64,000 bases of DNA from Halocafeteria seosinensis (Eukaryota): NCBI GenBank assembly GCA_001687465.1, contig LVLI01000005.1, positions 124,001 through 188,000 of the forward strand, in the 5' to 3' direction. How positions within the stretch are numbered: the first letter of the stretch is position 1; the number at the start of each line of letters is the position of its first letter. Of this stretch, positions 1 through 64,000 are shown in pieces. The position numbers were made by a program, and so were the translations under genes. The notes below the pieces were generated by a model. It worked only from the letters and a program-made list of their open reading frames with translations, made no database searches and was not told the DNA's origin.

Positions 1-3000
1 GGATAGAAAAGCGCTCTACGACCCCCTGAACTGCAACACCACGCGCATTGTGAGAGCTCAGTGGGCCATCGACCTCTTTAGAGTCAGACGCTATTTGGAC
101 GCCACTTCGTAGATCTGTTGCTATGTGCTCGCCTCTTACGGCGACAAAAATGTCGTAACTTCCACTTAATGTTGGAGTATAACTAACTGTATACTTTCCG
201 GGGGAAGGCAACGCCTTAATTGTGACTCTGGAATTGTTCAGTGTCAGCTCTGCCTCTGTACTGCGATGAGACAACCGTACATCGATTGCGTGAATATCCA
301 CTCCGGATGGTCTCAGATTTCCCGAGGTACCGTGAACAACTATTTGGCTTCTAACAAAAGGCGAAACATTCAGAGAATCACTGGACAAGTCAGTCTCTTC
401 AAATAGAGGAGTAAGCAACGGCTGAGGGCCGAGTGGTTTTGGATGGTCACCCCTCCCGCCATTAACGAAAGTAACTAGCCACATGCGCTCAACGACGGTT
501 GATGAATCGGCTAGATTTGGACCAAATACGTTTTTTTCAACCTGTACTTTGCCGATAGAGGGGAGCTGTTCTAGTAGAGTTTTCATTTCCTCTGCTGAGG
601 TGTCTTGGCTGAGAAGTTCCGTAACTTCACCCTTGAAACGCAATCTGAAAACACCCGTAACTTCACAGTACATCAAAGGTTTCTCAGGACAGTCCAATAA
701 AGGCATACTTATCGCCTGCACTTCTTTTCGAGGCATATCTCGAACCGTAACATTGAAGGATAATTTGTCGCCTGCTAAACCGCCTTGGAGTCCGATACCT
801 TCCGCTGTGGATGCAGCGCCACTAGGCCCTGAAACGTTCACTTCTATATGAAACGGACTGTGCTTGATCGTGTCTCGACCAATTGCTCTCACTTGCATTT
901 CCCATGATCCAGCTTCAAAAACTGTATAGTCCATAAGGTAGGTTCCTAACGTACCGGACCGTCTCGCTTCAATTGAGGCGCCCGAAAGGGGTTTCAGTTC
1001 GTCTTTGAATCCAGTCGCGACCGGGGAGTCCACACGGATAAAAAATGTATCCCCATCACGAGCTACACTGGTAAGCAAATGGTCCGGCTGTACAGACGTC
1101 CCACTGAATAATCGTTGTAGCAATAGTCTAAGTCCCTGAGCACTAGAATTTGAGAACAATTCTAGCGTATTTTCCTCAAACCGTAGACTGATAACACTAC
1201 TTGTAGGAATCATATGTAGCACAATCGTACTTGAATTTAAGGATGCCTCTTGGGGGCCTTTCATCGAGGCAAAAAAATAGTCACTCACTCCATCCCCCTC
1301 ACCTTCCCCATTTCGCCTGTTTGCGAACGTGTCTCGTCCAACTATTTGTACTGTTTGTTTACTACCAGATGTTGCTTCCCTTAAGCCTTGACCAGAGGCT
1401 GTACTACTTGGCCCATGTAACAAACCATGTACCAGCTTAATAACTTTCTTCGATCTGTCCATTGTCGCAATTGGCTGACCAGCGAAGGACTCAGACAATA
1501 TCGTGCTGTCCCCGAGGTAGATACCAATTTCGTAGTCGCCAGCAACCAGAACCGTATAAGTGACAGCGTAGGAACCATCCCCTCTATCTTCAACATTGGC
1601 CTTGATTCGTTCGCCACAACCAGCAGAAATGCACGAAACTTCTACAAGAAATTCGTCTCCTCCTGAGTTACGAACGTTTCCGAACGTGTCTCGAGAGGTG
1701 ATAACGAAATGCTGTGTCTCCCCCACAGTGCCACCATGCAAACCGTTGCCCATTGCAAAAGACGTCAATGCCACTGCTTGCCCCGGACTGACAACCACTT
1801 GAAAGGGGGAGCAAGCATCTAGATCACCGCGGCCGCATTGGATGTGACTGCGGCCCAGCATCAATGAGTCTCCACTGGCACTAGTCTTTACTTCTATGTC
1901 GTAGTGTCCAGACTTCCTAATAAGGTAAGACACCAAATATTGTCCGCTCCCTATATATTCTGGCGAGACGGCGTATTCCTCCTTGTCAAGTGACCCTCTT
2001 CCCTTTATCTCTACCGAGAACACATCACCAGGATTAGTCTTGTTATTCCCCAACGAATCCTTGGCCTGAATGATGAAGTTCGTCCGGACTCCTGCAACTG
2101 CTTGTTCTAGGCCAGCACCAGATGCGGTAGTAAATGGGAAATCCACCGGCCCGGGGACGATATCAACACTAAAAGGAGAATCCACAATATGGGAAGCGAA
2201 GTATAGATTTGATGAAGGCACAACTTCACGAGTCAACGACGCCGACCTCCACTCTAGACGAATATGTGCAGACCCCGACAGCTCCTTGTATTCCACAAGT
2301 ATGTCATGAAACCTGTTTTCTTCCATCGCAAATTGAACCCGTTGCTCGCGACAACAAGAATCCCATCTATCTACGAGCAGCGAATGGTCCAAATACAGCC
2401 GCACTCCCTCATCAGCTTGAATGAAGAAGGTAACGACTTCGGTCACAGAATGCCGAATCTTCCCACTCCATCGAATCGAGACATAGTCTCTTGCAAAATC
2501 CGTCACTAAGCCACTTTGGAAATCAAAATCTATTGCGGGATCGACTCTTCGAATAACAGGTTCTCCGAGTAGCCACTGATTATCAAAATAGTCTGCAGAT
2601 AAGCCTCCATTCTCTAGTTGTCTCACAGCAAGGAAAGCGGCCCCGGTCTTCGTAGGTAAGTAACCTCCTTGGTAATGAGGGCGTCCAGCCACAGATCTTT
2701 CTACTCTAATCCTCTCATCTGCGGAAGAAAAACTGAAAGCATTTCCCTGACGGACTTCCATCGTCTGTACTTGTGCATTGCTTCCTCTAAGTTTAGAATG
2801 AGCCGAAAGCAAAGGAACGTCCCCCTTGTTCGTCCTAAATGTAATATCCCAAGAGAATTGCCCATTGCCAACAGGCCCAATTCTTGTTACTTCCACGAAG
2901 CCAATGCTGTTCAGCGCATGCAGGGCAGCTTGCAGCGCTTCGCTAGATACATCGAACGGCAAATTATGGGTTCTTTCCCCGCCAAAAGACAAGGTAAAAG

Positions 3001-6000
3001 AACCACTAAGTGGAGTAGGATCACCGCCGCTTGTTTCTACCCGTTGGATTTCACTAATTTCTGGAAGCGGCTCCAGCAGAGGTAAGTTACCCAGATTCGA
3101 TAGAAACCTAACGTTCCACCGCAAACCGTTATTACTGGTTCTATGGCGTTGCACTAAAGTCATTCCGATTCCCGCGATTCCCTCCAGTGCGTTTCTAACT
3201 ACTTCTGCGCTTGCATCATGTGGAATGTCTTGAGAGTATGCCCCGTTTCCCCTCCCAAACCGAAGCATAAAGCTTCCGGACACAGGAGAAAATCCACGCC
3301 TTAACTCCTGAACCAAGATGTCTCCCATAATTCCACTGCTGTTTGACAGTCTTGCTACGCTTAGAAGTGGAACGTCACCAACAGGATCAACGAATTCCAC
3401 CAGAAACAACGCGTGACAGTCCTCATTGACGAGGGAGGATATCCCTGCAGTGTAAACGATAACATCCTTTAAAGTCGGGAGTTGTTCCAACTGAGCTTCG
3501 AGGGATTCTGTACTCATATTACTATGGAGGACAGCTGAGTAACCGCCGAAGAACACCTGAACTGTCCACACATCTGCTCCAGTGTCTCCCTGAACTGAAA
3601 TGACTTGCTTTTCGTTAACGAAGGTCCAATCGGACGAGGTGATTATCTCCTGTACTTCTGCTATGCCTTCCTGCAGCTTGTGTGCCCTATACTCGTTAGA
3701 AAATGAGGTTACACGAAGCAGCGGAAGACTACCAAGCAACGACAAAAACGAGATTGTGTACTCAGCAGAATATTCACCTAGAATGCGTTGTGTCACTTGA
3801 ACACGGCCCACCGATTCATACTGATGGAAGAGACTTTGTAGCCTGCTGCTCCCAATGTCCCAGGAGATATTGGAAATTGAGAGTGGGAGCAGTCTTGGGT
3901 TAGACAAAGCACTCAGGTCCCAGAATAGTGAAAACTTGCTAGCATTGGAGATTACAAAACGTTGCGTGTCAAACGCAGCGGGAACATATTCTGCTACGGA
4001 CCCGTCCCTAATCCATTGTTGTGTCCCGATACCGTTAGTTTCAGGCGTTCCCCATAACTCAGTAAAGAAGATATCACTCCCTTGGAATTTCGCAGGAGTG
4101 AGGATTTCGCGCACCACGTCGCCATTGACTTTTCGAGGTTCTATGATGAAATTGTTTCCCCTGCCCTTCACGAACTCCTTAATCTGCACACTCACGTTAG
4201 CATCGTTTTGGAAGACTTGAATCAGTGGAAGATCACCCATATTATTCAGAAACGTAATGAACCAGGATCTGGATGACCCTGGCACTGGTGCTTCTGTTGA
4301 AACCTTCAGTTCCCCATGAAATGCGGAAGAAAGAGCATCCTGAAACTCACTTAAGGACGCGTCTGTTGCCACATCAGTGGTGATCGTTCCACCCGGAAGC
4401 TTCAATGAGAAGTTACTTCCCCCTGTTGGTCCAAAAACACTAATTATTTGTTGCTCGAAGACTACTCCTGCTATCCCCTTGGAAAGTGCCGCTCCAACAG
4501 CCGTGGTGTGTGACGGAGAGGCCCCATCCCTCGTAGACACCGCATCCGATAACTTGCTGGGCCTACTAAATCCAATCGCATTCAAAGCTACAACAGTGAA
4601 AGCGTACGACGTCCCGCTCAGAGTGTCCACGATATCGGCAGATGTCGTTCGCGGAGCTGCTGAAGCGTCTAGGGCTAACGACCCTAACTGGCCCCTGAGT
4701 AAGAGTTCTACAGAAGCTTGAACCTCTCTACCCTGCAGCAGGGTGTCCGAAATTTCCACATCAGTGACATCATCCGGGAGGGGAACGAATGATATTTGCC
4801 ATCTATTGCCACCATTGCCATCAAAGTCACGGTCAGATGCCTGCTGGCTCACTCCGACAACATTTCCGATACCACTCCTCACGAGAGCCTTCCGGAGGGT
4901 GAATGCGCTTGCAGAGATGGGGATGAGGCCGCTTTTGAAGTTACCACTCATAAGCTTGAAGAAACCACCACACGAAGAACCACCTTGTTGTAGGGTAGCC
5001 ATACTGTACGAATTCAATGGGCTGCCATCAACCTCCAAGTCTATATTCTCAAAGAGAAACGGGAAGACATCATCAGCTCGTGGAGGAAATATAAACGTAA
5101 AGTTCCCAGTGCTCCCTTTTTCGACCGTCATTTGGCACGTCACCGAAAGAACACTGCAAGAGCGACGAATCTGCTCCTGAATGGTAGCTGCAGATGTATT
5201 TACCCTAAAAGGACCGAAGCACAGCCAATCGCTTGCAGTATCAACATAATGTAGCATAAAAGTTCCAACTGCCTTTTCGTCAACCTCTAGCCTCTGTATC
5301 TCGGTTTGTGGAGAGGCGCATGTTATAGAGACTTCAAAAATTGTGTGTTGAATCGTTTTGCCTGAATCTTCGAAGCCGGCACCCACAAGTTGAAAAATTT
5401 GATAACCGATGAGAGGCGAACTACCTGTGAAGACTGGTGCATCCCATCTGATTGATATAGAGTCAGAACGGACAGCTGCAACTACGGGAGTAGGGGGCTC
5501 CTCAGGCACCACAGCAGAGAGAATTGTAGTAGAAGGGCTTAAAGAACCCCAGCCCACAGAGTTTTTTGCTCTTACTGCGAACTGGAATCGTTGACCTGCA
5601 GGTATTCCCCTCATTGTGTGGCTAAAATCAGAGTACTGGAGCACTGTAGGTACAAGGATAGAAGACCCAAGTTCCAGTTCAATTCCGGGTGGAGTCTCTG
5701 GATTTGAGTAAAGTGCCACGGACAATCTAAAACAACCCTGACACCGAAACCTTTGAAAAAATACAATGGCCGAGGAACCCAGCTTGTGCACAATAGCATC
5801 AGAGAGTCCTGTTAGAATACCTTCGGACAGCTTACACACATCGCCCACTGTGAATAACGCAGCGCCAATACGGAGTTCAGGGGTGTAGCAGGTAGAGGTG
5901 GTTTCAGTAGAAAACTCCGCCACCAGTGGATGACCCCCTCCTTTAGTAATCTCCTCGACGGAAATTGAGTCGCTGGAGACAGGGCCAGCAGTAATAGGTG

Positions 6001-9000
6001 TTATGGGTACTGCGTCCCCAGGAATGCCCAATAGCCCAACACGAATATTCCGAACCTGGCCTTCCTCAACGTTGATCTCCGTGGGCACGAGACGCACTGC
6101 CAACTCACCTAGGGCACTACTGATTTCCCTCCATGCCTCAGTGGCATTCGAGAACTCCAATGGAAACGCAGGGGTAGAACTGTGAAATATACCGTCAATA
6201 TCCTCGTACTGTACCTGGATTGATACGGAGGGTGACGATTTGTTGAAAAGGCTGTCATGAAAAATCACTTCTTGGATTTCGATATGGGTAAGGCTGACAG
6301 AATTAACCATTTCGCCCCCCTCTCCGTTGTCGTAGAACAGCATGTAATCTACAATTTCACTTCCACCATTATCCCGTGGAGGGCTCCAGGCGAGAGTAAC
6401 AACGGCTGTGGATTTCTCTTCATCCACGAAGTTTGGCCAGTCTCGCTTCGGGCTTGGAGGCGGTAACGGTCGAATGGGCTCTCGGGGGACAAAGATTGAT
6501 GTCTCTGATTCTGCACCGTTCCCGAGCAAATTCCTTGCGGCCACTTTCAGTTTCACGCTCTCACCATTAGTTACGGATGGGAAGTGGATAGTAGCGGTGG
6601 TCTTATGCGGCAGGCCGGTGCCATCATACACCTTCTGCCACGTTTCACTGTCTCCTCCTTTCCATTCATTTAGATACAGAAGGTATCCAGTCACAGGGCT
6701 GCCTCCACTAAAATCTGGAGCGTTCCAGCGTACGGTCAATGAAGACTGATTGGAAGAGACTAACATCGGGGCTGAGGGGCTGGATGGGACAGAATGCACA
6801 GGTTTCATGCTGTTCGGTATCGTTAAACCAGCTGGACCAAATGATTGAGAGTTGTGGGCTGAAATCCTGAAAAAATACTCTCTGCTTAGCTCCAATTGCC
6901 GTACGACAACACGAAAAGGCATTTCGGAAGAGAGATCAGTAAAAATTATTGCCCGATAGAAAGCTGAGCGTCTAAGGAGCGTCTTTCTCCTGGTAACAAG
7001 CTCGGTGGAGTTCGAATTCAATCCACCAGAGAGGTTATCAGCATCGGTCTCTATTAGCGGAACGTCCTTAATGTTGCACACATCTAGTCTTTTACCCCCT
7101 GATTCCACCATTCGACATCCGGAAAAGGTAATCATCCAGATAAATCCTGTCTGGGTCGTTTCACGGGTGATCGATACCGTGCCTACATCTGGCAGTGTCT
7201 CGAGCTCGTTTTTCAAAGAGGTAGTGGACACATCAAACCTCATGGATGCCGTGCTTGATCCACCAAATTGTGCTTGCCAACTGCCTGCCAAGGAATGACT
7301 CCCTCTTTGAACCTCGTCTAATACTACCCTTGCTTGTACCCCACTTAAACGACCTTCACTGCCTATCTCCGCAACGTTGCCACTGCCAAGCGGAATATGC
7401 CCCACTAGCCGGATGAATTCCACAGTCCATGTGAATCCTCCGACGGGAGTCGGTCCTGTTCGGGACACGTCTACCTGTTCGATGCTTGGAAGAGACTCGA
7501 TCGCCGCTTTCATTTCTGAGACAGAACTGGCTGCATCAAGGAGAACAGTCATGTGTCCATCTATGGCTAATCGAAACTGCCCACCGACATAGTTGCCTTC
7601 CCTACTTGAGCGACCTGAGGGGCATAGTTCACCCTTGCTACATACTTGTGCAGAGGCATCGTTTCCAACCAACCGGCTATCATCCACTTCAATTGCCGAC
7701 ACTATTCCGCCCGTTCCGACGAATCCGACCACCCAGCTAAATGTGTTGGCAACAGTATCTTTTTCAAATCTTTCTACATCAATTGTTATACCTCCGAAAA
7801 GAGCCTCAAGTTGAATTTGTAGTTCGTCTTCGTCAATATTTGAAGGTAGATGGTCCGTGACGAACCCACTAACGGACAGCTGGAACGTGCCTGCCACGGG
7901 AGCCGAACCCTCTTGAGCTTTCTGCACTTCAAATATTTTCTTTCCTTGAAGGCCTTCAAAATCAGCCTTTAACAAAGGAAGCTTCCCTTTGAAACCCGGT
8001 GTATTCAGAAATGTTATGTTAACCGGGGAAGGGGTCGAGTCTCCGGCAGAACCAAAGCAAGTGCCTGTTTGTTGGTCATTTGGAGACGCGAATTCGATTA
8101 CCACATCTTCTATTGAAGGAAGTGACATTAACTTTTCTTCAAGCGACTCTCCATCCGTAGTTGGCCCTTTCCGAAGCGGAGCGTTCCATTTTATTGAAGA
8201 CGTTGCGTGGCCATCAAAGGTGAGAGAAAATGAACCCCCAGTAGCGTCGCATCTGATTTGCTGTACCTCCGCTATTATGTCTCCGGTTGCTGCAGTCCCC
8301 GATGTCTCGATGATTTGAATGGCAGAAACAGTAGAAGCGTCAAGCGCCGTTGTCGTAATGTTATAGATATTGGGCCTTACTTCAGTCGAGAGCTCAATTT
8401 CCTGAACTTCATGCTCAAACGGGACTACGTCGTATTCGATCCTATAGCTGTCAATATCTGCGCCGCCGTTGGAACGAGGAGGCGAGAATTGAACTTCAAG
8501 AGCTGTACTACCGGCAGCAGCCAGTTGGATCTCTTCGGGCTGTTCTGGCGTCTGAAAAGCTGGGGCAAGGCCTGGTGGCCGTGCTAGGAGTGCGGGACCT
8601 ACGCCTACCGAATTTATTGCAGCAACCCGAACATAGTAGGTAATACCTTGCTCAAGAGATCCGATAACAAACGAAAGAGATTCAATGTCGGTGACAATCG
8701 CAGATCCAACAGGTAGGCCCTCTATCCCAGCAGAGAAAGCCGGAAGTTCGCCAGTAGTGCTTTCTGCAACGTCGACATAGGCCAATGTACCCATAAGGGA
8801 GAGAGAATCACCCTCCAGTAGCTCGAGATTTCCAAGGTTACCGGAGAACGTCACCCACCACGTGTGGCCGTTATTTTCATCGCTCATATTTCTCGAAACG
8901 GCAACTGTATCGACGCTGTCCAATGATTCTAGTTGAGAAGCTAGGACTCTGGCACTGGCATCATGAGGCAAGAACGCAGTTCGGAAACCTTGAAATGAAA

Positions 9001-10866
9001 GCGCAAAAGAGCCTCCTAATGGTGTAGATGTACCATTTCGCACCGTTTCTGCTGAAACAATCACTTCATTGGTAGTCACATTGCGCACCTGCAGCTCAGC
9101 CAGGTGTCCAGCTTTTGACAGAAATTCTACTTCGAAGCTTGCCATATCGGCGGAAGGACAAGGGTTTCGTGGAGCTACCGAAACCTGACCAATTTCGCGG
9201 ATTTCTAGTTCTCGTCTTAACTCAACTGCTGTAGCACTACAGTTCATAGTGCTACCGTCAAAAACGGGTCTTATCGTTGCTGTTTCAGCAGCATCTATGG
9301 TAAGAAAGAATTCTGATATATCACTTGCAAAACGCAACACCTGTATGGCTTGAACAGTGCCGTCGTGCACTTTGCGGCTCGTTACAAGTGTCTCAACATC
9401 ATCTGCATCAGACGTTCCTTGCAAAGTATCCAAGACATTATCGGGGTCCCGTTGCAACAATGGGAGACTACCAGGCTTGTTTAAGAAGGAAACGGTCCAG
9501 GTCGACTCTCCAGACGGGCCCATTTCATCTTTCTTTTTAACAGACACAGAGCCAATGCTTGGAAGGTCTTCAAGTGCCAGTTTGACTGTAGATGCATCAG
9601 CATCCCACGGAATCACTGCAGCTTCCCCGTCGAAGGCCAAGACAAAATTGCCTGTAAGTTGATTTCCTCGTACGCAACGAGGGTCCGCTGTCTCGTTTGC
9701 TAGTTCGCATACTCGGACAACTGGATTGTTACCGGTCAGCCAAAATCCGTCAGCTTCTATCATCGTTAATCTCCCTGAGTTTTGCTTCCCAATAAAAGTA
9801 ATAGTCCACGTATTCATTCCAAACCTGAATGATTCACGGGAAACTTCCACAGCCTCGATGGTCGGTAAGGCTTCCAGAGAGTTTCTCATTTCGGCCTCAG
9901 AGGCCTGTGCAGAGATGAAGTCTGTATCAGCACCTTCAAAGTTGAGCCGGAACTGTCCACCTAGGAGCTCTCCATGAGTAATCGTCCTGAATGACACATC
10001 GGCACCAGTCCCCAGCAAGGAAGAGGACGCCAGAGTCATCAAATTTACGTTGCCTTCAGGTTCCAAGAACGTAATGGTCCACGTGTAGCCTTGTTCCGGG
10101 GAAGGTCCTTGACGGACTACGTCAACTTCTTCGATGTTCGGCATACGTTCCAAAATAGCCTTAAGAGTTTCCGGTGAAGCATCGAACGGGATGTCACCCG
10201 AAGTGAAAATCCCCCCTCCTTTGTCCCTGGTGTCGAATGCAATGTTAAATTTACCTCGAATCACGCTTCCTGGAAGTGCTGATGTCTTCATCTCCTGAAC
10301 CTCCGGTTCTTGCTCCATGAAAGTAGAGACGGTTTGTTGCTCTTGAACTAACGTCGTCTCCGTTTGGAACTCCTGGATTTCGTTGCTTCCTAGCTGGATT
10401 CCAGTGGACACCCGTTGGACCTCCTCGACGGGGGCTTCTGCATAGGGGCAGAGTTTAGCCGTTATTGCCACTGTCGAAGTCTATGTTTACTCATACCTGT
10501 GTCCCATTCGACCTTGTAGCTCGTAACGGTACTTCCTCCATCAGAATCTGCGTCACTTTTTGTCAATACAAGCACGAGATAGTCTCCCGAAGTTCTACAT
10601 ACCCGGTTCCGCGAACTCGACTCGTAGAGCAGTATTCGAAACCACGAACAAATCAGCCGACACTGGGGCTTCGGGCTCTGTATTACCGGAATTTGGTATG
10701 ATAGGCATATCCAGCGTGCAACCAGTGAGGTCTTACCTGTGGCCTCGCCCACACTATGTCTTTCGGACGGGAAAATTACTCGCTCGAAATGACTGACATC
10801 AGCTACTGCTACACCCACAGTGGTGTAAATTATTGTTAAATATATGTATAGCTTCATCAACTTCAT
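1..10866 (-). CDS. Giant secreted/surface protein with FN3, PA14, filamin/Ig-like and uncharacterised EVQ..GGxF repeats (stramenopile 'titin-like' type); 3'-partial
   Basis: Exons 10866-10737, 10677-10603, 10547-10497 and 10437-<1, with GT-AG introns of 59/55/59 nt. Signal-peptide-like MKLMKLYIYLTIIYTTVGVAVA; FN3 motifs (SDGGSTVTSYKVEWD, WNAPDFSGGSPVTGY, YYVRVAAINSVG); PA14 (GGLSADYFDNQWL...VSIRWSGKI...ADEGVRLYLD, ~2610-2220); filamin-like repeats (GAGLEQAVAGVRTNFIIQAKD). The frame at 10435 matches the frame at base 4, and the ORF track lists no stop-terminated ORF in it, consistent with one open 10.4 kb exon. Confidence 0.9.
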
Positions 10867-11844
10867 GACGCTGCCGTTGTATGCATCGTACGGGGTCCTA
10901 CAACGACTTTTTACGGCCATCAATAGCGGACAAGCTGGCAAACTATAGAGAACAAGAAAACGACGACGTTACAACAACGATTCCTACTATGCTATACTAC
11001 GAGAACCTATGCTGAAAACTGAACAATGCAGGATTTTATGTATATAATGAACGTCATCTTTGGGAGCCTCTCGTCCAGGTTGAGCGGCTGACTGGAGTGA
11101 ACCGTTGGACGCCCGGGTGTCTACGGTACTTCTTTGAAGTTTATGATGGTTGTATTGTATTCCTGTATACTATTATTGTATCAGTTGTGCTTACATGGTC
11201 ACCACAATCCCAGGAAAGCGTAATCGACCGCCTGCGCACTGGGTAACACACTTTATTCGCATTACACCGCAATCTGAACCTGCACCATTCAAGTCTGGGC
11301 GCCCAAGCTTGTAAGATGCTGTTCCAAATGCTGCTGACGTAAACTCGGTAGCTCATCACTTAGCACGATGGAATGAATGTCGTATATTAGTAAATACTGG
11401 ACTTTTTTGACTTGGTTGTTGGTTGCACCTTTATCTGTACACCTTGAGCGAGTGGCCAACTTGATCATGATATCTCGTTCTATAGTAAAACAATAAAGTT
11501 GTTCAAGAGCCACAGTCGCTCTCGAAGCAGCAAGATAATCGGAGTGGAATGTTCGCGGCACAATGTGGCACCTATAATCAATGATATTGTACATACGCGG
11601 CGTAATAACCGGACTATCGGCATTCTTCACAAATCACGGTGAGTTACTCACCGCAGTGTTTAGACTGCCAGTTTGTATAAATTATAGTAACACGACTACC
11701 CACTGGATTGTAACGTATTATCTTCAAATTGAGCTTCTTGGTTGCATGAATTCCGGTATTGCTGTTCTCATCTGAGGATTTTGTCGTATCAGGGATTACC
11801 TGTGTTTCCGAAGCGCAGAGTATACCGTCAAATTAGACGAAGTG

Positions 11845-12065
11845 ATGTTCGATTTTTTACCAGAAGAGCTGGGGGATAATGTTCGCATATTTGTCATTGT
11901 ACTTTTGGTAAGCGCTTTGCGAGACTGAATGGCTGTAGGTATATTTTTATCGTATGATTAGCGCAGGTTTTGCACCTTGTTGCTTTCCTGTTCTGGGGAT
12001 ATTCGACATGGAAGGAAGTCTCCGAGGATTCTAAGCATCCGGATCCAAAGTCCAAACAATATTGA
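11845..12065 (+). CDS. 53-aa single-transmembrane microprotein (2 exons)
   Basis: Exon 11845-11907, intron GTAAGC...CGCAG 11908-11966 (59 nt), exon 11967-12065, giving MFDFLPEELGDNVRIFVIVLLVLHLVAFLFWGYSTWKEVSEDSKHPDPKSKQY*. Confidence 0.72.
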
Positions 12066-12996
12066 TGCAAATCCGCGCAGTATACTACGGAATGAGCGAG
12101 ATGGTACCAGAGGAAGTGGAAAACAGCGTCGAGCACTAAGTAGCATCCTTGCTAGGTCACAAGCATGTTGAAATTGTATGCCGTAGGACATCATGGTAGA
12201 GGGACTACGTATTCAATATGTGCGAGCATAAAGTGTCCGAAACGTACAGATAGTTAACTAAGCACCAAGCCAACTTGCTTAGCTAATAATGGGCAATCTC
12301 AGACCAATCTGTAGAAATAGACAAAGCACTCGCCTCGTTCTTGTGGAGGGTTGCGACGACCCTTATTTAGTGTAGAACTGAAAATTGTACGAGTTGGATC
12401 CTGTGCGACATCGCAATGGAACATGTTGACAGGTGGTTGTGCTTGCGTAGCCCGGCAGCATCCTCCTGGTGTGAAAGCGAACGTGGATTACGACTTGAAG
12501 TTCTATACAGGCTCCAGCCTGTAGCACACAGCCACGAGGTGAGTAACCGAGTTTACTTGGACTTCCGATTTGATAAGCCCATGTCACATTGAATGCGCCT
12601 CGAACTGCATGAACGACGTAAGTATATCTGTGAACAATTAGTCTTTGGAAGCAATTATTCGGGTGGAAACACTTTATGTACTTCAACCTAAAGCGTTTAC
12701 GTGGCGGCTTGCAATCGAATGTTGCAAGTGTCTCTACGCTTGTTGTGAATACCCATAGCGTTTTCTCTTCCTTGTTCGAACCTTAGGGTGCTAAGATGGG
12801 CTTGCTTTCTCCATTGCTATTGTACAGGGCTGGCGCATACCGAGAACACGTGCATGGTGGGAAATGACTAGACGAAGTTTGCTCGGATTATATAAGGTTT
12901 AGCATGGAAAGGAGGGATTGATCGTGGTGGAATCACGTTTCTCCGACTGGGAGACTTAGTTGGCTAGCTAAATACGAACGGAAAGAGCTCTTTGCC

Positions 12997-15900
12997 ATGT
13001 TCCTATTGGAGCGAGTAAGACAGTTCAGTGATGGCTTTCAACGAAGACTGTATCGCCACCTACTGCGTAGGTCTTTGGCCGGATATTTGGCGAAAGATGT
13101 TGACCTAGAGTCTATAGAGGTAACGCCGAGTATGGGTATAGCCACGGTACGAGGTTTGGAACTGGACATTGCCGCTTTCAACCACGTCTTCGCAACCAAC
13201 GGAGTTGTGGTTACTGCAGCCTCGGTGGACACCGTGACCCTTCACGCCTCTTTGAGCTCGCTGTTGCACCCGACAGAACCAGGTTCTGGTATGGAACTCA
13301 TTCTTAATGGGCTTTTTGTTGATATCTGTTTTTGCCAAAAAATGTCGCCGAAACCTGGTACTCCTGGTTTCGAAGGCGACGCTAGACAATCGGAAGCAAC
13401 AAATGACTTAAGTGGTGAGAGTGACGATCTTCTGGGTTTAGGATCTGTTACTGACTATGTAAACCAAATCATAGAAAGTCTCAACATTTGCGTCAGGAAC
13501 ATCAAATTGCGTTTCTGGTCACGGTTTTCCAGCAGTGAACACTCTATGCACTTGGTTTTTAGCAGCAAAGAAGGCCTCACAATCCAGTTTCCGAAAGAGG
13601 AAGAAACAGGAGAAATCCCGAATGACGACGCAAACGCAAGTGTCTATTCGGCTTTGGAGTCGGAAGACGAAGACGAACAGCAGCAATCGCCTAAGATACT
13701 TGCACGCCTGTTTCAGCTTCACGAGTTTAGCATTCATGCAGTGCACCAGAACAAGATACTGGTGACGCTATTAGAGAGCAACCCCACCTCATCTCAGCAC
13801 TCCTGTCCTGCAGCTTCTGTCGAAGTAGTTCTGGAGGAGAATGCTACGCAGGAAACCAGTATCACAGTAAACATGGAGGTCGCCGATGTAGCCAGCCATC
13901 TCACATTCGTTGATTTGGGAGAAATATATCAAGAGTTTAGTGATTGCAGCGAAATCGTACCGCCAGCGGTCCCAGGAATAGGGACAAGCCCTTGTAGAAG
14001 ATCTCCACCGAAACGACCCCTTAGAGACGAAGTTACTGCCTCGGATGAATCTCTATTGCACTCGCTTCTGTCGTCAAGCGACCAGAATGCCTCACCGCAT
14101 CGAAAGAACGACGGCATACTAAAACGTTTTGCCGATGTGGCCCATGCCTACTGGTATGGGGACGACAGCGATGAGAACGATGAGTATGTTGAGGGAGAGT
14201 TGTCGACTACGGCACCGGAAGGAAAACCTGAAGAGGGAAGTATGTTCCTGAGGCCTGGAAATAACATTCAGGGAGGGAAAAAGTCAGTCAGGTTTTCCGC
14301 TGAAAGCGACGCTGGAATAACAGAGTCCGCTAGATTCGTTCATAGTGGCCTGGATGACCTCAATGATCTCAACGATAGTCCTGACCATTCAGCTTCCAGT
14401 GAAGACTCAAACGTATGGGCGAGTGCATGTGACCTAGGAGTGTCCCAAAGCGTGAACGAGTGTAGGGACTACTATAAAATCCGGCAAACAAGAGCAGATG
14501 CTTCGATGGCTTCCTCGAGGGTCGCGCGCCCTGCTTTGAAGTCCTTAGCGGAGTCGGCTAGAGCTTACGGGCTAGCCGCTTCTACCAATGAAATCTTTGA
14601 ATCCTGTCGGTCTTTTTCCCTTGAGAAGAGCTTTGGTAGCAATGTATCGCTGAATTGTTCTCTGCATCATGTTACCGCCGAGTTAGTCGGACCAAATAGT
14701 GAATCAACTTTTGCACTCAAAGACATCGTTTTGGCCTACAGGCAATGCAAGAAAAAGCTCTCGCTTGATGTTACCGTTGGCTACGCCGGAGACCCATCGT
14801 CTCTCTTCGAATTTGGAGATCTGTCTGCGCACGGTGATTCATTCTCACCCTGGACATCTGGGGATCCGCATGTGGTGGTGTCGATTAAGGAAAATGTTTT
14901 CGACAACTTCCAGTCTCCGGTTGTTTCAGCCCGACTTGCCCCGTTGCGTGTCGAAGTACCACTAGGATTGATTCTAGACGCTCAGACGATAAGTCACAGT
15001 ATACAAGAGTGTCGTCAGCGCAGCAGGCGGGATGTTGGATTGCCAGGAAGAGCAACATTACCTACAGTAACCTGTGTAACATGCCCAGCACTTGTGGTAA
15101 ATGTTCAAGCCCCCAAGCAAAAAGGAAACGAGGTGATAAATGGACTTGAGGCAGCCGTTGATGACATACGTATTTGGTCATCTGAAAGGAAATCTCATGA
15201 TCAGTCTTGGCTCCGGTCACTTACGGTAGACTGCACAGAATTCTCGGTGAGAAGTTTCTTAAATACTGAAGAAGGCGGAAATGCTTCGTTACTGTTTAGG
15301 TCGTCATCAATTTCCTGCCCTGTCCAATGGCCTATACAGCAATATGCCGCAGTCCGACCCTTTGTCGTCTTCCAGGAACGTCCATTTGAATGGGGAGAGG
15401 ACAACGTCTTAAACAGGATATTTCGAGTGGATCAATGCCGTAGCTCGCTATCTGGTAGAGGTGGCCAAGCGTTCGTTCTAAATTTCGGTGCTGTAGTGTC
15501 TGGTAGCATCACTGCTAGCGATTTTAATCAGCTTATCTCCTTTTTCAACGAGATAATCCATCCTATGAGCCGTAGCCATAAAGGAGACCCTGGGAGCAGT
15601 TCGAAGTCGGAACTAGTCTTCGCTTGCTGTGCTGAGCAAATAAAGATGTATTTCAATGCGTCTATACCGGTGAAGAACGACCGGTCCGAGCTATGTGCTT
15701 TATTTTCTGGCTTCCAACTCATTGTTCCCGGAAGCGACGCATCACAGTCCTCTTATTTCGTAGATGCCCATAATGTATCACTTTCCGAAGAAGCTCTGTC
15801 AGACCAAGGGGAAAACACGGAGTGTAACTGTCTTATACACAGCTTCGAAACGGATACTAAAGGCCCGCCTGTAGCACTGTCGTCAATAAACCTCAATTCC

Positions 15901-18900
15901 TTTCGTGATTCTGGACACGAGCATCAATGCTTCTGCGGATATGGAAGGAATAGTGAACATTTTGGCGAGGGAACGATTAGACCTGCACTAAACACAACGT
16001 CTCCATCGTTGTCACTAGCTATCGTACGGAGTGGAGTTAAGCCTGCAGATACCAGTGTCACGTTTAGAAGGACTGTGATCAGGAAGTTACATTATTGGGA
16101 TTGGATTCAACGAATCGTTGATTCAACTACCTCCCAGAACGCGGACAAGAGCTTTGACGAAAAGCAGAACACGCAAATAGGTTACGTAGTTCTTGTACTC
16201 GAAAACTGTCTCGGTCTATTCAACAGTAGAGATTACATTTCCAGCAAAGACGATTGTGCAGATCTTGATCTACCATTCTGTCTATGGCTGAGGGATGGAA
16301 AGTACACGTGTACTTCCCAAGAAGATAAGCAGTCGCGTGATTCCTATAGTATGCACGCTGTGAACGTTCATGACGTTGAACTATACGTGAACGATGATGG
16401 AAAGGAGTTGTTAAGTAGTATTTCGAGAATAGTTGAACGAAACCATGCAAGTAGAGCCTCCAGTTGTGATGAAGCTGCTGACCTAATGTTTCAAACGCAT
16501 GTTGGTGTAGATGTATCTGAAACGGATAAAGTTTCGGATATTCCTCGGCCTACAAACGATACCGGTGGACTACTGGAAACGGGTGGATTCGTCCGCATCA
16601 TACATGGAAACTATATTGGAATTGGCATACAAGTCAACGAGGTATGCTCGTATCCGAGCTTATGGAGCTACAGAATGTTGAATAATATTCCTAGTTCTCA
16701 AATTACGGTGTCGATTGGCGATGTATCCGTTCGAATGGGCTCCGATACATTGGGTAAGCTAGTTCATGTGCTTGCGCGGTTAGCTGCCGACGCTGAAGCC
16801 GGTGCTAACATCCAGAGTCCCGGCAGTTCTCCGGGTGTGTTGCCGGAGCGCTCCCCAGAAGTAAGGAACCCGACCGTCTCACTTGACAGTTGCATCCAAA
16901 GCGATTTCTTTGAAGCGGAATCATTGGCGAAGGAGACTCTGGACACTAAGGGAGATAGCGAAAGCTCGCTTACGACCGAGGCTCCCTCGGATGGACCGAA
17001 TGGTACCTCTGACGAATATTCTGTTCGCTGGCTTGAAGAAACTGAGCATATAGATGATCTAATGCATACAGGTGCAGTCAACTACGCTTCGTCTATCGCC
17101 GAACCTTCAAGTACCGTAACTCTCAATTTGTCGACTGAAGAGCTTTGGAAATGGTGCGAAAATAGATGGAATATATCTAGAATGTATCGCTTCGGTCCGA
17201 ACTCAGAAGCGAGTATGCTGATACCGACTCTGAAGAATATCGTTCTGCATCGATCACCTGCTGCTTCTGAACAACTTCCTGTTGCTGCCGCGGTTGTGAG
17301 GAGTTCCAACCCTTCCGAGAGGGTACCTGCCGCATCGCAGGTATTTGATTCAAGAGCGTTTCCTCTTCGAAATGATTGGGACTTGTTGCCTTGGTTATCT
17401 CCTCCTTTGCCCCCGGATATATCGGAAAATGAGTCGGAAACGTCAACTTGGTGCTTTCCTCCCCCAATTCACCCCATATTCGAGCTGGAAAAGTTCGATG
17501 GCCCAAGGAGCTTGCGCTTACTCTGGGATGACTCCGCTCGTGCTTTGACTCTTCCGTTGGAGTGCTTGGAACAGAGTCATCTCAATCTCTCGGAAGAGGG
17601 ATCTCATGCAGTACTACATGGTGAAGGAAGCGGAGTAGATTTAGACGGGGACGATGCGGGCGTAAATGAAGCTGGCAGCGAGTTTCGGTTCATGCCTCCA
17701 TTCCCCTACGATGAAGGAATCGTGACCCGGGGACCACTGTACAAGGACAGCGCCGGATGGAAAGCCGATGTTGATTCTATATCTCTCAAGAGTTCCGACA
17801 GTTTTGAACGGTCTGTCTTGCTGAGCGCCGGGGTAGAGCAGACTATAAGTATTACTTTGAAATCTCTCGCAATTAAGATTTTTGCTTGCTTGGATTTTCC
17901 GAGGGAAAAAACAGACGGTCGGGATGAGTCTCGCAACGTTTATGGGAACAGACAGGAGAGTGGCTCCAGAGAAAGCAAATCGGTCATTGAAGGTTATTAT
18001 CCAGATATTTCCGAGAGTGGCGGTATGCGCTCTTCCTTCAGAAAAGATGCAGCATCGCTAGAGATATCATTGTGTACAGTCACAGCAAGGATAACCCAAT
18101 GGAGGTCCGAGCTTCGTAGGGCAGAGGACGATTTGGACTTCCTGGTTTCGCTATCGAGGGAGCAGGCTTGCCGGTATCTTAAAGGTCCTTGGCTGTCGTA
18201 CACATACGTAATGGATATTGCGGAAATTTACGGAGATTTGTATGGAGGCCGCGCTCAAATTCAGAATACAGTGAGAGGGAGAGACTCAAGTGGTTGGAGT
18301 CGACCAACTCGAACGAAGCACTTGAGAATTGCATGCCCACAAGCCCCAACTACGACCTCATTTCGCATTCGATTCGATGTACTTAGGTCATACGTGCCTG
18401 ACGAAAATGGGAAGAAAGTTTATTTATTACCCCAAAGAGCACTGAGTATGTCTATACCATCCTACAGTCTTGTGCTGGATTGCAACGTTCTGGAGATTCT
18501 CGAAAGCATCGCAGTGCTCGCGTTTGACACATCGTTGCATGGTAAACAACCATCCGTTAGTGTTTTGACGGCAGAAAATTGTTACCGCTCCGTTGACTTT
18601 TATTTCAGGTTAATTCTGAGGAAGCTTATGGGAGAGTCATATGATCGAAGTGGGGTTGTTATCCGTCATCGTTCTGAGTCGGGTTCGTCCAGTTCGTCTG
18701 AGGTTGAGGGAGTGGATACGCAAACTACATTCGGGTTCCCATCCCACGAGCGCAAACTGCGTCGAGAGTTATTGATCCAGCAGGCCGAAACACAAGAAAC
18801 TTGGACGCTGAGGTCACTGCACGTGGAGCCATGGTGTCTTCATGTAACCTATCTCCCGGCTAAACCACTTCTCTCAAATTCTCATTTTTCACCCTTACTA

Positions 18901-19716
18901 AGATGCCTGAACATGTTTCCAGTTCGTGATGTTGCCTTATCTTTCGAAGGAGCTTCCGCTTCCCCCTTACCACTGTTTACGAGTAGGCGCTCTCTGGAGC
19001 TTGGAGTAGAATTTTACCCGGCCAGCCAACTTATCTCTCCATGCCACTCCAGACCAATTGGTTATACTGCTTCGTTGGAAGAGGCAATGCGAACAGCGGT
19101 GGAGTTGCATGCCAAGTATCTGCTCAAAAAACAATTTCAGAACTTTGTATACAACGTAGACGCGCCGCTACTTCCGCTGCATTCACTATCCAAAGTCAGC
19201 AGTAAAGCAGCGGACGTCGTTTTCCTACCCTGGAAAGTTTATCGCTCGGGTACAACTACTGCGGAGTCTACTGGAGCAGTAGCCAATAGTATAGCCATGC
19301 TCCTGAAGGCTGTAACAATTGAGCTTCTTCGGAATTCCTCGAGAGCCAGTGCATATGCAAGGGATGCCCTTCAGGGAGCTGCCTCGGCAGCTTCGCAGTC
19401 AAAGCATGAGCAACGAGGGGCTCTGAGCGGTGTTTGGGATAAGCTACGAGGTGTTGCCGGGAAAGGGAAACCCCCCAGGAATGCTTCAGCTGCATCGTCG
19501 CAGAGAAGTGGTGGGCATGATACTGTTGTCGCGCTGAGTCTGGAGGGTAATACAAACAATCGCTTAGGAATGGAAGCGATCCCTTTAGCGTTATTACGTC
19601 CAATGGCGGGTGCTGTGAATTCTATTCACGAAGCACTGACGTGGTTGAACAACCTCTTTGAAGACGATGTCTCGGCTTCTGGCTCGAACCGCAGCACAGA
19701 CTCCAACTACAGATGA
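12997..19716 (+). CDS. ATG2: Autophagy-related protein 2-like lipid transfer protein (2239 aa, single exon)
   Basis: Chorein_N-like start (RRLYRHLLRRSLAGYLAKDVDLESIEV...VRGLELD) and ATG_C-like end (DVVFLPWKVYRSG; AIPLALLRPMAGAVNSIHEAL). Size is typical; the middle is divergent. Confidence 0.8.
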   Translation: MFLLERVRQFSDGFQRRLYRHLLRRSLAGYLAKDVDLESIEVTPSMGIATVRGLELDIAAFNHVFATNGVVVTAASVDTVTLHASLSSLLHPTEPGSGMELILNGLFVDICFCQKMSPKPGTPGFEGDARQSEATNDLSGESDDLLGLGSVTDYVNQIIESLNICVRNIKLRFWSRFSSSEHSMHLVFSSKEGLTIQFPKEEETGEIPNDDANASVYSALESEDEDEQQQSPKILARLFQLHEFSIHAVHQNKILVTLLESNPTSSQHSCPAASVEVVLEENATQETSITVNMEVADVASHLTFVDLGEIYQEFSDCSEIVPPAVPGIGTSPCRRSPPKRPLRDEVTASDESLLHSLLSSSDQNASPHRKNDGILKRFADVAHAYWYGDDSDENDEYVEGELSTTAPEGKPEEGSMFLRPGNNIQGGKKSVRFSAESDAGITESARFVHSGLDDLNDLNDSPDHSASSEDSNVWASACDLGVSQSVNECRDYYKIRQTRADASMASSRVARPALKSLAESARAYGLAASTNEIFESCRSFSLEKSFGSNVSLNCSLHHVTAELVGPNSESTFALKDIVLAYRQCKKKLSLDVTVGYAGDPSSLFEFGDLSAHGDSFSPWTSGDPHVVVSIKENVFDNFQSPVVSARLAPLRVEVPLGLILDAQTISHSIQECRQRSRRDVGLPGRATLPTVTCVTCPALVVNVQAPKQKGNEVINGLEAAVDDIRIWSSERKSHDQSWLRSLTVDCTEFSVRSFLNTEEGGNASLLFRSSSISCPVQWPIQQYAAVRPFVVFQERPFEWGEDNVLNRIFRVDQCRSSLSGRGGQAFVLNFGAVVSGSITASDFNQLISFFNEIIHPMSRSHKGDPGSSSKSELVFACCAEQIKMYFNASIPVKNDRSELCALFSGFQLIVPGSDASQSSYFVDAHNVSLSEEALSDQGENTECNCLIHSFETDTKGPPVALSSINLNSFRDSGHEHQCFCGYGRNSEHFGEGTIRPALNTTSPSLSLAIVRSGVKPADTSVTFRRTVIRKLHYWDWIQRIVDSTTSQNADKSFDEKQNTQIGYVVLVLENCLGLFNSRDYISSKDDCADLDLPFCLWLRDGKYTCTSQEDKQSRDSYSMHAVNVHDVELYVNDDGKELLSSISRIVERNHASRASSCDEAADLMFQTHVGVDVSETDKVSDIPRPTNDTGGLLETGGFVRIIHGNYIGIGIQVNEVCSYPSLWSYRMLNNIPSSQITVSIGDVSVRMGSDTLGKLVHVLARLAADAEAGANIQSPGSSPGVLPERSPEVRNPTVSLDSCIQSDFFEAESLAKETLDTKGDSESSLTTEAPSDGPNGTSDEYSVRWLEETEHIDDLMHTGAVNYASSIAEPSSTVTLNLSTEELWKWCENRWNISRMYRFGPNSEASMLIPTLKNIVLHRSPAASEQLPVAAAVVRSSNPSERVPAASQVFDSRAFPLRNDWDLLPWLSPPLPPDISENESETSTWCFPPPIHPIFELEKFDGPRSLRLLWDDSARALTLPLECLEQSHLNLSEEGSHAVLHGEGSGVDLDGDDAGVNEAGSEFRFMPPFPYDEGIVTRGPLYKDSAGWKADVDSISLKSSDSFERSVLLSAGVEQTISITLKSLAIKIFACLDFPREKTDGRDESRNVYGNRQESGSRESKSVIEGYYPDISESGGMRSSFRKDAASLEISLCTVTARITQWRSELRRAEDDLDFLVSLSREQACRYLKGPWLSYTYVMDIAEIYGDLYGGRAQIQNTVRGRDSSGWSRPTRTKHLRIACPQAPTTTSFRIRFDVLRSYVPDENGKKVYLLPQRALSMSIPSYSLVLDCNVLEILESIAVLAFDTSLHGKQPSVSVLTAENCYRSVDFYFRLILRKLMGESYDRSGVVIRHRSESGSSSSSEVEGVDTQTTFGFPSHERKLRRELLIQQAETQETWTLRSLHVEPWCLHVTYLPAKPLLSNSHFSPLLRCLNMFPVRDVALSFEGASASPLPLFTSRRSLELGVEFYPASQLISPCHSRPIGYTASLEEAMRTAVELHAKYLLKKQFQNFVYNVDAPLLPLHSLSKVSSKAADVVFLPWKVYRSGTTTAESTGAVANSIAMLLKAVTIELLRNSSRASAYARDALQGAASAASQSKHEQRGALSGVWDKLRGVAGKGKPPRNASAASSQRSGGHDTVVALSLEGNTNNRLGMEAIPLALLRPMAGAVNSIHEALTWLNNLFEDDVSASGSNRSTDSNYR

Positions 19717-20674
19717 GCGTCGCGTTCCATTGTGTCAGCCACAACGGCCATTGCATCCGAAAACCATGCTCCACCGTCCACCACCAAGCGAGCGCCGTTG
19801 ATGTAGCTCGATGCTTCGGAACAAAGAAATATAACAGCTTGGCTTATATCTGACTTTAACCCATATCGTTTACAGGGAATCCGTGAGATGAATTTGCTTG
19901 TGGTTTGTTCAGGTAGAAATCCACCTAATCTATCCATTCCTTCGGTATCCTTGATAGGTCCCGGGGCAATGGTGTTTACTCGCACGTTACTCTCACTCCA
20001 TTCCCGTGCAAGATGCTTGGTCATGGCATCTGGTCCGTATATGTCGTTATAAGCGGATTCGCACAACACGAAACGCATCAAATCAGTTACGTACCGATTG
20101 CAGCCTTGGCACTCCCTGCGTGCACTTGCAAGGGGTCCCCTCGGTAGTGTAGCGTAGCACCAATGTTTACGATGACACCTTTACTCTTCATCTCGAAGCA
20201 GTGACGATAGGCTGACTTTGATAAATTAAATGTTCCTGGAAGAAAACCCCTTGGTAATTGGGAGAATGAGACGTTTGGAGGAACTACAAGCCACGTACCG
20301 AGTGCATCGATCTCAAATACTGTTCGAAATGCGTTGGTCGACAGCTGCGAAGCTGCGGCCAGAAAGTTTCCAGCTGCGCAATTTATTAGAATATCCAAGG
20401 TTCCAAAAAATTCCACGGTGCGCTTCACTGCATTGTCTGTCTGCTCCGAATACCGCACATCGCATGGAATTGCCAAGCAGTGGGACTTGTATTTGCCATT
20501 GAGCACTCGTGCGTACGCGTCCAGTTTATCGCGGTTGCGCGAGCAAATGCACACATGGGCTCCGTGGCGCATGAGGTCATCCGCGATGGCAGCGCCTATT
20601 CCAGAGGCGCCTCCGCTCACGAGGGCCACTTGATTCCCCAGCGCATCTTCACGAAACACGCTTGAAGTTGTCAT
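19707..20674 (-). CDS. DECR2: Peroxisomal 2,4-dienoyl-CoA reductase (SDR), 3 exons
   Basis: ALVSGGASGIG, DILINCAAGNF, HAGSAKAAIDAMTKHLAREW, VNTIAPGPI; C-terminal AHL is PTS1-like; introns near 20240-20298 and 20030-20094. Confidence 0.9.
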
Positions 20675-20753
20675 TTCGACCAAAATGGGATAGTCTGTTT
20701 GTTGTCGTACGAATCGGACCTAACAAGCCGTCTTTAATAATCTGTTGAGCAGC

Positions 20754-20854
20754 ATGATTCGCCGTCTTTGGCACCTGGGAGGCTCCTGGAGGAGCCCCCT
20801 CGGACCTCGATCTAGAGCCCAGTTTAGCACATTAGCAGGTATCTATCTCTTTAC

Positions 20855-20896
<42 letters not shown>

Positions 20897-22631
20897 TGTT
20901 TTGTGCACTTTGAATCTCGTGCCCGCAGACCGTATACAGCAGCCTCGCTTGGACTGGAAGTATGTGGCGGAGAACCCAGATATCGTGGCAGAAAACATTA
21001 GGAAGAGGTACGAGAATTGTGAAACAGCAGGAAAGGGTACTCTGGTGGGTGTCATCTTAGCATTCGAACGGATACAGGAAATCTCGAGGTGACCCGTATA
21101 AAGTGAAGGAACTACTTAATGAACGCAACCGCATGATCAAAGAAGCGAGCCGACTGCGTAAAGGTGAGTCATGACATAAGTGGCGAATATAGTGAAAGCA
21201 TTCTCGGTAGATTGGGACTATTTCCAGAAAGAAACGACTTGTCAAAATCCAAGACGCTCTCGGTAGAGGAGAAACAAACGAGAGTTCGGGAGATCAAGTC
21301 TCAACTCGGCGAAGTGGAGGAGCAGGAGGAAACACTCCATCGACAGTTGCTAGATGAGATGTTGGCTATACCTAACGACACTCACGAACATGTACCAATT
21401 GGAAGCGAGGACAACTCAAGAGTGGTGAAGACATACGGAGATACTCCATCGTTTTCATTTGAGCCTCAGGACCATATATCACTAGGTATGCTTCTACCCG
21501 ATGAATGTTCATGTAGTGGGTGGGTTGAGATTGATTGAATGCAGGAGAAAATCTCGATATTGTCGACTTCACTGCCGCTGCTGCTATGGCCGGTTCCCGA
21601 TTCGCTGTCCTCAAAAACGACGGCGTCTTCCTGGAGTTTGCATTGATCCGGTGGTGTCTTGATATCTTACGGGATCGCTATGGGTTTGAGATTTTTTCAC
21701 CACCTGACATGGCGCACAAGGCTGTGGTACAATCATGTGGTTTTAATCCTCGGGATGACGACGCGGCGCAGATATATCATCTCTCTGGAACCGACCTATG
21801 CCTCAGCGGTACTTCTGAAATACAGCTCATGTCATTACATGGAGATCATATATTTGAGAGCAAGGTAAATATTTTTGATAGTGTATACCACCCAGACCGT
21901 GATTTAGGGGTTATCGTTATCACTTTGCAGGAGCTGCCGAAACGGTATGCAGCTGTATCTCACTGCTTTCGACACGAGGCGGGGTCTGGAGGAGCTTCAG
22001 GCAAAGGATTATATAGGCTGCACCAGTTCAGCAAAGTAGAAATGGGGATCTTTTGCAAGCCAAATGAGAGTGAAGCCTACTTGGAGCATCTTAGATCGAT
22101 ACAAGAATTTCTTTATGAAGAGTTAGGTATTCCCTTCCGGGTACTGGATATGGCATCGGAAGAGTTGGGTTCATCCGCGAGCCGGAAGGTACGTTGAGGG
22201 ACTAATATTTTGGGTTAGTGGTGAAATGCGCTTTTCATCAAAATATTCGGAATCACAGTATGACATAGAAGCGTGGATGCCGGCACGCGTGGTAAACGAG
22301 GGTGATACCAAACAAGGAGCGTACGGGGAAATTTGTTCTGCTTCAAATTGCACCGACTATCAAGCGAGGAGACTGAACATGAGATACAGGGATCCGGAGA
22401 ATGGAAACATTTTTATTCACACTTTGAATGGGACGGCATGCGCAGTATGTTGATCTCATACCACAAGCCATAATTGTGCATCTTAGGAACGTGGATACGG
22501 GTGCCCCGCAGGTCCCTCGAATTATTGTAGCTATACTGGAGAACTTTCAGCGAGCAGACGGCTCCGTTGAGATCCCGATTCCGTTGCAGCGCTATATGGG
22601 AGGAAAGACAGAAATGAGACTTCCAAGATGA
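20754..22631 (+). CDS. Seryl-tRNA synthetase, probably mitochondrial (8 exons)
   Basis: Arg-rich presequence-like N-terminus; [26 protein letters not shown]...[50 protein letters not shown]; seven canonical introns. Confidence 0.93.
20858..20892. repeat. (CT)17 microsatellite in SerRS intron 1
   Basis: Perfect CT dinucleotide run read directly from the sequence. Confidence 0.95.
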
Positions 22632-22646
22632 GATACTACGTCCGAA

Positions 22647-23640
22647 TTATTCCTCTTTGGGCTTCTTGTTTTGCTTCGGGGGAGCGATATACTTGTCGAT
22701 GAACAGCTTGCCAAATAAGAACAGATACGATGCGTACATCACTGCAATGGCCAAACTTCAGTGTGAACACATACATACGGGTAGTTCGCAGCTTGAGAGA
22801 GACTTACCCAGGGTAGCATAGTAGTGGATCTCAGGGTATCGGTGCTCGCGAGGACATTTCCACTGGACATGAAGCGTGGTGTACGTTCCTACGGCCATTT
22901 GCGCTAATTGCAAGGTCGTAAGGAGGGTGTTGATGCCACATGCTTGGAGAGGTTTACCCATGTCTACTGCTTGTAGAAAGTAATAGGTGTACATAAAACT
23001 GTGTACAACCACGTTCATGGTGCCGAAGAGAAACCCAACGCCGTTGTAGTGGTGGCTGACGCTACCGACTAACCAGCAGTATAGAAACGTTGCGATGTGA
23101 TGATACCAATGCAAGAAAATGACAGATTTCTTTCGCAATCTTAAGAAGATTGTATCAATGAATTCAGGTCCCTGAAGGCAACATCGGATAATCAAAAAGG
23201 GACATGATACGTGGCTGGGGCGATGTGTGTCAGCTTACCTTCGATAGATTGAACAAAAACAATACAAACCCAGCCGGTTTGGTGAAAATGGAGGTAGAGC
23301 ATAGACTGTCATGTATCACGAAGTCATGGTCGTGCATATGCTCTACCCAGGCAGGGACGAGAGCTAGTGCAGCAAGGATCGAAAATATACCGAGGATAGC
23401 ATTCCATATCGCCAGCGGTCCCTTGAGCCCAAATCCTTTCTCGCGGTAACTCATTAGTACACCCAACAAATACACGACGGGACAATACGCCAGTCCAGCT
23501 GTCCATAAAATTGTCGCATGCTCCTCGAAGAACCGCTCATTGTCCTTGAGATACTCGAAATCACGCATCCCGGTCCAGTCTTTAGCAGCTTCGGAAATAT
23601 ATCCGGAGATCTCTACCGCCTGGTGGCTCATCCCTACCAT
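22647..23640 (-). CDS. ELO/GNS1-family fatty acid elongase (3 exons)
   Basis: SK-PEFIDTIF, FLHWYHH box, MNVVVHSFMYTYY, TTLQLAQM; C-terminal KKPKEE di-lysine ER signal. Start codon uncertain. Confidence 0.92.
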
Positions 23641-24071
23641 TTTTGTGCCTTGCAGAAGCAAAATAAAAGATACCAATGGAGTGTCCCTCTATTACACAGC
23701 TAGCGTAATTTAGTCCGTCAAGGACCCTAACAATCACTCTGCTAAACATTAGAGTCTCCTAGAGTCCCGGGGAATCCCCTGCCGGTGAAGAGGCGCGCAT
23801 TTTCTGTCGACACCCGACGGTATTGTAGCTGAGGGTGCATTTGCAGTCGGTCGTTGTTGGATTGTTATAGCGTTGTCAGGCCATTGTGGAGACAGACGAA
23901 ATGTGGCATGCTGCGACGCTATTAACGTTACACGTGGAGTATGAAGGACGAAGTCTAAGTTGGAAGTTTACTTTCAGAGGGTCTATAGTAGGAGCGAACG
24001 TATAGATCCTGTATATTAGAGCAAAACGCGCATGCCGGCTATCAAATATACTTATATATTTTCTCAGAATC

Positions 24072-24731
24072 TCATTGGCAACTTGCAAACAGCATATTGT
24101 CACCATCGTCGTTTGAAACTGGCCCAGCCATTCTTTCAGAGTCTTCCTCTCGTTCCGCCAAGATGCTTTCTAATGTGATGTAAGGGGTTGATGGCATTGA
24201 ATTCCAAAGCTGTTGAAAATGCGCGTTCTTCCACAGGTCTTGTTGCGGGCATCCCGCATACCTCCTCCGACGCTTGATTCCTCGCTGCCGACTACTGGCC
24301 ATCAGGTGTTTCCTCGCTGGCGGCCTTCCGTTCCTTCCAGAATAGCAAAACGATCGATTCCATGCTCTCCTAGGAACCCTGCTTCCTCTTACACATCGTC
24401 TCCGTCGCACGTTTCCAGACTTCGGATGGTGGTACTTCCTTCGTCTGCTAATAGAACTATACAAGTGCTGATCAGTTCCTGAAGGGATATCTGACAAAGC
24501 ATTATGCAGTTCTAAAACAGTGTCTTGCGCACTTCTTTGGCAAGCTTTAAATACAGGTTTGACTAACCACTTGGATAGTTCAGATACTGGTCCCGTCGAT
24601 CTCAGCCGATGTTGGCTGCCAAGGGAATTGTTAGTGTATGAACCACCCGTTAAAGATGTTGAGCAAGAAGAGCGGCAGTCCGAATTGGTAGACGTGACCC
24701 TTCGCTCTTCGTTTTCGCTATGATCTGTCAT
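24072..24731 (-). CDS. Hypothetical Ser/Arg-rich protein (~219 aa)
   Basis: Single open frame with ATG at 24731 and basic NLS-like clusters; no recognisable domain. Confidence 0.5.
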   Translation of the reverse strand: MTDHSENEERRVTSTNSDCRSSCSTSLTGGSYTNNSLGSQHRLRSTGPVSELSKWLVKPVFKACQRSAQDTVLELHNALSDIPSGTDQHLYSSISRRRKYHHPKSGNVRRRRCVRGSRVPRRAWNRSFCYSGRNGRPPARKHLMASSRQRGIKRRRRYAGCPQQDLWKNAHFQQLWNSMPSTPYITLESILAEREEDSERMAGPVSNDDGDNMLFASCQ

Positions 24732-25851
24732 GCACCTTCCTTGCTGAAACTTCAACTATTTGGTATGATTACGGTCCGTAATTTACGGACGTTTCCGCAC
24801 TTCAAAGGCAAGCACGGAAATGCAAAATCTTGCCGCGTTTGGGTGAATTAGCACGCTCTCAACCCATCGATTGGAGAAAAAGTTACAATTTTGTCTCTTC
24901 ATAGGATAGGAAAAGTAATTTTCATCCTCTTAACTTTTGCATTACACCCTGTCAAACCCAGTGTGTCTACAATTCTGGCGAATGAGCTGTGCATTTCGAC
25001 CAACTTCAACCTCTGGCTTTCCGCACTGCTTCAAGTTGCAACTTGGTCAAGTAACTTACTCAATTTGCTTGAATTCTTCAACGAATCGTAAGTTGGGAGT
25101 CCTCGGATTTTCTTCTAACATTTCAACCAGGTTCGAACTTACACCCTTATCAACCCCTGTGTGCCGTGATTAAGGCAACCGGAGCGTGAGATACTGTGTC
25201 TGTAGCCGAGCAGGCCGGTGCTCAGTGTGAATGCTGAAGATACACCACACACTCAAATCTTCCATGCCAGTGAGTGCAGGCAATCAACGCCCGACGATGA
25301 CTCAAGTAGTCACTCAACGTGAGTCACCTACCCGGTAGTTTAAGCTGCTTTCCGCACTTCAAGCAGAGAGAGAAAAGGGGAAAATCGTCAAAATCGGGTC
25401 CTTTCGTATACGTCTTGTAGAGATTTATATGTCATTAGTATTACGGATAGTAATTGGTTTTAGGGGTATCATTATCCAATCAGGCTATTTTAGCCGTCTA
25501 GGGGCTGATTCAGTGTCAGGCACGTTGTTTGAACTTCCTGTTTGCCGTCACTACCAACAAGTCCGGGCGTGTGCTACTGGGCCAGGAATTCCCTTTAGCC
25601 TCAACCCTTCCCCTTTTTGTAGTTCTTTCCCCCCTGTCGTGAGGGACTTTTTTTTCTTTTATTTCATTGTCTTGTTTCTCTCTATTATAGGGGAAAGCAA
25701 GAAGAAAGGACCCGAATTAATGGTAGAAGAAAAAAACGAAAAGTATCAATAGTCACTGGCGGACGTGCGGTGATAGCACACTGCGTGTATTGCACACGGG
25801 TGAAGCTGCTCTGGTACCCGGGAGAAAAAACTATTTCTCCTTCGGATTAAA

Positions 25852-27967
25852 ATGTACAATAGCTCCCTTGATAGTGGCCGTGGCAATTTCGTAACTTCGG
25901 AACATTCTGAGAGCGGTGATCCAGACGAGAGTATGGAGCACAGCGGTAGAAACAATTTTGGCTCGGATAAACCTGCTTCAACAGCGGGTCCGTTGGAGAA
26001 ACAACAGCCCGCCCATACGAACAACATGAAGGATGACACTGCATCTAATGAGTGCTTGTCTACCACAGAAGCGACCCCTCATGATCCTGTTACGGAGGCC
26101 ATTGAGCGGCGACAACAATGCCGTGATATTTCTTGCTACGATGTTGACGAGGCAATAATCGGGGAAGGTACATATGGGTAAGTGCTTCACCGAAACACTT
26201 AGTTCTAGATGTCTTGTCCGTGTGCCTTTCCAAAAGCCTCCTCTCCTAAACCATCCATTACCTTGTTGTCCCAATCAATCATGTTGCAGCCAAGTGCGAG
26301 TAGGTGTTGACAAGCAGACTGGGGAAAAGGTGGCGCTTAAGAAGATCAAGCCGGAAGGAGAGAAAGATGGTGTAAGTTTTGGCTCAACATTAACTAGCCC
26401 GTATCTTTGAGACGTGGTTGAAAATCTTCGTAAACAGTTCCCGATCACCGCTGTGCGGGAGATCAAGGCACTGAAGGCTCTCGGTCGGCATCGTCATGTC
26501 ATTGAGCTCAAGGAAATTGCCACCTCAAAAGGTAAAATACCTACGCCAGGTGTCTACGTGGATGTTCCGTTGACTCAATTGCGCCTTGTCCACAGCCACT
26601 GAGCACAACCGTCTCCGTGGGGACGTTTATATGGTTTTCGAATACGCTCCTTACGATCTTTCGGGGATCGTTCGACGGCCAGGCGTCAAATTGTCACTGG
26701 TATGTTAGGCTGCTAACTATATGCAAGAGCATTGCTCATTCATGCAATTTCCGCTTCATCGGTATCAGTCCCACGTGAGGTGTTACATTTATCAACTCCT
26801 AGAGGGATTGCAAGTCCTCCATAGCTACGGGTACCTTCACCGTGATCTTAAAGGTATGTTAGCTAAGCCTCGAGGCTGTTCAATCCTCAATCATCAGGCT
26901 TGAGACATGGGGCAAACAGGCGCAAATCTATTGATTAACGAAGAGAACGTCCTGAAAATCGCTGACTTCGGGTTGGTTAAGAATACACGAGGCTATTACA
27001 AAAGCAACCGCAAGCTGACTTCGAAAGTGTGTACTTTGTGGTATCGGGCGCCGGAGCAAATTTTGCAAAAGCGGTATTACGACGGCAAAGCAGATTTATG
27101 GGCAGTAGGGTACGTAAACTTGCGTGCGCGTAATTTTCCGGACTGTGGATGTTTGTTAATGCTTTCGAATTTTTAACCGCAGTGTTATACTGGCGGAACT
27201 GTTAAATGATGGCAAGCCTATCTGGGGGAAGAATAACTCTGAAGTTGATCAATGGAGAGATATTTGCCGTTTGTGCGGAACACCGAGCGTGCAGTCATGG
27301 CCAGGGTTGGAACAGCTGATGGATCAATTTAAGTTATTGAAAGTACCGTACAGATACGAGCGTAATGTTCGACAGCGGTTTGCAAAGTAGGTATTCTGTT
27401 ACGCTTGTGCCTGTGCATTTATAGAGTTATAGATTCTCTCGGGCTGCAGCTTTGATCGTCAAGCAATGGATTTAGTTGATAAATTACTTGTTATGGACCC
27501 CAATCAAAGAATATCTGTCAGCGAAGCGCTGGATCATAGTTTTTTCTGGGGAGACCCGCTCTTTAATGGCGGTCCGCCTGATCCAAAAAAGTAAGCCGCA
27601 TTCCTACTGATGTTAAATCGCGTCAGTTCTTTTTACGGTTCTTGCTCGGTGCAGATTGGATAAGTTCGATTTCACTCATGCTCATGACCTTGAATGGCAT
27701 GGTGCTCCTAAACCGGAGGCTCAGCATCAACATAATGCTCCTCAACCAGGACGAGCCCTCGTCTCTTCTTCCGCCGCGCGGAAGCCTGCCACCAAGAGGC
27801 CTCATGAATTAGTTGTTGGAAGTTCGGGTGCAGCTGTCCCACAGAATGCCACTGGATCAACCAGTGCACACCGGCACCCACAGGGGCCCAGGCACCAGCA
27901 TCGCCCTAAACCCCCAGGCGGTAGCATGTTCGTTCCTGTAGGCCCAAATAAAAAGCCACGGCGGTAG
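25852..27967 (+). CDS. CDK9/CDK12 (CDKC)-like cyclin-dependent kinase, copy 1
   Basis: IGEGTYG, VALKKIK, GFPITAVREIK, HRDLK, KIADFGL, VCTLWYRAPE, spread over ~9 exons with GT-AG introns; Pro/His-rich tail. Confidence 0.92.
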
Positions 27968-28358
27968 ATCATTATGTTTAGGTTGGCTTAGCGCATATTG
28001 GAAATCACCTACCTTGCGCAGAGCGAGGAATGCGTGTGATATGTACTAAATAGCGGAGTACTGAGGTACGGTCCGCTTACGTCTACGAAAAAAGAAGAAA
28101 CAATGTAAGCTTAAACTAATAAACAACATACATGTGGCAATAAGTACCGGTCAATTGTATCAAGAAGAAAGTTATTGCAGTCATCCATTCCAGTGGTATC
28201 TTAACCTCTATTGTAGCGTACAAATTGCAGTTGTTGTTGAGTACCAATAGTTTTGTAATTACTTAGGTTTAGTGTTGGATGCCGTGGACGACATCTTCTT
28301 CTATCCACTATGTTGCTCTGATTTATCGGTGCTGGCACATCTGCTGAAGGCAGCGCCA

Positions 28359-30018
28359 ATGTGTATCGGAGGAAGGAAGGTGATGGATGGCATACATGAT
28401 GATGGTGCTGCTCTCCGGGAAGCTGTCGAGCGTCGAAGACAATGCCGTGATATCAGCTGTTTTGATGTTCGGGAGACGCTGGGAGAGGGCACTTTTGGGT
28501 AAGTGCCTCAGAGTTGAGAAAACCTCCAAGTGGATGGAACGGGGATCCATGGGTGGCATACGCAGGGTCGTCTCTCTAGCGACAGATAATAACACTGGCA
28601 TGAAGCTCGCCATCAAAAAATTGCAACCACAACGCTGTGATAACGAGAAATATGGCGTAAGTTTGACGAGAAATCGAAACATCTGCTGCACATGGTTAGA
28701 CATTGGTTGGATACTTGATCGGAATCCCAGTTTGACCCAAAATTCATCCGCGAAATAAAGGCCATACAGGCTATTGGAGAGCATCGTAATATTCTAGAGC
28801 TCAGGGAAGTAGTTACCTCATCGCCAGGTACGATTCATACATATTTTACCGGAACTTTGGTGAAGTCAAGTTTCTGATACGGGATCTCAGAGAGCGATTC
28901 TGATTCTGGCGGGCATGTGCATCTGGTTTTCAAGTACATGCCGTATGATTTAGCCGGAGTTGCACGCCGTGTAGGGCAAAACCTAAACATGGTACGTGTT
29001 CGTTGAAATCCACGGTAGGTCTGCGACACATCCTCGCTTCACTTTGGATACAGTGCTTCATTAGATGCTTTGTTTATCAGTTACTGGAAGGTCTTCATTT
29101 TATTCATAGAAAGGGTTACATGCACAGAGATTTGAAAAGTAAGACTATAGCTCTCGTACATCTGAAACGGTGATGGTGTCACTGGCTGTTTTGCTTCTAA
29201 CAGGTGCTAATTTACTAATAAACGAGGACCACGAATTGAAGATCGGTGACTTTGACCTCGCGCGTCGTACTAAAGGCTGCTCGAAACTAACTTCAGTAGT
29301 GTGTACGCTCTTTTACCGAGCTCCGGAGCAACTTCTTGAATTCGGATATTACGACGGGAAGGCAGATCTATGGGCCGTTGGGTATGGGAGCGTATACTAC
29401 ATACCATGTACGTCTAACTCTGTTACCCATGCTTTTCACTAAATGTACAGAGTCATAACAGCTGAGTTGCTAAATGGCGGAGAGCTGATTTGGAATAGGC
29501 GTAACAGCAACACTTTCATGCAGTGGGAAGATATCTGCCGGCTATGCGGAACTCCAACGAACGAGACGTGGCCGGGAATAGAGCGGAAGGAAGAATTTCG
29601 AATGATGTCAGTCCCGCGATATAGGCGTAGGCTAAAACATCGTTTTGCGCAGTACGTTAAGACACTTCGCATGCCCTCACGATATCATTTTTGCAATCTC
29701 GTCCTGTTCGCCTCAACAGCGTCGATCCAAAAGCCACAGATTTCCTGGATAAGGTTCTTGTTGCAAACCCCGACAAGAGAATCAGTGTTGGCGATGCTCT
29801 AGAGCATTCGTTCTTGTGGGCTGATGGAGAGCCGAAACCACACAGGTATGCCTTTATATTTGGTGTACTCCTCTCATGCTTCAGAGTTTGTTTGTTGACA
29901 TAGTGACAGGCTTCCTCGTTTTGACTTTGCACGCTGTCATGATTTGGAGTCCCGAAGTCAGCGAAAGCGCCCTAGGGAATCCGAAATGGCTTCCTCAACG
30001 AGAGCAAGGAACCAGTGA
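28359..30018 (+). CDS. Divergent CDK9/12-like kinase, tandem copy 2
   Basis: EAVERRRQCRDISCFDV, LGEGTFG, LAIKK, FDPKFIREIK, HRDLKSAN, KIGDFDL, VCTLFYRAPE. Introns lie at positions matching copy 1 and the frame stays open to TGA 30016-30018. Confidence 0.85.
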
Positions 30019-30623
30019 CAAGCTTGAATACCTTGTAAGCTAAAAGTAGAATGGAAATTGAAGTTGAATACACACAAGTATTGTACGGGGAAACTCTTCC
30101 ATCTACCCGGTTCCTGGGTTTCCGCGTACCTAATGAGATTGCTCGTGTGAGGCGATTTTTTCGCTTATGACTGATAAACATGAGAATCTTCGTTGTATTT
30201 GCGCTGATGGGACAAGTGCTTGAGTATAGCACCCAGATCTTGTGAAGACCAACGTTATGCACTCAGCATTACCCTGCGCTTCAGTCTGCATACTTTCATG
30301 CCCAACGGCCACAGCATATCCCTTCGTTTTGTACAGCATATATGCAGTGCAGCAGTACAAATCGTCGTTCTTGCTGCTTCCTTTGAGGGCACCAACGAAC
30401 GCACCGCTGCAGTTTTAATTAAACTTGTAATCCGACCAGGTTCAACAAAAGAAAGACGGGTGGTGATGATGGTTTTGATTGAAGCTCGGTTTTAGATGGA
30501 GAAAGAATACTAATCTTATTACTACCTACTCTAGGATTTCCACACACCGACAAAGAGAGAAATAGGCTCTTTCGCAGGTACACAGAATCCCTCGGGAAGT
30601 ATCCAGTTTGCAGCAGTAAAGAG

Positions 30624-32623
30624 ATGTCTGTCTCGGATTCATCAGAGGACTCTCCGGTCAACTGGGAGTCCTCGCTCGAGGAACTGGATGAATTGACTAA
30701 TGATAAAGAGGCCATCAATCAGCCAGATAATCAGCCAACTCTCCGGAGACTTTTGTCTCATTTGAGCGATATTACTAATGTCCCAACTGCTCGGTGGTTT
30801 GTGGGTACGTGGTCCATGCGTGTAGAACCTACAAGACGTCAACTTGAATTTTCCCGGAAATTGACAGAACCGATACTCGAAGAGGTGGCCAAACAAGGTG
30901 GAGCAAAGTGCATTGCTAGGATATACAGACACGCGGATGATATTGCGGTCCTGCGTCAGGCGGCTCGCTTAGGGCGACATTTAAGCAGGCATAGTAAGTT
31001 TTTGTGGTTGGGGAACTCGCTTGGTTGGTATGATTGGGTGCCGACGGCTTGCAGAAGTGAACAAGAAGATAATGGCCGAGGAGAAACGACTGGAAGATGC
31101 TGTTCATGCTTTAGAACGACATAACCACAAAGATGTAGTGGTCGCACAACATTGTAAGTGGCGGATTCTGGGGTTCGTAGAACCTGTGCGGATGTTAAAC
31201 ACCTATACTTGGATACGCAGTACTAGTCGTCTTAGGAAACCTCGCTCACTCTGACGAAAACAAAGAGAGACTAAAGCAGGAGGGCGCCTTTAATCTGGTT
31301 GCTCGCATTATGACCTCATACCCTACGAATAGAGGAATTCAACACTACGGCTCTACGTTCATATACAATATTTCAACTTTTTCAAATCGCCAAGGTAAGG
31401 ATTGCTCTTGTTTTCTCAACCTCAAATATTCTGGTTTTATGTGTATGTGCCCTCTTACAGAAGAGGACTATTGCTCATCGTTCCAAGGAAATGGATTGAT
31501 TTCTGCTCTCGCGCACTCTATTCAGACATTTCCAGATGACCAAGAGTCGATGCCGTGGGCGTTGCATGCCCTTAAATTTCTAACGGAACGTAAGAGCATT
31601 TGGATAAGTTGGTTTGCACTTTATGTGATTATTTTGCTATTATCACCTTCTCAGGACCTACACTGCAAGAGGAGTGTGTAGATGGAGGAGCCATAGAGGC
31701 TTGCATCTTACATTTCAAGTCCGCCCCGCTAGATACTACACGAACTACGGCACAAGAACTTAAGCATGCGGCGGAATCACTTCGGTATTTAGTTTCATGT
31801 TCTTCCTCCAGCTGCAAAGGGAAGGCTGTTGACAGGCTAATGCGGATGGATGAAATAGTGCCGACTCTTGTACGTTGCGTTTGCGTTTGGTCCACTGCGA
31901 GCCGTTCGCAATATCGTGGGTGTTTCCTGTATCCCCTCTACTGCAGATTAAAACGATGAATTGTTATCCTCTCACGAAACCCTACCTTACTTCAGTTTTA
32001 GGAAAAGTAGTAGAGGAAAAACCTGGTAGTGGTACGTGCGCTTCGCCAAAGCCTATCATGCTTCTTGGGAGGAAGTTCGTTATACTGTTTGATCCAGATG
32101 AAATGCGGCAAATGTTGGATGATTGCAAGGTGCCGCTTCCCATTTTAACCCTTTTAAGGAAGTCCACTGGCGATAGAAATATGGTAGCGTGGGGGCTGGA
32201 ACGATTGTACAGGATGGCATACAACGGTAAGTGTCCGTCCGTTACACTGTTAGCATACCAAAGAAACTTGGAACTATATTGTTTTACAGGTGATCATAGG
32301 AAGGAAATTTACTTGTACAAGGGGCTTGATACTGTGCTATCCCTGGTTCAAGCATATCGTAACGATGAGAATGTCGTTGAAACAGCCGCCGGAGTAGTAT
32401 GGCTTCTGTGCTTCCGTGGTACGTCAGCTATCAACACGAGCATACCATATTCTTGGTTTTTGTGATATTTTTCGTTGCTGCAGAGGATTGCCAAGGTGAT
32501 GTGAAAGATCGTGGTTTAGTTACAATGCTCGACGATATCCGAAGAACTTACAACAGGAATGGACACATACAGGAGAGGGCGAATGCAATTTTCAAGTTGG
32601 CAAAGCTGACACCTCCAGAGTAG
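30624..32623 (+). CDS. Armadillo/ARM-type helical repeat protein (multi-exon)
   Basis: Spliced segments such as LGNLAHSDENKERLKQEGAFNLVARIMTSYPTNRGIQHYG and GLDTVLSLVQAYRNDENVVETAAGVVWLL follow an ARM-like pattern; canonical introns. Confidence 0.7.
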
Positions 32624-32926
32624 AAAAATTGCAATCCATGAAGAATGCATTTGGGATAAATCAACGATTGCTTTGAAGATACTGTACCCTCGCCTTGTTT
32701 CTCTGTTATTCAAACTTAATCCGTCAATGTCTTCACAAGAACCAATGGTAGTTTTGGCGCGCGGTTGAAGAAAACTATTCCACGATTTCGGACACTAGCC
32801 ACTGCATACACATCCCTTAGTCTACATACGATTGAAATAGTGAATTTTTACTACTCCTCCATGAGGCGTGAATGCTGTGGTCTTGCTCGAATCGCACCCG
32901 CTGCAGCGGACGGTACTGGCATTGGC

Positions 32927-34254
32927 ATGGCTCAAATGGCGCAACCCATGCAAGGAAGTGGGACTAACGCGGCAAGCGATAGCGACACGTGCTGCATATG
33001 CCTGGAACCCATTACGGAGCTAGGAAAGATCAACGGGTGTTCTCACCTCTTCTGGTGCGTAAATATGTCGATGTCTCTTTAGTTCATGACTACTTCACAA
33101 AAATGCCCCATTAGCAAGAATGCAGCTACCAGTGCATCGAGGAATGGTCAAAGGTGACCAATTTGTGTCCCTTATGCAAAGTGAAATTTACACAAATTGA
33201 AGGCAAGACGCCAAGCCCCAACGGGAGAAAACAGAGGAAAAAGAAATGCAAGCGAGTACGGAACCGCAGACAGAGGGTCGACCACTACGAAGACGAAGTG
33301 GACGTCGAGGCCGAGGACGAAGTCGCCGTTGAGGTACAGGCCCCTAGGACACAACGACGGCGACGGCATCCTGCAAGGCGAGCTGCTTCTGGTCGACGAG
33401 CTACCTCGTCCACAACAAACCGGTCTGCCGCTACATCATCTGTCACGGATGATGATCTCTTTGAGATGCCTTCGCCACCTCGAGCGGCGCGAAGACGACT
33501 GCGGCGACGTGCTCCTCGATCACGCATCACGTTTTATCAGGAAGGAACTCCCGATGTTGACGATTCCGACGGTTCTACCGTTGACCTTACTTCCGAGGAA
33601 GAATCAGCCGCCTTAGAAGCGATATACTTTGGCACAAACACTGCTACAGGTGCTTCTACTGCACAAGGCAGTAGTGATACTGCAACACAGGCAGGCCACG
33701 CAGGAGAAGATGGAGAAGGGGAGGCACCTCAAGACACATCGCATGCCTCTTCCTCTCGTCAACGGATAGAAAGGGGCGCCCCGCAAAGACGGCCTCTTGT
33801 ATGGATACAGAGTCAAAACAGTGCCGGCAGGACGCGATGGACGCGTGCTCGAAGGGAATGTCTGGACCTCAATATCAACGAAATTGTAGAGCAATATGGT
33901 AGGCAAACAGATACTGCCCCAGCAACAGCGAGTCATTTTGAGTCAGATTCCCTCATAGAGAGAATCCAGAGAAGGTTCGAGGAACAAGACCAAAGGGAAA
34001 CAAGCGACACAACTGAAGAACCAACAACTGACAATGATTCAGTTAGTTCGCTGCTGCAAAGATTACAGTGTAGATGCGGAGAGGAGAATACTAACAACGA
34101 GAATACGATGAACGGTACGGGTATTCAAACGACAGAGAATGAAAGTACTTCTGAACCAGAGAAGACTATTGAGGAGGAGGACGACGATGAAGTTCCTTTG
34201 TCCCTCCAAGAGCGACTTCAGCGGCGACTTCATCAACAAACTGAAACACTATAA
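32927..34254 (+). CDS. C3HC4 RING-finger protein with a long disordered acidic/basic tail
   Basis: CCICLEPITELGKINGCSHLFC|YQCIEEWSKVTNLCPLCK across one intron (~33055-33126); resembles PHRF1/SCAF11-type RING domains. Confidence 0.85.
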
Positions 34255-34310
34255 TTGACTATAAAAAGCTAGCAAACTATCACTTTATCTACGATACTGT
34301 TATAACGTTC

Positions 34311-35885
34311 CTATGCCGCTTTCTGGGCTGCTCTTAGAGCATTTTCGATGTCTTCCTTTAAGTCTTCGATGTCTTCCAGACCGACGCTTAATCGAATGAG
34401 AGAGTCGCTAATGTTGAGCTCCTTGCGCTTGTCAGCAGGTACAGAGGCGTGAGTCATCAAAGCAGGAGATTCAGCCAATGACTCCACAGCACCCAAGGAT
34501 TCCGCAAGGGTAAAGAGTCTCACGTTCTCCAAGAAAGCGCGTGCCCCTTCGAGACCGTTCTTGATGTAGAAGGTAATCATGCCACTACCACCATGTCCAC
34601 GTGAGCAATTCTTCTTTGCTATCTCATGCTGAGGATGGCTGGGTAGGCCGGGATAGAGCACTTTTTCAACACCACTATGATCTTCCAAGTATTTAGCAAG
34701 CTCCAAAGCGTTTTGTTCATGTCTCTCCATTCTCACATGGATGGTCTTGAGGCCTCGAAGAGCCATGTAGGAGTCATGTGGACCAGGGACTGCGCCGCTC
34801 CCGTTTTGGACGAATCGGAGTTTCTCAATGAGTTCATCACTGTTAGTGCAAACGGTGCCCATGACAACGTCGGAGTGACCGTTAATGTATTTTGTGATTG
34901 AGTTAAGCACCAGGTCCGCACCAAGGTCAATCGGGTTTTGGAAGTACGGGCTCATGAATGTGTTGTCAACAACGACGAGACAGTTGTGCTTGTGTGCAAC
35001 TTCAGCAACTTTAGCAATGTCAACCACTTTCAAAGTAGGGTTAGTCGGAGATTCAATCCACACCATTCTAGTCTTGGAGTTGGCGGTGATAGCTTTTTCA
35101 ACTGTGTCCATGTCATTCATGTCAATGAAATCGAACGAAATGTTGTAGGTCTGTACACGAGAAGCATAGAATTAATTGGTGTATAGCATTCCCTTGGCAG
35201 TAAAACGAAAACCCTTACAGGAACCACGGTGCGACGGAAGTAGCGTTGGGTACCTCCATACACGTCGTCAATGCTAACCACATGATCACCGGATTGCAGA
35301 AGGTGAATCAGAGCGGTGGTTGCGGACATCCCAGAAGCAAACGCAATACCTGGCGAACAAACAAGAAGAATTCGCATGAAAACCAACGAAGATACACCTA
35401 TGAATTGCACATTGTACACATACCATGCTTTGTTTTTTCGGCACCAGCGGTGGCTTGTTCAAAGGCGGCACGAGTTGGGTTGCCTGTTCGGGAGTATTCA
35501 TACCCCTTGAAGTAGCTCAATCCCGACTCAGATCCACTCGGAACACCTGGTGATTTTTGGGCAAAGGTAGTTGCCAGACTGATGGGGACACATACAGCTC
35601 CAGTAACAGGGTCAGGTTCCTGCAAAAACATTGTAGAAATACTATGTAAAGTCCCATTGTTCCGAAATTGGCCAATGCAGGTGCTGTGACACCACCACCA
35701 CGTAGCAAGTAGTTACACAGGCCCCCACCAAGTCCATTCTACCCTTTCCGTAGCTACCATACGGCCATCTCGAATACCTTCACGTGTCGCTGTGAGAAGG
35801 AACCTACCTGACCGACATGCAGAGCCCTGGTTCCTGGGCCAAACCGCGCATATTTTTCGACGGAAGTCTGCTGAGACGAAGCCAT
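34311..35885 (-). CDS. CTH: Cystathionine gamma-lyase (4 exons)
   Basis: TRALHVGQ|EPDPVTGAVCVPISLATTF, YEYSRTGNPTR, FASGMSA, DDVYGGT, ESPTNP, VDNTF, SITKYINGHSD (PLP lysine), AESLG, IRLSVGLE. Confidence 0.93.
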
Positions 35886-36300
35886 TATTGATGGTTCGAA
35901 ACGACGTTTTCTTATACCTTTCCCTTACGGATAAAAAACCACACACAACAAGTATGTACAATGTGATCGACTACACTCTGGTCTAACAAACCTCTGTTTA
36001 CGGACACGAAGGAACTCGGCAAGGAAGCGCGGACTTCCAAGTTGAACTTGGGGGGCGCGCGACCTCGGCGGATCCTAAGATATGCTCTATAGAGGGACCA
36101 CGTGCATTACTAGTGTAAGATGTTATGAGTTGATTGGTATTCTCTTTCGTTCTTGCTACTTAGGAAATAGGTCTTGCGGAATCAGTGATTGAAAAGGTGT
36201 AAAAGTCTCCCCGAGGCAGTAGATTGAGCCGGAGGGCCTACACACAGATTGCGGCGTTCGTATGGGCTAGTGTAGCGATCGATACGTGACAGAGATTATT

Positions 36301-37581
36301 ATGAAGAACAGTATTTGGACAACTCTGAGTGTGCTCTCGGCATGCTTTGTTGCCTTTCAACAGAGTGCCTCGCAGGTAAATGGCGCCGAAATTATCGAAA
36401 TTACAGAAGAAAACGTGAACGAGACGTTTGCCAATAATGACCCTCTGTTGGTCATGTTTTACGCCCCATGGTGTGGAAAATGCCGCAAGATGAAGCCAGA
36501 GTTTGAGAAAGCAGTGAACAAGTCTGAGGCGGAGGGGATGCCGTTCTCGTTTGGAAGAATCCATGCGGACAACCAAGCGGACCTGACTGCATCGCTACAC
36601 GTGTCGAGTTTTCCTTCCTTCATGACTTACACAAATGGATCATCAAGCCGTTTACCCGTTCTTGGCAGCGGAGAAGCCTTATTAACCTTTCTGCGACAGG
36701 CAGTTGGACGAGATCCGGGCAGCTCTGCGAAGCCGTTGGAGACTCTGGACGAAGCCGGGGAATGGCTGTTCTGGAGAGGAACGGATGGTAGTAAACTAGA
36801 GACTACCCTCGTTGGATTTTTCCCTCCAGATATCGAAGAAACGAAATCAGGGAAACAGCTGAAGGGTATGTTCGATCAAACTAGCCGGGAATTACTTATG
36901 TATCTCCGATTTGCCGAGATTAGGAACCCTGAGCTTATCAAGACTTTCAACATGCCAGTGGATAAAGCTTCAATCGCTTTATACAAAGATTTCGACGAGG
37001 GAAAAAATGTCTACGGGGGAGAAGCCAATGCTGATGAATTGAAAGATTGGATTCAACGTCTAAGTACACCCTTAGTGACTACCGTGGATCATTGGGAGTT
37101 GCGGTCTTTCCAACGTCGTGGCAATGCGCTTGTGCATGTTTTCGTTCCTGAAAGTACTGTTGAAGATGGACCCGCCCTCCAACACGTAAAGGATGAAACT
37201 AGGAAGGCCGCAGCCCCATTGGAAGACGAGGGAGTTTTCTCTCGTGGCCAAATGACGTTTGCCATCACAAACGGGGAGAAATACCAGGAATGGCTCAAAC
37301 CCTTCGGACTGGTCAGAGATCGTCTCCCGGCGTTTGGTCTTGTCAACTTGCACGGAGGTGATCCCGATAAGTTTGAATTTTTTGGTTTTCAAGTCACAAG
37401 TGCTGAGTCAAAGGAATTGATCAGTCAGCGGCAAGAGCAGACACCGGCAGGCAGCGACTACATTGTTGAAGACGTAGACCTCCCTATACAACGTGTTCAA
37501 ACTTTCGTCAGAGATTTCATCAAAGGGAAATTGAATAAGGTTGAGGAAAATGCCATTGCCTATGATTCCTTTGGAGCGTAG
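36301..37581 (+). CDS. Protein disulfide isomerase-like thioredoxin-fold protein
   Basis: Signal peptide; VMFYAPWCGKC active site; downstream b/b'-like segments (IALYKDFDEGK...ELKDWIQ); single exon. Confidence 0.85.
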   Translation: MKNSIWTTLSVLSACFVAFQQSASQVNGAEIIEITEENVNETFANNDPLLVMFYAPWCGKCRKMKPEFEKAVNKSEAEGMPFSFGRIHADNQADLTASLHVSSFPSFMTYTNGSSSRLPVLGSGEALLTFLRQAVGRDPGSSAKPLETLDEAGEWLFWRGTDGSKLETTLVGFFPPDIEETKSGKQLKGMFDQTSRELLMYLRFAEIRNPELIKTFNMPVDKASIALYKDFDEGKNVYGGEANADELKDWIQRLSTPLVTTVDHWELRSFQRRGNALVHVFVPESTVEDGPALQHVKDETRKAAAPLEDEGVFSRGQMTFAITNGEKYQEWLKPFGLVRDRLPAFGLVNLHGGDPDKFEFFGFQVTSAESKELISQRQEQTPAGSDYIVEDVDLPIQRVQTFVRDFIKGKLNKVEENAIAYDSFGA

Positions 37582-38081
37582 TAACTACACATTTCAGGAG
37601 CTGCTATCAGTGGGACATGTATTTTGTACAACGCGACCTCACGAGCGTCCGCGGATAGGTGCGAAATACACAATTGTCACTACTGCTGTTCATGAGGTGT
37701 TAAACATTCCCTAAATGGACGATGTTCTGTTGTCAGGTGACAAAACACCCGAACCAACTTTCCCCATTCCTATTCGTTCACTACATAGCAAAGCGCCACA
37801 CTGAATGAATTCCTTCCTATGCTTCCTTTCAGCTTCTGAGGCGAGCCGTTCATGGGTACGTCTGACCCTGTTGCCGACTGCCGGCCCGAAAACGGAATAG
37901 GTTGAACTTGGGTCCACTCAGCGGCAAAAAAATCGAATTGGCGTCATGGTTCTTGAAGACCCTCTATAGTGTTTGCTTGCTTTGAATGCGGCTTGGGGTT
38001 GATTGAGTGATTCCGTCACGCCACTGCTGCCCCGGGATTTCTTCATTGTGTCCTTTGATGTGGTAAAGGGAGAAAGGCACA

Positions 38082-41000
38082 ATGGACACCGACGGGACAG
38101 GTGCTTCCCAAGCCAACGAGGAGAGTTCAACGGCACAGATTAATGGCTCTCACCATGTATCTGTGCGCTCCTTCAGCGCTTCTTCGTCTACTCGAGAGAA
38201 AGAAGACTCCATCGAAGGCGTATGGGTGGAAACAGCGGACGATAAAGGACGCACATACTACTATAACACGGTTACTTTAGCCGCCCAATGGGAGAAGCCC
38301 GCGGGGGAAAATGTTATTTCAGAGAACGATATCGAATGGTTGGAAGATGACACTCCGGAGAATAGTGTGCATGAGGATGATGAAGCTGAAGAAGCTATGG
38401 TGGATAAGGTAGTCCAGTCCTTGCAATTGTCACGGTCTCAAACAGTGCGTGAGAGTGAGAACGATGACCCCGTGACTTTGGAAGCCGCACTTTGTGAAAT
38501 ACATTACCTTCGGCAGGAGAAGAGGTATGTGTGACCTGCGGATTGGAATGGGTTTCTAAGATGATGTATTACCGGTGTCGTTTGTATTGTCTCCCGTTTG
38601 TTGCCTGCAGAGAACTCAAAGAAGAAATTGAGCAGTGGAAGAAAGCCTATGAAAGGGAGGAACGGGAGAAAGCAAAGCTGACTTCCTATATCGAAGATCT
38701 ACAGACACGATATAACACGCTTGAATATCAAAGTTCATACAGCAGCAATGCTAGCCTGGCAAAACAGGACAGCCAAGCTTCTGCATCAACATTGTCGCCT
38801 TCTGGTTCCAGCGAGCACATTGACAACAGCGAAATCAAGAACGTTATGTCCCTGATGAAGAGTATTTCCCTCTTCCACACGTTCTCAGAGCAGCAATTCA
38901 GTCGTCTCTGCATAGCTGTGCGGAAGCAAAAGTGGCGACCGGGAGAGATAATCATTCGGCAGGGTGAGTCCGGAGACATGTTTTTTATCATCGCCTCCGG
39001 CCGAGTGGCTGTACGGAAGAAGAGCAAAGAGCATCTCGAATCGCACGAATCTTCAAGCAGCTTGGACTACGATTTCAACTCATTGTCATTTTCTGGGAGA
39101 GAATTCGGGGATTTAGACGACGAGAGTGACAATGAAGAGGACGACAGTTTTGGCGCCACTGTCGCGGAATTAACAAAGGGGTTCTTTTTCGGTGAGCGAG
39201 CCCTGTTGCTAGACGAACCACGGGCAGCGACTTGTATGGCTCTTACTGAGGTAGAGTGCTACACTTTGAATCGACATGCGTTCAAATCGGTATTATCTGA
39301 TGTGGAAGAAATACTTGGTTCGTATGCAAAGAAGCACTATACCGAATCCCCCGAATTCTTGACGCTCTCCAGTCATATTACGTCATTCGGACATCGTATG
39401 CATGAGGCGCGCAAAAGAGAAATTCCGCTGCACAAGCCTATCGAGGATGTTTCCGAGATGGACCCTTTGCGAGGAACTATCGACTCCATGTCCGTGTTTT
39501 CACCGGAGCATAGTTTGAATGAGACTCTTGAGCGAATTTGTGACACTCTTGGGCAATTGCTCAACGTTCGCTGTGCCCGTGTGTTTTTGTATGACAAAGA
39601 CAAGAAGACGTTCATGATCCCAGCACCTTCGCTGCTAGACATGCGGGTTAGTGAACGGAGTAAAAATAGCGTCAATGTGGAGGCATCTTCGAATGCTACG
39701 TACACTAATGATACGTCTGATTCTATGACTGCACTATGCTACAAATTTCGAAAGGGAATATTCCAGCATCCGTATATATCGGTAGGAGAGTCTGGGATAA
39801 CTAGGGCCTCCTTCGCGGAAGATAAGGCTGGAGTTCTCTCAGCGGCCATCCAAGAACGGGACGTCTTCACAGTTGAGAACGTCGTGGAAGATTCCCGGTT
39901 CACCCCAGGATCAGATTGGGCAGAATGCCAAAAACAAATTGATGAGGTATACAAGGAATTTCATCAGGTTGCTAAAGAAAGCTCTTGTGCTTCCCTATTT
40001 TCATATTCGAAGACGAGAGATCCTAGTCATGCTCTTACAAGGATGAACTTCATGGTTCCTCTAAAGGGTGATGAACACGGATGGCGTCACTGTCAGATGA
40101 TGCTGGTCCCTATTCTCTGGCAAGGACATCCTGTTGGTGTCATGCAAATTATAGGTAAAAGTGGTCGAACGCTATACAAATCCACTCGCTCATTCTCAGC
40201 TATTGTTGGACAAAGAGTGAATCCAGCCGACGAATCGACACAAGAAGAAAGTTTTGAAACAGTCTTCAGTGAAGCTGATGTCAAGACTGCCAAAGGTCTT
40301 GCTGATGTTACTGGTGAAGCGTTTCAGAAATTTAGGCATGAGATGGAGCTTTTCAGTTTGTCCAAGACTTTTGTTCCCTTATTCACGCTTACTAGTAGAT
40401 TCTCCGTTCGGGTAGGGATTGGTGAGAGGCTGACGATGCCGAAATATATTCTGCAAAAGGTGAAGAACAGCAAAAAGAAGCGAATTGCCGACCTAAGTGC
40501 AAAGGTGGTTGCCAGAGTGTTCCATGGTGAATACGAGCTGTGTGATTCTGTAACCACTGCTCCCTGCCATTTTTCATCTCCAAACGGTGATGAGTTGGCG
40601 GACCAGTTGCCGGTTGGGCATTCCACTAAAAATTTGAGGAAGGAAAAGTCTGGCAGTATGGAGAGCGATACTGCGGTAGAAACTAACTACTTCGTTCCAT
40701 GGCATTCGACCATCACTTTCGATATCCGAATCTGTGATCTGCCACCCGCTTGCCGCGTCGTGTTTGAAATCCAGTTGAGTGATTCAACAACAATTGGATG
40801 GACCGGCTGCAACCTGTTTAGCTACCAGCGAAAGTTGAACACAGGCAAAACTACTATTAAGCTCTGGCCAGGTGAAGTTACTAATGCGCAGATTGCCACC
40901 ACAGCGTCTCCTTCAAATGAATACTCAGATGATGAGCGAGTCGGCATGTTGCACATCGAACTACCGTCGTTTGAGCGGGATGTATGGAAAAATAGTGGAG

Positions 41001-42766
41001 CGCTAGCTGCCGTTCAGGCCGCGAGGAGTACGGATTTAAACGGACTATCGATTAACAAATCAGACTTGCGTATGATCAACGAGAGGAAGCAACTGCTTGA
41101 TGATGTGGCTAATGCACAAGAGTTTTCGGGAAATAAGGACAGACTGCTGAGACTTTTTGATCGCGAACCTCTATATTCTATGACTGTTGACGAGAAGTCA
41201 CTTGTATGGAGATGTCGTTACTTTCTTCTTAGATATAGCTCTGCATTACCGAAATTTCTCTTGAGTGTTCCTTGGGATAATTGCGTCGCTGTCGAGGAGG
41301 CGTACATGCTCATGCTTCAGTGGACAATCCTGCAGCCTAGCGATGCACTGCAGCTCTTGGACATCAAATTTCCGGATCCAAAAGTGCGGGCACTTGCGGT
41401 TAATTCGCTGGAGCAGTTGAACAGCGATCAGTTGCACCAATATATGTTGCAGTTGACCCAAGTTCTGAAGTTCGAACCATATCTTGATTCGGCGTTGGTG
41501 CGCTTTTTGTTGAGACGCGCTCTTCGTGAACCGCGACTTATTGGGCACGTGCTGTTCTGGTACTTGAAAGCCGAAATGCACATACCCGAAATAGCTGCCC
41601 GTTTCGGGGTTGTCCTAGACCAGTACTTAAGAAATTCGGGAGAACACAGGACAGATCTTGGACACCAAATGTTTGTAATGACAAAGCTGGAACGCATTGC
41701 GAGCGAAGTGAAGGCGGTCACGACGAAAGAGGAAAGGATGCAAACTGTGAGGAGTCGCGTAAAAGAAATTGTCTTTCCAGAAAAATTTCAGCTTCCTATA
41801 TCTCCTCATTTAGTTGTTGACGCTATACTTCCCGAAAAGTGCCGAGTGATGAGCTCAAAAAAGCTGCCACTTTGGTTGACGTTCGTTAGTGCCTCAGAAT
41901 ATTCTTCTGGAACGCAGGATCTTATCAAAGTTTTGTTCAAAGCCGGTGATGATCTTCGCCAAGACCAATTAACATTGCAGATCTTGGGAATTATGGATCG
42001 TCTATGGAAAGAGCACGACTTGGACCTCTGTATGAGTGCGTACAGATGCATTAGTACGGGTGATGAACTTGGTATGGTGGAAATAGTTGAGGACGCTGAA
42101 ACGCTTGCAAACATTGTCAAGGAGGAAATGTTCAACGACAAGCAAAAGAAAAAGGCAGGATTCAAGGAGAAGGTTCGCGCCGCCATGCATGCTATGTGGA
42201 AAAGCTCTGTTTTCAAAGACTGGCTGCTCAAGCAAGAGTGTAACAAAGACGACCATGAAGGCATGAAAAATCGGTTTGTAAGATCATGCGCGGCTTATTG
42301 CGTTGCCACGTATGTTCTTGGGATCGGCGACAGGCATAATGACAACATAATGCTAACCAGAAATGGCCAACTCTTCCATATAGATTTCGGCCACTTCCTC
42401 GGCAATTTCAAATCAAAACTGGGATACAAGAGGGAAAAAGCCCCGTTCGTTTTTACTCCGGCGTTTGCCGAAGTTATGGGCGGCATAAACTCTGCTGATT
42501 TTGCAAGATTCGAGGATCTGTGCTGTGAGGCCTACAATATTCTTCGGAAGAACGCCAACCTCTTGATCACCCTTTTCTTCCTCATGCTCAGTTGTGGTCT
42601 CCCAGAATTGAAGGAAGAATCAGATATATATTGGCTCAGAGACAAGCTGATGCTGAATGTAACAGACGCAGAGGCCAGTTCAGCCTTTCGTGAGAGAATC
42701 CGCGAGTCCATGAATACGAAGGCGACATTATTAAACCATGCAGTCCATAGTTTCGCTCACGGCTGA
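38082..42766 (+). CDS. Class I-like phosphoinositide 3-kinase with N-terminal WW, coiled-coil, cNMP-binding and GAF domains (~1532 aa)
   Basis: Exons 38082-38524 and 38611-42766. WW (WVETADDKGRTYYYN...QWEKP); CNB (IIRQGESGDMFFII...FFGERALLLDEPRAAT); GAF; PI3K C2; helical domain (ALPKFLLSVPW, FPDPKVRALAV); catalytic domain (MSSKKLPLWL, FKAGDDLRQD, IGDRHNDN, HIDFGHFLGNFKSKLGYKREKAPF). Confidence 0.93.
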
Positions 42767-42773
42767 GAATGAC

Positions 42774-45586
42774 CTATTTGTTAGGGCGCGAACCATTTAA
42801 TACTATAGATTGGAAATGTCTCACGCAGTTATCAGCTAAATTGTTCCGCTTTAGATACGGTTTGTTTGTTGTATCGGATGTCGTAGATCCCTCCATTAAC
42901 TTCCATTCACCATATCCTCCTTCCATAACAGATACGACATGACCAGGACAACATATTCGCGAAACTCTCATGATTTGAGAAGTCATCCATTCATAATCTT
43001 CAGCAGATAGATCTAAACCCATTTTCGTACCATCGCTACTTAAGTTCCCAGCATCTCCTTTGCCTCCGTCGAAGCCCGCCGAAATCAATATAAGGTCAGG
43101 GTTGTACGCCCGAAGAGCAGGAAGAAGGCGCTGCTTAATGGCACTCCGAACCCCATGTCGACCGCCATAGTACAGGCCTTCAGAGCCGTCATAGTCACCA
43201 TTCTTGTGATGAGCGGAACTTCGCCATAGGGGGGACACTGGACAGTTGATTACGTTATACCAGTTATTATCATCCAGGCCACTACCCGGATAGAATCTCG
43301 ACGACTTATAGCGATCTGTGTAGAGCTCGTCTTCCGTTGTGCGAAAACTGCTCTCATTCGAGTTAGGAGCAGGTGCGGAAGATGTGTCCGAGGCTGTATT
43401 AACACTGTTTTGGGAGTTTGAGCTTTCAGGTCGCGGGGCATCCACATTACTACATTCGAAGTCATCACCAAAACTTTTAGCCCTTCTCCTCCTCTTGTTT
43501 GGCTGAGAGGCGTTGCTGGGTGTGTCCGGATTGTCGTCGCTCACCCTGTTGTTTGTTTCTGTCTCTTTCTCTTCATCCCAAAGGTGAACGGAGAAGAAAA
43601 ACAGGTGGTCCACGTGCTTCGTCCGGCGAATATAGTTCTTTACTATCTCTTCCGTCCCGTTACCATGATGAACGTCGAAGTCTATAATTGCAACTTTCTC
43701 TGGCCGAGGGCCAACACTCCTATTTAGTGCGTGTAGAGCACCAATCGCTATGCTGTTAAAAACACAGAACCCGCAACTAAGGAAACTCTCACCATCATTG
43801 ATCAATCCACTTTCTCCCTGTACTTTATAATTTCATATTCTTTAAACCGGAGAACAGGTAGTACCAAGTGCGGAACAGACAACTTACAGCATGGTGGCCG
43901 GGAGGCCTCACGACGCAGAGCGCATTGCGGCAAGTACCTTGCAGGACCTGATCGACTGCATGGCAAACCGCACCTGCAGCTCGAAGCGCTGCTTTGAGGG
44001 TACCGCTTGAAAAGTACGTATCACTGTGGCAAGGTTGTTTCAAGTCATTCAAAGAAGTTCTCTGTACACCTCGTTGGACCACGGGCGTGAAAGGAACTGG
44101 ATGCTCCCTCGCTCTGACGTGGTCATCGAGGCTCCTGACCAAGCTTGTATACCTCCGAGAATGAGCAAGCTGCACTTGCTCCCACGTTACGGTGCGGAAG
44201 TTGCTGGAGAGATAAAACGAGTCTGCATACACTCCGGCAACAGAGCCTTTAAACCATTTCTGGGGCCATATCGTTCCCACATCAGGTATTTTGGCCCATT
44301 TGGACTTCATTTTAGGAGTGTACGAGGAAAGGGAAACTTCTGGACTAGCTAAAGGATACTTGATGCAGGCATCTTTCAAATCTGATCTCTTAGTGAAAAC
44401 GCAGGAACCTGTATATCATAGCATACGCATTTAGGCGCCGATACTTCTGTCCAGAAACAACTCTGGCGTTACCTTTATCAGAGTACGCAGCTGCAACCAG
44501 TCTGTTAAGAACATAGCTCGCCCTTTGCGAATGCTCCTGATGCTCTTCTCTGGGCTTGTGTAGTAAGAAGTCTTCATGGTGGAGCACCAGCGTCCGCAGA
44601 CATGGGTACCTTGCGTAAAGGGCATCCGCAGAGTCTTTTCGCAACTTGAAAGAGATCTCCCCTTGAAAAATGCCAGCGACATCCATCGGATCCATATAAT
44701 CCTCGTTTTGGGAAGAAATATCTGCTCCACTGTCCAACAATGCCATAATGGAGGAATTTCTACCCAAACGACAAGCTCTGAAACACCACAAAAAAGGAGA
44801 CAACGCTTATAAAGAAAGCGCTATCGTTGGGTTCTCAAATCCCTTACCTGTGTAATGGTGTGTCCAGGTTATTACTCTTTTCATTTACTCTTGCACCATA
44901 CGCGACTAAAACACGGACGCTTTCTGCACCACCGCACGCTGCTGCCCAGTGCCTGCAGTTTCGGTGTTGACGGTGACATATTCCAGTTACGCAGCGTCAA
45001 ATCTGTCAACTTACAATGCAGTGAAGCCTTCTTTATCTTTGCAATACACTGATGCTCCACGCTCCAAGAGCAACTTGATACAAGCAACTGATGTCTGCAC
45101 TGTCTGCAGACCCGCCGCCAGGATCAAGGGTGTGAATCCTTGGGGATCTACTTCATCGAGAATTATATTTAGCCTGGTTTTGGGAGCATTTTCTGCTATC
45201 CTATCTAACTCTTCTCTCAGCGATATTGTATCTTCTGACGATACGAATCCATGAAGTGAGTTTAACATGGAAGGCCCAGGAGAAGTTCCATCCGAGGGAT
45301 GTACCGGTGGAGGCGACGACAAGGACAACTCAAAACCGAAGGATCCAATTGACCGAGCACGTTGCAATGCTGGTGTAGAAGCTCGAAACAGTTGCTCAAT
45401 GTGATCCGGCTGTTGGGGATTCGAGTACATGTCGGCGACGGGGCCATTCCGTTCGGGCGACCGAATTTCAAGTTTCGGTGGTGTGAATGGCGCACTCGTT
45501 TGGTCGTCGGAGCTTCCTGCTGCATGCTTCGGGGATGAATTCCCCTGTGTAGGAGTGCTCCCATTGAAGGTTTTCTTATGGTCCAT
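42774..45586 (-). CDS. Ankyrin-repeat + class II-type histone deacetylase
   Basis: Ankyrin repeats (GFTPLILAA, GFTALHWAA, DTPLHRAC) spliced in frame to HDAC motifs RPPGHHA, GFCVFN, DFDVHHGNGT, FYPGSG, ISAGFD, MEGGY; four introns. Confidence 0.9.
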
Positions 45587-47574
45587 TGTAGTCAAATAGC
45601 AGAGCAACAGCCAGGGTCCAAGGTCAGTCCGCGCTCACAGGAGTCCGTAGTGGTCTTATTGGTGGCTTTCCAGACTAAATAGGACGTCAATATATTCTTC
45701 GATATTCCTTTGACTTGAATTTGACAATTGATAGTGGCGTATGGGCCTCAAAAAGTTACCAATAGCGCATGTCGTTTTGGGGATAGTGGTCGCACTTCTC
45801 GCCAGCCCCACAATTAATATCGTAACTTTTTCACTACCCTCACCCAGAGCTATTCAGCGTGATACACACTGTTCTCAATGATGTAATTCCTGTCATTGGT
45901 TCAAACGGACGCAATGTGTAAAGACTATGTACGGTACAGACAAGCGGCCGAGGATACACCAGATTCCGCACGATCCCCCACAATCCAGTGGTAAGGTGAT
46001 ACATTGTACAAGGTAAACTATCACTCGGTAATAACATTATATTGGCTTGCTTAAGGGCTATTCTACATCTACGCATAACTGGACGTGCTAATTGGTGATA
46101 GACGAGATTGTGTTTTCAGGAAGTGATGGGTGCTGGTGTGTCGGGATTTATGAAGCTGTAATACACAGTGGTACCAGTTGGTAGGGACATACATACCCGG
46201 GTAGATATTCGTGTGTATACACCTTTTTCGCATGAATGATACCTGCTTACATTATCGTAGAGGGTTTGTCGAGGTGATAAATGAAGAGCGGACCTCTGTG
46301 GTTTTGCTACCACAGTTGCACCATTCCCAGCGGAACTTCCGCAAGCTGATGACGGCCAAACCGTCAGTCACGTTGATGCGCCACAACGTGAAGATGCTGG
46401 ACCGGTTCCGGGTAGGGTTCACCCCTCACACAGCTTAGCGTAGCCCGTAGCAGACACGTCTTCCGGTAGGAGCAATACCAAATACACACATTTCCAGTAC
46501 ATACGTGCGGGTACAGTGTAGATTGTTTGGTCAGTTCCTCATGCGATTCTTGCGAACAAAAAAAGACGCAGTCAGATGAAGATGAGTGATCCGCCACGGG
46601 TATAGTGGTAGGGATAAATACAATATACACATTTCCCTGACTTCCCAGGACGTAGCTGCGCCGCCCACCCATCAAGATCCTCCTGAGAAAATTTCGTTAT
46701 GTTCCTCTCCTTCCCGTACTTCCTGCCGGTTCCCAAGCTGGCCGAGGTCCCCGCTCCAAACACTACCACTCTCCTGACTTTCGAGCGGGACGAAGAAAAC
46801 AATGCCGGTAGGAGGCACAAACCAGACGTTCATGGGTCGGTACAGTTCCAAGGTGTTCGCTGGAAGCACCGGCTGTGAGCTTGAACAAGATACGCGGAAG
46901 CACTCTCAGAGAGTGTTCCTCCCTCAGAGGTCCAGACATGTAGTTGCTACCGAGACGGTAGCCCCACAACGGGCCCTATTATATTCAGACAACAGTGATC
47001 AATATCGTGAGATGAGGCTATCTTAGTAAGTTCGTAGCTATTGGACATTGCTAATGTACTGCTGGAAGCGTACACCTCCGACTCTTCGTCAACTATTAAC
47101 CAGCAAAGATTTAAGTATCTTACCCAGCAATGGCTCCGCAGGCTTATGCTGCTTATACCACTATTTTCGTGCTTTGGGCAAAACCCGCCTGATCTCTCAA
47201 ACATGTTTTTTCCGGTCCTCAATATTCTTTGGAGGATGTTCGAACCCGTTTACCATTACTAGAGCTCCAGTTATTGATATATACATAAGAATTTCCAGCA
47301 CACGACCGTGATCCACACTTCCATCCGAGAATACAGGCCAATGAGTGATTGGAATCGTCTGTATCACGAGCGTGGAGGGTTACTGAAACCGCCCCCTGCT
47401 GCATACTCTCTAGAGCCACTTACAATGAGCATATAAATCAAGAGTAGAGAGGAACCTAAGCGATAAGCACCCAATGCAAATACTATGGCCCCACCTGCAG
47501 AATCGAACCATGGTCAAATAATTCGCACAAATACGTTGCGTCACGAAGTCCGCGGAAGCGTACCTGCCTCAAAA

Positions 47575-47920
47575 ATGGTAACTATAACGAGAACTGCACC
47601 CGTGAAGGATAGTATAATCCAGTTTAGCGTATCACTGAGGTAATGGACTGCAGACAAGAGTAAACGAGAATTTGGCAAGGTCACTTAAGCCAGTAAGCAC
47701 ACTACGGTATTGGACGGGCACCGTTCTCGGAACATACTCGGATGTCTTCCCCAAGTATTCTGTAGAGGGCTCAAACAGAAGGGAGGTGGCGTACAAGTTG
47801 CACAAAAACCGAATGGATCGAGAGTATACGTACCTGCACAGCGTTTATATGTTCGTCCCACAACTGAAGCCTGGTCAAGGCTTTGTAAATGAAGATGACG
47901 ACGAAGAGAAGTCGTCCTAA
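47575..47920 (+). CDS. ~89-aa small protein whose first coding exon is the ATG only
   Basis: AAAAATG|GTAACT...CTGCAG| intron 47578-47653, then an open frame TRVNENLARSLKPVSTLRYWTG...EDDDEEKSS*. Confidence 0.6.
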
Positions 47921-48545
47921 GCCCGTACGCAGTCCCATTTTCTGCGCGGCTACTGTTCCTCTGTATCAATGCTTCCAGCTCTTGGGGTATCTAGTCAGTG
48001 AACCAAGTTTCTTCTCTCCGACTTTCTCACGACATGCACTCGGACTGGGAGATGGCTGTGATAGTGAAGCGTCGCTTAACTTCAACGAAAGTTCTGGGAT
48101 GCTGTACACGCATCCAAGGTTGCGAAAAACCCTTTCTTTGCTCCCACAAATTGAAAATGTACATGGCAGAAATACCAATGTATCCCATTCTCTGTGGACT
48201 AGTAGGAATTTCTAGGGTACGGGTAGCGAGTCGACGCCATGGCCCATGGCATGGAGCGAACAGTCTTGCCGTTAGCGCGGCGGCTGGCCCTTTGGCGCGA
48301 CGAGCAAGTTGAAGTTTGCAAAACCAGTTTCGTGCAGCTGATATGTACCTAGATACTCGTCGTAGATGAGCCTTGATGGAGTGAAACTTACGTCTCTAGT
48401 GAGGAGTTCCCTTGAAGGAGTGGAAAAATAGAGGTATCGTGTTTGAATAGACGCCTACAGGGTTTTGTGAAGTAGGACACAGGTCCTAAACGCTTTCGCG
48501 GAATTGAGGCGTCATAACGACCACTACGGGGACCATATAGTCACA

Positions 48546-49974
48546 ATGAGCCATGCGGCATTTAGGGTAAATACTTCACCGTTGGTAGTTAACTCGGGGC
48601 GAGAGAGAAAGGAAAGCCAAAGCTCGAGACGCCGCCAACCTCTTCAGCACACACCCGAAACCAACACGAACTGCGATAATGTTGTGGCCAGCGTACCAGA
48701 TGAGCACGACCGTAAAGGACAAGGAAGGGACACAGAACCTTCCAGAAAAAGTGAAAGGCAACAGGACTCCGCTCTAAATGGAAAGGTCGAAGAAGAAAGG
48801 GAAAATCTCTTTGGTAGCGGTGAACTTAACAACACCAGGTATGTGATATAAGAGGAGATTCAAGAACATAGATTCTCGTTTTGATCATTTTCTTTTGTGA
48901 GAATTCCTCCTTGGACATATACGCAGGGAGATATTGCAGCACCTTGATGCGGTTGATCGAGAGCTCAACACCATATTCGCTGATTGCGAGAAATATGAAA
49001 GGAAATCCTCTGTCGCATCCGACGAACAGACAGGGCAACGAGCTTCCCGAGCAAATGAGGATCCAACACAAAACGTACTCAACTTTGGCTTTAACTCAGT
49101 TGCTGAACAACTTGGAGCTTCAGCTCAGAAGAGTGGAAATAAGAATCACCGCTCGCGGCGCACGACCACCCAGGGGATACCAGAGAGGCCATCTGTTCGA
49201 GATATACTTCAGGGTCCAGACCGCCATGGGAAACTAGCGCCTAGTTTATGCATCAGCTACGACTGTACCGAGTCACAGTCTTCTAAGCTGCGCTCCACTC
49301 TTACGAAGATATCCAAGGCTGTTGACCACGCGAAGGCGTTCCACCGGCAGCTTCCGTTCCTTCTTACTGAGATAAGCATAGATTCTGGAAAACACCTAAA
49401 GATGCTCAACAGGTTGTGGTGCCGCACTGCAATGTGCTTCAAGCATCGATTAAACTGCTTGTCAGATCTGAGAGAATGTGAATCGGAGGAACAGCGAAGG
49501 CAAATTATTCTTCAGGAATACTCACTGGCGACTGAAAAGCTCGAAATGCATCATCGACTCTGCGACTCGTCGTTGGATAGGGAGAGAATAAAAAAACAGA
49601 TATGGGAGTTGAAGCTACGTTCGAACTCACCCAGTTCTGTTAACCATTTTAACATCAGGTTGAAATCACGTTCGAAAGACGGAATCGAACTAGACTGCTC
49701 ATCTGTCCTTCGCGGCTTAGTCCTAGATAAGGAGATGGATGAAGATGTCGAGATTCCCGGTAGTGACGATCTCTTCAGACAATTCAAGGAGTGTTCCTCG
49801 CAGTTGAAATCTATCGATAAGAAGATGATGAGTGAATCAAGACAGCATTTTGAAGAGATGAAAAACCACATGATGTACGGAGTGAAATATACCGATATCA
49901 TGGAGGCTGAGGCAGAAGTGAAGAATCTCCTCATAGAGGCAAATGCTTCCAAAAAAGTAAAACGGCTGTTTTGA
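48546..49974 (+). CDS. Hypothetical protein with helical/coiled-coil C-terminal half (2 exons)
   Basis: Exon from ATG 48546 and an intron GTATGT...CGCAG (~48839-48926) that joins in frame to the 346-aa ORF. Confidence 0.7.
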
Positions 49975-50088
49975 AGTCTATTAAGGCTTTCTTGAATAAT
50001 GCACGAAACACACGGGCGTTCTTACGATGATAAATATATGCAATACATGCGATGTCTGTTCAATTGCCGGAAGTAGGCAGTATTCGTC

Positions 50089-51816
50089 TTAAAATTCGGC
50101 ATCCAGGCGGAATTCCTCTTCCTCAGCGTTGTTTCCAACGTGTGCCTTGGAATACTCCCCAACTCTCTTCTCAAAAAAGTTCGTTTTCCCTTGAAGCGAA
50201 ATGAGTTCCATCCACTCGAATGGATTAGTAGAATGGTACACTTTGGGGACTCCTAGGGATTGCAATAGACGGTCAGCCACAAATTCGATGTACTGTTTCA
50301 TCAATTCACTGTTCATTCCAATTAGTTCAACGGGGAGGGCTTCTGATACGAATTCTTTCTCACAATCCACTGCCCACGTAATGATTTCATGTACACGCTC
50401 CTCCGGAAGCTTGTTTTCTAAGAGCGAGTATAATCTGACAAATAGTACGTGCACACATAACGATAAATTTAATCCATCTGCTGAGGCCAGCAATTGCAAC
50501 ACACTTACAAGCATGCGAAATCACAATGTAGTCCTTCGTCCCTGGAAATCAATTCATTAGAGAAGCAGAGACCAGGCATAAGTCCCCTCTTTTTTATCCA
50601 AAAGATTGAGCAGAATGAACCCGAGAAAAAGATTCCTTCAACAGCAGCAAATGCAATAACTCGTTCAGGAAAGGAGGCATAAGCCGGATCTGTCCATTGC
50701 AGCGCCCAGTCTGCCTTCCGTTTCACACAGGGGATGGTTTGGATTGCGTTGAAAAGGTGGTCTTTCTCTTTCTTATCTTTAATGTAAGTGTCGATGAGGA
50801 GTGAATAGACTTCAGAATGGATGTTTTCCACAGCGATTTGGAAACCGTAGAAACAGCGAGCTTCAGGCACTTGTACTTCGCTGGCAAAGTTTTCAGCGAG
50901 ATTCTCGTTCACAATACCATCGCTTGCAGCAAAGAAAGCAAGGACGTAGCTCAAGAAGTGCCTTTCATCGTCAGAGAGCCCCTCCCAATCCTGCGTAATT
51001 CACTCCAACCGACAGATTCGAATTGAAGTGCTCCGATGACAATGCAGCAATGTAGACGCATACCTTGTAATCACTGGACAAATCAAGTTCTTCTGCTGTC
51101 CAAAACGATGCTTCCGCCTTCTTATACATATCCCAGATCTGCAGTCATAGCCCAAACGGCGCGTTAAAACTATGGTACGTCAGGTAGGTTTTCCAGTACT
51201 TCAAAACCATTTCCAAAATGCCGATCATTCGAGCACAAACCACACAATTTGTATCAGTAAAGGTGTGGAATCAATAATTACAAATTTACATGCTTTGCTT
51301 CTTATCTTCTGGCACATGTATATGCCACCCTTCCGACTCATTTGAATTCCCGCGTTGGAATTCAAATTCGGGGTACAGGTTCAACATCTACTCATACATG
51401 CCTCTTGCTACATTTTCCCTTCGTTTCGATGAATCCCCATTCACAACAAATAAAATGCACTTATATTATCCCTTCATGCGTCGGATGAGCGTCTCTTGAT
51501 GCAGATAACGGGCTGAAAAGGACAAGATTCGGCCGTTGGGCGCGTGCAACCTACCTGGTGATAGCGGATGGGAAACAGGACGAATCTATTTTGCGTCTCT
51601 TGCAGCAGAGGTTCCGGTTTCAATTCACCATCTCGCTCCTTGCGCTGCAGAGGTTCAGGGCCAGCAAAGTTAGGTTAAACACAATTTTTAAGCCTTCCAA
51701 AGATTTTCAAAATGACAAAAACAACCAGGATTTCAAATCGTTAACGTCTGCTTCCCAAGCGCCAGTAATATACTTACCTTGAGCTCGCTTACCTTTGTTG
51801 GGGTGATATCAGTCAT
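50089..51816 (-). CDS. RNR2: Ribonucleotide reductase small subunit (class Ia R2), 5 exons
   Basis: [85 protein letters not shown]-terminal FRLDAEF. Confidence 0.96.
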
Positions 51817-53408
51817 TTTAGTGTGATATCGTGTGTAGGGGGGAGTGTCCCTGGAAACACTGAGTTGGCTGTATGAGTCGTGTGTGGAAAGAAAAAGTCT
51901 ACCTGGTGGATTTTCTTGTGAAGTGGACGCTGAATCAAACCCTTTGAATTCTACTCTACTGCCGGACGAGTACGTCACTCTTCGGGAGCGTTTGAATTCC
52001 ATTTGACTCACGATGTACTCTTCAACATTCAATGGTGTTTGAATCATGCACGAGGCGGCACTGCCGACGAATGCCAATTTATTAGGAACTTTGATTTGCA
52101 TTTGAATCAGGTAGCTTGTCATATGGAAGCATCCCTGGAAGCAAGAGACGGAAGAGTGTATTGTAAGACTCACGAAAGCGATTCGGCGCGCTCTTATGCA
52201 TATAATAGGCGCAGCGAGACTGACCCAAGCCTCAGGTTGATGGAGTGTTGTCGAGGTGCATTTATACGAGTGCACTTGACGCCAGGTCTAAATGCCCTTT
52301 CCTGCACGCGACAGAAGACCTACAAATAATACCTTTGACTTGGGAGGTAAGAGAATGGAGTATCACTGTCGTTTATCCATTCTATCAGATTAAGATTTGC
52401 GGGGGAGGGCAACCAGAATTGCGTCATTCTGAGGAAACAGAGTGCAACTCATGACACTGTAAACGACAACGGCATAAGCGAGTCAGTGGTAGTGTACTGT
52501 GGGAATTATTGAATTAAATATGTGCACGGTATGGTTTATATCCCCGCTTGACCATAATCCACCCCTTTGCTTTTGCTAACTTGACGGCGTTCTTGGAGAG
52601 TGCAGCGTGGAAAACCCCAGAATGATGCTACAAACTAGTCTACAGTGCGCAGTGGCCCCATGGATGCACAATCCTCAGTCCAGGGATGCTTTGACTTTCC
52701 ATGAGACTGTCACCAGGAGTGACCCCGTTGTAGTGTCCCGTTGTGGAGGAGGTAGCGGTACTTCCCACTGGCCACTGAGTGGCAGTGAGTGTGCCAATGA
52801 TACTAGGGGCCAAAACAGCTAAGCTCTCCCGTGCTACTCCTATAGTCAGCCCCATGGGTGACAATGATGTTTGGTGGAACGGCACGTTTGTTGTTGATTG
52901 AGGACACTTAACTGCCGTGGTACAAGGACGCTCTCCCACTTCCGGAAAGAGCTTCATACCGGAAGCCACTACCACACTAGAACACTTTCTGTAGGCTTCG
53001 TCATAACCAAGACACATTTAGAACTGTCGCTCGGGTGGTAGGGGATGCGGTGCAGTGCAGCAGCATCCCCCGACCCAGGGTATCTTTGGCCACGGGGCCG
53101 GGCTTCTGACTCTTTGGATCCAGAGCTTGCCATACAGAGACTGTCTGACACAGTACAGTGTTTTTTTAGTGCCTTCAAGCATACCTCCCTCATTCATGCC
53201 CACGTTTGAGCGTCGTCTCGTCAGAGTAAAACACGAAGCGTGTTAAACCAGCGCTATCCCACACGGGGCTGTACAGCGTACACGACAGGTATGGTGAACA
53301 ATTGGCGGTATTAAGACCCACAGACAGACAAATCAGCCGGCATGGGATAATCCGACATTCTCGAGAAGACGACGAGTGAATATATTGAACGGAGGGACAT
53401 TCACTTCA

Positions 53409-54249
53409 ATGAAGAGAGGACATCGAACATCCAGCAGCCGGAGCCAACCTGGGAACGACGCAACCAGCCGGAGTCGAACCTCTCGTTCGTCAGCGCCCAC
53501 AGGGCTACAATCCCTCGACGAGAAGCTATTACAGGTGGGTTACCCCCGTTGGCTACCGTAGCATTTGTGCATGATAGTTACGATGGTATTCGCAGGTGGG
53601 GAAAAAGTTTCCAGAAGTGTATTTCGAGGACGATACCCCGCCCCGGAAATACACGGGCCGCCCGAATACAGTTAGTGCTACACGACGTAGCACAGACGAC
53701 GGTGGCATGGCAAGAGCGAAATCATCGGGAAGGAGATATTCCCCCTCGCGAAGCCGCAGTGGAAGCAATATAACTTCGTCGAGCACCACGGCCAGTAGCC
53801 GAGGAGCTGGCGAAGGAGGGCTACGGATATTGCGAAGCAAGTCAGGCCGCCATTCGAATACATCAACTAGCTCAACGCCGACGAAAGCGAGTTCTCCTAA
53901 ACGTCCTTCTACTGCTTCCTCCCTGAGACACAGGTCCAGCAACAAAGAGGGCGCGAGGTACAAACAGCGAGCAGCTACTGCAGTTGATATCGGATCCACT
54001 TCCCCATTATGCTCTGTGATACCCGAAGACGAGCTGAAGCGTTTTGAAAAAAGAGCGGCAAACTTATCAGAAAAATTTGAGCACGATAAGGAGTTATTTG
54101 CTTCGCATGACAAAGGGGTATCCAAGCAAAGAAGTTCCAAACGCACTGCTACTATACAAAGGACCCCTGGCAATCGAGATGAACTCATAGCGGCCGACTC
54201 TTCTTATTTGTTTACAAGTAAGGACTTTACTACCTTAGGCGATATATAA
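53409..54249 (+). CDS. Hypothetical Ser/Arg-rich protein (2 exons)
   Basis: MKRGHRTSS...EKLLQ, intron GTGGGT...TCGCAG, then VGKKFPEVYFEDD... to stop 54249; low complexity. Confidence 0.6.
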
Positions 54250-54300
54250 CCTACACTCGCATTGCATGCATCATCAGCATGTTGAATTGGAGGCGGTATT

Positions 54301-57300
54301 TCATCTCTTTTGCGTGCCATGAGCTTTGCTCTTGCCGGTGGTATTTGAAGCCATTTTACTGGAGCTCTCACTTTTTGTGGTCGTAGCTCCTTGAGATTGT
54401 TGAGTCCCTCCTCCGAAAGGATCAAGCACTCCTACATTTGGAGACCTGCGTTAGAAACTTGCTGTGCATATACGCGCTGGGCTTTGCTGATGGAACGGTA
54501 ACAACCTTACCTGCTGAACATTTTGTTGTAGTTTTCTTCTCGATTGTGCAGCTCCAATTTGAAAAACTTCATCTCCTCTTTCACTTTCTGAATGACAAGA
54601 GAACCATCAGCCATGAAGAAATTTGATACAGCCCGTGCGATAATTGGTCACATACCCGCAGCTCTTTATCTTTCTTCTTCAAAGCTTCCGCTAGTTGGCG
54701 TATTCGTTTCACATCTTCCTCTCTAGGCTCTCGTTGTTCATAGCGTTGCTTCCATTCCTCAACTCTCTCTTCCATCACGTCCATTTGCTGTTCCATAAGA
54801 TTTTTCATTGTTTCCATATTTTCATCCAAGCTGCAAGATAAAACAGAAAGCATTAGATCGGGAATACCATCGAAGGGTGACTGCCACTTCAAACACACCT
54901 ATTCATTTCTCCCGCATGGTCATCCACCAGCATATCGATCGATTCCTTTTGCTGAGCAAGCATCGTATCTCTTTCATTTGTCCATTCTTCCTCTGCCCGA
55001 CGAAATTCTTCTCGCAACTTCTCTAGGTTATTTCCAAGCTCGTTATATGCTCGGCCTTGTTGCGAAAGGGAATTTTGTGCTTCGGCCAGCTTTTGTTCCA
55101 ACGCACGTATTTGGGATTCGTATTGCTCAACTGACGACTGAAGTTCACGACGGTGTTTCTCCTCAAGATTCTCGTGCTTCCTATTGAACTCGGTCTGTTT
55201 CCGTTCTAGACTCTGCTGAAGCTGTTGTTCGAGTTCTTGTTCCCTGCTTCGTACAGCTTGTGTCTTCTCTTGTTCCATGTTATCCCTCAAAGACTTCAAG
55301 GCAGAATCCTTCTCAGACGATAACTTGCTCTCCAGTTCGGACAATTGCTTTTGAGCCGCGCTCTTTAGTTCTTCCTCCTTGTCTTGCAGCTTTCGCTCCC
55401 ATTTTTCCTCCAGAAGTTTCTGTTGTCGTTCACTATCACTCCGAATATTGTCGACTTTTTCTTGCATCTGCTTCCGTAATGTTTCTTTCTCCTGTTCTAG
55501 CGCGTTAATCTTATCTCTAAACGTGGACTCGGAACTGTGCAAATGCTCTTGATAACGCTTTTCGACTTCTTCGAGCTGTTTCCTAAGCTCCTCAATTTGG
55601 GCAAGGTAATTGTTTATCTCTTGGTCGTGACGTTGCTTCAGCTCCTCCATCTGCTTTTTGTACTGCTGATCTAGTTTTTCCTCCAGCTCTTTCAGGGCCT
55701 GGGCCTTTTCATTCTCCAATTTTTTTCGGAGACTGTCAAGTTCTTCTCGATGTCGCCGTTGCTCATCCTGAAGTTGCTGTTTCAATTCGCTTGCATCATT
55801 TTTGTTTCTGTTTTTTTGTTCCTCAATGGAGATCTGAAGCTTCTTGATTTCCTCTTCGAACTGTTTAATCCTAGCCTCGTATTGACCTAGTGAGACACGT
55901 AACTCGTCTATTCTTGAATTTTTATCCTTTTGGTTCTGCTGGCTGCTAGCCAACTCTGATTCAAGTTCTTGAACTTGTTTCTGCAACGCCATCACACGCT
56001 CTTCAGCATTAGACTCCTGCACAATATACTAAGAAGTAGCTATGACTCTAAAACTCAGGGAGATCTCGTTACGTAGTAAATACCTTATCTGAAACAGCTC
56101 TCTCTAGTTCCTCAATTTTGTTGTGCGCTTCATTGAGTTTCTGCTGCAGGTCGTTGATTTCAGCCGCTGCTCTGGACTTTTCCGAATCCAGTGCATCGTT
56201 TAGTTCTTGCGAGTGTCTCGCCGAGGCGTTGTCGAGTGCTTCTTGAACCGCGTACTCTTCTTGTTTCTTCATATCTTCTTTTAACCGTTCTAGTTCCTCA
56301 GCGCTGCAAAAAGCCACACCCGTTGTACACTTAAGCAAAGCCTCTATCGATTGAATTCATCCACGTACTGTTCATTGCTCTGCTTTCTTAGTCTCTCCTC
56401 ATAGCTGGTCTCACTGTCTTTGAGATGCTGGCGGAGTTCATCGATCTTCACCTGCAGCTCCGAAGAGAGTTCATTCGTTTCTTTATGTTTGGACTCTATT
56501 TCTTCCTCTAATGATGAAATTCTGTCCTGTAGATCTTGCTTATCGTGCGATAATTTTGAATTCTCGGATCTCATTTCTTCCAGTTCTTTCCGCAACTGCT
56601 GGCATTGCCGGTTGGAGTTTTGGAGTGAACTTTGAACGTTGTAGACGGTCTTACGCTCTTCTTGAATCTGTTCTTGCAAATTTTCAATTTCTGTGAGCAG
56701 TTGCTTTTGTGTTTTTTGTGAGGTTGCATTGTCTTTCTCCCGCATTTGTTCTGACTCTTGCAGTTTAGACTCCAAAGAATGCAATTGCTGTCGTAGCACC
56801 GAAACAGTTTCGTCCTTATTCGCCGTTTCAGAATATCTTTCATCCAGCTCTTTTTGTAACTTTTCAATTTTGTCATGGGCTTCTTGAAGCGAAGAATTGA
56901 GACGTTCAGCTTCTTGTTTGCGTTGTTCGTTCTTCTCCAAGGCGGCGTTCAGATCTGCTGAAAGCTTTGAAATTTTCTCATGAGATTCGACTAGCTCTTT
57001 CTCCTTTTCTGTACACTTTCCATTAAGAGAATCGTTTTCTTGCCGTAGCTGTTCAATTCTTTCTTTTAACTCCTGTTCTGAACCCACAGAATCCTGTAGT
57101 TTTGCCTCGTATTGTTGCCTCAATCGCTGCATCTTATCTTCTAGTTCCTTTGCTTGAGAGTCAAGGTCTCGCTTCATCTCGTTGTAGTCGTTGTTTTTCT
57201 TTTGCTCTAATTCTCGTAATTCCTGGTCAGAAGATGCCTTAATTTGCTCTACCTCGCTTCGATGCCTACCCTTAAGATCTTGGAGCTCCCTATAGTGCTC

Positions 57301-57858
57301 CTCCTTTAACTGAGCGATTTCGTCATCTTTCGACGCTGCCTCATCTCTCAATTTCTTCTCGTATTGCTCGATTTTCTCATGAAGGCCTTGGACCTCTTTG
57401 TTATGCTTCGTTCTCACTTGTTCAAATTCATCCAGTCGTTGCTCGAATTTTTCGTTGATTCCTTCCATTTTTTGCTGGGCCTGCTGCAGTTCCTCCTGGT
57501 ACTTCTGCTCCAATTCTTCTTGGTGCTTCCGTTGTTTCTCACAAAATTCTCTAAAATCTTCCTTGGCATCTTGCTTCTCTCGCTCATACTGCTTTCGGAG
57601 TTCCTCTAATGCGAGTTCCGTCTTCCGTTCTTCCTTGCGTTCCTGAAGCTGCGATTCAAAGCGTTTGATCTTGTCGGCGGCATCACTGAGTATCTGCTGT
57701 ACTTCCTCGTTGTGTTGCGTCGTTATCGCCGCCTTCTCTGATTCATGATCGTCATTGACGGTGTTTAAATGGTAGATAACTTTGGTTAACTGCGCGATTT
57801 TCTTGCTCATTTTGAAGTGCAAATCTTGCACTTTTCTATTGTCCTGTCTGTCACCCAT
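54301..57858 (-). CDS. FAM184: FAM184A/B-like coiled-coil protein (6 exons)
   Basis: N-terminal DLHFKMSKKIAQLTKVIYHLNT and C-terminal YEQREPREED...EEMKFFKLELHNREENYNKMFSRSPNVGVLDP match FAM184 family signatures; long coiled coil between them. Confidence 0.85.
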
Positions 57859-58372
57859 GGTATTCACAGGATCCCCTTTAATACATGGAGCTTATATGTG
57901 CAGATGGTTTGACGTCCATAAGTAGTTAATACACTTCTCGAAACCTCAGTTTGAAACCACGTCCCATCGCCTCGCTCTTACCCTCTAGAGATGCGCAGAG
58001 TGACGGCACGTTTGATACATCGTCACAATCTGTGGTGCTTGCATCGTGTACAATGTAATTGCACTCGATTGGGAGCTCCAATGGTAAGTTCACAACAAGG
58101 GAGGTGTTTTAACGGGCGTTGTTGACTCAGAATTTAGAGTCGGAACTCAAAGTCGGGTCTTGCACACGACATTCACATGTAACTTAATCATTGTTACGAA
58201 GACAAAAGTAATTAAACGTAACTTAATTATAAAGAGCCTCTTTTGTGGAAAAACAAGAATGTGTGACCAGATGCTTGCTGGCAGTGCTGTGTATTCCTGC
58301 GGAGAAACTGGGAAGTGAATTCAGTGGCCCAGTGGCTGACAATGGGGCATACATATATTGTCGATTGGCGAA

Positions 58373-61300
58373 CTACAAAAAGTCAATACCAGAATCATCA
58401 ATTTCCTCATCTAAAGCATCTACTGCCACCATTCCTTTGGTGGTCGACACTGTGGCTGGGGCATCTTTAGGGGGTGAATTTTGGTCACCGGCTCGTTCCT
58501 CTCCTAAAGTTTGAGACTCTTCCGCATCGGGCGTTGCACTGTTCTCTTTGGTTGCCTTTTCGCCTGTTTGAGGATCTTCTTTGCGAACCAAAACGTACGG
58601 TACAGTGTCAGTATCTTCACAGTTGTGTAGCGCTCCAGCTAATATTGGGTCACTCTCCGTGACGTCGCACGCACCGGTGTATTGAGGCCAGTTTGAGGCC
58701 GTGCCTTTAGTTTTCTTGGACATCATTTCAAGCGTATCGCAACGATTCCGACGTTCTTCCAAAGAGCTGCTTTGTGGTTTCACAGAGAACAGGGCTTTGA
58801 GTTCATTCATTGTGAAATTCCTCGAGTTGTCCTCTCCTACTTTGCTGTGGATTGACATGGCGAGCTCCTTCTTCCTAAGCTGACGCTGATAAATCTTTTC
58901 TTCTATAGTATCCACGTTGAAGAACCTATAGATATGACAAGTGTGCTTCTGGCCCTCCCTCCATATTCTCGCCATAGCCTGGTGATCGTTTGCCGGATTC
59001 CAGTCAACATTGAACATTACCAATCTGCTCGCACCTATGAGATTCAAACCCGTGCCACCGGCTTTAGATGAAAGAAGAAAGACTCTACATTCAGCGGCCG
59101 GACACATATTGAAGAAATTGACTAGCGATTGACGCTCATCCGAGGCGGTACCCCCGTCCAGTCTAAGGAATTTGACGTCCCTAAAGGAACACAGTTGGGA
59201 AATTAGATCCAAAGGCTGCAACCATTACATCCAGTGAGCAATGAGTAACATTTGCAGCGCTACGATTAACCATACCTGGGTAGAGTGAGACACGATTACG
59301 ATCTTCTCAGTGGTGTTGTGGACAACGCCCTGAAGCAGCTTATCCAAAACACGAAACTTGGAAGAAGCGTTGATAAACGCTTCTGCATACTTTGTAGAGT
59401 CTCCCCCTCTGAAATTCAGGCGCTCGAGAAGACATTTGACCAAGGCTCCGGGCTGAAAACCATTACCGTCTGTCTCGGTATCAATGAGGTCCGGTTGTTT
59501 CCGGAGGTATTCTCGAACTGTACCGGCTGCTTTCTCCCGACGAACGGGATAGGCAAACCCCAGTGCTTCTGCAGCCGCAACTGCGACGAATTTCTGCGAT
59601 TCTTCGTAGGGGTTCCTTTCAGGATACTTGTCATTGTCGTAGCGCCCCCAAACCAACAGCGGATGGTCACAAACCTGCTTAAGATACCCTGTTTGAAAAC
59701 CGCTTGATATTAGAACGCATAAGAGGGTACATGAGAGTCAATAACGCTTACCAAGGAGTTGTAAAGCCGATGCTTGCGTCTCTGCACTTCGGTTTCGAAG
59801 GAAGGCAGCAAAACTCGAGCGTAGGAGTTCTGCGTATAGCTTTCGTTGTACATCGGAACAATTGATGAATATGCAGGACTCTACTTTTGTTGGAAGGAAC
59901 TTCGAAATAGCATCGCTAGTCCTTCTCAAAACAAACAAGGATGTTAAGCGTGATAGTTCCTGACTCCGTTGCTCCCCGATCTCTTTATCCTTCGTAGTGG
60001 CTTTCGTGTCTCTGCTACTCTCTATGGGAGATTCGAACACGCGGCGGAAGGTCGACAGATTACCCAGCACATCCGGGTTGGCAAACGATACCATGGCGTA
60101 GAACTCCTGCAAGTTGAATCTAACGTCTACTGAGTAGTTCTTATGAAGAATAACAATTTCTACTACTCGTACCTGAAGGTCGTTCTGAATAGGAGTCCCC
60201 GTCAATAGTACTCGGCGACGGGTCGGGCATTGGTTTAGCGCTGCGATGGTCTTGTTTCCTAAACTATTTTTTAGACGATGCCCTTCATCGCACACTAGTA
60301 GCCCAATGTTCGCTTTGGTTAACTCCGTTGAGAATTTTCTGTACATCTCGTAGGATACTGCACAGATAATTTACCAGAGTCTAGGATCGTAGAAAACTTT
60401 ACGCTTCGATGCGATCCTTACATATCAACACCGGGAATACTTCAGCCCCTCCCATCACAAAATCCTGTACATGACCGGATGTCGTTTTATCCGCTTTTGT
60501 TATGGCTAGCGGTTTGCACCGATCGTCACCCAACCACTTCTTAAACTCTCGTTTCCAGTTTGCAACAAGAGAAGACGGAGTGACGATCACAGCTTTCGAA
60601 ATCGTACGGTGTCCATTTATATTCTGTTTTAGCATCGTGTAAATTAGTGTGATTGTAGAAAGAGTCTTTCCCAAGCCCATCTCATCAGCTAGGATACATC
60701 CATTGCCTTCGAAACTGCATGTGCATGGTATTATGCTAAGCATTTCGCTAACCGACACAAACTCCTAGAGAATAGCTTACTTTCTTAGTCCCATTGTACA
60801 TTCCCATAGGAACTGTACAGCTTCCCGCTGATGCGGGCGCAATACCGCTGCCACAGTAGGCTCGACCACTACGGGAACGAGTCTCTCTCCGTTGGCTTGC
60901 GTCAGGGTGCCGTCGTCAGCTAATATACCACCAGTGTCTAAAGACTGCTTACGGCTTCCGGAAGACTGAGGCCACTGGAGAACCAGAGCATTTTCTGCGA
61001 AGGGGTTATGTCGCGGTTGCGCAGGTTTTCTGGCCTTCCGGAAAGTAAGGCCTTCACTGTCAGAGCTTGATGCTCGTTTCTTCGAGCAAAGAGGTTGTAC
61101 AAAGCCTTTTGAGGAACCCAAATCCATTTTAGTTGTATCAGCGGTGGTGGAAGAGTTGATGAATATTCTTCCGGTTTCAAACTCTTCCTTGTTAACTTCA
61201 TTGTTTACCTGGATCCCGAGAATGGCTTTAGTGATACTATATAAAGTCATCCTTTTCTTGTACCCTATGACCCCATACCTCTAAATCGTACGCTCCTACT

Positions 61301-61781
61301 CCTAGGGACTCACCATTCCCCAATGTAGCAAAACGAGTATGAGCTTTCCCAATGCGTTTCCCTGCACTATTCTATATTTACTTCCAACGACGCGCAGAGA
61401 ATCGGCACCACTAGGTTACTTACCCTCCATATCATAGAGACACGCCCATCTCCCATCCAAAGAAAGCACCCCATCCATGTACGTCTTTTTCTTCTTTGAA
61501 GAAGATTTACAATACATGACTGAGAAGTACTTACACGGAGCGGTTTCCCCCGGGGGAACTTTGGTACCAGGGGTTGGAGCATTCGAAACAGATGGACGTG
61601 ACGCCAAGGTGGAAGGCTTCTGCTTGGCTCCGTCAATGCGTTGTGGGGGCTTAAAAGCAGGCGGTTTAAAAGGTGTTCGTTTTATGACGGGGCCATTAGA
61701 TGAGGTTTGAGTTCCTTCACAAGAAGTACTGGCCACAGGACCGGAAGTGGAATCCGCCATTTCGTCCACTGATCTCTGCAT
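58373..61781 (-). CDS. RAD54B: RAD54B/Rdh54-like SNF2 DNA translocase (multi-exon)
   Basis: [74 protein letters not shown]-terminal [22 protein letters not shown] is typical of RAD54B/Rdh54. Start is 61781 or 61760. Confidence 0.9.
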
Positions 61782-62381
61782 TAGACATAAACCAAGACAT
61801 GCAATTACTATACCAACGGGGGAAATCGGAGCAAGGGACTGTTGATACGGGTGGTAGAGACGGTTTATCTAGGGAGGAGACCACGCAACACACCTCCAGA
61901 GGAAAGAGGAATTCTAGGAATAAAAGGAATTCTTCTTCTTCGTTCTTTCCTTATATAGGAACAATATTGCCATGCAATGAAAAAAGAGTACAGTAAACCG
62001 AGATTTTCATCCCACGCACCTTTTAGCGGCAAGAAAATGCCAGGCGCTGAGTAAACGGCAAGCAGGGAGATGAGCGCAGCAATTTAGCCCACAACGGACA
62101 GTTCTACCGCCTAACAAACCATTCCATTCAACCCTAAGTGATCTCAATGTTGAGGCGGGTTAAATCAACACTCCCATTAATCGTATTGTAGACAGTCTGT
62201 AGCGTGACAGTGAGGAGGTTCACATATTCGCGTCTAGCAATTCAAACACAATTCAAATGCATCGCCAAGTCTGCCGCCGGTATTTTGCGCACTACCGACA
62301 CAATTGGTGTATCTATGCATAGGTTTGAATTATTCTAATGTTATTAAACGTGCGATATTGAAAATACATATTGTGGACACG

Positions 62382-63571
62382 ATGGACAGCGAATCAAAGA
62401 CTACCTGTAAAGTCTTTCTACTTCCCAGCGATCCTTCGAAGGGTATGTACCATGATGTATGTTTTCCCCATTCCCTACAATGGATAAAGCTTTTCCGTCT
62501 CGCGTCATTCGGTCAGATAGGAAATCATTTAGTGCATCGAGGCTACAGCTCTTAAACCTAAGCATTGAAGGTTCGTATATGCGGCGCGGCTATGGCGTGA
62601 GACTGCGTTTGGGTATCTCTTAACACATATACAGATCCTTCAAAGGAACGAAGGAAAGTTTCGTGTCTAGTTGAGGGAGAAAGAGTATATTTTGTCACCT
62701 CGGCTGAAGCGGATGTGCCACGAAGCTGGTTCATAGACCAGGAAATTGAGCAAGGTATGCCCAATCTTTACCGAACTTGACGTTTTCTGATACCTACATG
62801 TAGTACAATTGTACCGGTATGCTTCCAGATGGGAGACTATACTGCGCAATACCTATTGACCCTCTACTGCTGTTGTTGGACGCACTCTCCCAACACAATC
62901 AGAACGTTGTTCCCTTGGATCAACTTCTGTTCGAGAGTGTACCTCCGGAACTCCAGGAACCGATTCGGAAGGCTAACGTCGATCAAGTGTTTGATGTACA
63001 CCGTAGGTTGTCCACTTTCAAAGTTTCAGTTGCCATAGTGTTTTGATTAGTTTTGTCTTTCCCGTTCTCTGCTCACACAGATGTTTCGGGAGAATTGATG
63101 GTGAAATTTAACACCGGAAAAGCAACAAAATGGCTGGGTGCTCATGTCGTACGGCTAGCTGAGGTTCTTGATAGTCTGAATCCATCGAAAGACATTTCTC
63201 AGGGGAAAACTTCGTCTAACCATTTTGTTGATCCAGATTCAGTGTCTCGTCAAAGCGAAACCAACATTGACGGCATCCCGTCGATGCTGTCTCTCCAGGA
63301 TTCTCTCCATCTGATCTCGGAGTTTGTGTCCTCTGGTCTCACGGATTCGGTTAAAACCACGTTGCACATTGCCGAAAAAAAACATTCTGAACCCCAACAA
63401 AAGTATGCCGATGAGAGGCAGCAAGTTGAATCGAGAAGAAACAATGAGCAAACCAACGTCAATGGCAGTAAAGGTGGAACGGAGCAGAAACTAACATCCC
63501 AACAAAAGAAGCTCGCAAAAACGAATCTTAAGGGAATGAAATCAATGCAAAGTTTCTTTGGTAAGAAGTAA
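62382..63571 (+). CDS. RNASEH2B: Ribonuclease H2 subunit B (5 exons)
   Basis: RSWFIDQEIEQ|DGRLYCAIPIDPLLLLL and a C-terminal PIP-box-like KGMKSMQSFFGKK. Confidence 0.85.
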
Positions 63572-63609
63572 ATTACTGACATCGGAAGTTCTATTGGCGA
63601 AAAAATTGG

Positions 63610-64000
63610 TTAATGTTGTCCTACGGGATCGGTCTTTCTAAAGCTTTGAGGAAACAGACGTCTCGTCGGCCCCGCTTCCTTCTGAAGCGTCTCCGAGGAC
63701 CTGTCAACGTTAAAATCATCTGCTATAACCCTGGGACGGCATTGATACGCCAAAGGTTTCTTGCTCTTTTGAAGTTCCTCTCTGCCCCACGGAGTGAGGG
63801 CTAGCGCAACTTTAGTCCAACGCTGAGGGGGCAACGTGTCCCTTGTCTCAGTCTTTTTCAAGCGCATGTCCGTATTCGCATCCAGCAGCTTTTGTTCTCT
63901 CAGCCGTTTTAGCATGTCAACTTTGACGGGATCATTGCTGCTATCTAGTCTGAGCTTTACACCTGTGCGATTTACTGCAAGATATCACGGGTTAAGATAC
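63610..64000 (-). CDS. 3' end of an unknown gene entering from the right edge
   Basis: Open frame of more than 100 codons ending at TAA 63610, convergent with RNASEH2B; no domain recognised. Confidence 0.5.

What the first reader, a model, noticed from the sequence alone, without database searches (positions are those of the whole stretch)
38082..42766. Candidate cyclic-nucleotide-gated class I PI3K (WW-coiled coil-CNB-GAF-C2-helical-kinase)
Seen: the second exon fuses a PKA-R/PKG-type CNB domain (~38850-39310) with an intact phosphate-binding cassette (FGERALLLDEPRAAT), a PDE-style GAF domain (~39510-40330) and a complete PI3K C2/helical/catalytic core. The first exon adds a WW domain. Known: the basic activation loop (GNFKSKLGYKREKAPF) resembles class I p110 enzymes that phosphorylate PI(4,5)P2, and these normally carry adaptor- and Ras-binding domains where the sensors sit here. 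PRAA rather than PRTA is the cAMP-preferring CNB signature. Inference: one polypeptide couples cAMP (and possibly a second ligand via GAF) directly to PIP3 synthesis without a regulatory subunit. I know of no characterised enzyme with this architecture but cannot confirm novelty.
Basis: partly seen in the sequence, partly recalled or inferred. Interest (0 to 1): 0.88.

Follow-up and report, generated by a model that had tools for sequence, protein, structure and literature searches.

The report
Cyclic-nucleotide-sensing PI3-kinase family of stramenopiles
This spliced, transcribed gene encodes a PI3-kinase whose usual adaptor- and Ras-binding domains are replaced by a cyclic-nucleotide-binding domain and a GAF domain, an arrangement shared by dozens of relatives named as stramenopile protists, so it is likely a lipid kinase switched directly by cAMP, a type of regulation that appears undescribed and is untested.

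Summary
Observation confirmed. A two-exon gene (38082-38524, 38611-42766) gives a 1532-aa WW/coiled-coil/CNB/GAF/C2/helical/kinase protein. The 86-nt intron is skipped in contigs of 3 of 4 runs, and an identical 1532-aa transcript-derived protein is on record. It is not a one-off: 77 protein clusters carry CNB plus PI3K kinase. Named members are thraustochytrids, chrysophytes and Triparma. They form one branch (SH-aLRT 98-99) apart from RBD-bearing PI3Ks, with oomycete orthologues that keep a GAF but lost the nucleotide pocket. Catalytic residues and the class I basic activation loop are invariant in 46 of 46. The CNB pocket is intact in 38 of 46; the window's copy lacks both PKG cGMP determinants, so it is predicted to prefer cAMP. 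Added here: CNB and GAF sit in the ABD and RBD slots, and the helices after the CNB appear to be the retained ABD-RBD linker (weak to moderate evidence), a plausible allosteric route. Corrections: strictly it is class I/II-type, and this copy's GAF is degenerate. Binding, regulation, direction and PIP3 product are untested. No paper describing the architecture was found.

The parts
38082..38524 (+). Exon 1 (codons 1-148): acidic N-terminus, WW domain, start of coiled coil
38525..38610 (+). 86-nt GT..AG intron, phase 2
   Evidence: skipped in contigs of runs X2, X3, X4; retained in X1
38611..42766 (+). Exon 2 (to stop codon)
38223..38300 (+). WW domain (res 48-73)
   Evidence: Pfam WW 33.8 bits on exon 1; WW in 13 of 46 family members by precomputed Pfam
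38472..38731 (+). Predicted coiled coil (res 131-188), heptad in register across the splice junction
   Evidence: read by eye from the sequence printed; no coiled-coil program run
38831..39343 (+). Cyclic-nucleotide-binding (CNB) domain, res 222-392, with an acidic low-confidence insert at 39029-39148
   Evidence: Pfam 66 bits; fold Z 18.8 to PKG 7t4t; closest PDB sequences Plasmodium PKG, then PKA-R
39188..39232 (+). Phosphate-binding cassette, res 341-355 (G342, E343, R344, R352, A353)
39305..39415 (+). CNB C-terminal helix plus following helix (res 380-416); likely the retained ABD-RBD linker of class I/II PI3Ks
   Evidence: weak to moderate
39464..40357 (+). GAF domain with large insertions (res 433-730), in the place of the RBD; nucleotide-binding motif degenerate in this copy
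40385..40972 (+). PI3K C2 domain (res 740-935)
   Evidence: Pfam PI3K_C2 50.8 bits
41132..41656 (+). Helical (PIK) domain (res 989-1163)
   Evidence: Pfam PI3Ka 186.7 bits
41705..42763 (+). Lipid kinase domain (res 1180-1532): K1258, D1262, DRH 1388-1390, N1393, DFG 1406-1408
42383..42448 (+). Activation loop with two basic boxes (K1415; K1421-R1422), class I type

Best explanation
The gene encodes a single-chain class I/II-type PI3-kinase in which a CNB domain and a GAF domain stand where the adaptor-binding and Ras-binding domains stand in other PI3Ks, and it is likely switched directly by cyclic nucleotide, most likely activated by cAMP, to make PIP3. Shown: gene structure, domain order, intact catalytic and pocket residues, family conservation. 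Predicted: CNB and GAF pack on the catalytic core. Inferred: cAMP binds the pocket (about 0.85 for binding some cNMP, 0.7 for cAMP over cGMP); binding moves the CNB hinge and C-helix, which run straight into the helix pair that corresponds to the ABD-RBD linker; this loosens the CNB from the core, as ABD disengagement does in p110alpha, and allows membrane binding and catalysis (about 0.65 for direct regulation, 0.65 for activation given regulation); the product is PI(3,4,5)P3 (about 0.75). The WW domain and coiled coil likely localise or dimerise the enzyme. This copy's GAF is likely a structural spacer or binds another ligand, while relatives with an intact PDE-type GAF may read a second nucleotide.
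For: Gene and transcript are real. 46 of the top 120 kinase-core hits, the window's protein included, carry cNMP_binding; 41 carry PI3K_rbd; none carries both, and 0 of the 41 hit family CNB or GAF profiles at E<1e-3. A further 31 CNB+kinase clusters came from a profile search. The CNB/GAF proteins are one side of a branch at SH-aLRT 98 (120 rows) and 99 (48 rows picked from them). Pocket G-E-R intact in 38 of 46 over wide divergence (33-36% identity to distant members), which argues for selection on ligand binding. Both PfPKG cGMP determinants (R473, T493; passages) are Ala here. Catalytic residues, K1415 and R1422 are invariant in 46 of 46; K1415 counts to p110alpha K942, conserved in class I (passage). 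A full-length model of relative P0253 has pTM 0.87 over 1154 aa, more than the 65% core alone should give (inference). Superpositions on p110gamma and p110delta begin at model 192-194 against chain 152-155 and 118, i.e. in the linker, while Vps34 alignments begin at C2 or later. A profile from pre-RBD linkers ranks the post-CNB helix first in 11 of 46 and in the top five in 26 of 46 proteins, the best of all aligned positions tested. ABD and linker movement activates p110alpha (whole text; passages).
Against: No binding or activity data exist. 8 of 46 members lack the pocket Arg, and oomycete orthologues have lost the cassette (0 of 7 aligned keep G, E or R) yet keep an intact kinase, so the enzyme can persist without nucleotide sensing. 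The linker homology is weak by sequence: the family-to-RBD profile search found nothing significant, hhalign gave P=0.054 and probability 1%, the site was chosen after seeing it and the rows are related, and it ranks only 11th in the window's own protein. The first linker helix has pLDDT under 50 in the P0253 model. By structural Z, Vps34 ranks above class I (39-40 against 33-34), although with lower identity (25-30% against 32-35%) and mostly fewer aligned residues. The full-length model is of a 35%-identical relative, not of this protein. A 2013 paper says PIP3 production was not yet shown in such protists (passage). Direction of regulation cannot be read from sequence.
Confidence: 0.55

Rival explanations
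1. Same direct regulation, but by cGMP, or with nucleotide inhibiting the enzyme by clamping the CNB onto the core.
For: The CNB's closest solved sequences are Plasmodium PKG domains. R344 matches the PfPKG capping Arg484 (35 of 46 R). 13 of the 38 intact pockets have Thr or Ser after the Arg. The family GAF is closest to PDE5 GAF (E 7.6e-20 for P0253).
Against: The window's protein has Ala at both cGMP-reading positions, and none of 46 has Arg at the beta5 position. ABD release activates p110alpha.
Confidence: 0.17
2. CNB and GAF are mainly structural or protein-docking replacements for ABD and RBD; any nucleotide binding tunes localisation or stability, not catalysis.
For: Pocket lost in 8 of 46 and in oomycetes while the fold remains. 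This copy's GAF motif is degenerate.
Against: Pocket kept in 38 of 46, and an Arg-containing cassette was found in 29 of 31 further members. Loss is confined to a few branches.
Confidence: 0.18
3. The enzyme is nucleotide-regulated but makes PI3P or PI(3,4)P2, like class II or III enzymes.
For: Vps34 and PI3KC2alpha score as high as or higher than class I by structural Z. Bikont enzymes are placed before the class I/II split. One review reports PIP2 as scarce in P. infestans though detected in P. cinnamomi.
Against: All 60 listed PDB sequence hits are class I p110, and the activation loop nearly matches p110beta, with both basic boxes.
Confidence: 0.08
4. The architecture is an assembly or gene-model artefact.
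For: All runs come from one study, and X1 may be the window's source.
Against: CNB to kinase is one open frame of 1422 codons; spliced contigs span it; 76 other clusters share CNB plus kinase.
Confidence: 0.01

Closest known systems
Class I PI3K catalytic subunits p110alpha/beta/gamma/delta
   Same: C2-helical-kinase core (best PDB hit p110beta, E 3e-130), catalytic residues, basic activation loop, and likely the ABD-RBD linker helices.
   Different: No ABD or RBD hit; CNB and GAF instead; WW and coiled coil in front; no sign of need for p85 or p101 (not testable here).
RBD-bearing class I/II PI3Ks of protists (Naegleria, Willaertia, Trimastix, Achlya hits; Tetrahymena PI3K1-3)
   Same: Kinase core 45-50% identical over the searched region; single-chain enzymes; no regulatory subunit found in Tetrahymena.
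   Different: They keep the RBD; they lie on the other side of a branch at SH-aLRT 98-99.
PKG and PKA regulatory CNB domains (PfPKG CNB-D, PKA RI/RII)
   Same: CNB fold (Z 18.8), pocket motif, capping-type Arg; in PfPKG the C-helix bridges sensor and kinase.
   Different: One CNB, not tandem; fused to a lipid kinase; no autoinhibitory pseudosubstrate identified.
GAF domains of PDE2/5/6/10 and cyanobacterial adenylyl cyclase (1ykd)
   Same: GAF fold; relative P0253 matches PDE5 GAF at E 7.6e-20.
   Different: Single GAF; in the window's protein only a weak match (1ykd, E 0.025), with insertions and a degenerate motif.
Oomycete PI3Ks of about 1270 aa (Phytophthora, Pythium, Plasmopara, Nothophytophthora)
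   Same: Nested in the same clade; GAF remnant in 14 of 14, CNB remnant at E<0.01 in 11 of 14.
   Different: Pfam sees neither domain; the phosphate-binding cassette is lost.

Membership tests
PI3K (any class) | C2, helical and kinase domains in order, with catalytic Lys, DRH and DFG | tested here: met
Class I PI3K | Activation loop with basic boxes (K942 equivalent, KRER-like) | tested here: met
   K1415 and R1422 in 46 of 46; alignment to p110beta; definition from passage
Class I PI3K | Ras-binding domain | tested here: not met
   No PI3K_rbd hit while controls score 56-83 bits; the slot holds a GAF fold
Class I PI3K | Adaptor-binding domain / regulatory subunit | tested here: not met
   No p85-binding Pfam hit; profile match to p110 starts at C2; the slot holds a CNB. 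A partner subunit cannot be excluded without a genome
Class I PI3K | Kinase phylogeny groups with class I rather than II or III | tested here: inconclusive
   Trees lacked class II/III rows and a root; sequence hits all class I; structural Z favours Vps34, identity favours class I/II
Class I PI3K | Makes PIP3 from PI(4,5)P2 | not testable with these tools
   needs an assay
Class II PI3K | C-terminal PX and C2 domains | tested here: not met
   Protein ends with the kinase domain; no PX or C2 hit; definition
Class III PI3K (Vps34) | No domains beyond C2-helical-kinase | tested here: not met
   Extra WW, CNB, GAF; definition; identity of relative P0253 to Vps34 25-30%
Canonical ligand-binding CNB domain | CNB fold with intact G-E...R cassette | tested here: met
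Canonical ligand-binding CNB domain | Binds cAMP or cGMP | not testable with these tools
   needs an assay
cGMP-selective (PKG-type) CNB | beta5 Arg and cassette Thr | tested here: not met
   A333 and A353
cNMP-binding GAF (PDE type) | GAF fold | tested here: met
   Z 14.5 and 13.8
cNMP-binding GAF (PDE type) | N-K..F...DE motif (motif name recalled; pattern seen in PDE5 alignment) | tested here: not met
   G663-K664..F700...D704-V705 here; N-[KR]..F..[DE] in 24 of 46 relatives

The most novel reading that the evidence does not exclude
A new class of cyclic-nucleotide effector: an ancient stramenopile PI3K in which both ubiquitin-fold input modules were swapped for nucleotide sensors, the CNB C-helix is wired directly into the old ABD-RBD linker, and cAMP turns on PIP3 synthesis with no regulatory subunit, Ras or protein kinase between; paralogues retune the pocket to cGMP or add a second input through the GAF.
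Probability: 0.35. Interest if true: 0.92.

Novelty: new variant of a known kind. Interest (0 to 1): 0.78.

Why it matters
Known class I PI3Ks are switched by adaptor subunits, Ras-family GTPases and G-beta-gamma; cyclic nucleotides reach them only indirectly (established knowledge, recalled). A PI3K gated by its own CNB would join two core second-messenger systems in one chain and add a new cAMP effector. It revises the published view that class I/II enzymes outside unikonts all carry an RBD. It gives a single-chain natural model of ABD-linker allostery, the region hit by activating PIK3CA mutations. It also explains the unannotated N-terminal half of an oomycete PI3K. Compact relatives of 1120-1200 aa make the claim directly testable.

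Tried and rejected
No genome is held for this window, so partner subunits, cyclases and PIP3 effectors could not be checked. No RNA holder was listed as such; expression rests on spliced contigs. The complex predictor was not available, so docking and dimer questions have no result. The Atlas held no usable record of this protein; relative P0291 gave one lead at 0.83, below the reliable range. A profile of the post-CNB helices found no significant hit in 41 RBD-bearing PI3Ks. The careful tree did not finish; the quick tree is reported, and no AU test was run. Foldseek lists were filled by one domain each. Earlier findings of the scan: none. Literature searches for the architecture: 0 papers, 3 unrelated by listing, 1 (passages unrelated), 2 (one checked, unrelated; the other seen as listing only); two searches were seen as top-25 listings of 176 and 309. 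Three oomycete papers that I recalled (Meijer and Govers 2006, seen only as a reference; a 2011 domain survey; a 2013 PI3P paper) were not read and may describe the oomycete member. Subscription journals are mostly outside the library. Rejected: frameshift or pseudogene at 38524 (intron shown), Vps34 or PI4K identity, pseudokinase.
Full report
Gene. The region holds an ATG at 38082, a GT donor at 38525, an AG acceptor ending at 38610 and a stop at 42764-42766; splicing gives 1532 residues without internal stop. From 38498 to the stop is one open frame of 1422 codons, so the CNB, GAF and kinase are contiguous whatever the splicing. Four public runs hold the stretch. Contigs of X2, X3 and X4 skip exactly this 86-nt GT..AG piece and carry the whole coding region in one contig; X1 keeps it and may be the window's source. 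The four runs are at most three samples of one study and their library type is not on record; I infer RNA from the splicing. A complete 1532-aa transcript-derived protein, P0153, is on record. The coiled-coil heptad runs in register across the junction (by eye).

Domains. Pfam passes its cut-offs for WW, cNMP_binding, PI3K_C2, PI3Ka and PI3_PI4_kinase; no RBD or p85-binding family is hit. GAF passes only as an isolated stretch (23.6 against 22.4 bits). An AlphaFold2 model of residues 215-740 (pLDDT 76, pTM 0.73) matches CNB domains (Z 18.8, rmsd 2.1, 135 aligned, PKG 7t4t) and GAF domains (Z 14.5 and 13.8, about 165 aligned). The GAF carries long low-confidence insertions.

Kinase class. All 60 listed PDB sequence hits are class I p110, best p110beta at E 3e-130; family profiles align to p110 only from the C2 domain onward. 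Catalytic residues, K1415 and R1422 are invariant in 46 of 46 family members. Counting from the DFG-H motif, K1415 is p110alpha K942, described as conserved in class I (passage). Against this, structural Z-scores for a relative's model put Vps34 first (39-40) over PI3KC2alpha (35) and class I (33-34), though identity is 25-30%, 31-32% and 32-35%. [quoted passage not shown] I file the enzyme as class I/II-type with a class I activation loop.

Family. Of the best 120 hits to the helical-kinase region (2521 passed among 7978 scored), 46 carry cNMP_binding, 41 carry PI3K_rbd and none both. A profile search gave 108 hits, 31 of them new CNB-plus-kinase clusters: 77 in all, a lower bound. Named members are Hondaea, Thraustochytrium sp. 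LLF1b, Triparma, Paraphysomonas, Epipyxis, an ochromonad and Spumella; one cluster member is labelled Symbiodinium sp. KB8, unresolved. Most members are unnamed, so 'stramenopile' rests on the named minority, and the window's organism is placed there by inference. On a tree of all 120 cores, 77 rows (46 CNB, 8 GAF-only, 14 named oomycete, 9 unlabelled) form one side of a branch at SH-aLRT 98; 48 rows that I picked gave 99. Both are quick, unrooted trees without class II or III rows. Five of the 8 GAF-only rows begin within a CNB remnant and look truncated. The oomycete proteins hit the family GAF profile in 14 of 14 and the CNB profile at E<0.01 in 11 of 14, against 0 of 41 RBD proteins at E<1e-3, but lack the cassette. 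P0294, from the same source series as P0153, is a 33%-identical paralogue with a clear GAF.

Nucleotide pocket. The CNB is closest to Plasmodium PKG, then PKA regulatory subunits. G, E and R of the cassette are intact in 38 of 46; the next residue is Ala in 21, Thr 9, Ser 4, Asn 3, Lys 1. PfPKG reads guanine with R473 and T493 and caps with R484 (passages); the window's protein has A333, A353 and R344. cAMP preference is the better reading, with cGMP-type variants among relatives. The GAF of relative P0253 matches PDE5 at E 7.6e-20, and 24 of 46 keep N-[KR]..F..[DE], but the window's GAF does not and reaches only E 0.025 to a cyclase GAF.

Mechanism. A full-length model of P0253 has pLDDT 86.7 and pTM 0.87; I infer that CNB and GAF are placed on the core, since the core is about 65% of the chain. 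I had no coordinates to inspect. Superpositions on p110gamma start at model residues 192-194 against 152-155, on p110delta 4v0i at 193 against 118, and on the PI3KC2alpha core at 204 against 4; three p110delta entries start inside the CNB against ABD-range residues 86-91; Vps34 starts at C2 or later (ranges only). By sequence, the best profile-profile hit between the post-CNB stretch and the upstream region of RBD-bearing PI3Ks (37 of 41 given to the script) falls on the pre-RBD linker, weakly (P=0.054). A matrix from that linker ranks the post-CNB helix first in 11 of 46 and top five in 26 of 46, against 6 and 12 at best elsewhere (site chosen after inspection, rows related, rank 11 in the window's protein). 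The reverse search was blank. So CNB likely replaced the ABD and GAF the RBD, with the linker kept and joined to the CNB C-helix. In p110alpha, ABD and linker mutants activate and ABD disengagement accompanies membrane binding; in PfPKG the C-helix carries the signal from pocket to kinase. The simplest model is that cAMP moves this helix, loosens the CNB from the core and switches on PIP3 synthesis. Every step after the anatomy is inferred.

Novelty. Searches found no paper on this architecture (checks in 42, 55, 79, 97, 103, 104 by passages or term counts). Database entries name members only as PI3K or hypothetical. The library lacks most subscription papers, and three recalled oomycete papers were not read. 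Verdict: real, conserved and apparently undescribed; a new regulatory variant of class I/II PI3K, with function untested.

Noticed in passing
window 42774-44500 (-): A histone deacetylase gene (Pfam Hist_deacetyl) converges on the PI3K gene; the stop codons are 7 nt apart. Spliced contigs of X2 and X4 run through both, which suggests overlapping 3' UTRs. Two minus-strand introns near 43817-43886 and 44407-44470.
   Followed up: partly
P0242, P0245, P0255, P0278, P0288, P0306 and other oomycete hits: Oomycete PI3Ks of about 1270 aa carry an unannotated GAF and a CNB-like domain without the phosphate-binding cassette.
   Followed up: yes
P0294: Second CNB-GAF-PI3K paralogue from the same source series as P0153, 33% identical, Ser after the cassette Arg, clear GAF.
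   Followed up: partly
P0214, P0216, P0218, P0219, P0224, P0017, P0206, P0235: Members, including Triparma, that lack the cassette Arg; the Triparma group keeps a strong GAF, so sensing may have shifted to the GAF.
   Followed up: partly
P0344 (cluster of P0206): One member labelled Symbiodinium sp. KB8, the only named non-stramenopile; contamination or transfer not resolved.
   Followed up: no
RBD-bearing hits, e.g. P0243, P0231, P0280: Many protist RBD-PI3Ks show a conserved domain upstream of the linker that looks ABD-like by eye.
   Followed up: no
P0207, P0210: Achlya proteins with PH domains and, in P0207, two RBD-C2-helical-kinase sets in one chain.
   Followed up: no
window 36271-37581 (+): Thioredoxin-repeat, PDI-like gene upstream of the PI3K gene.
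   Followed up: no
window 12922-19716 (+): Single 2264-codon frame with only a weak ATG2 hit (E 0.006).
   Followed up: no
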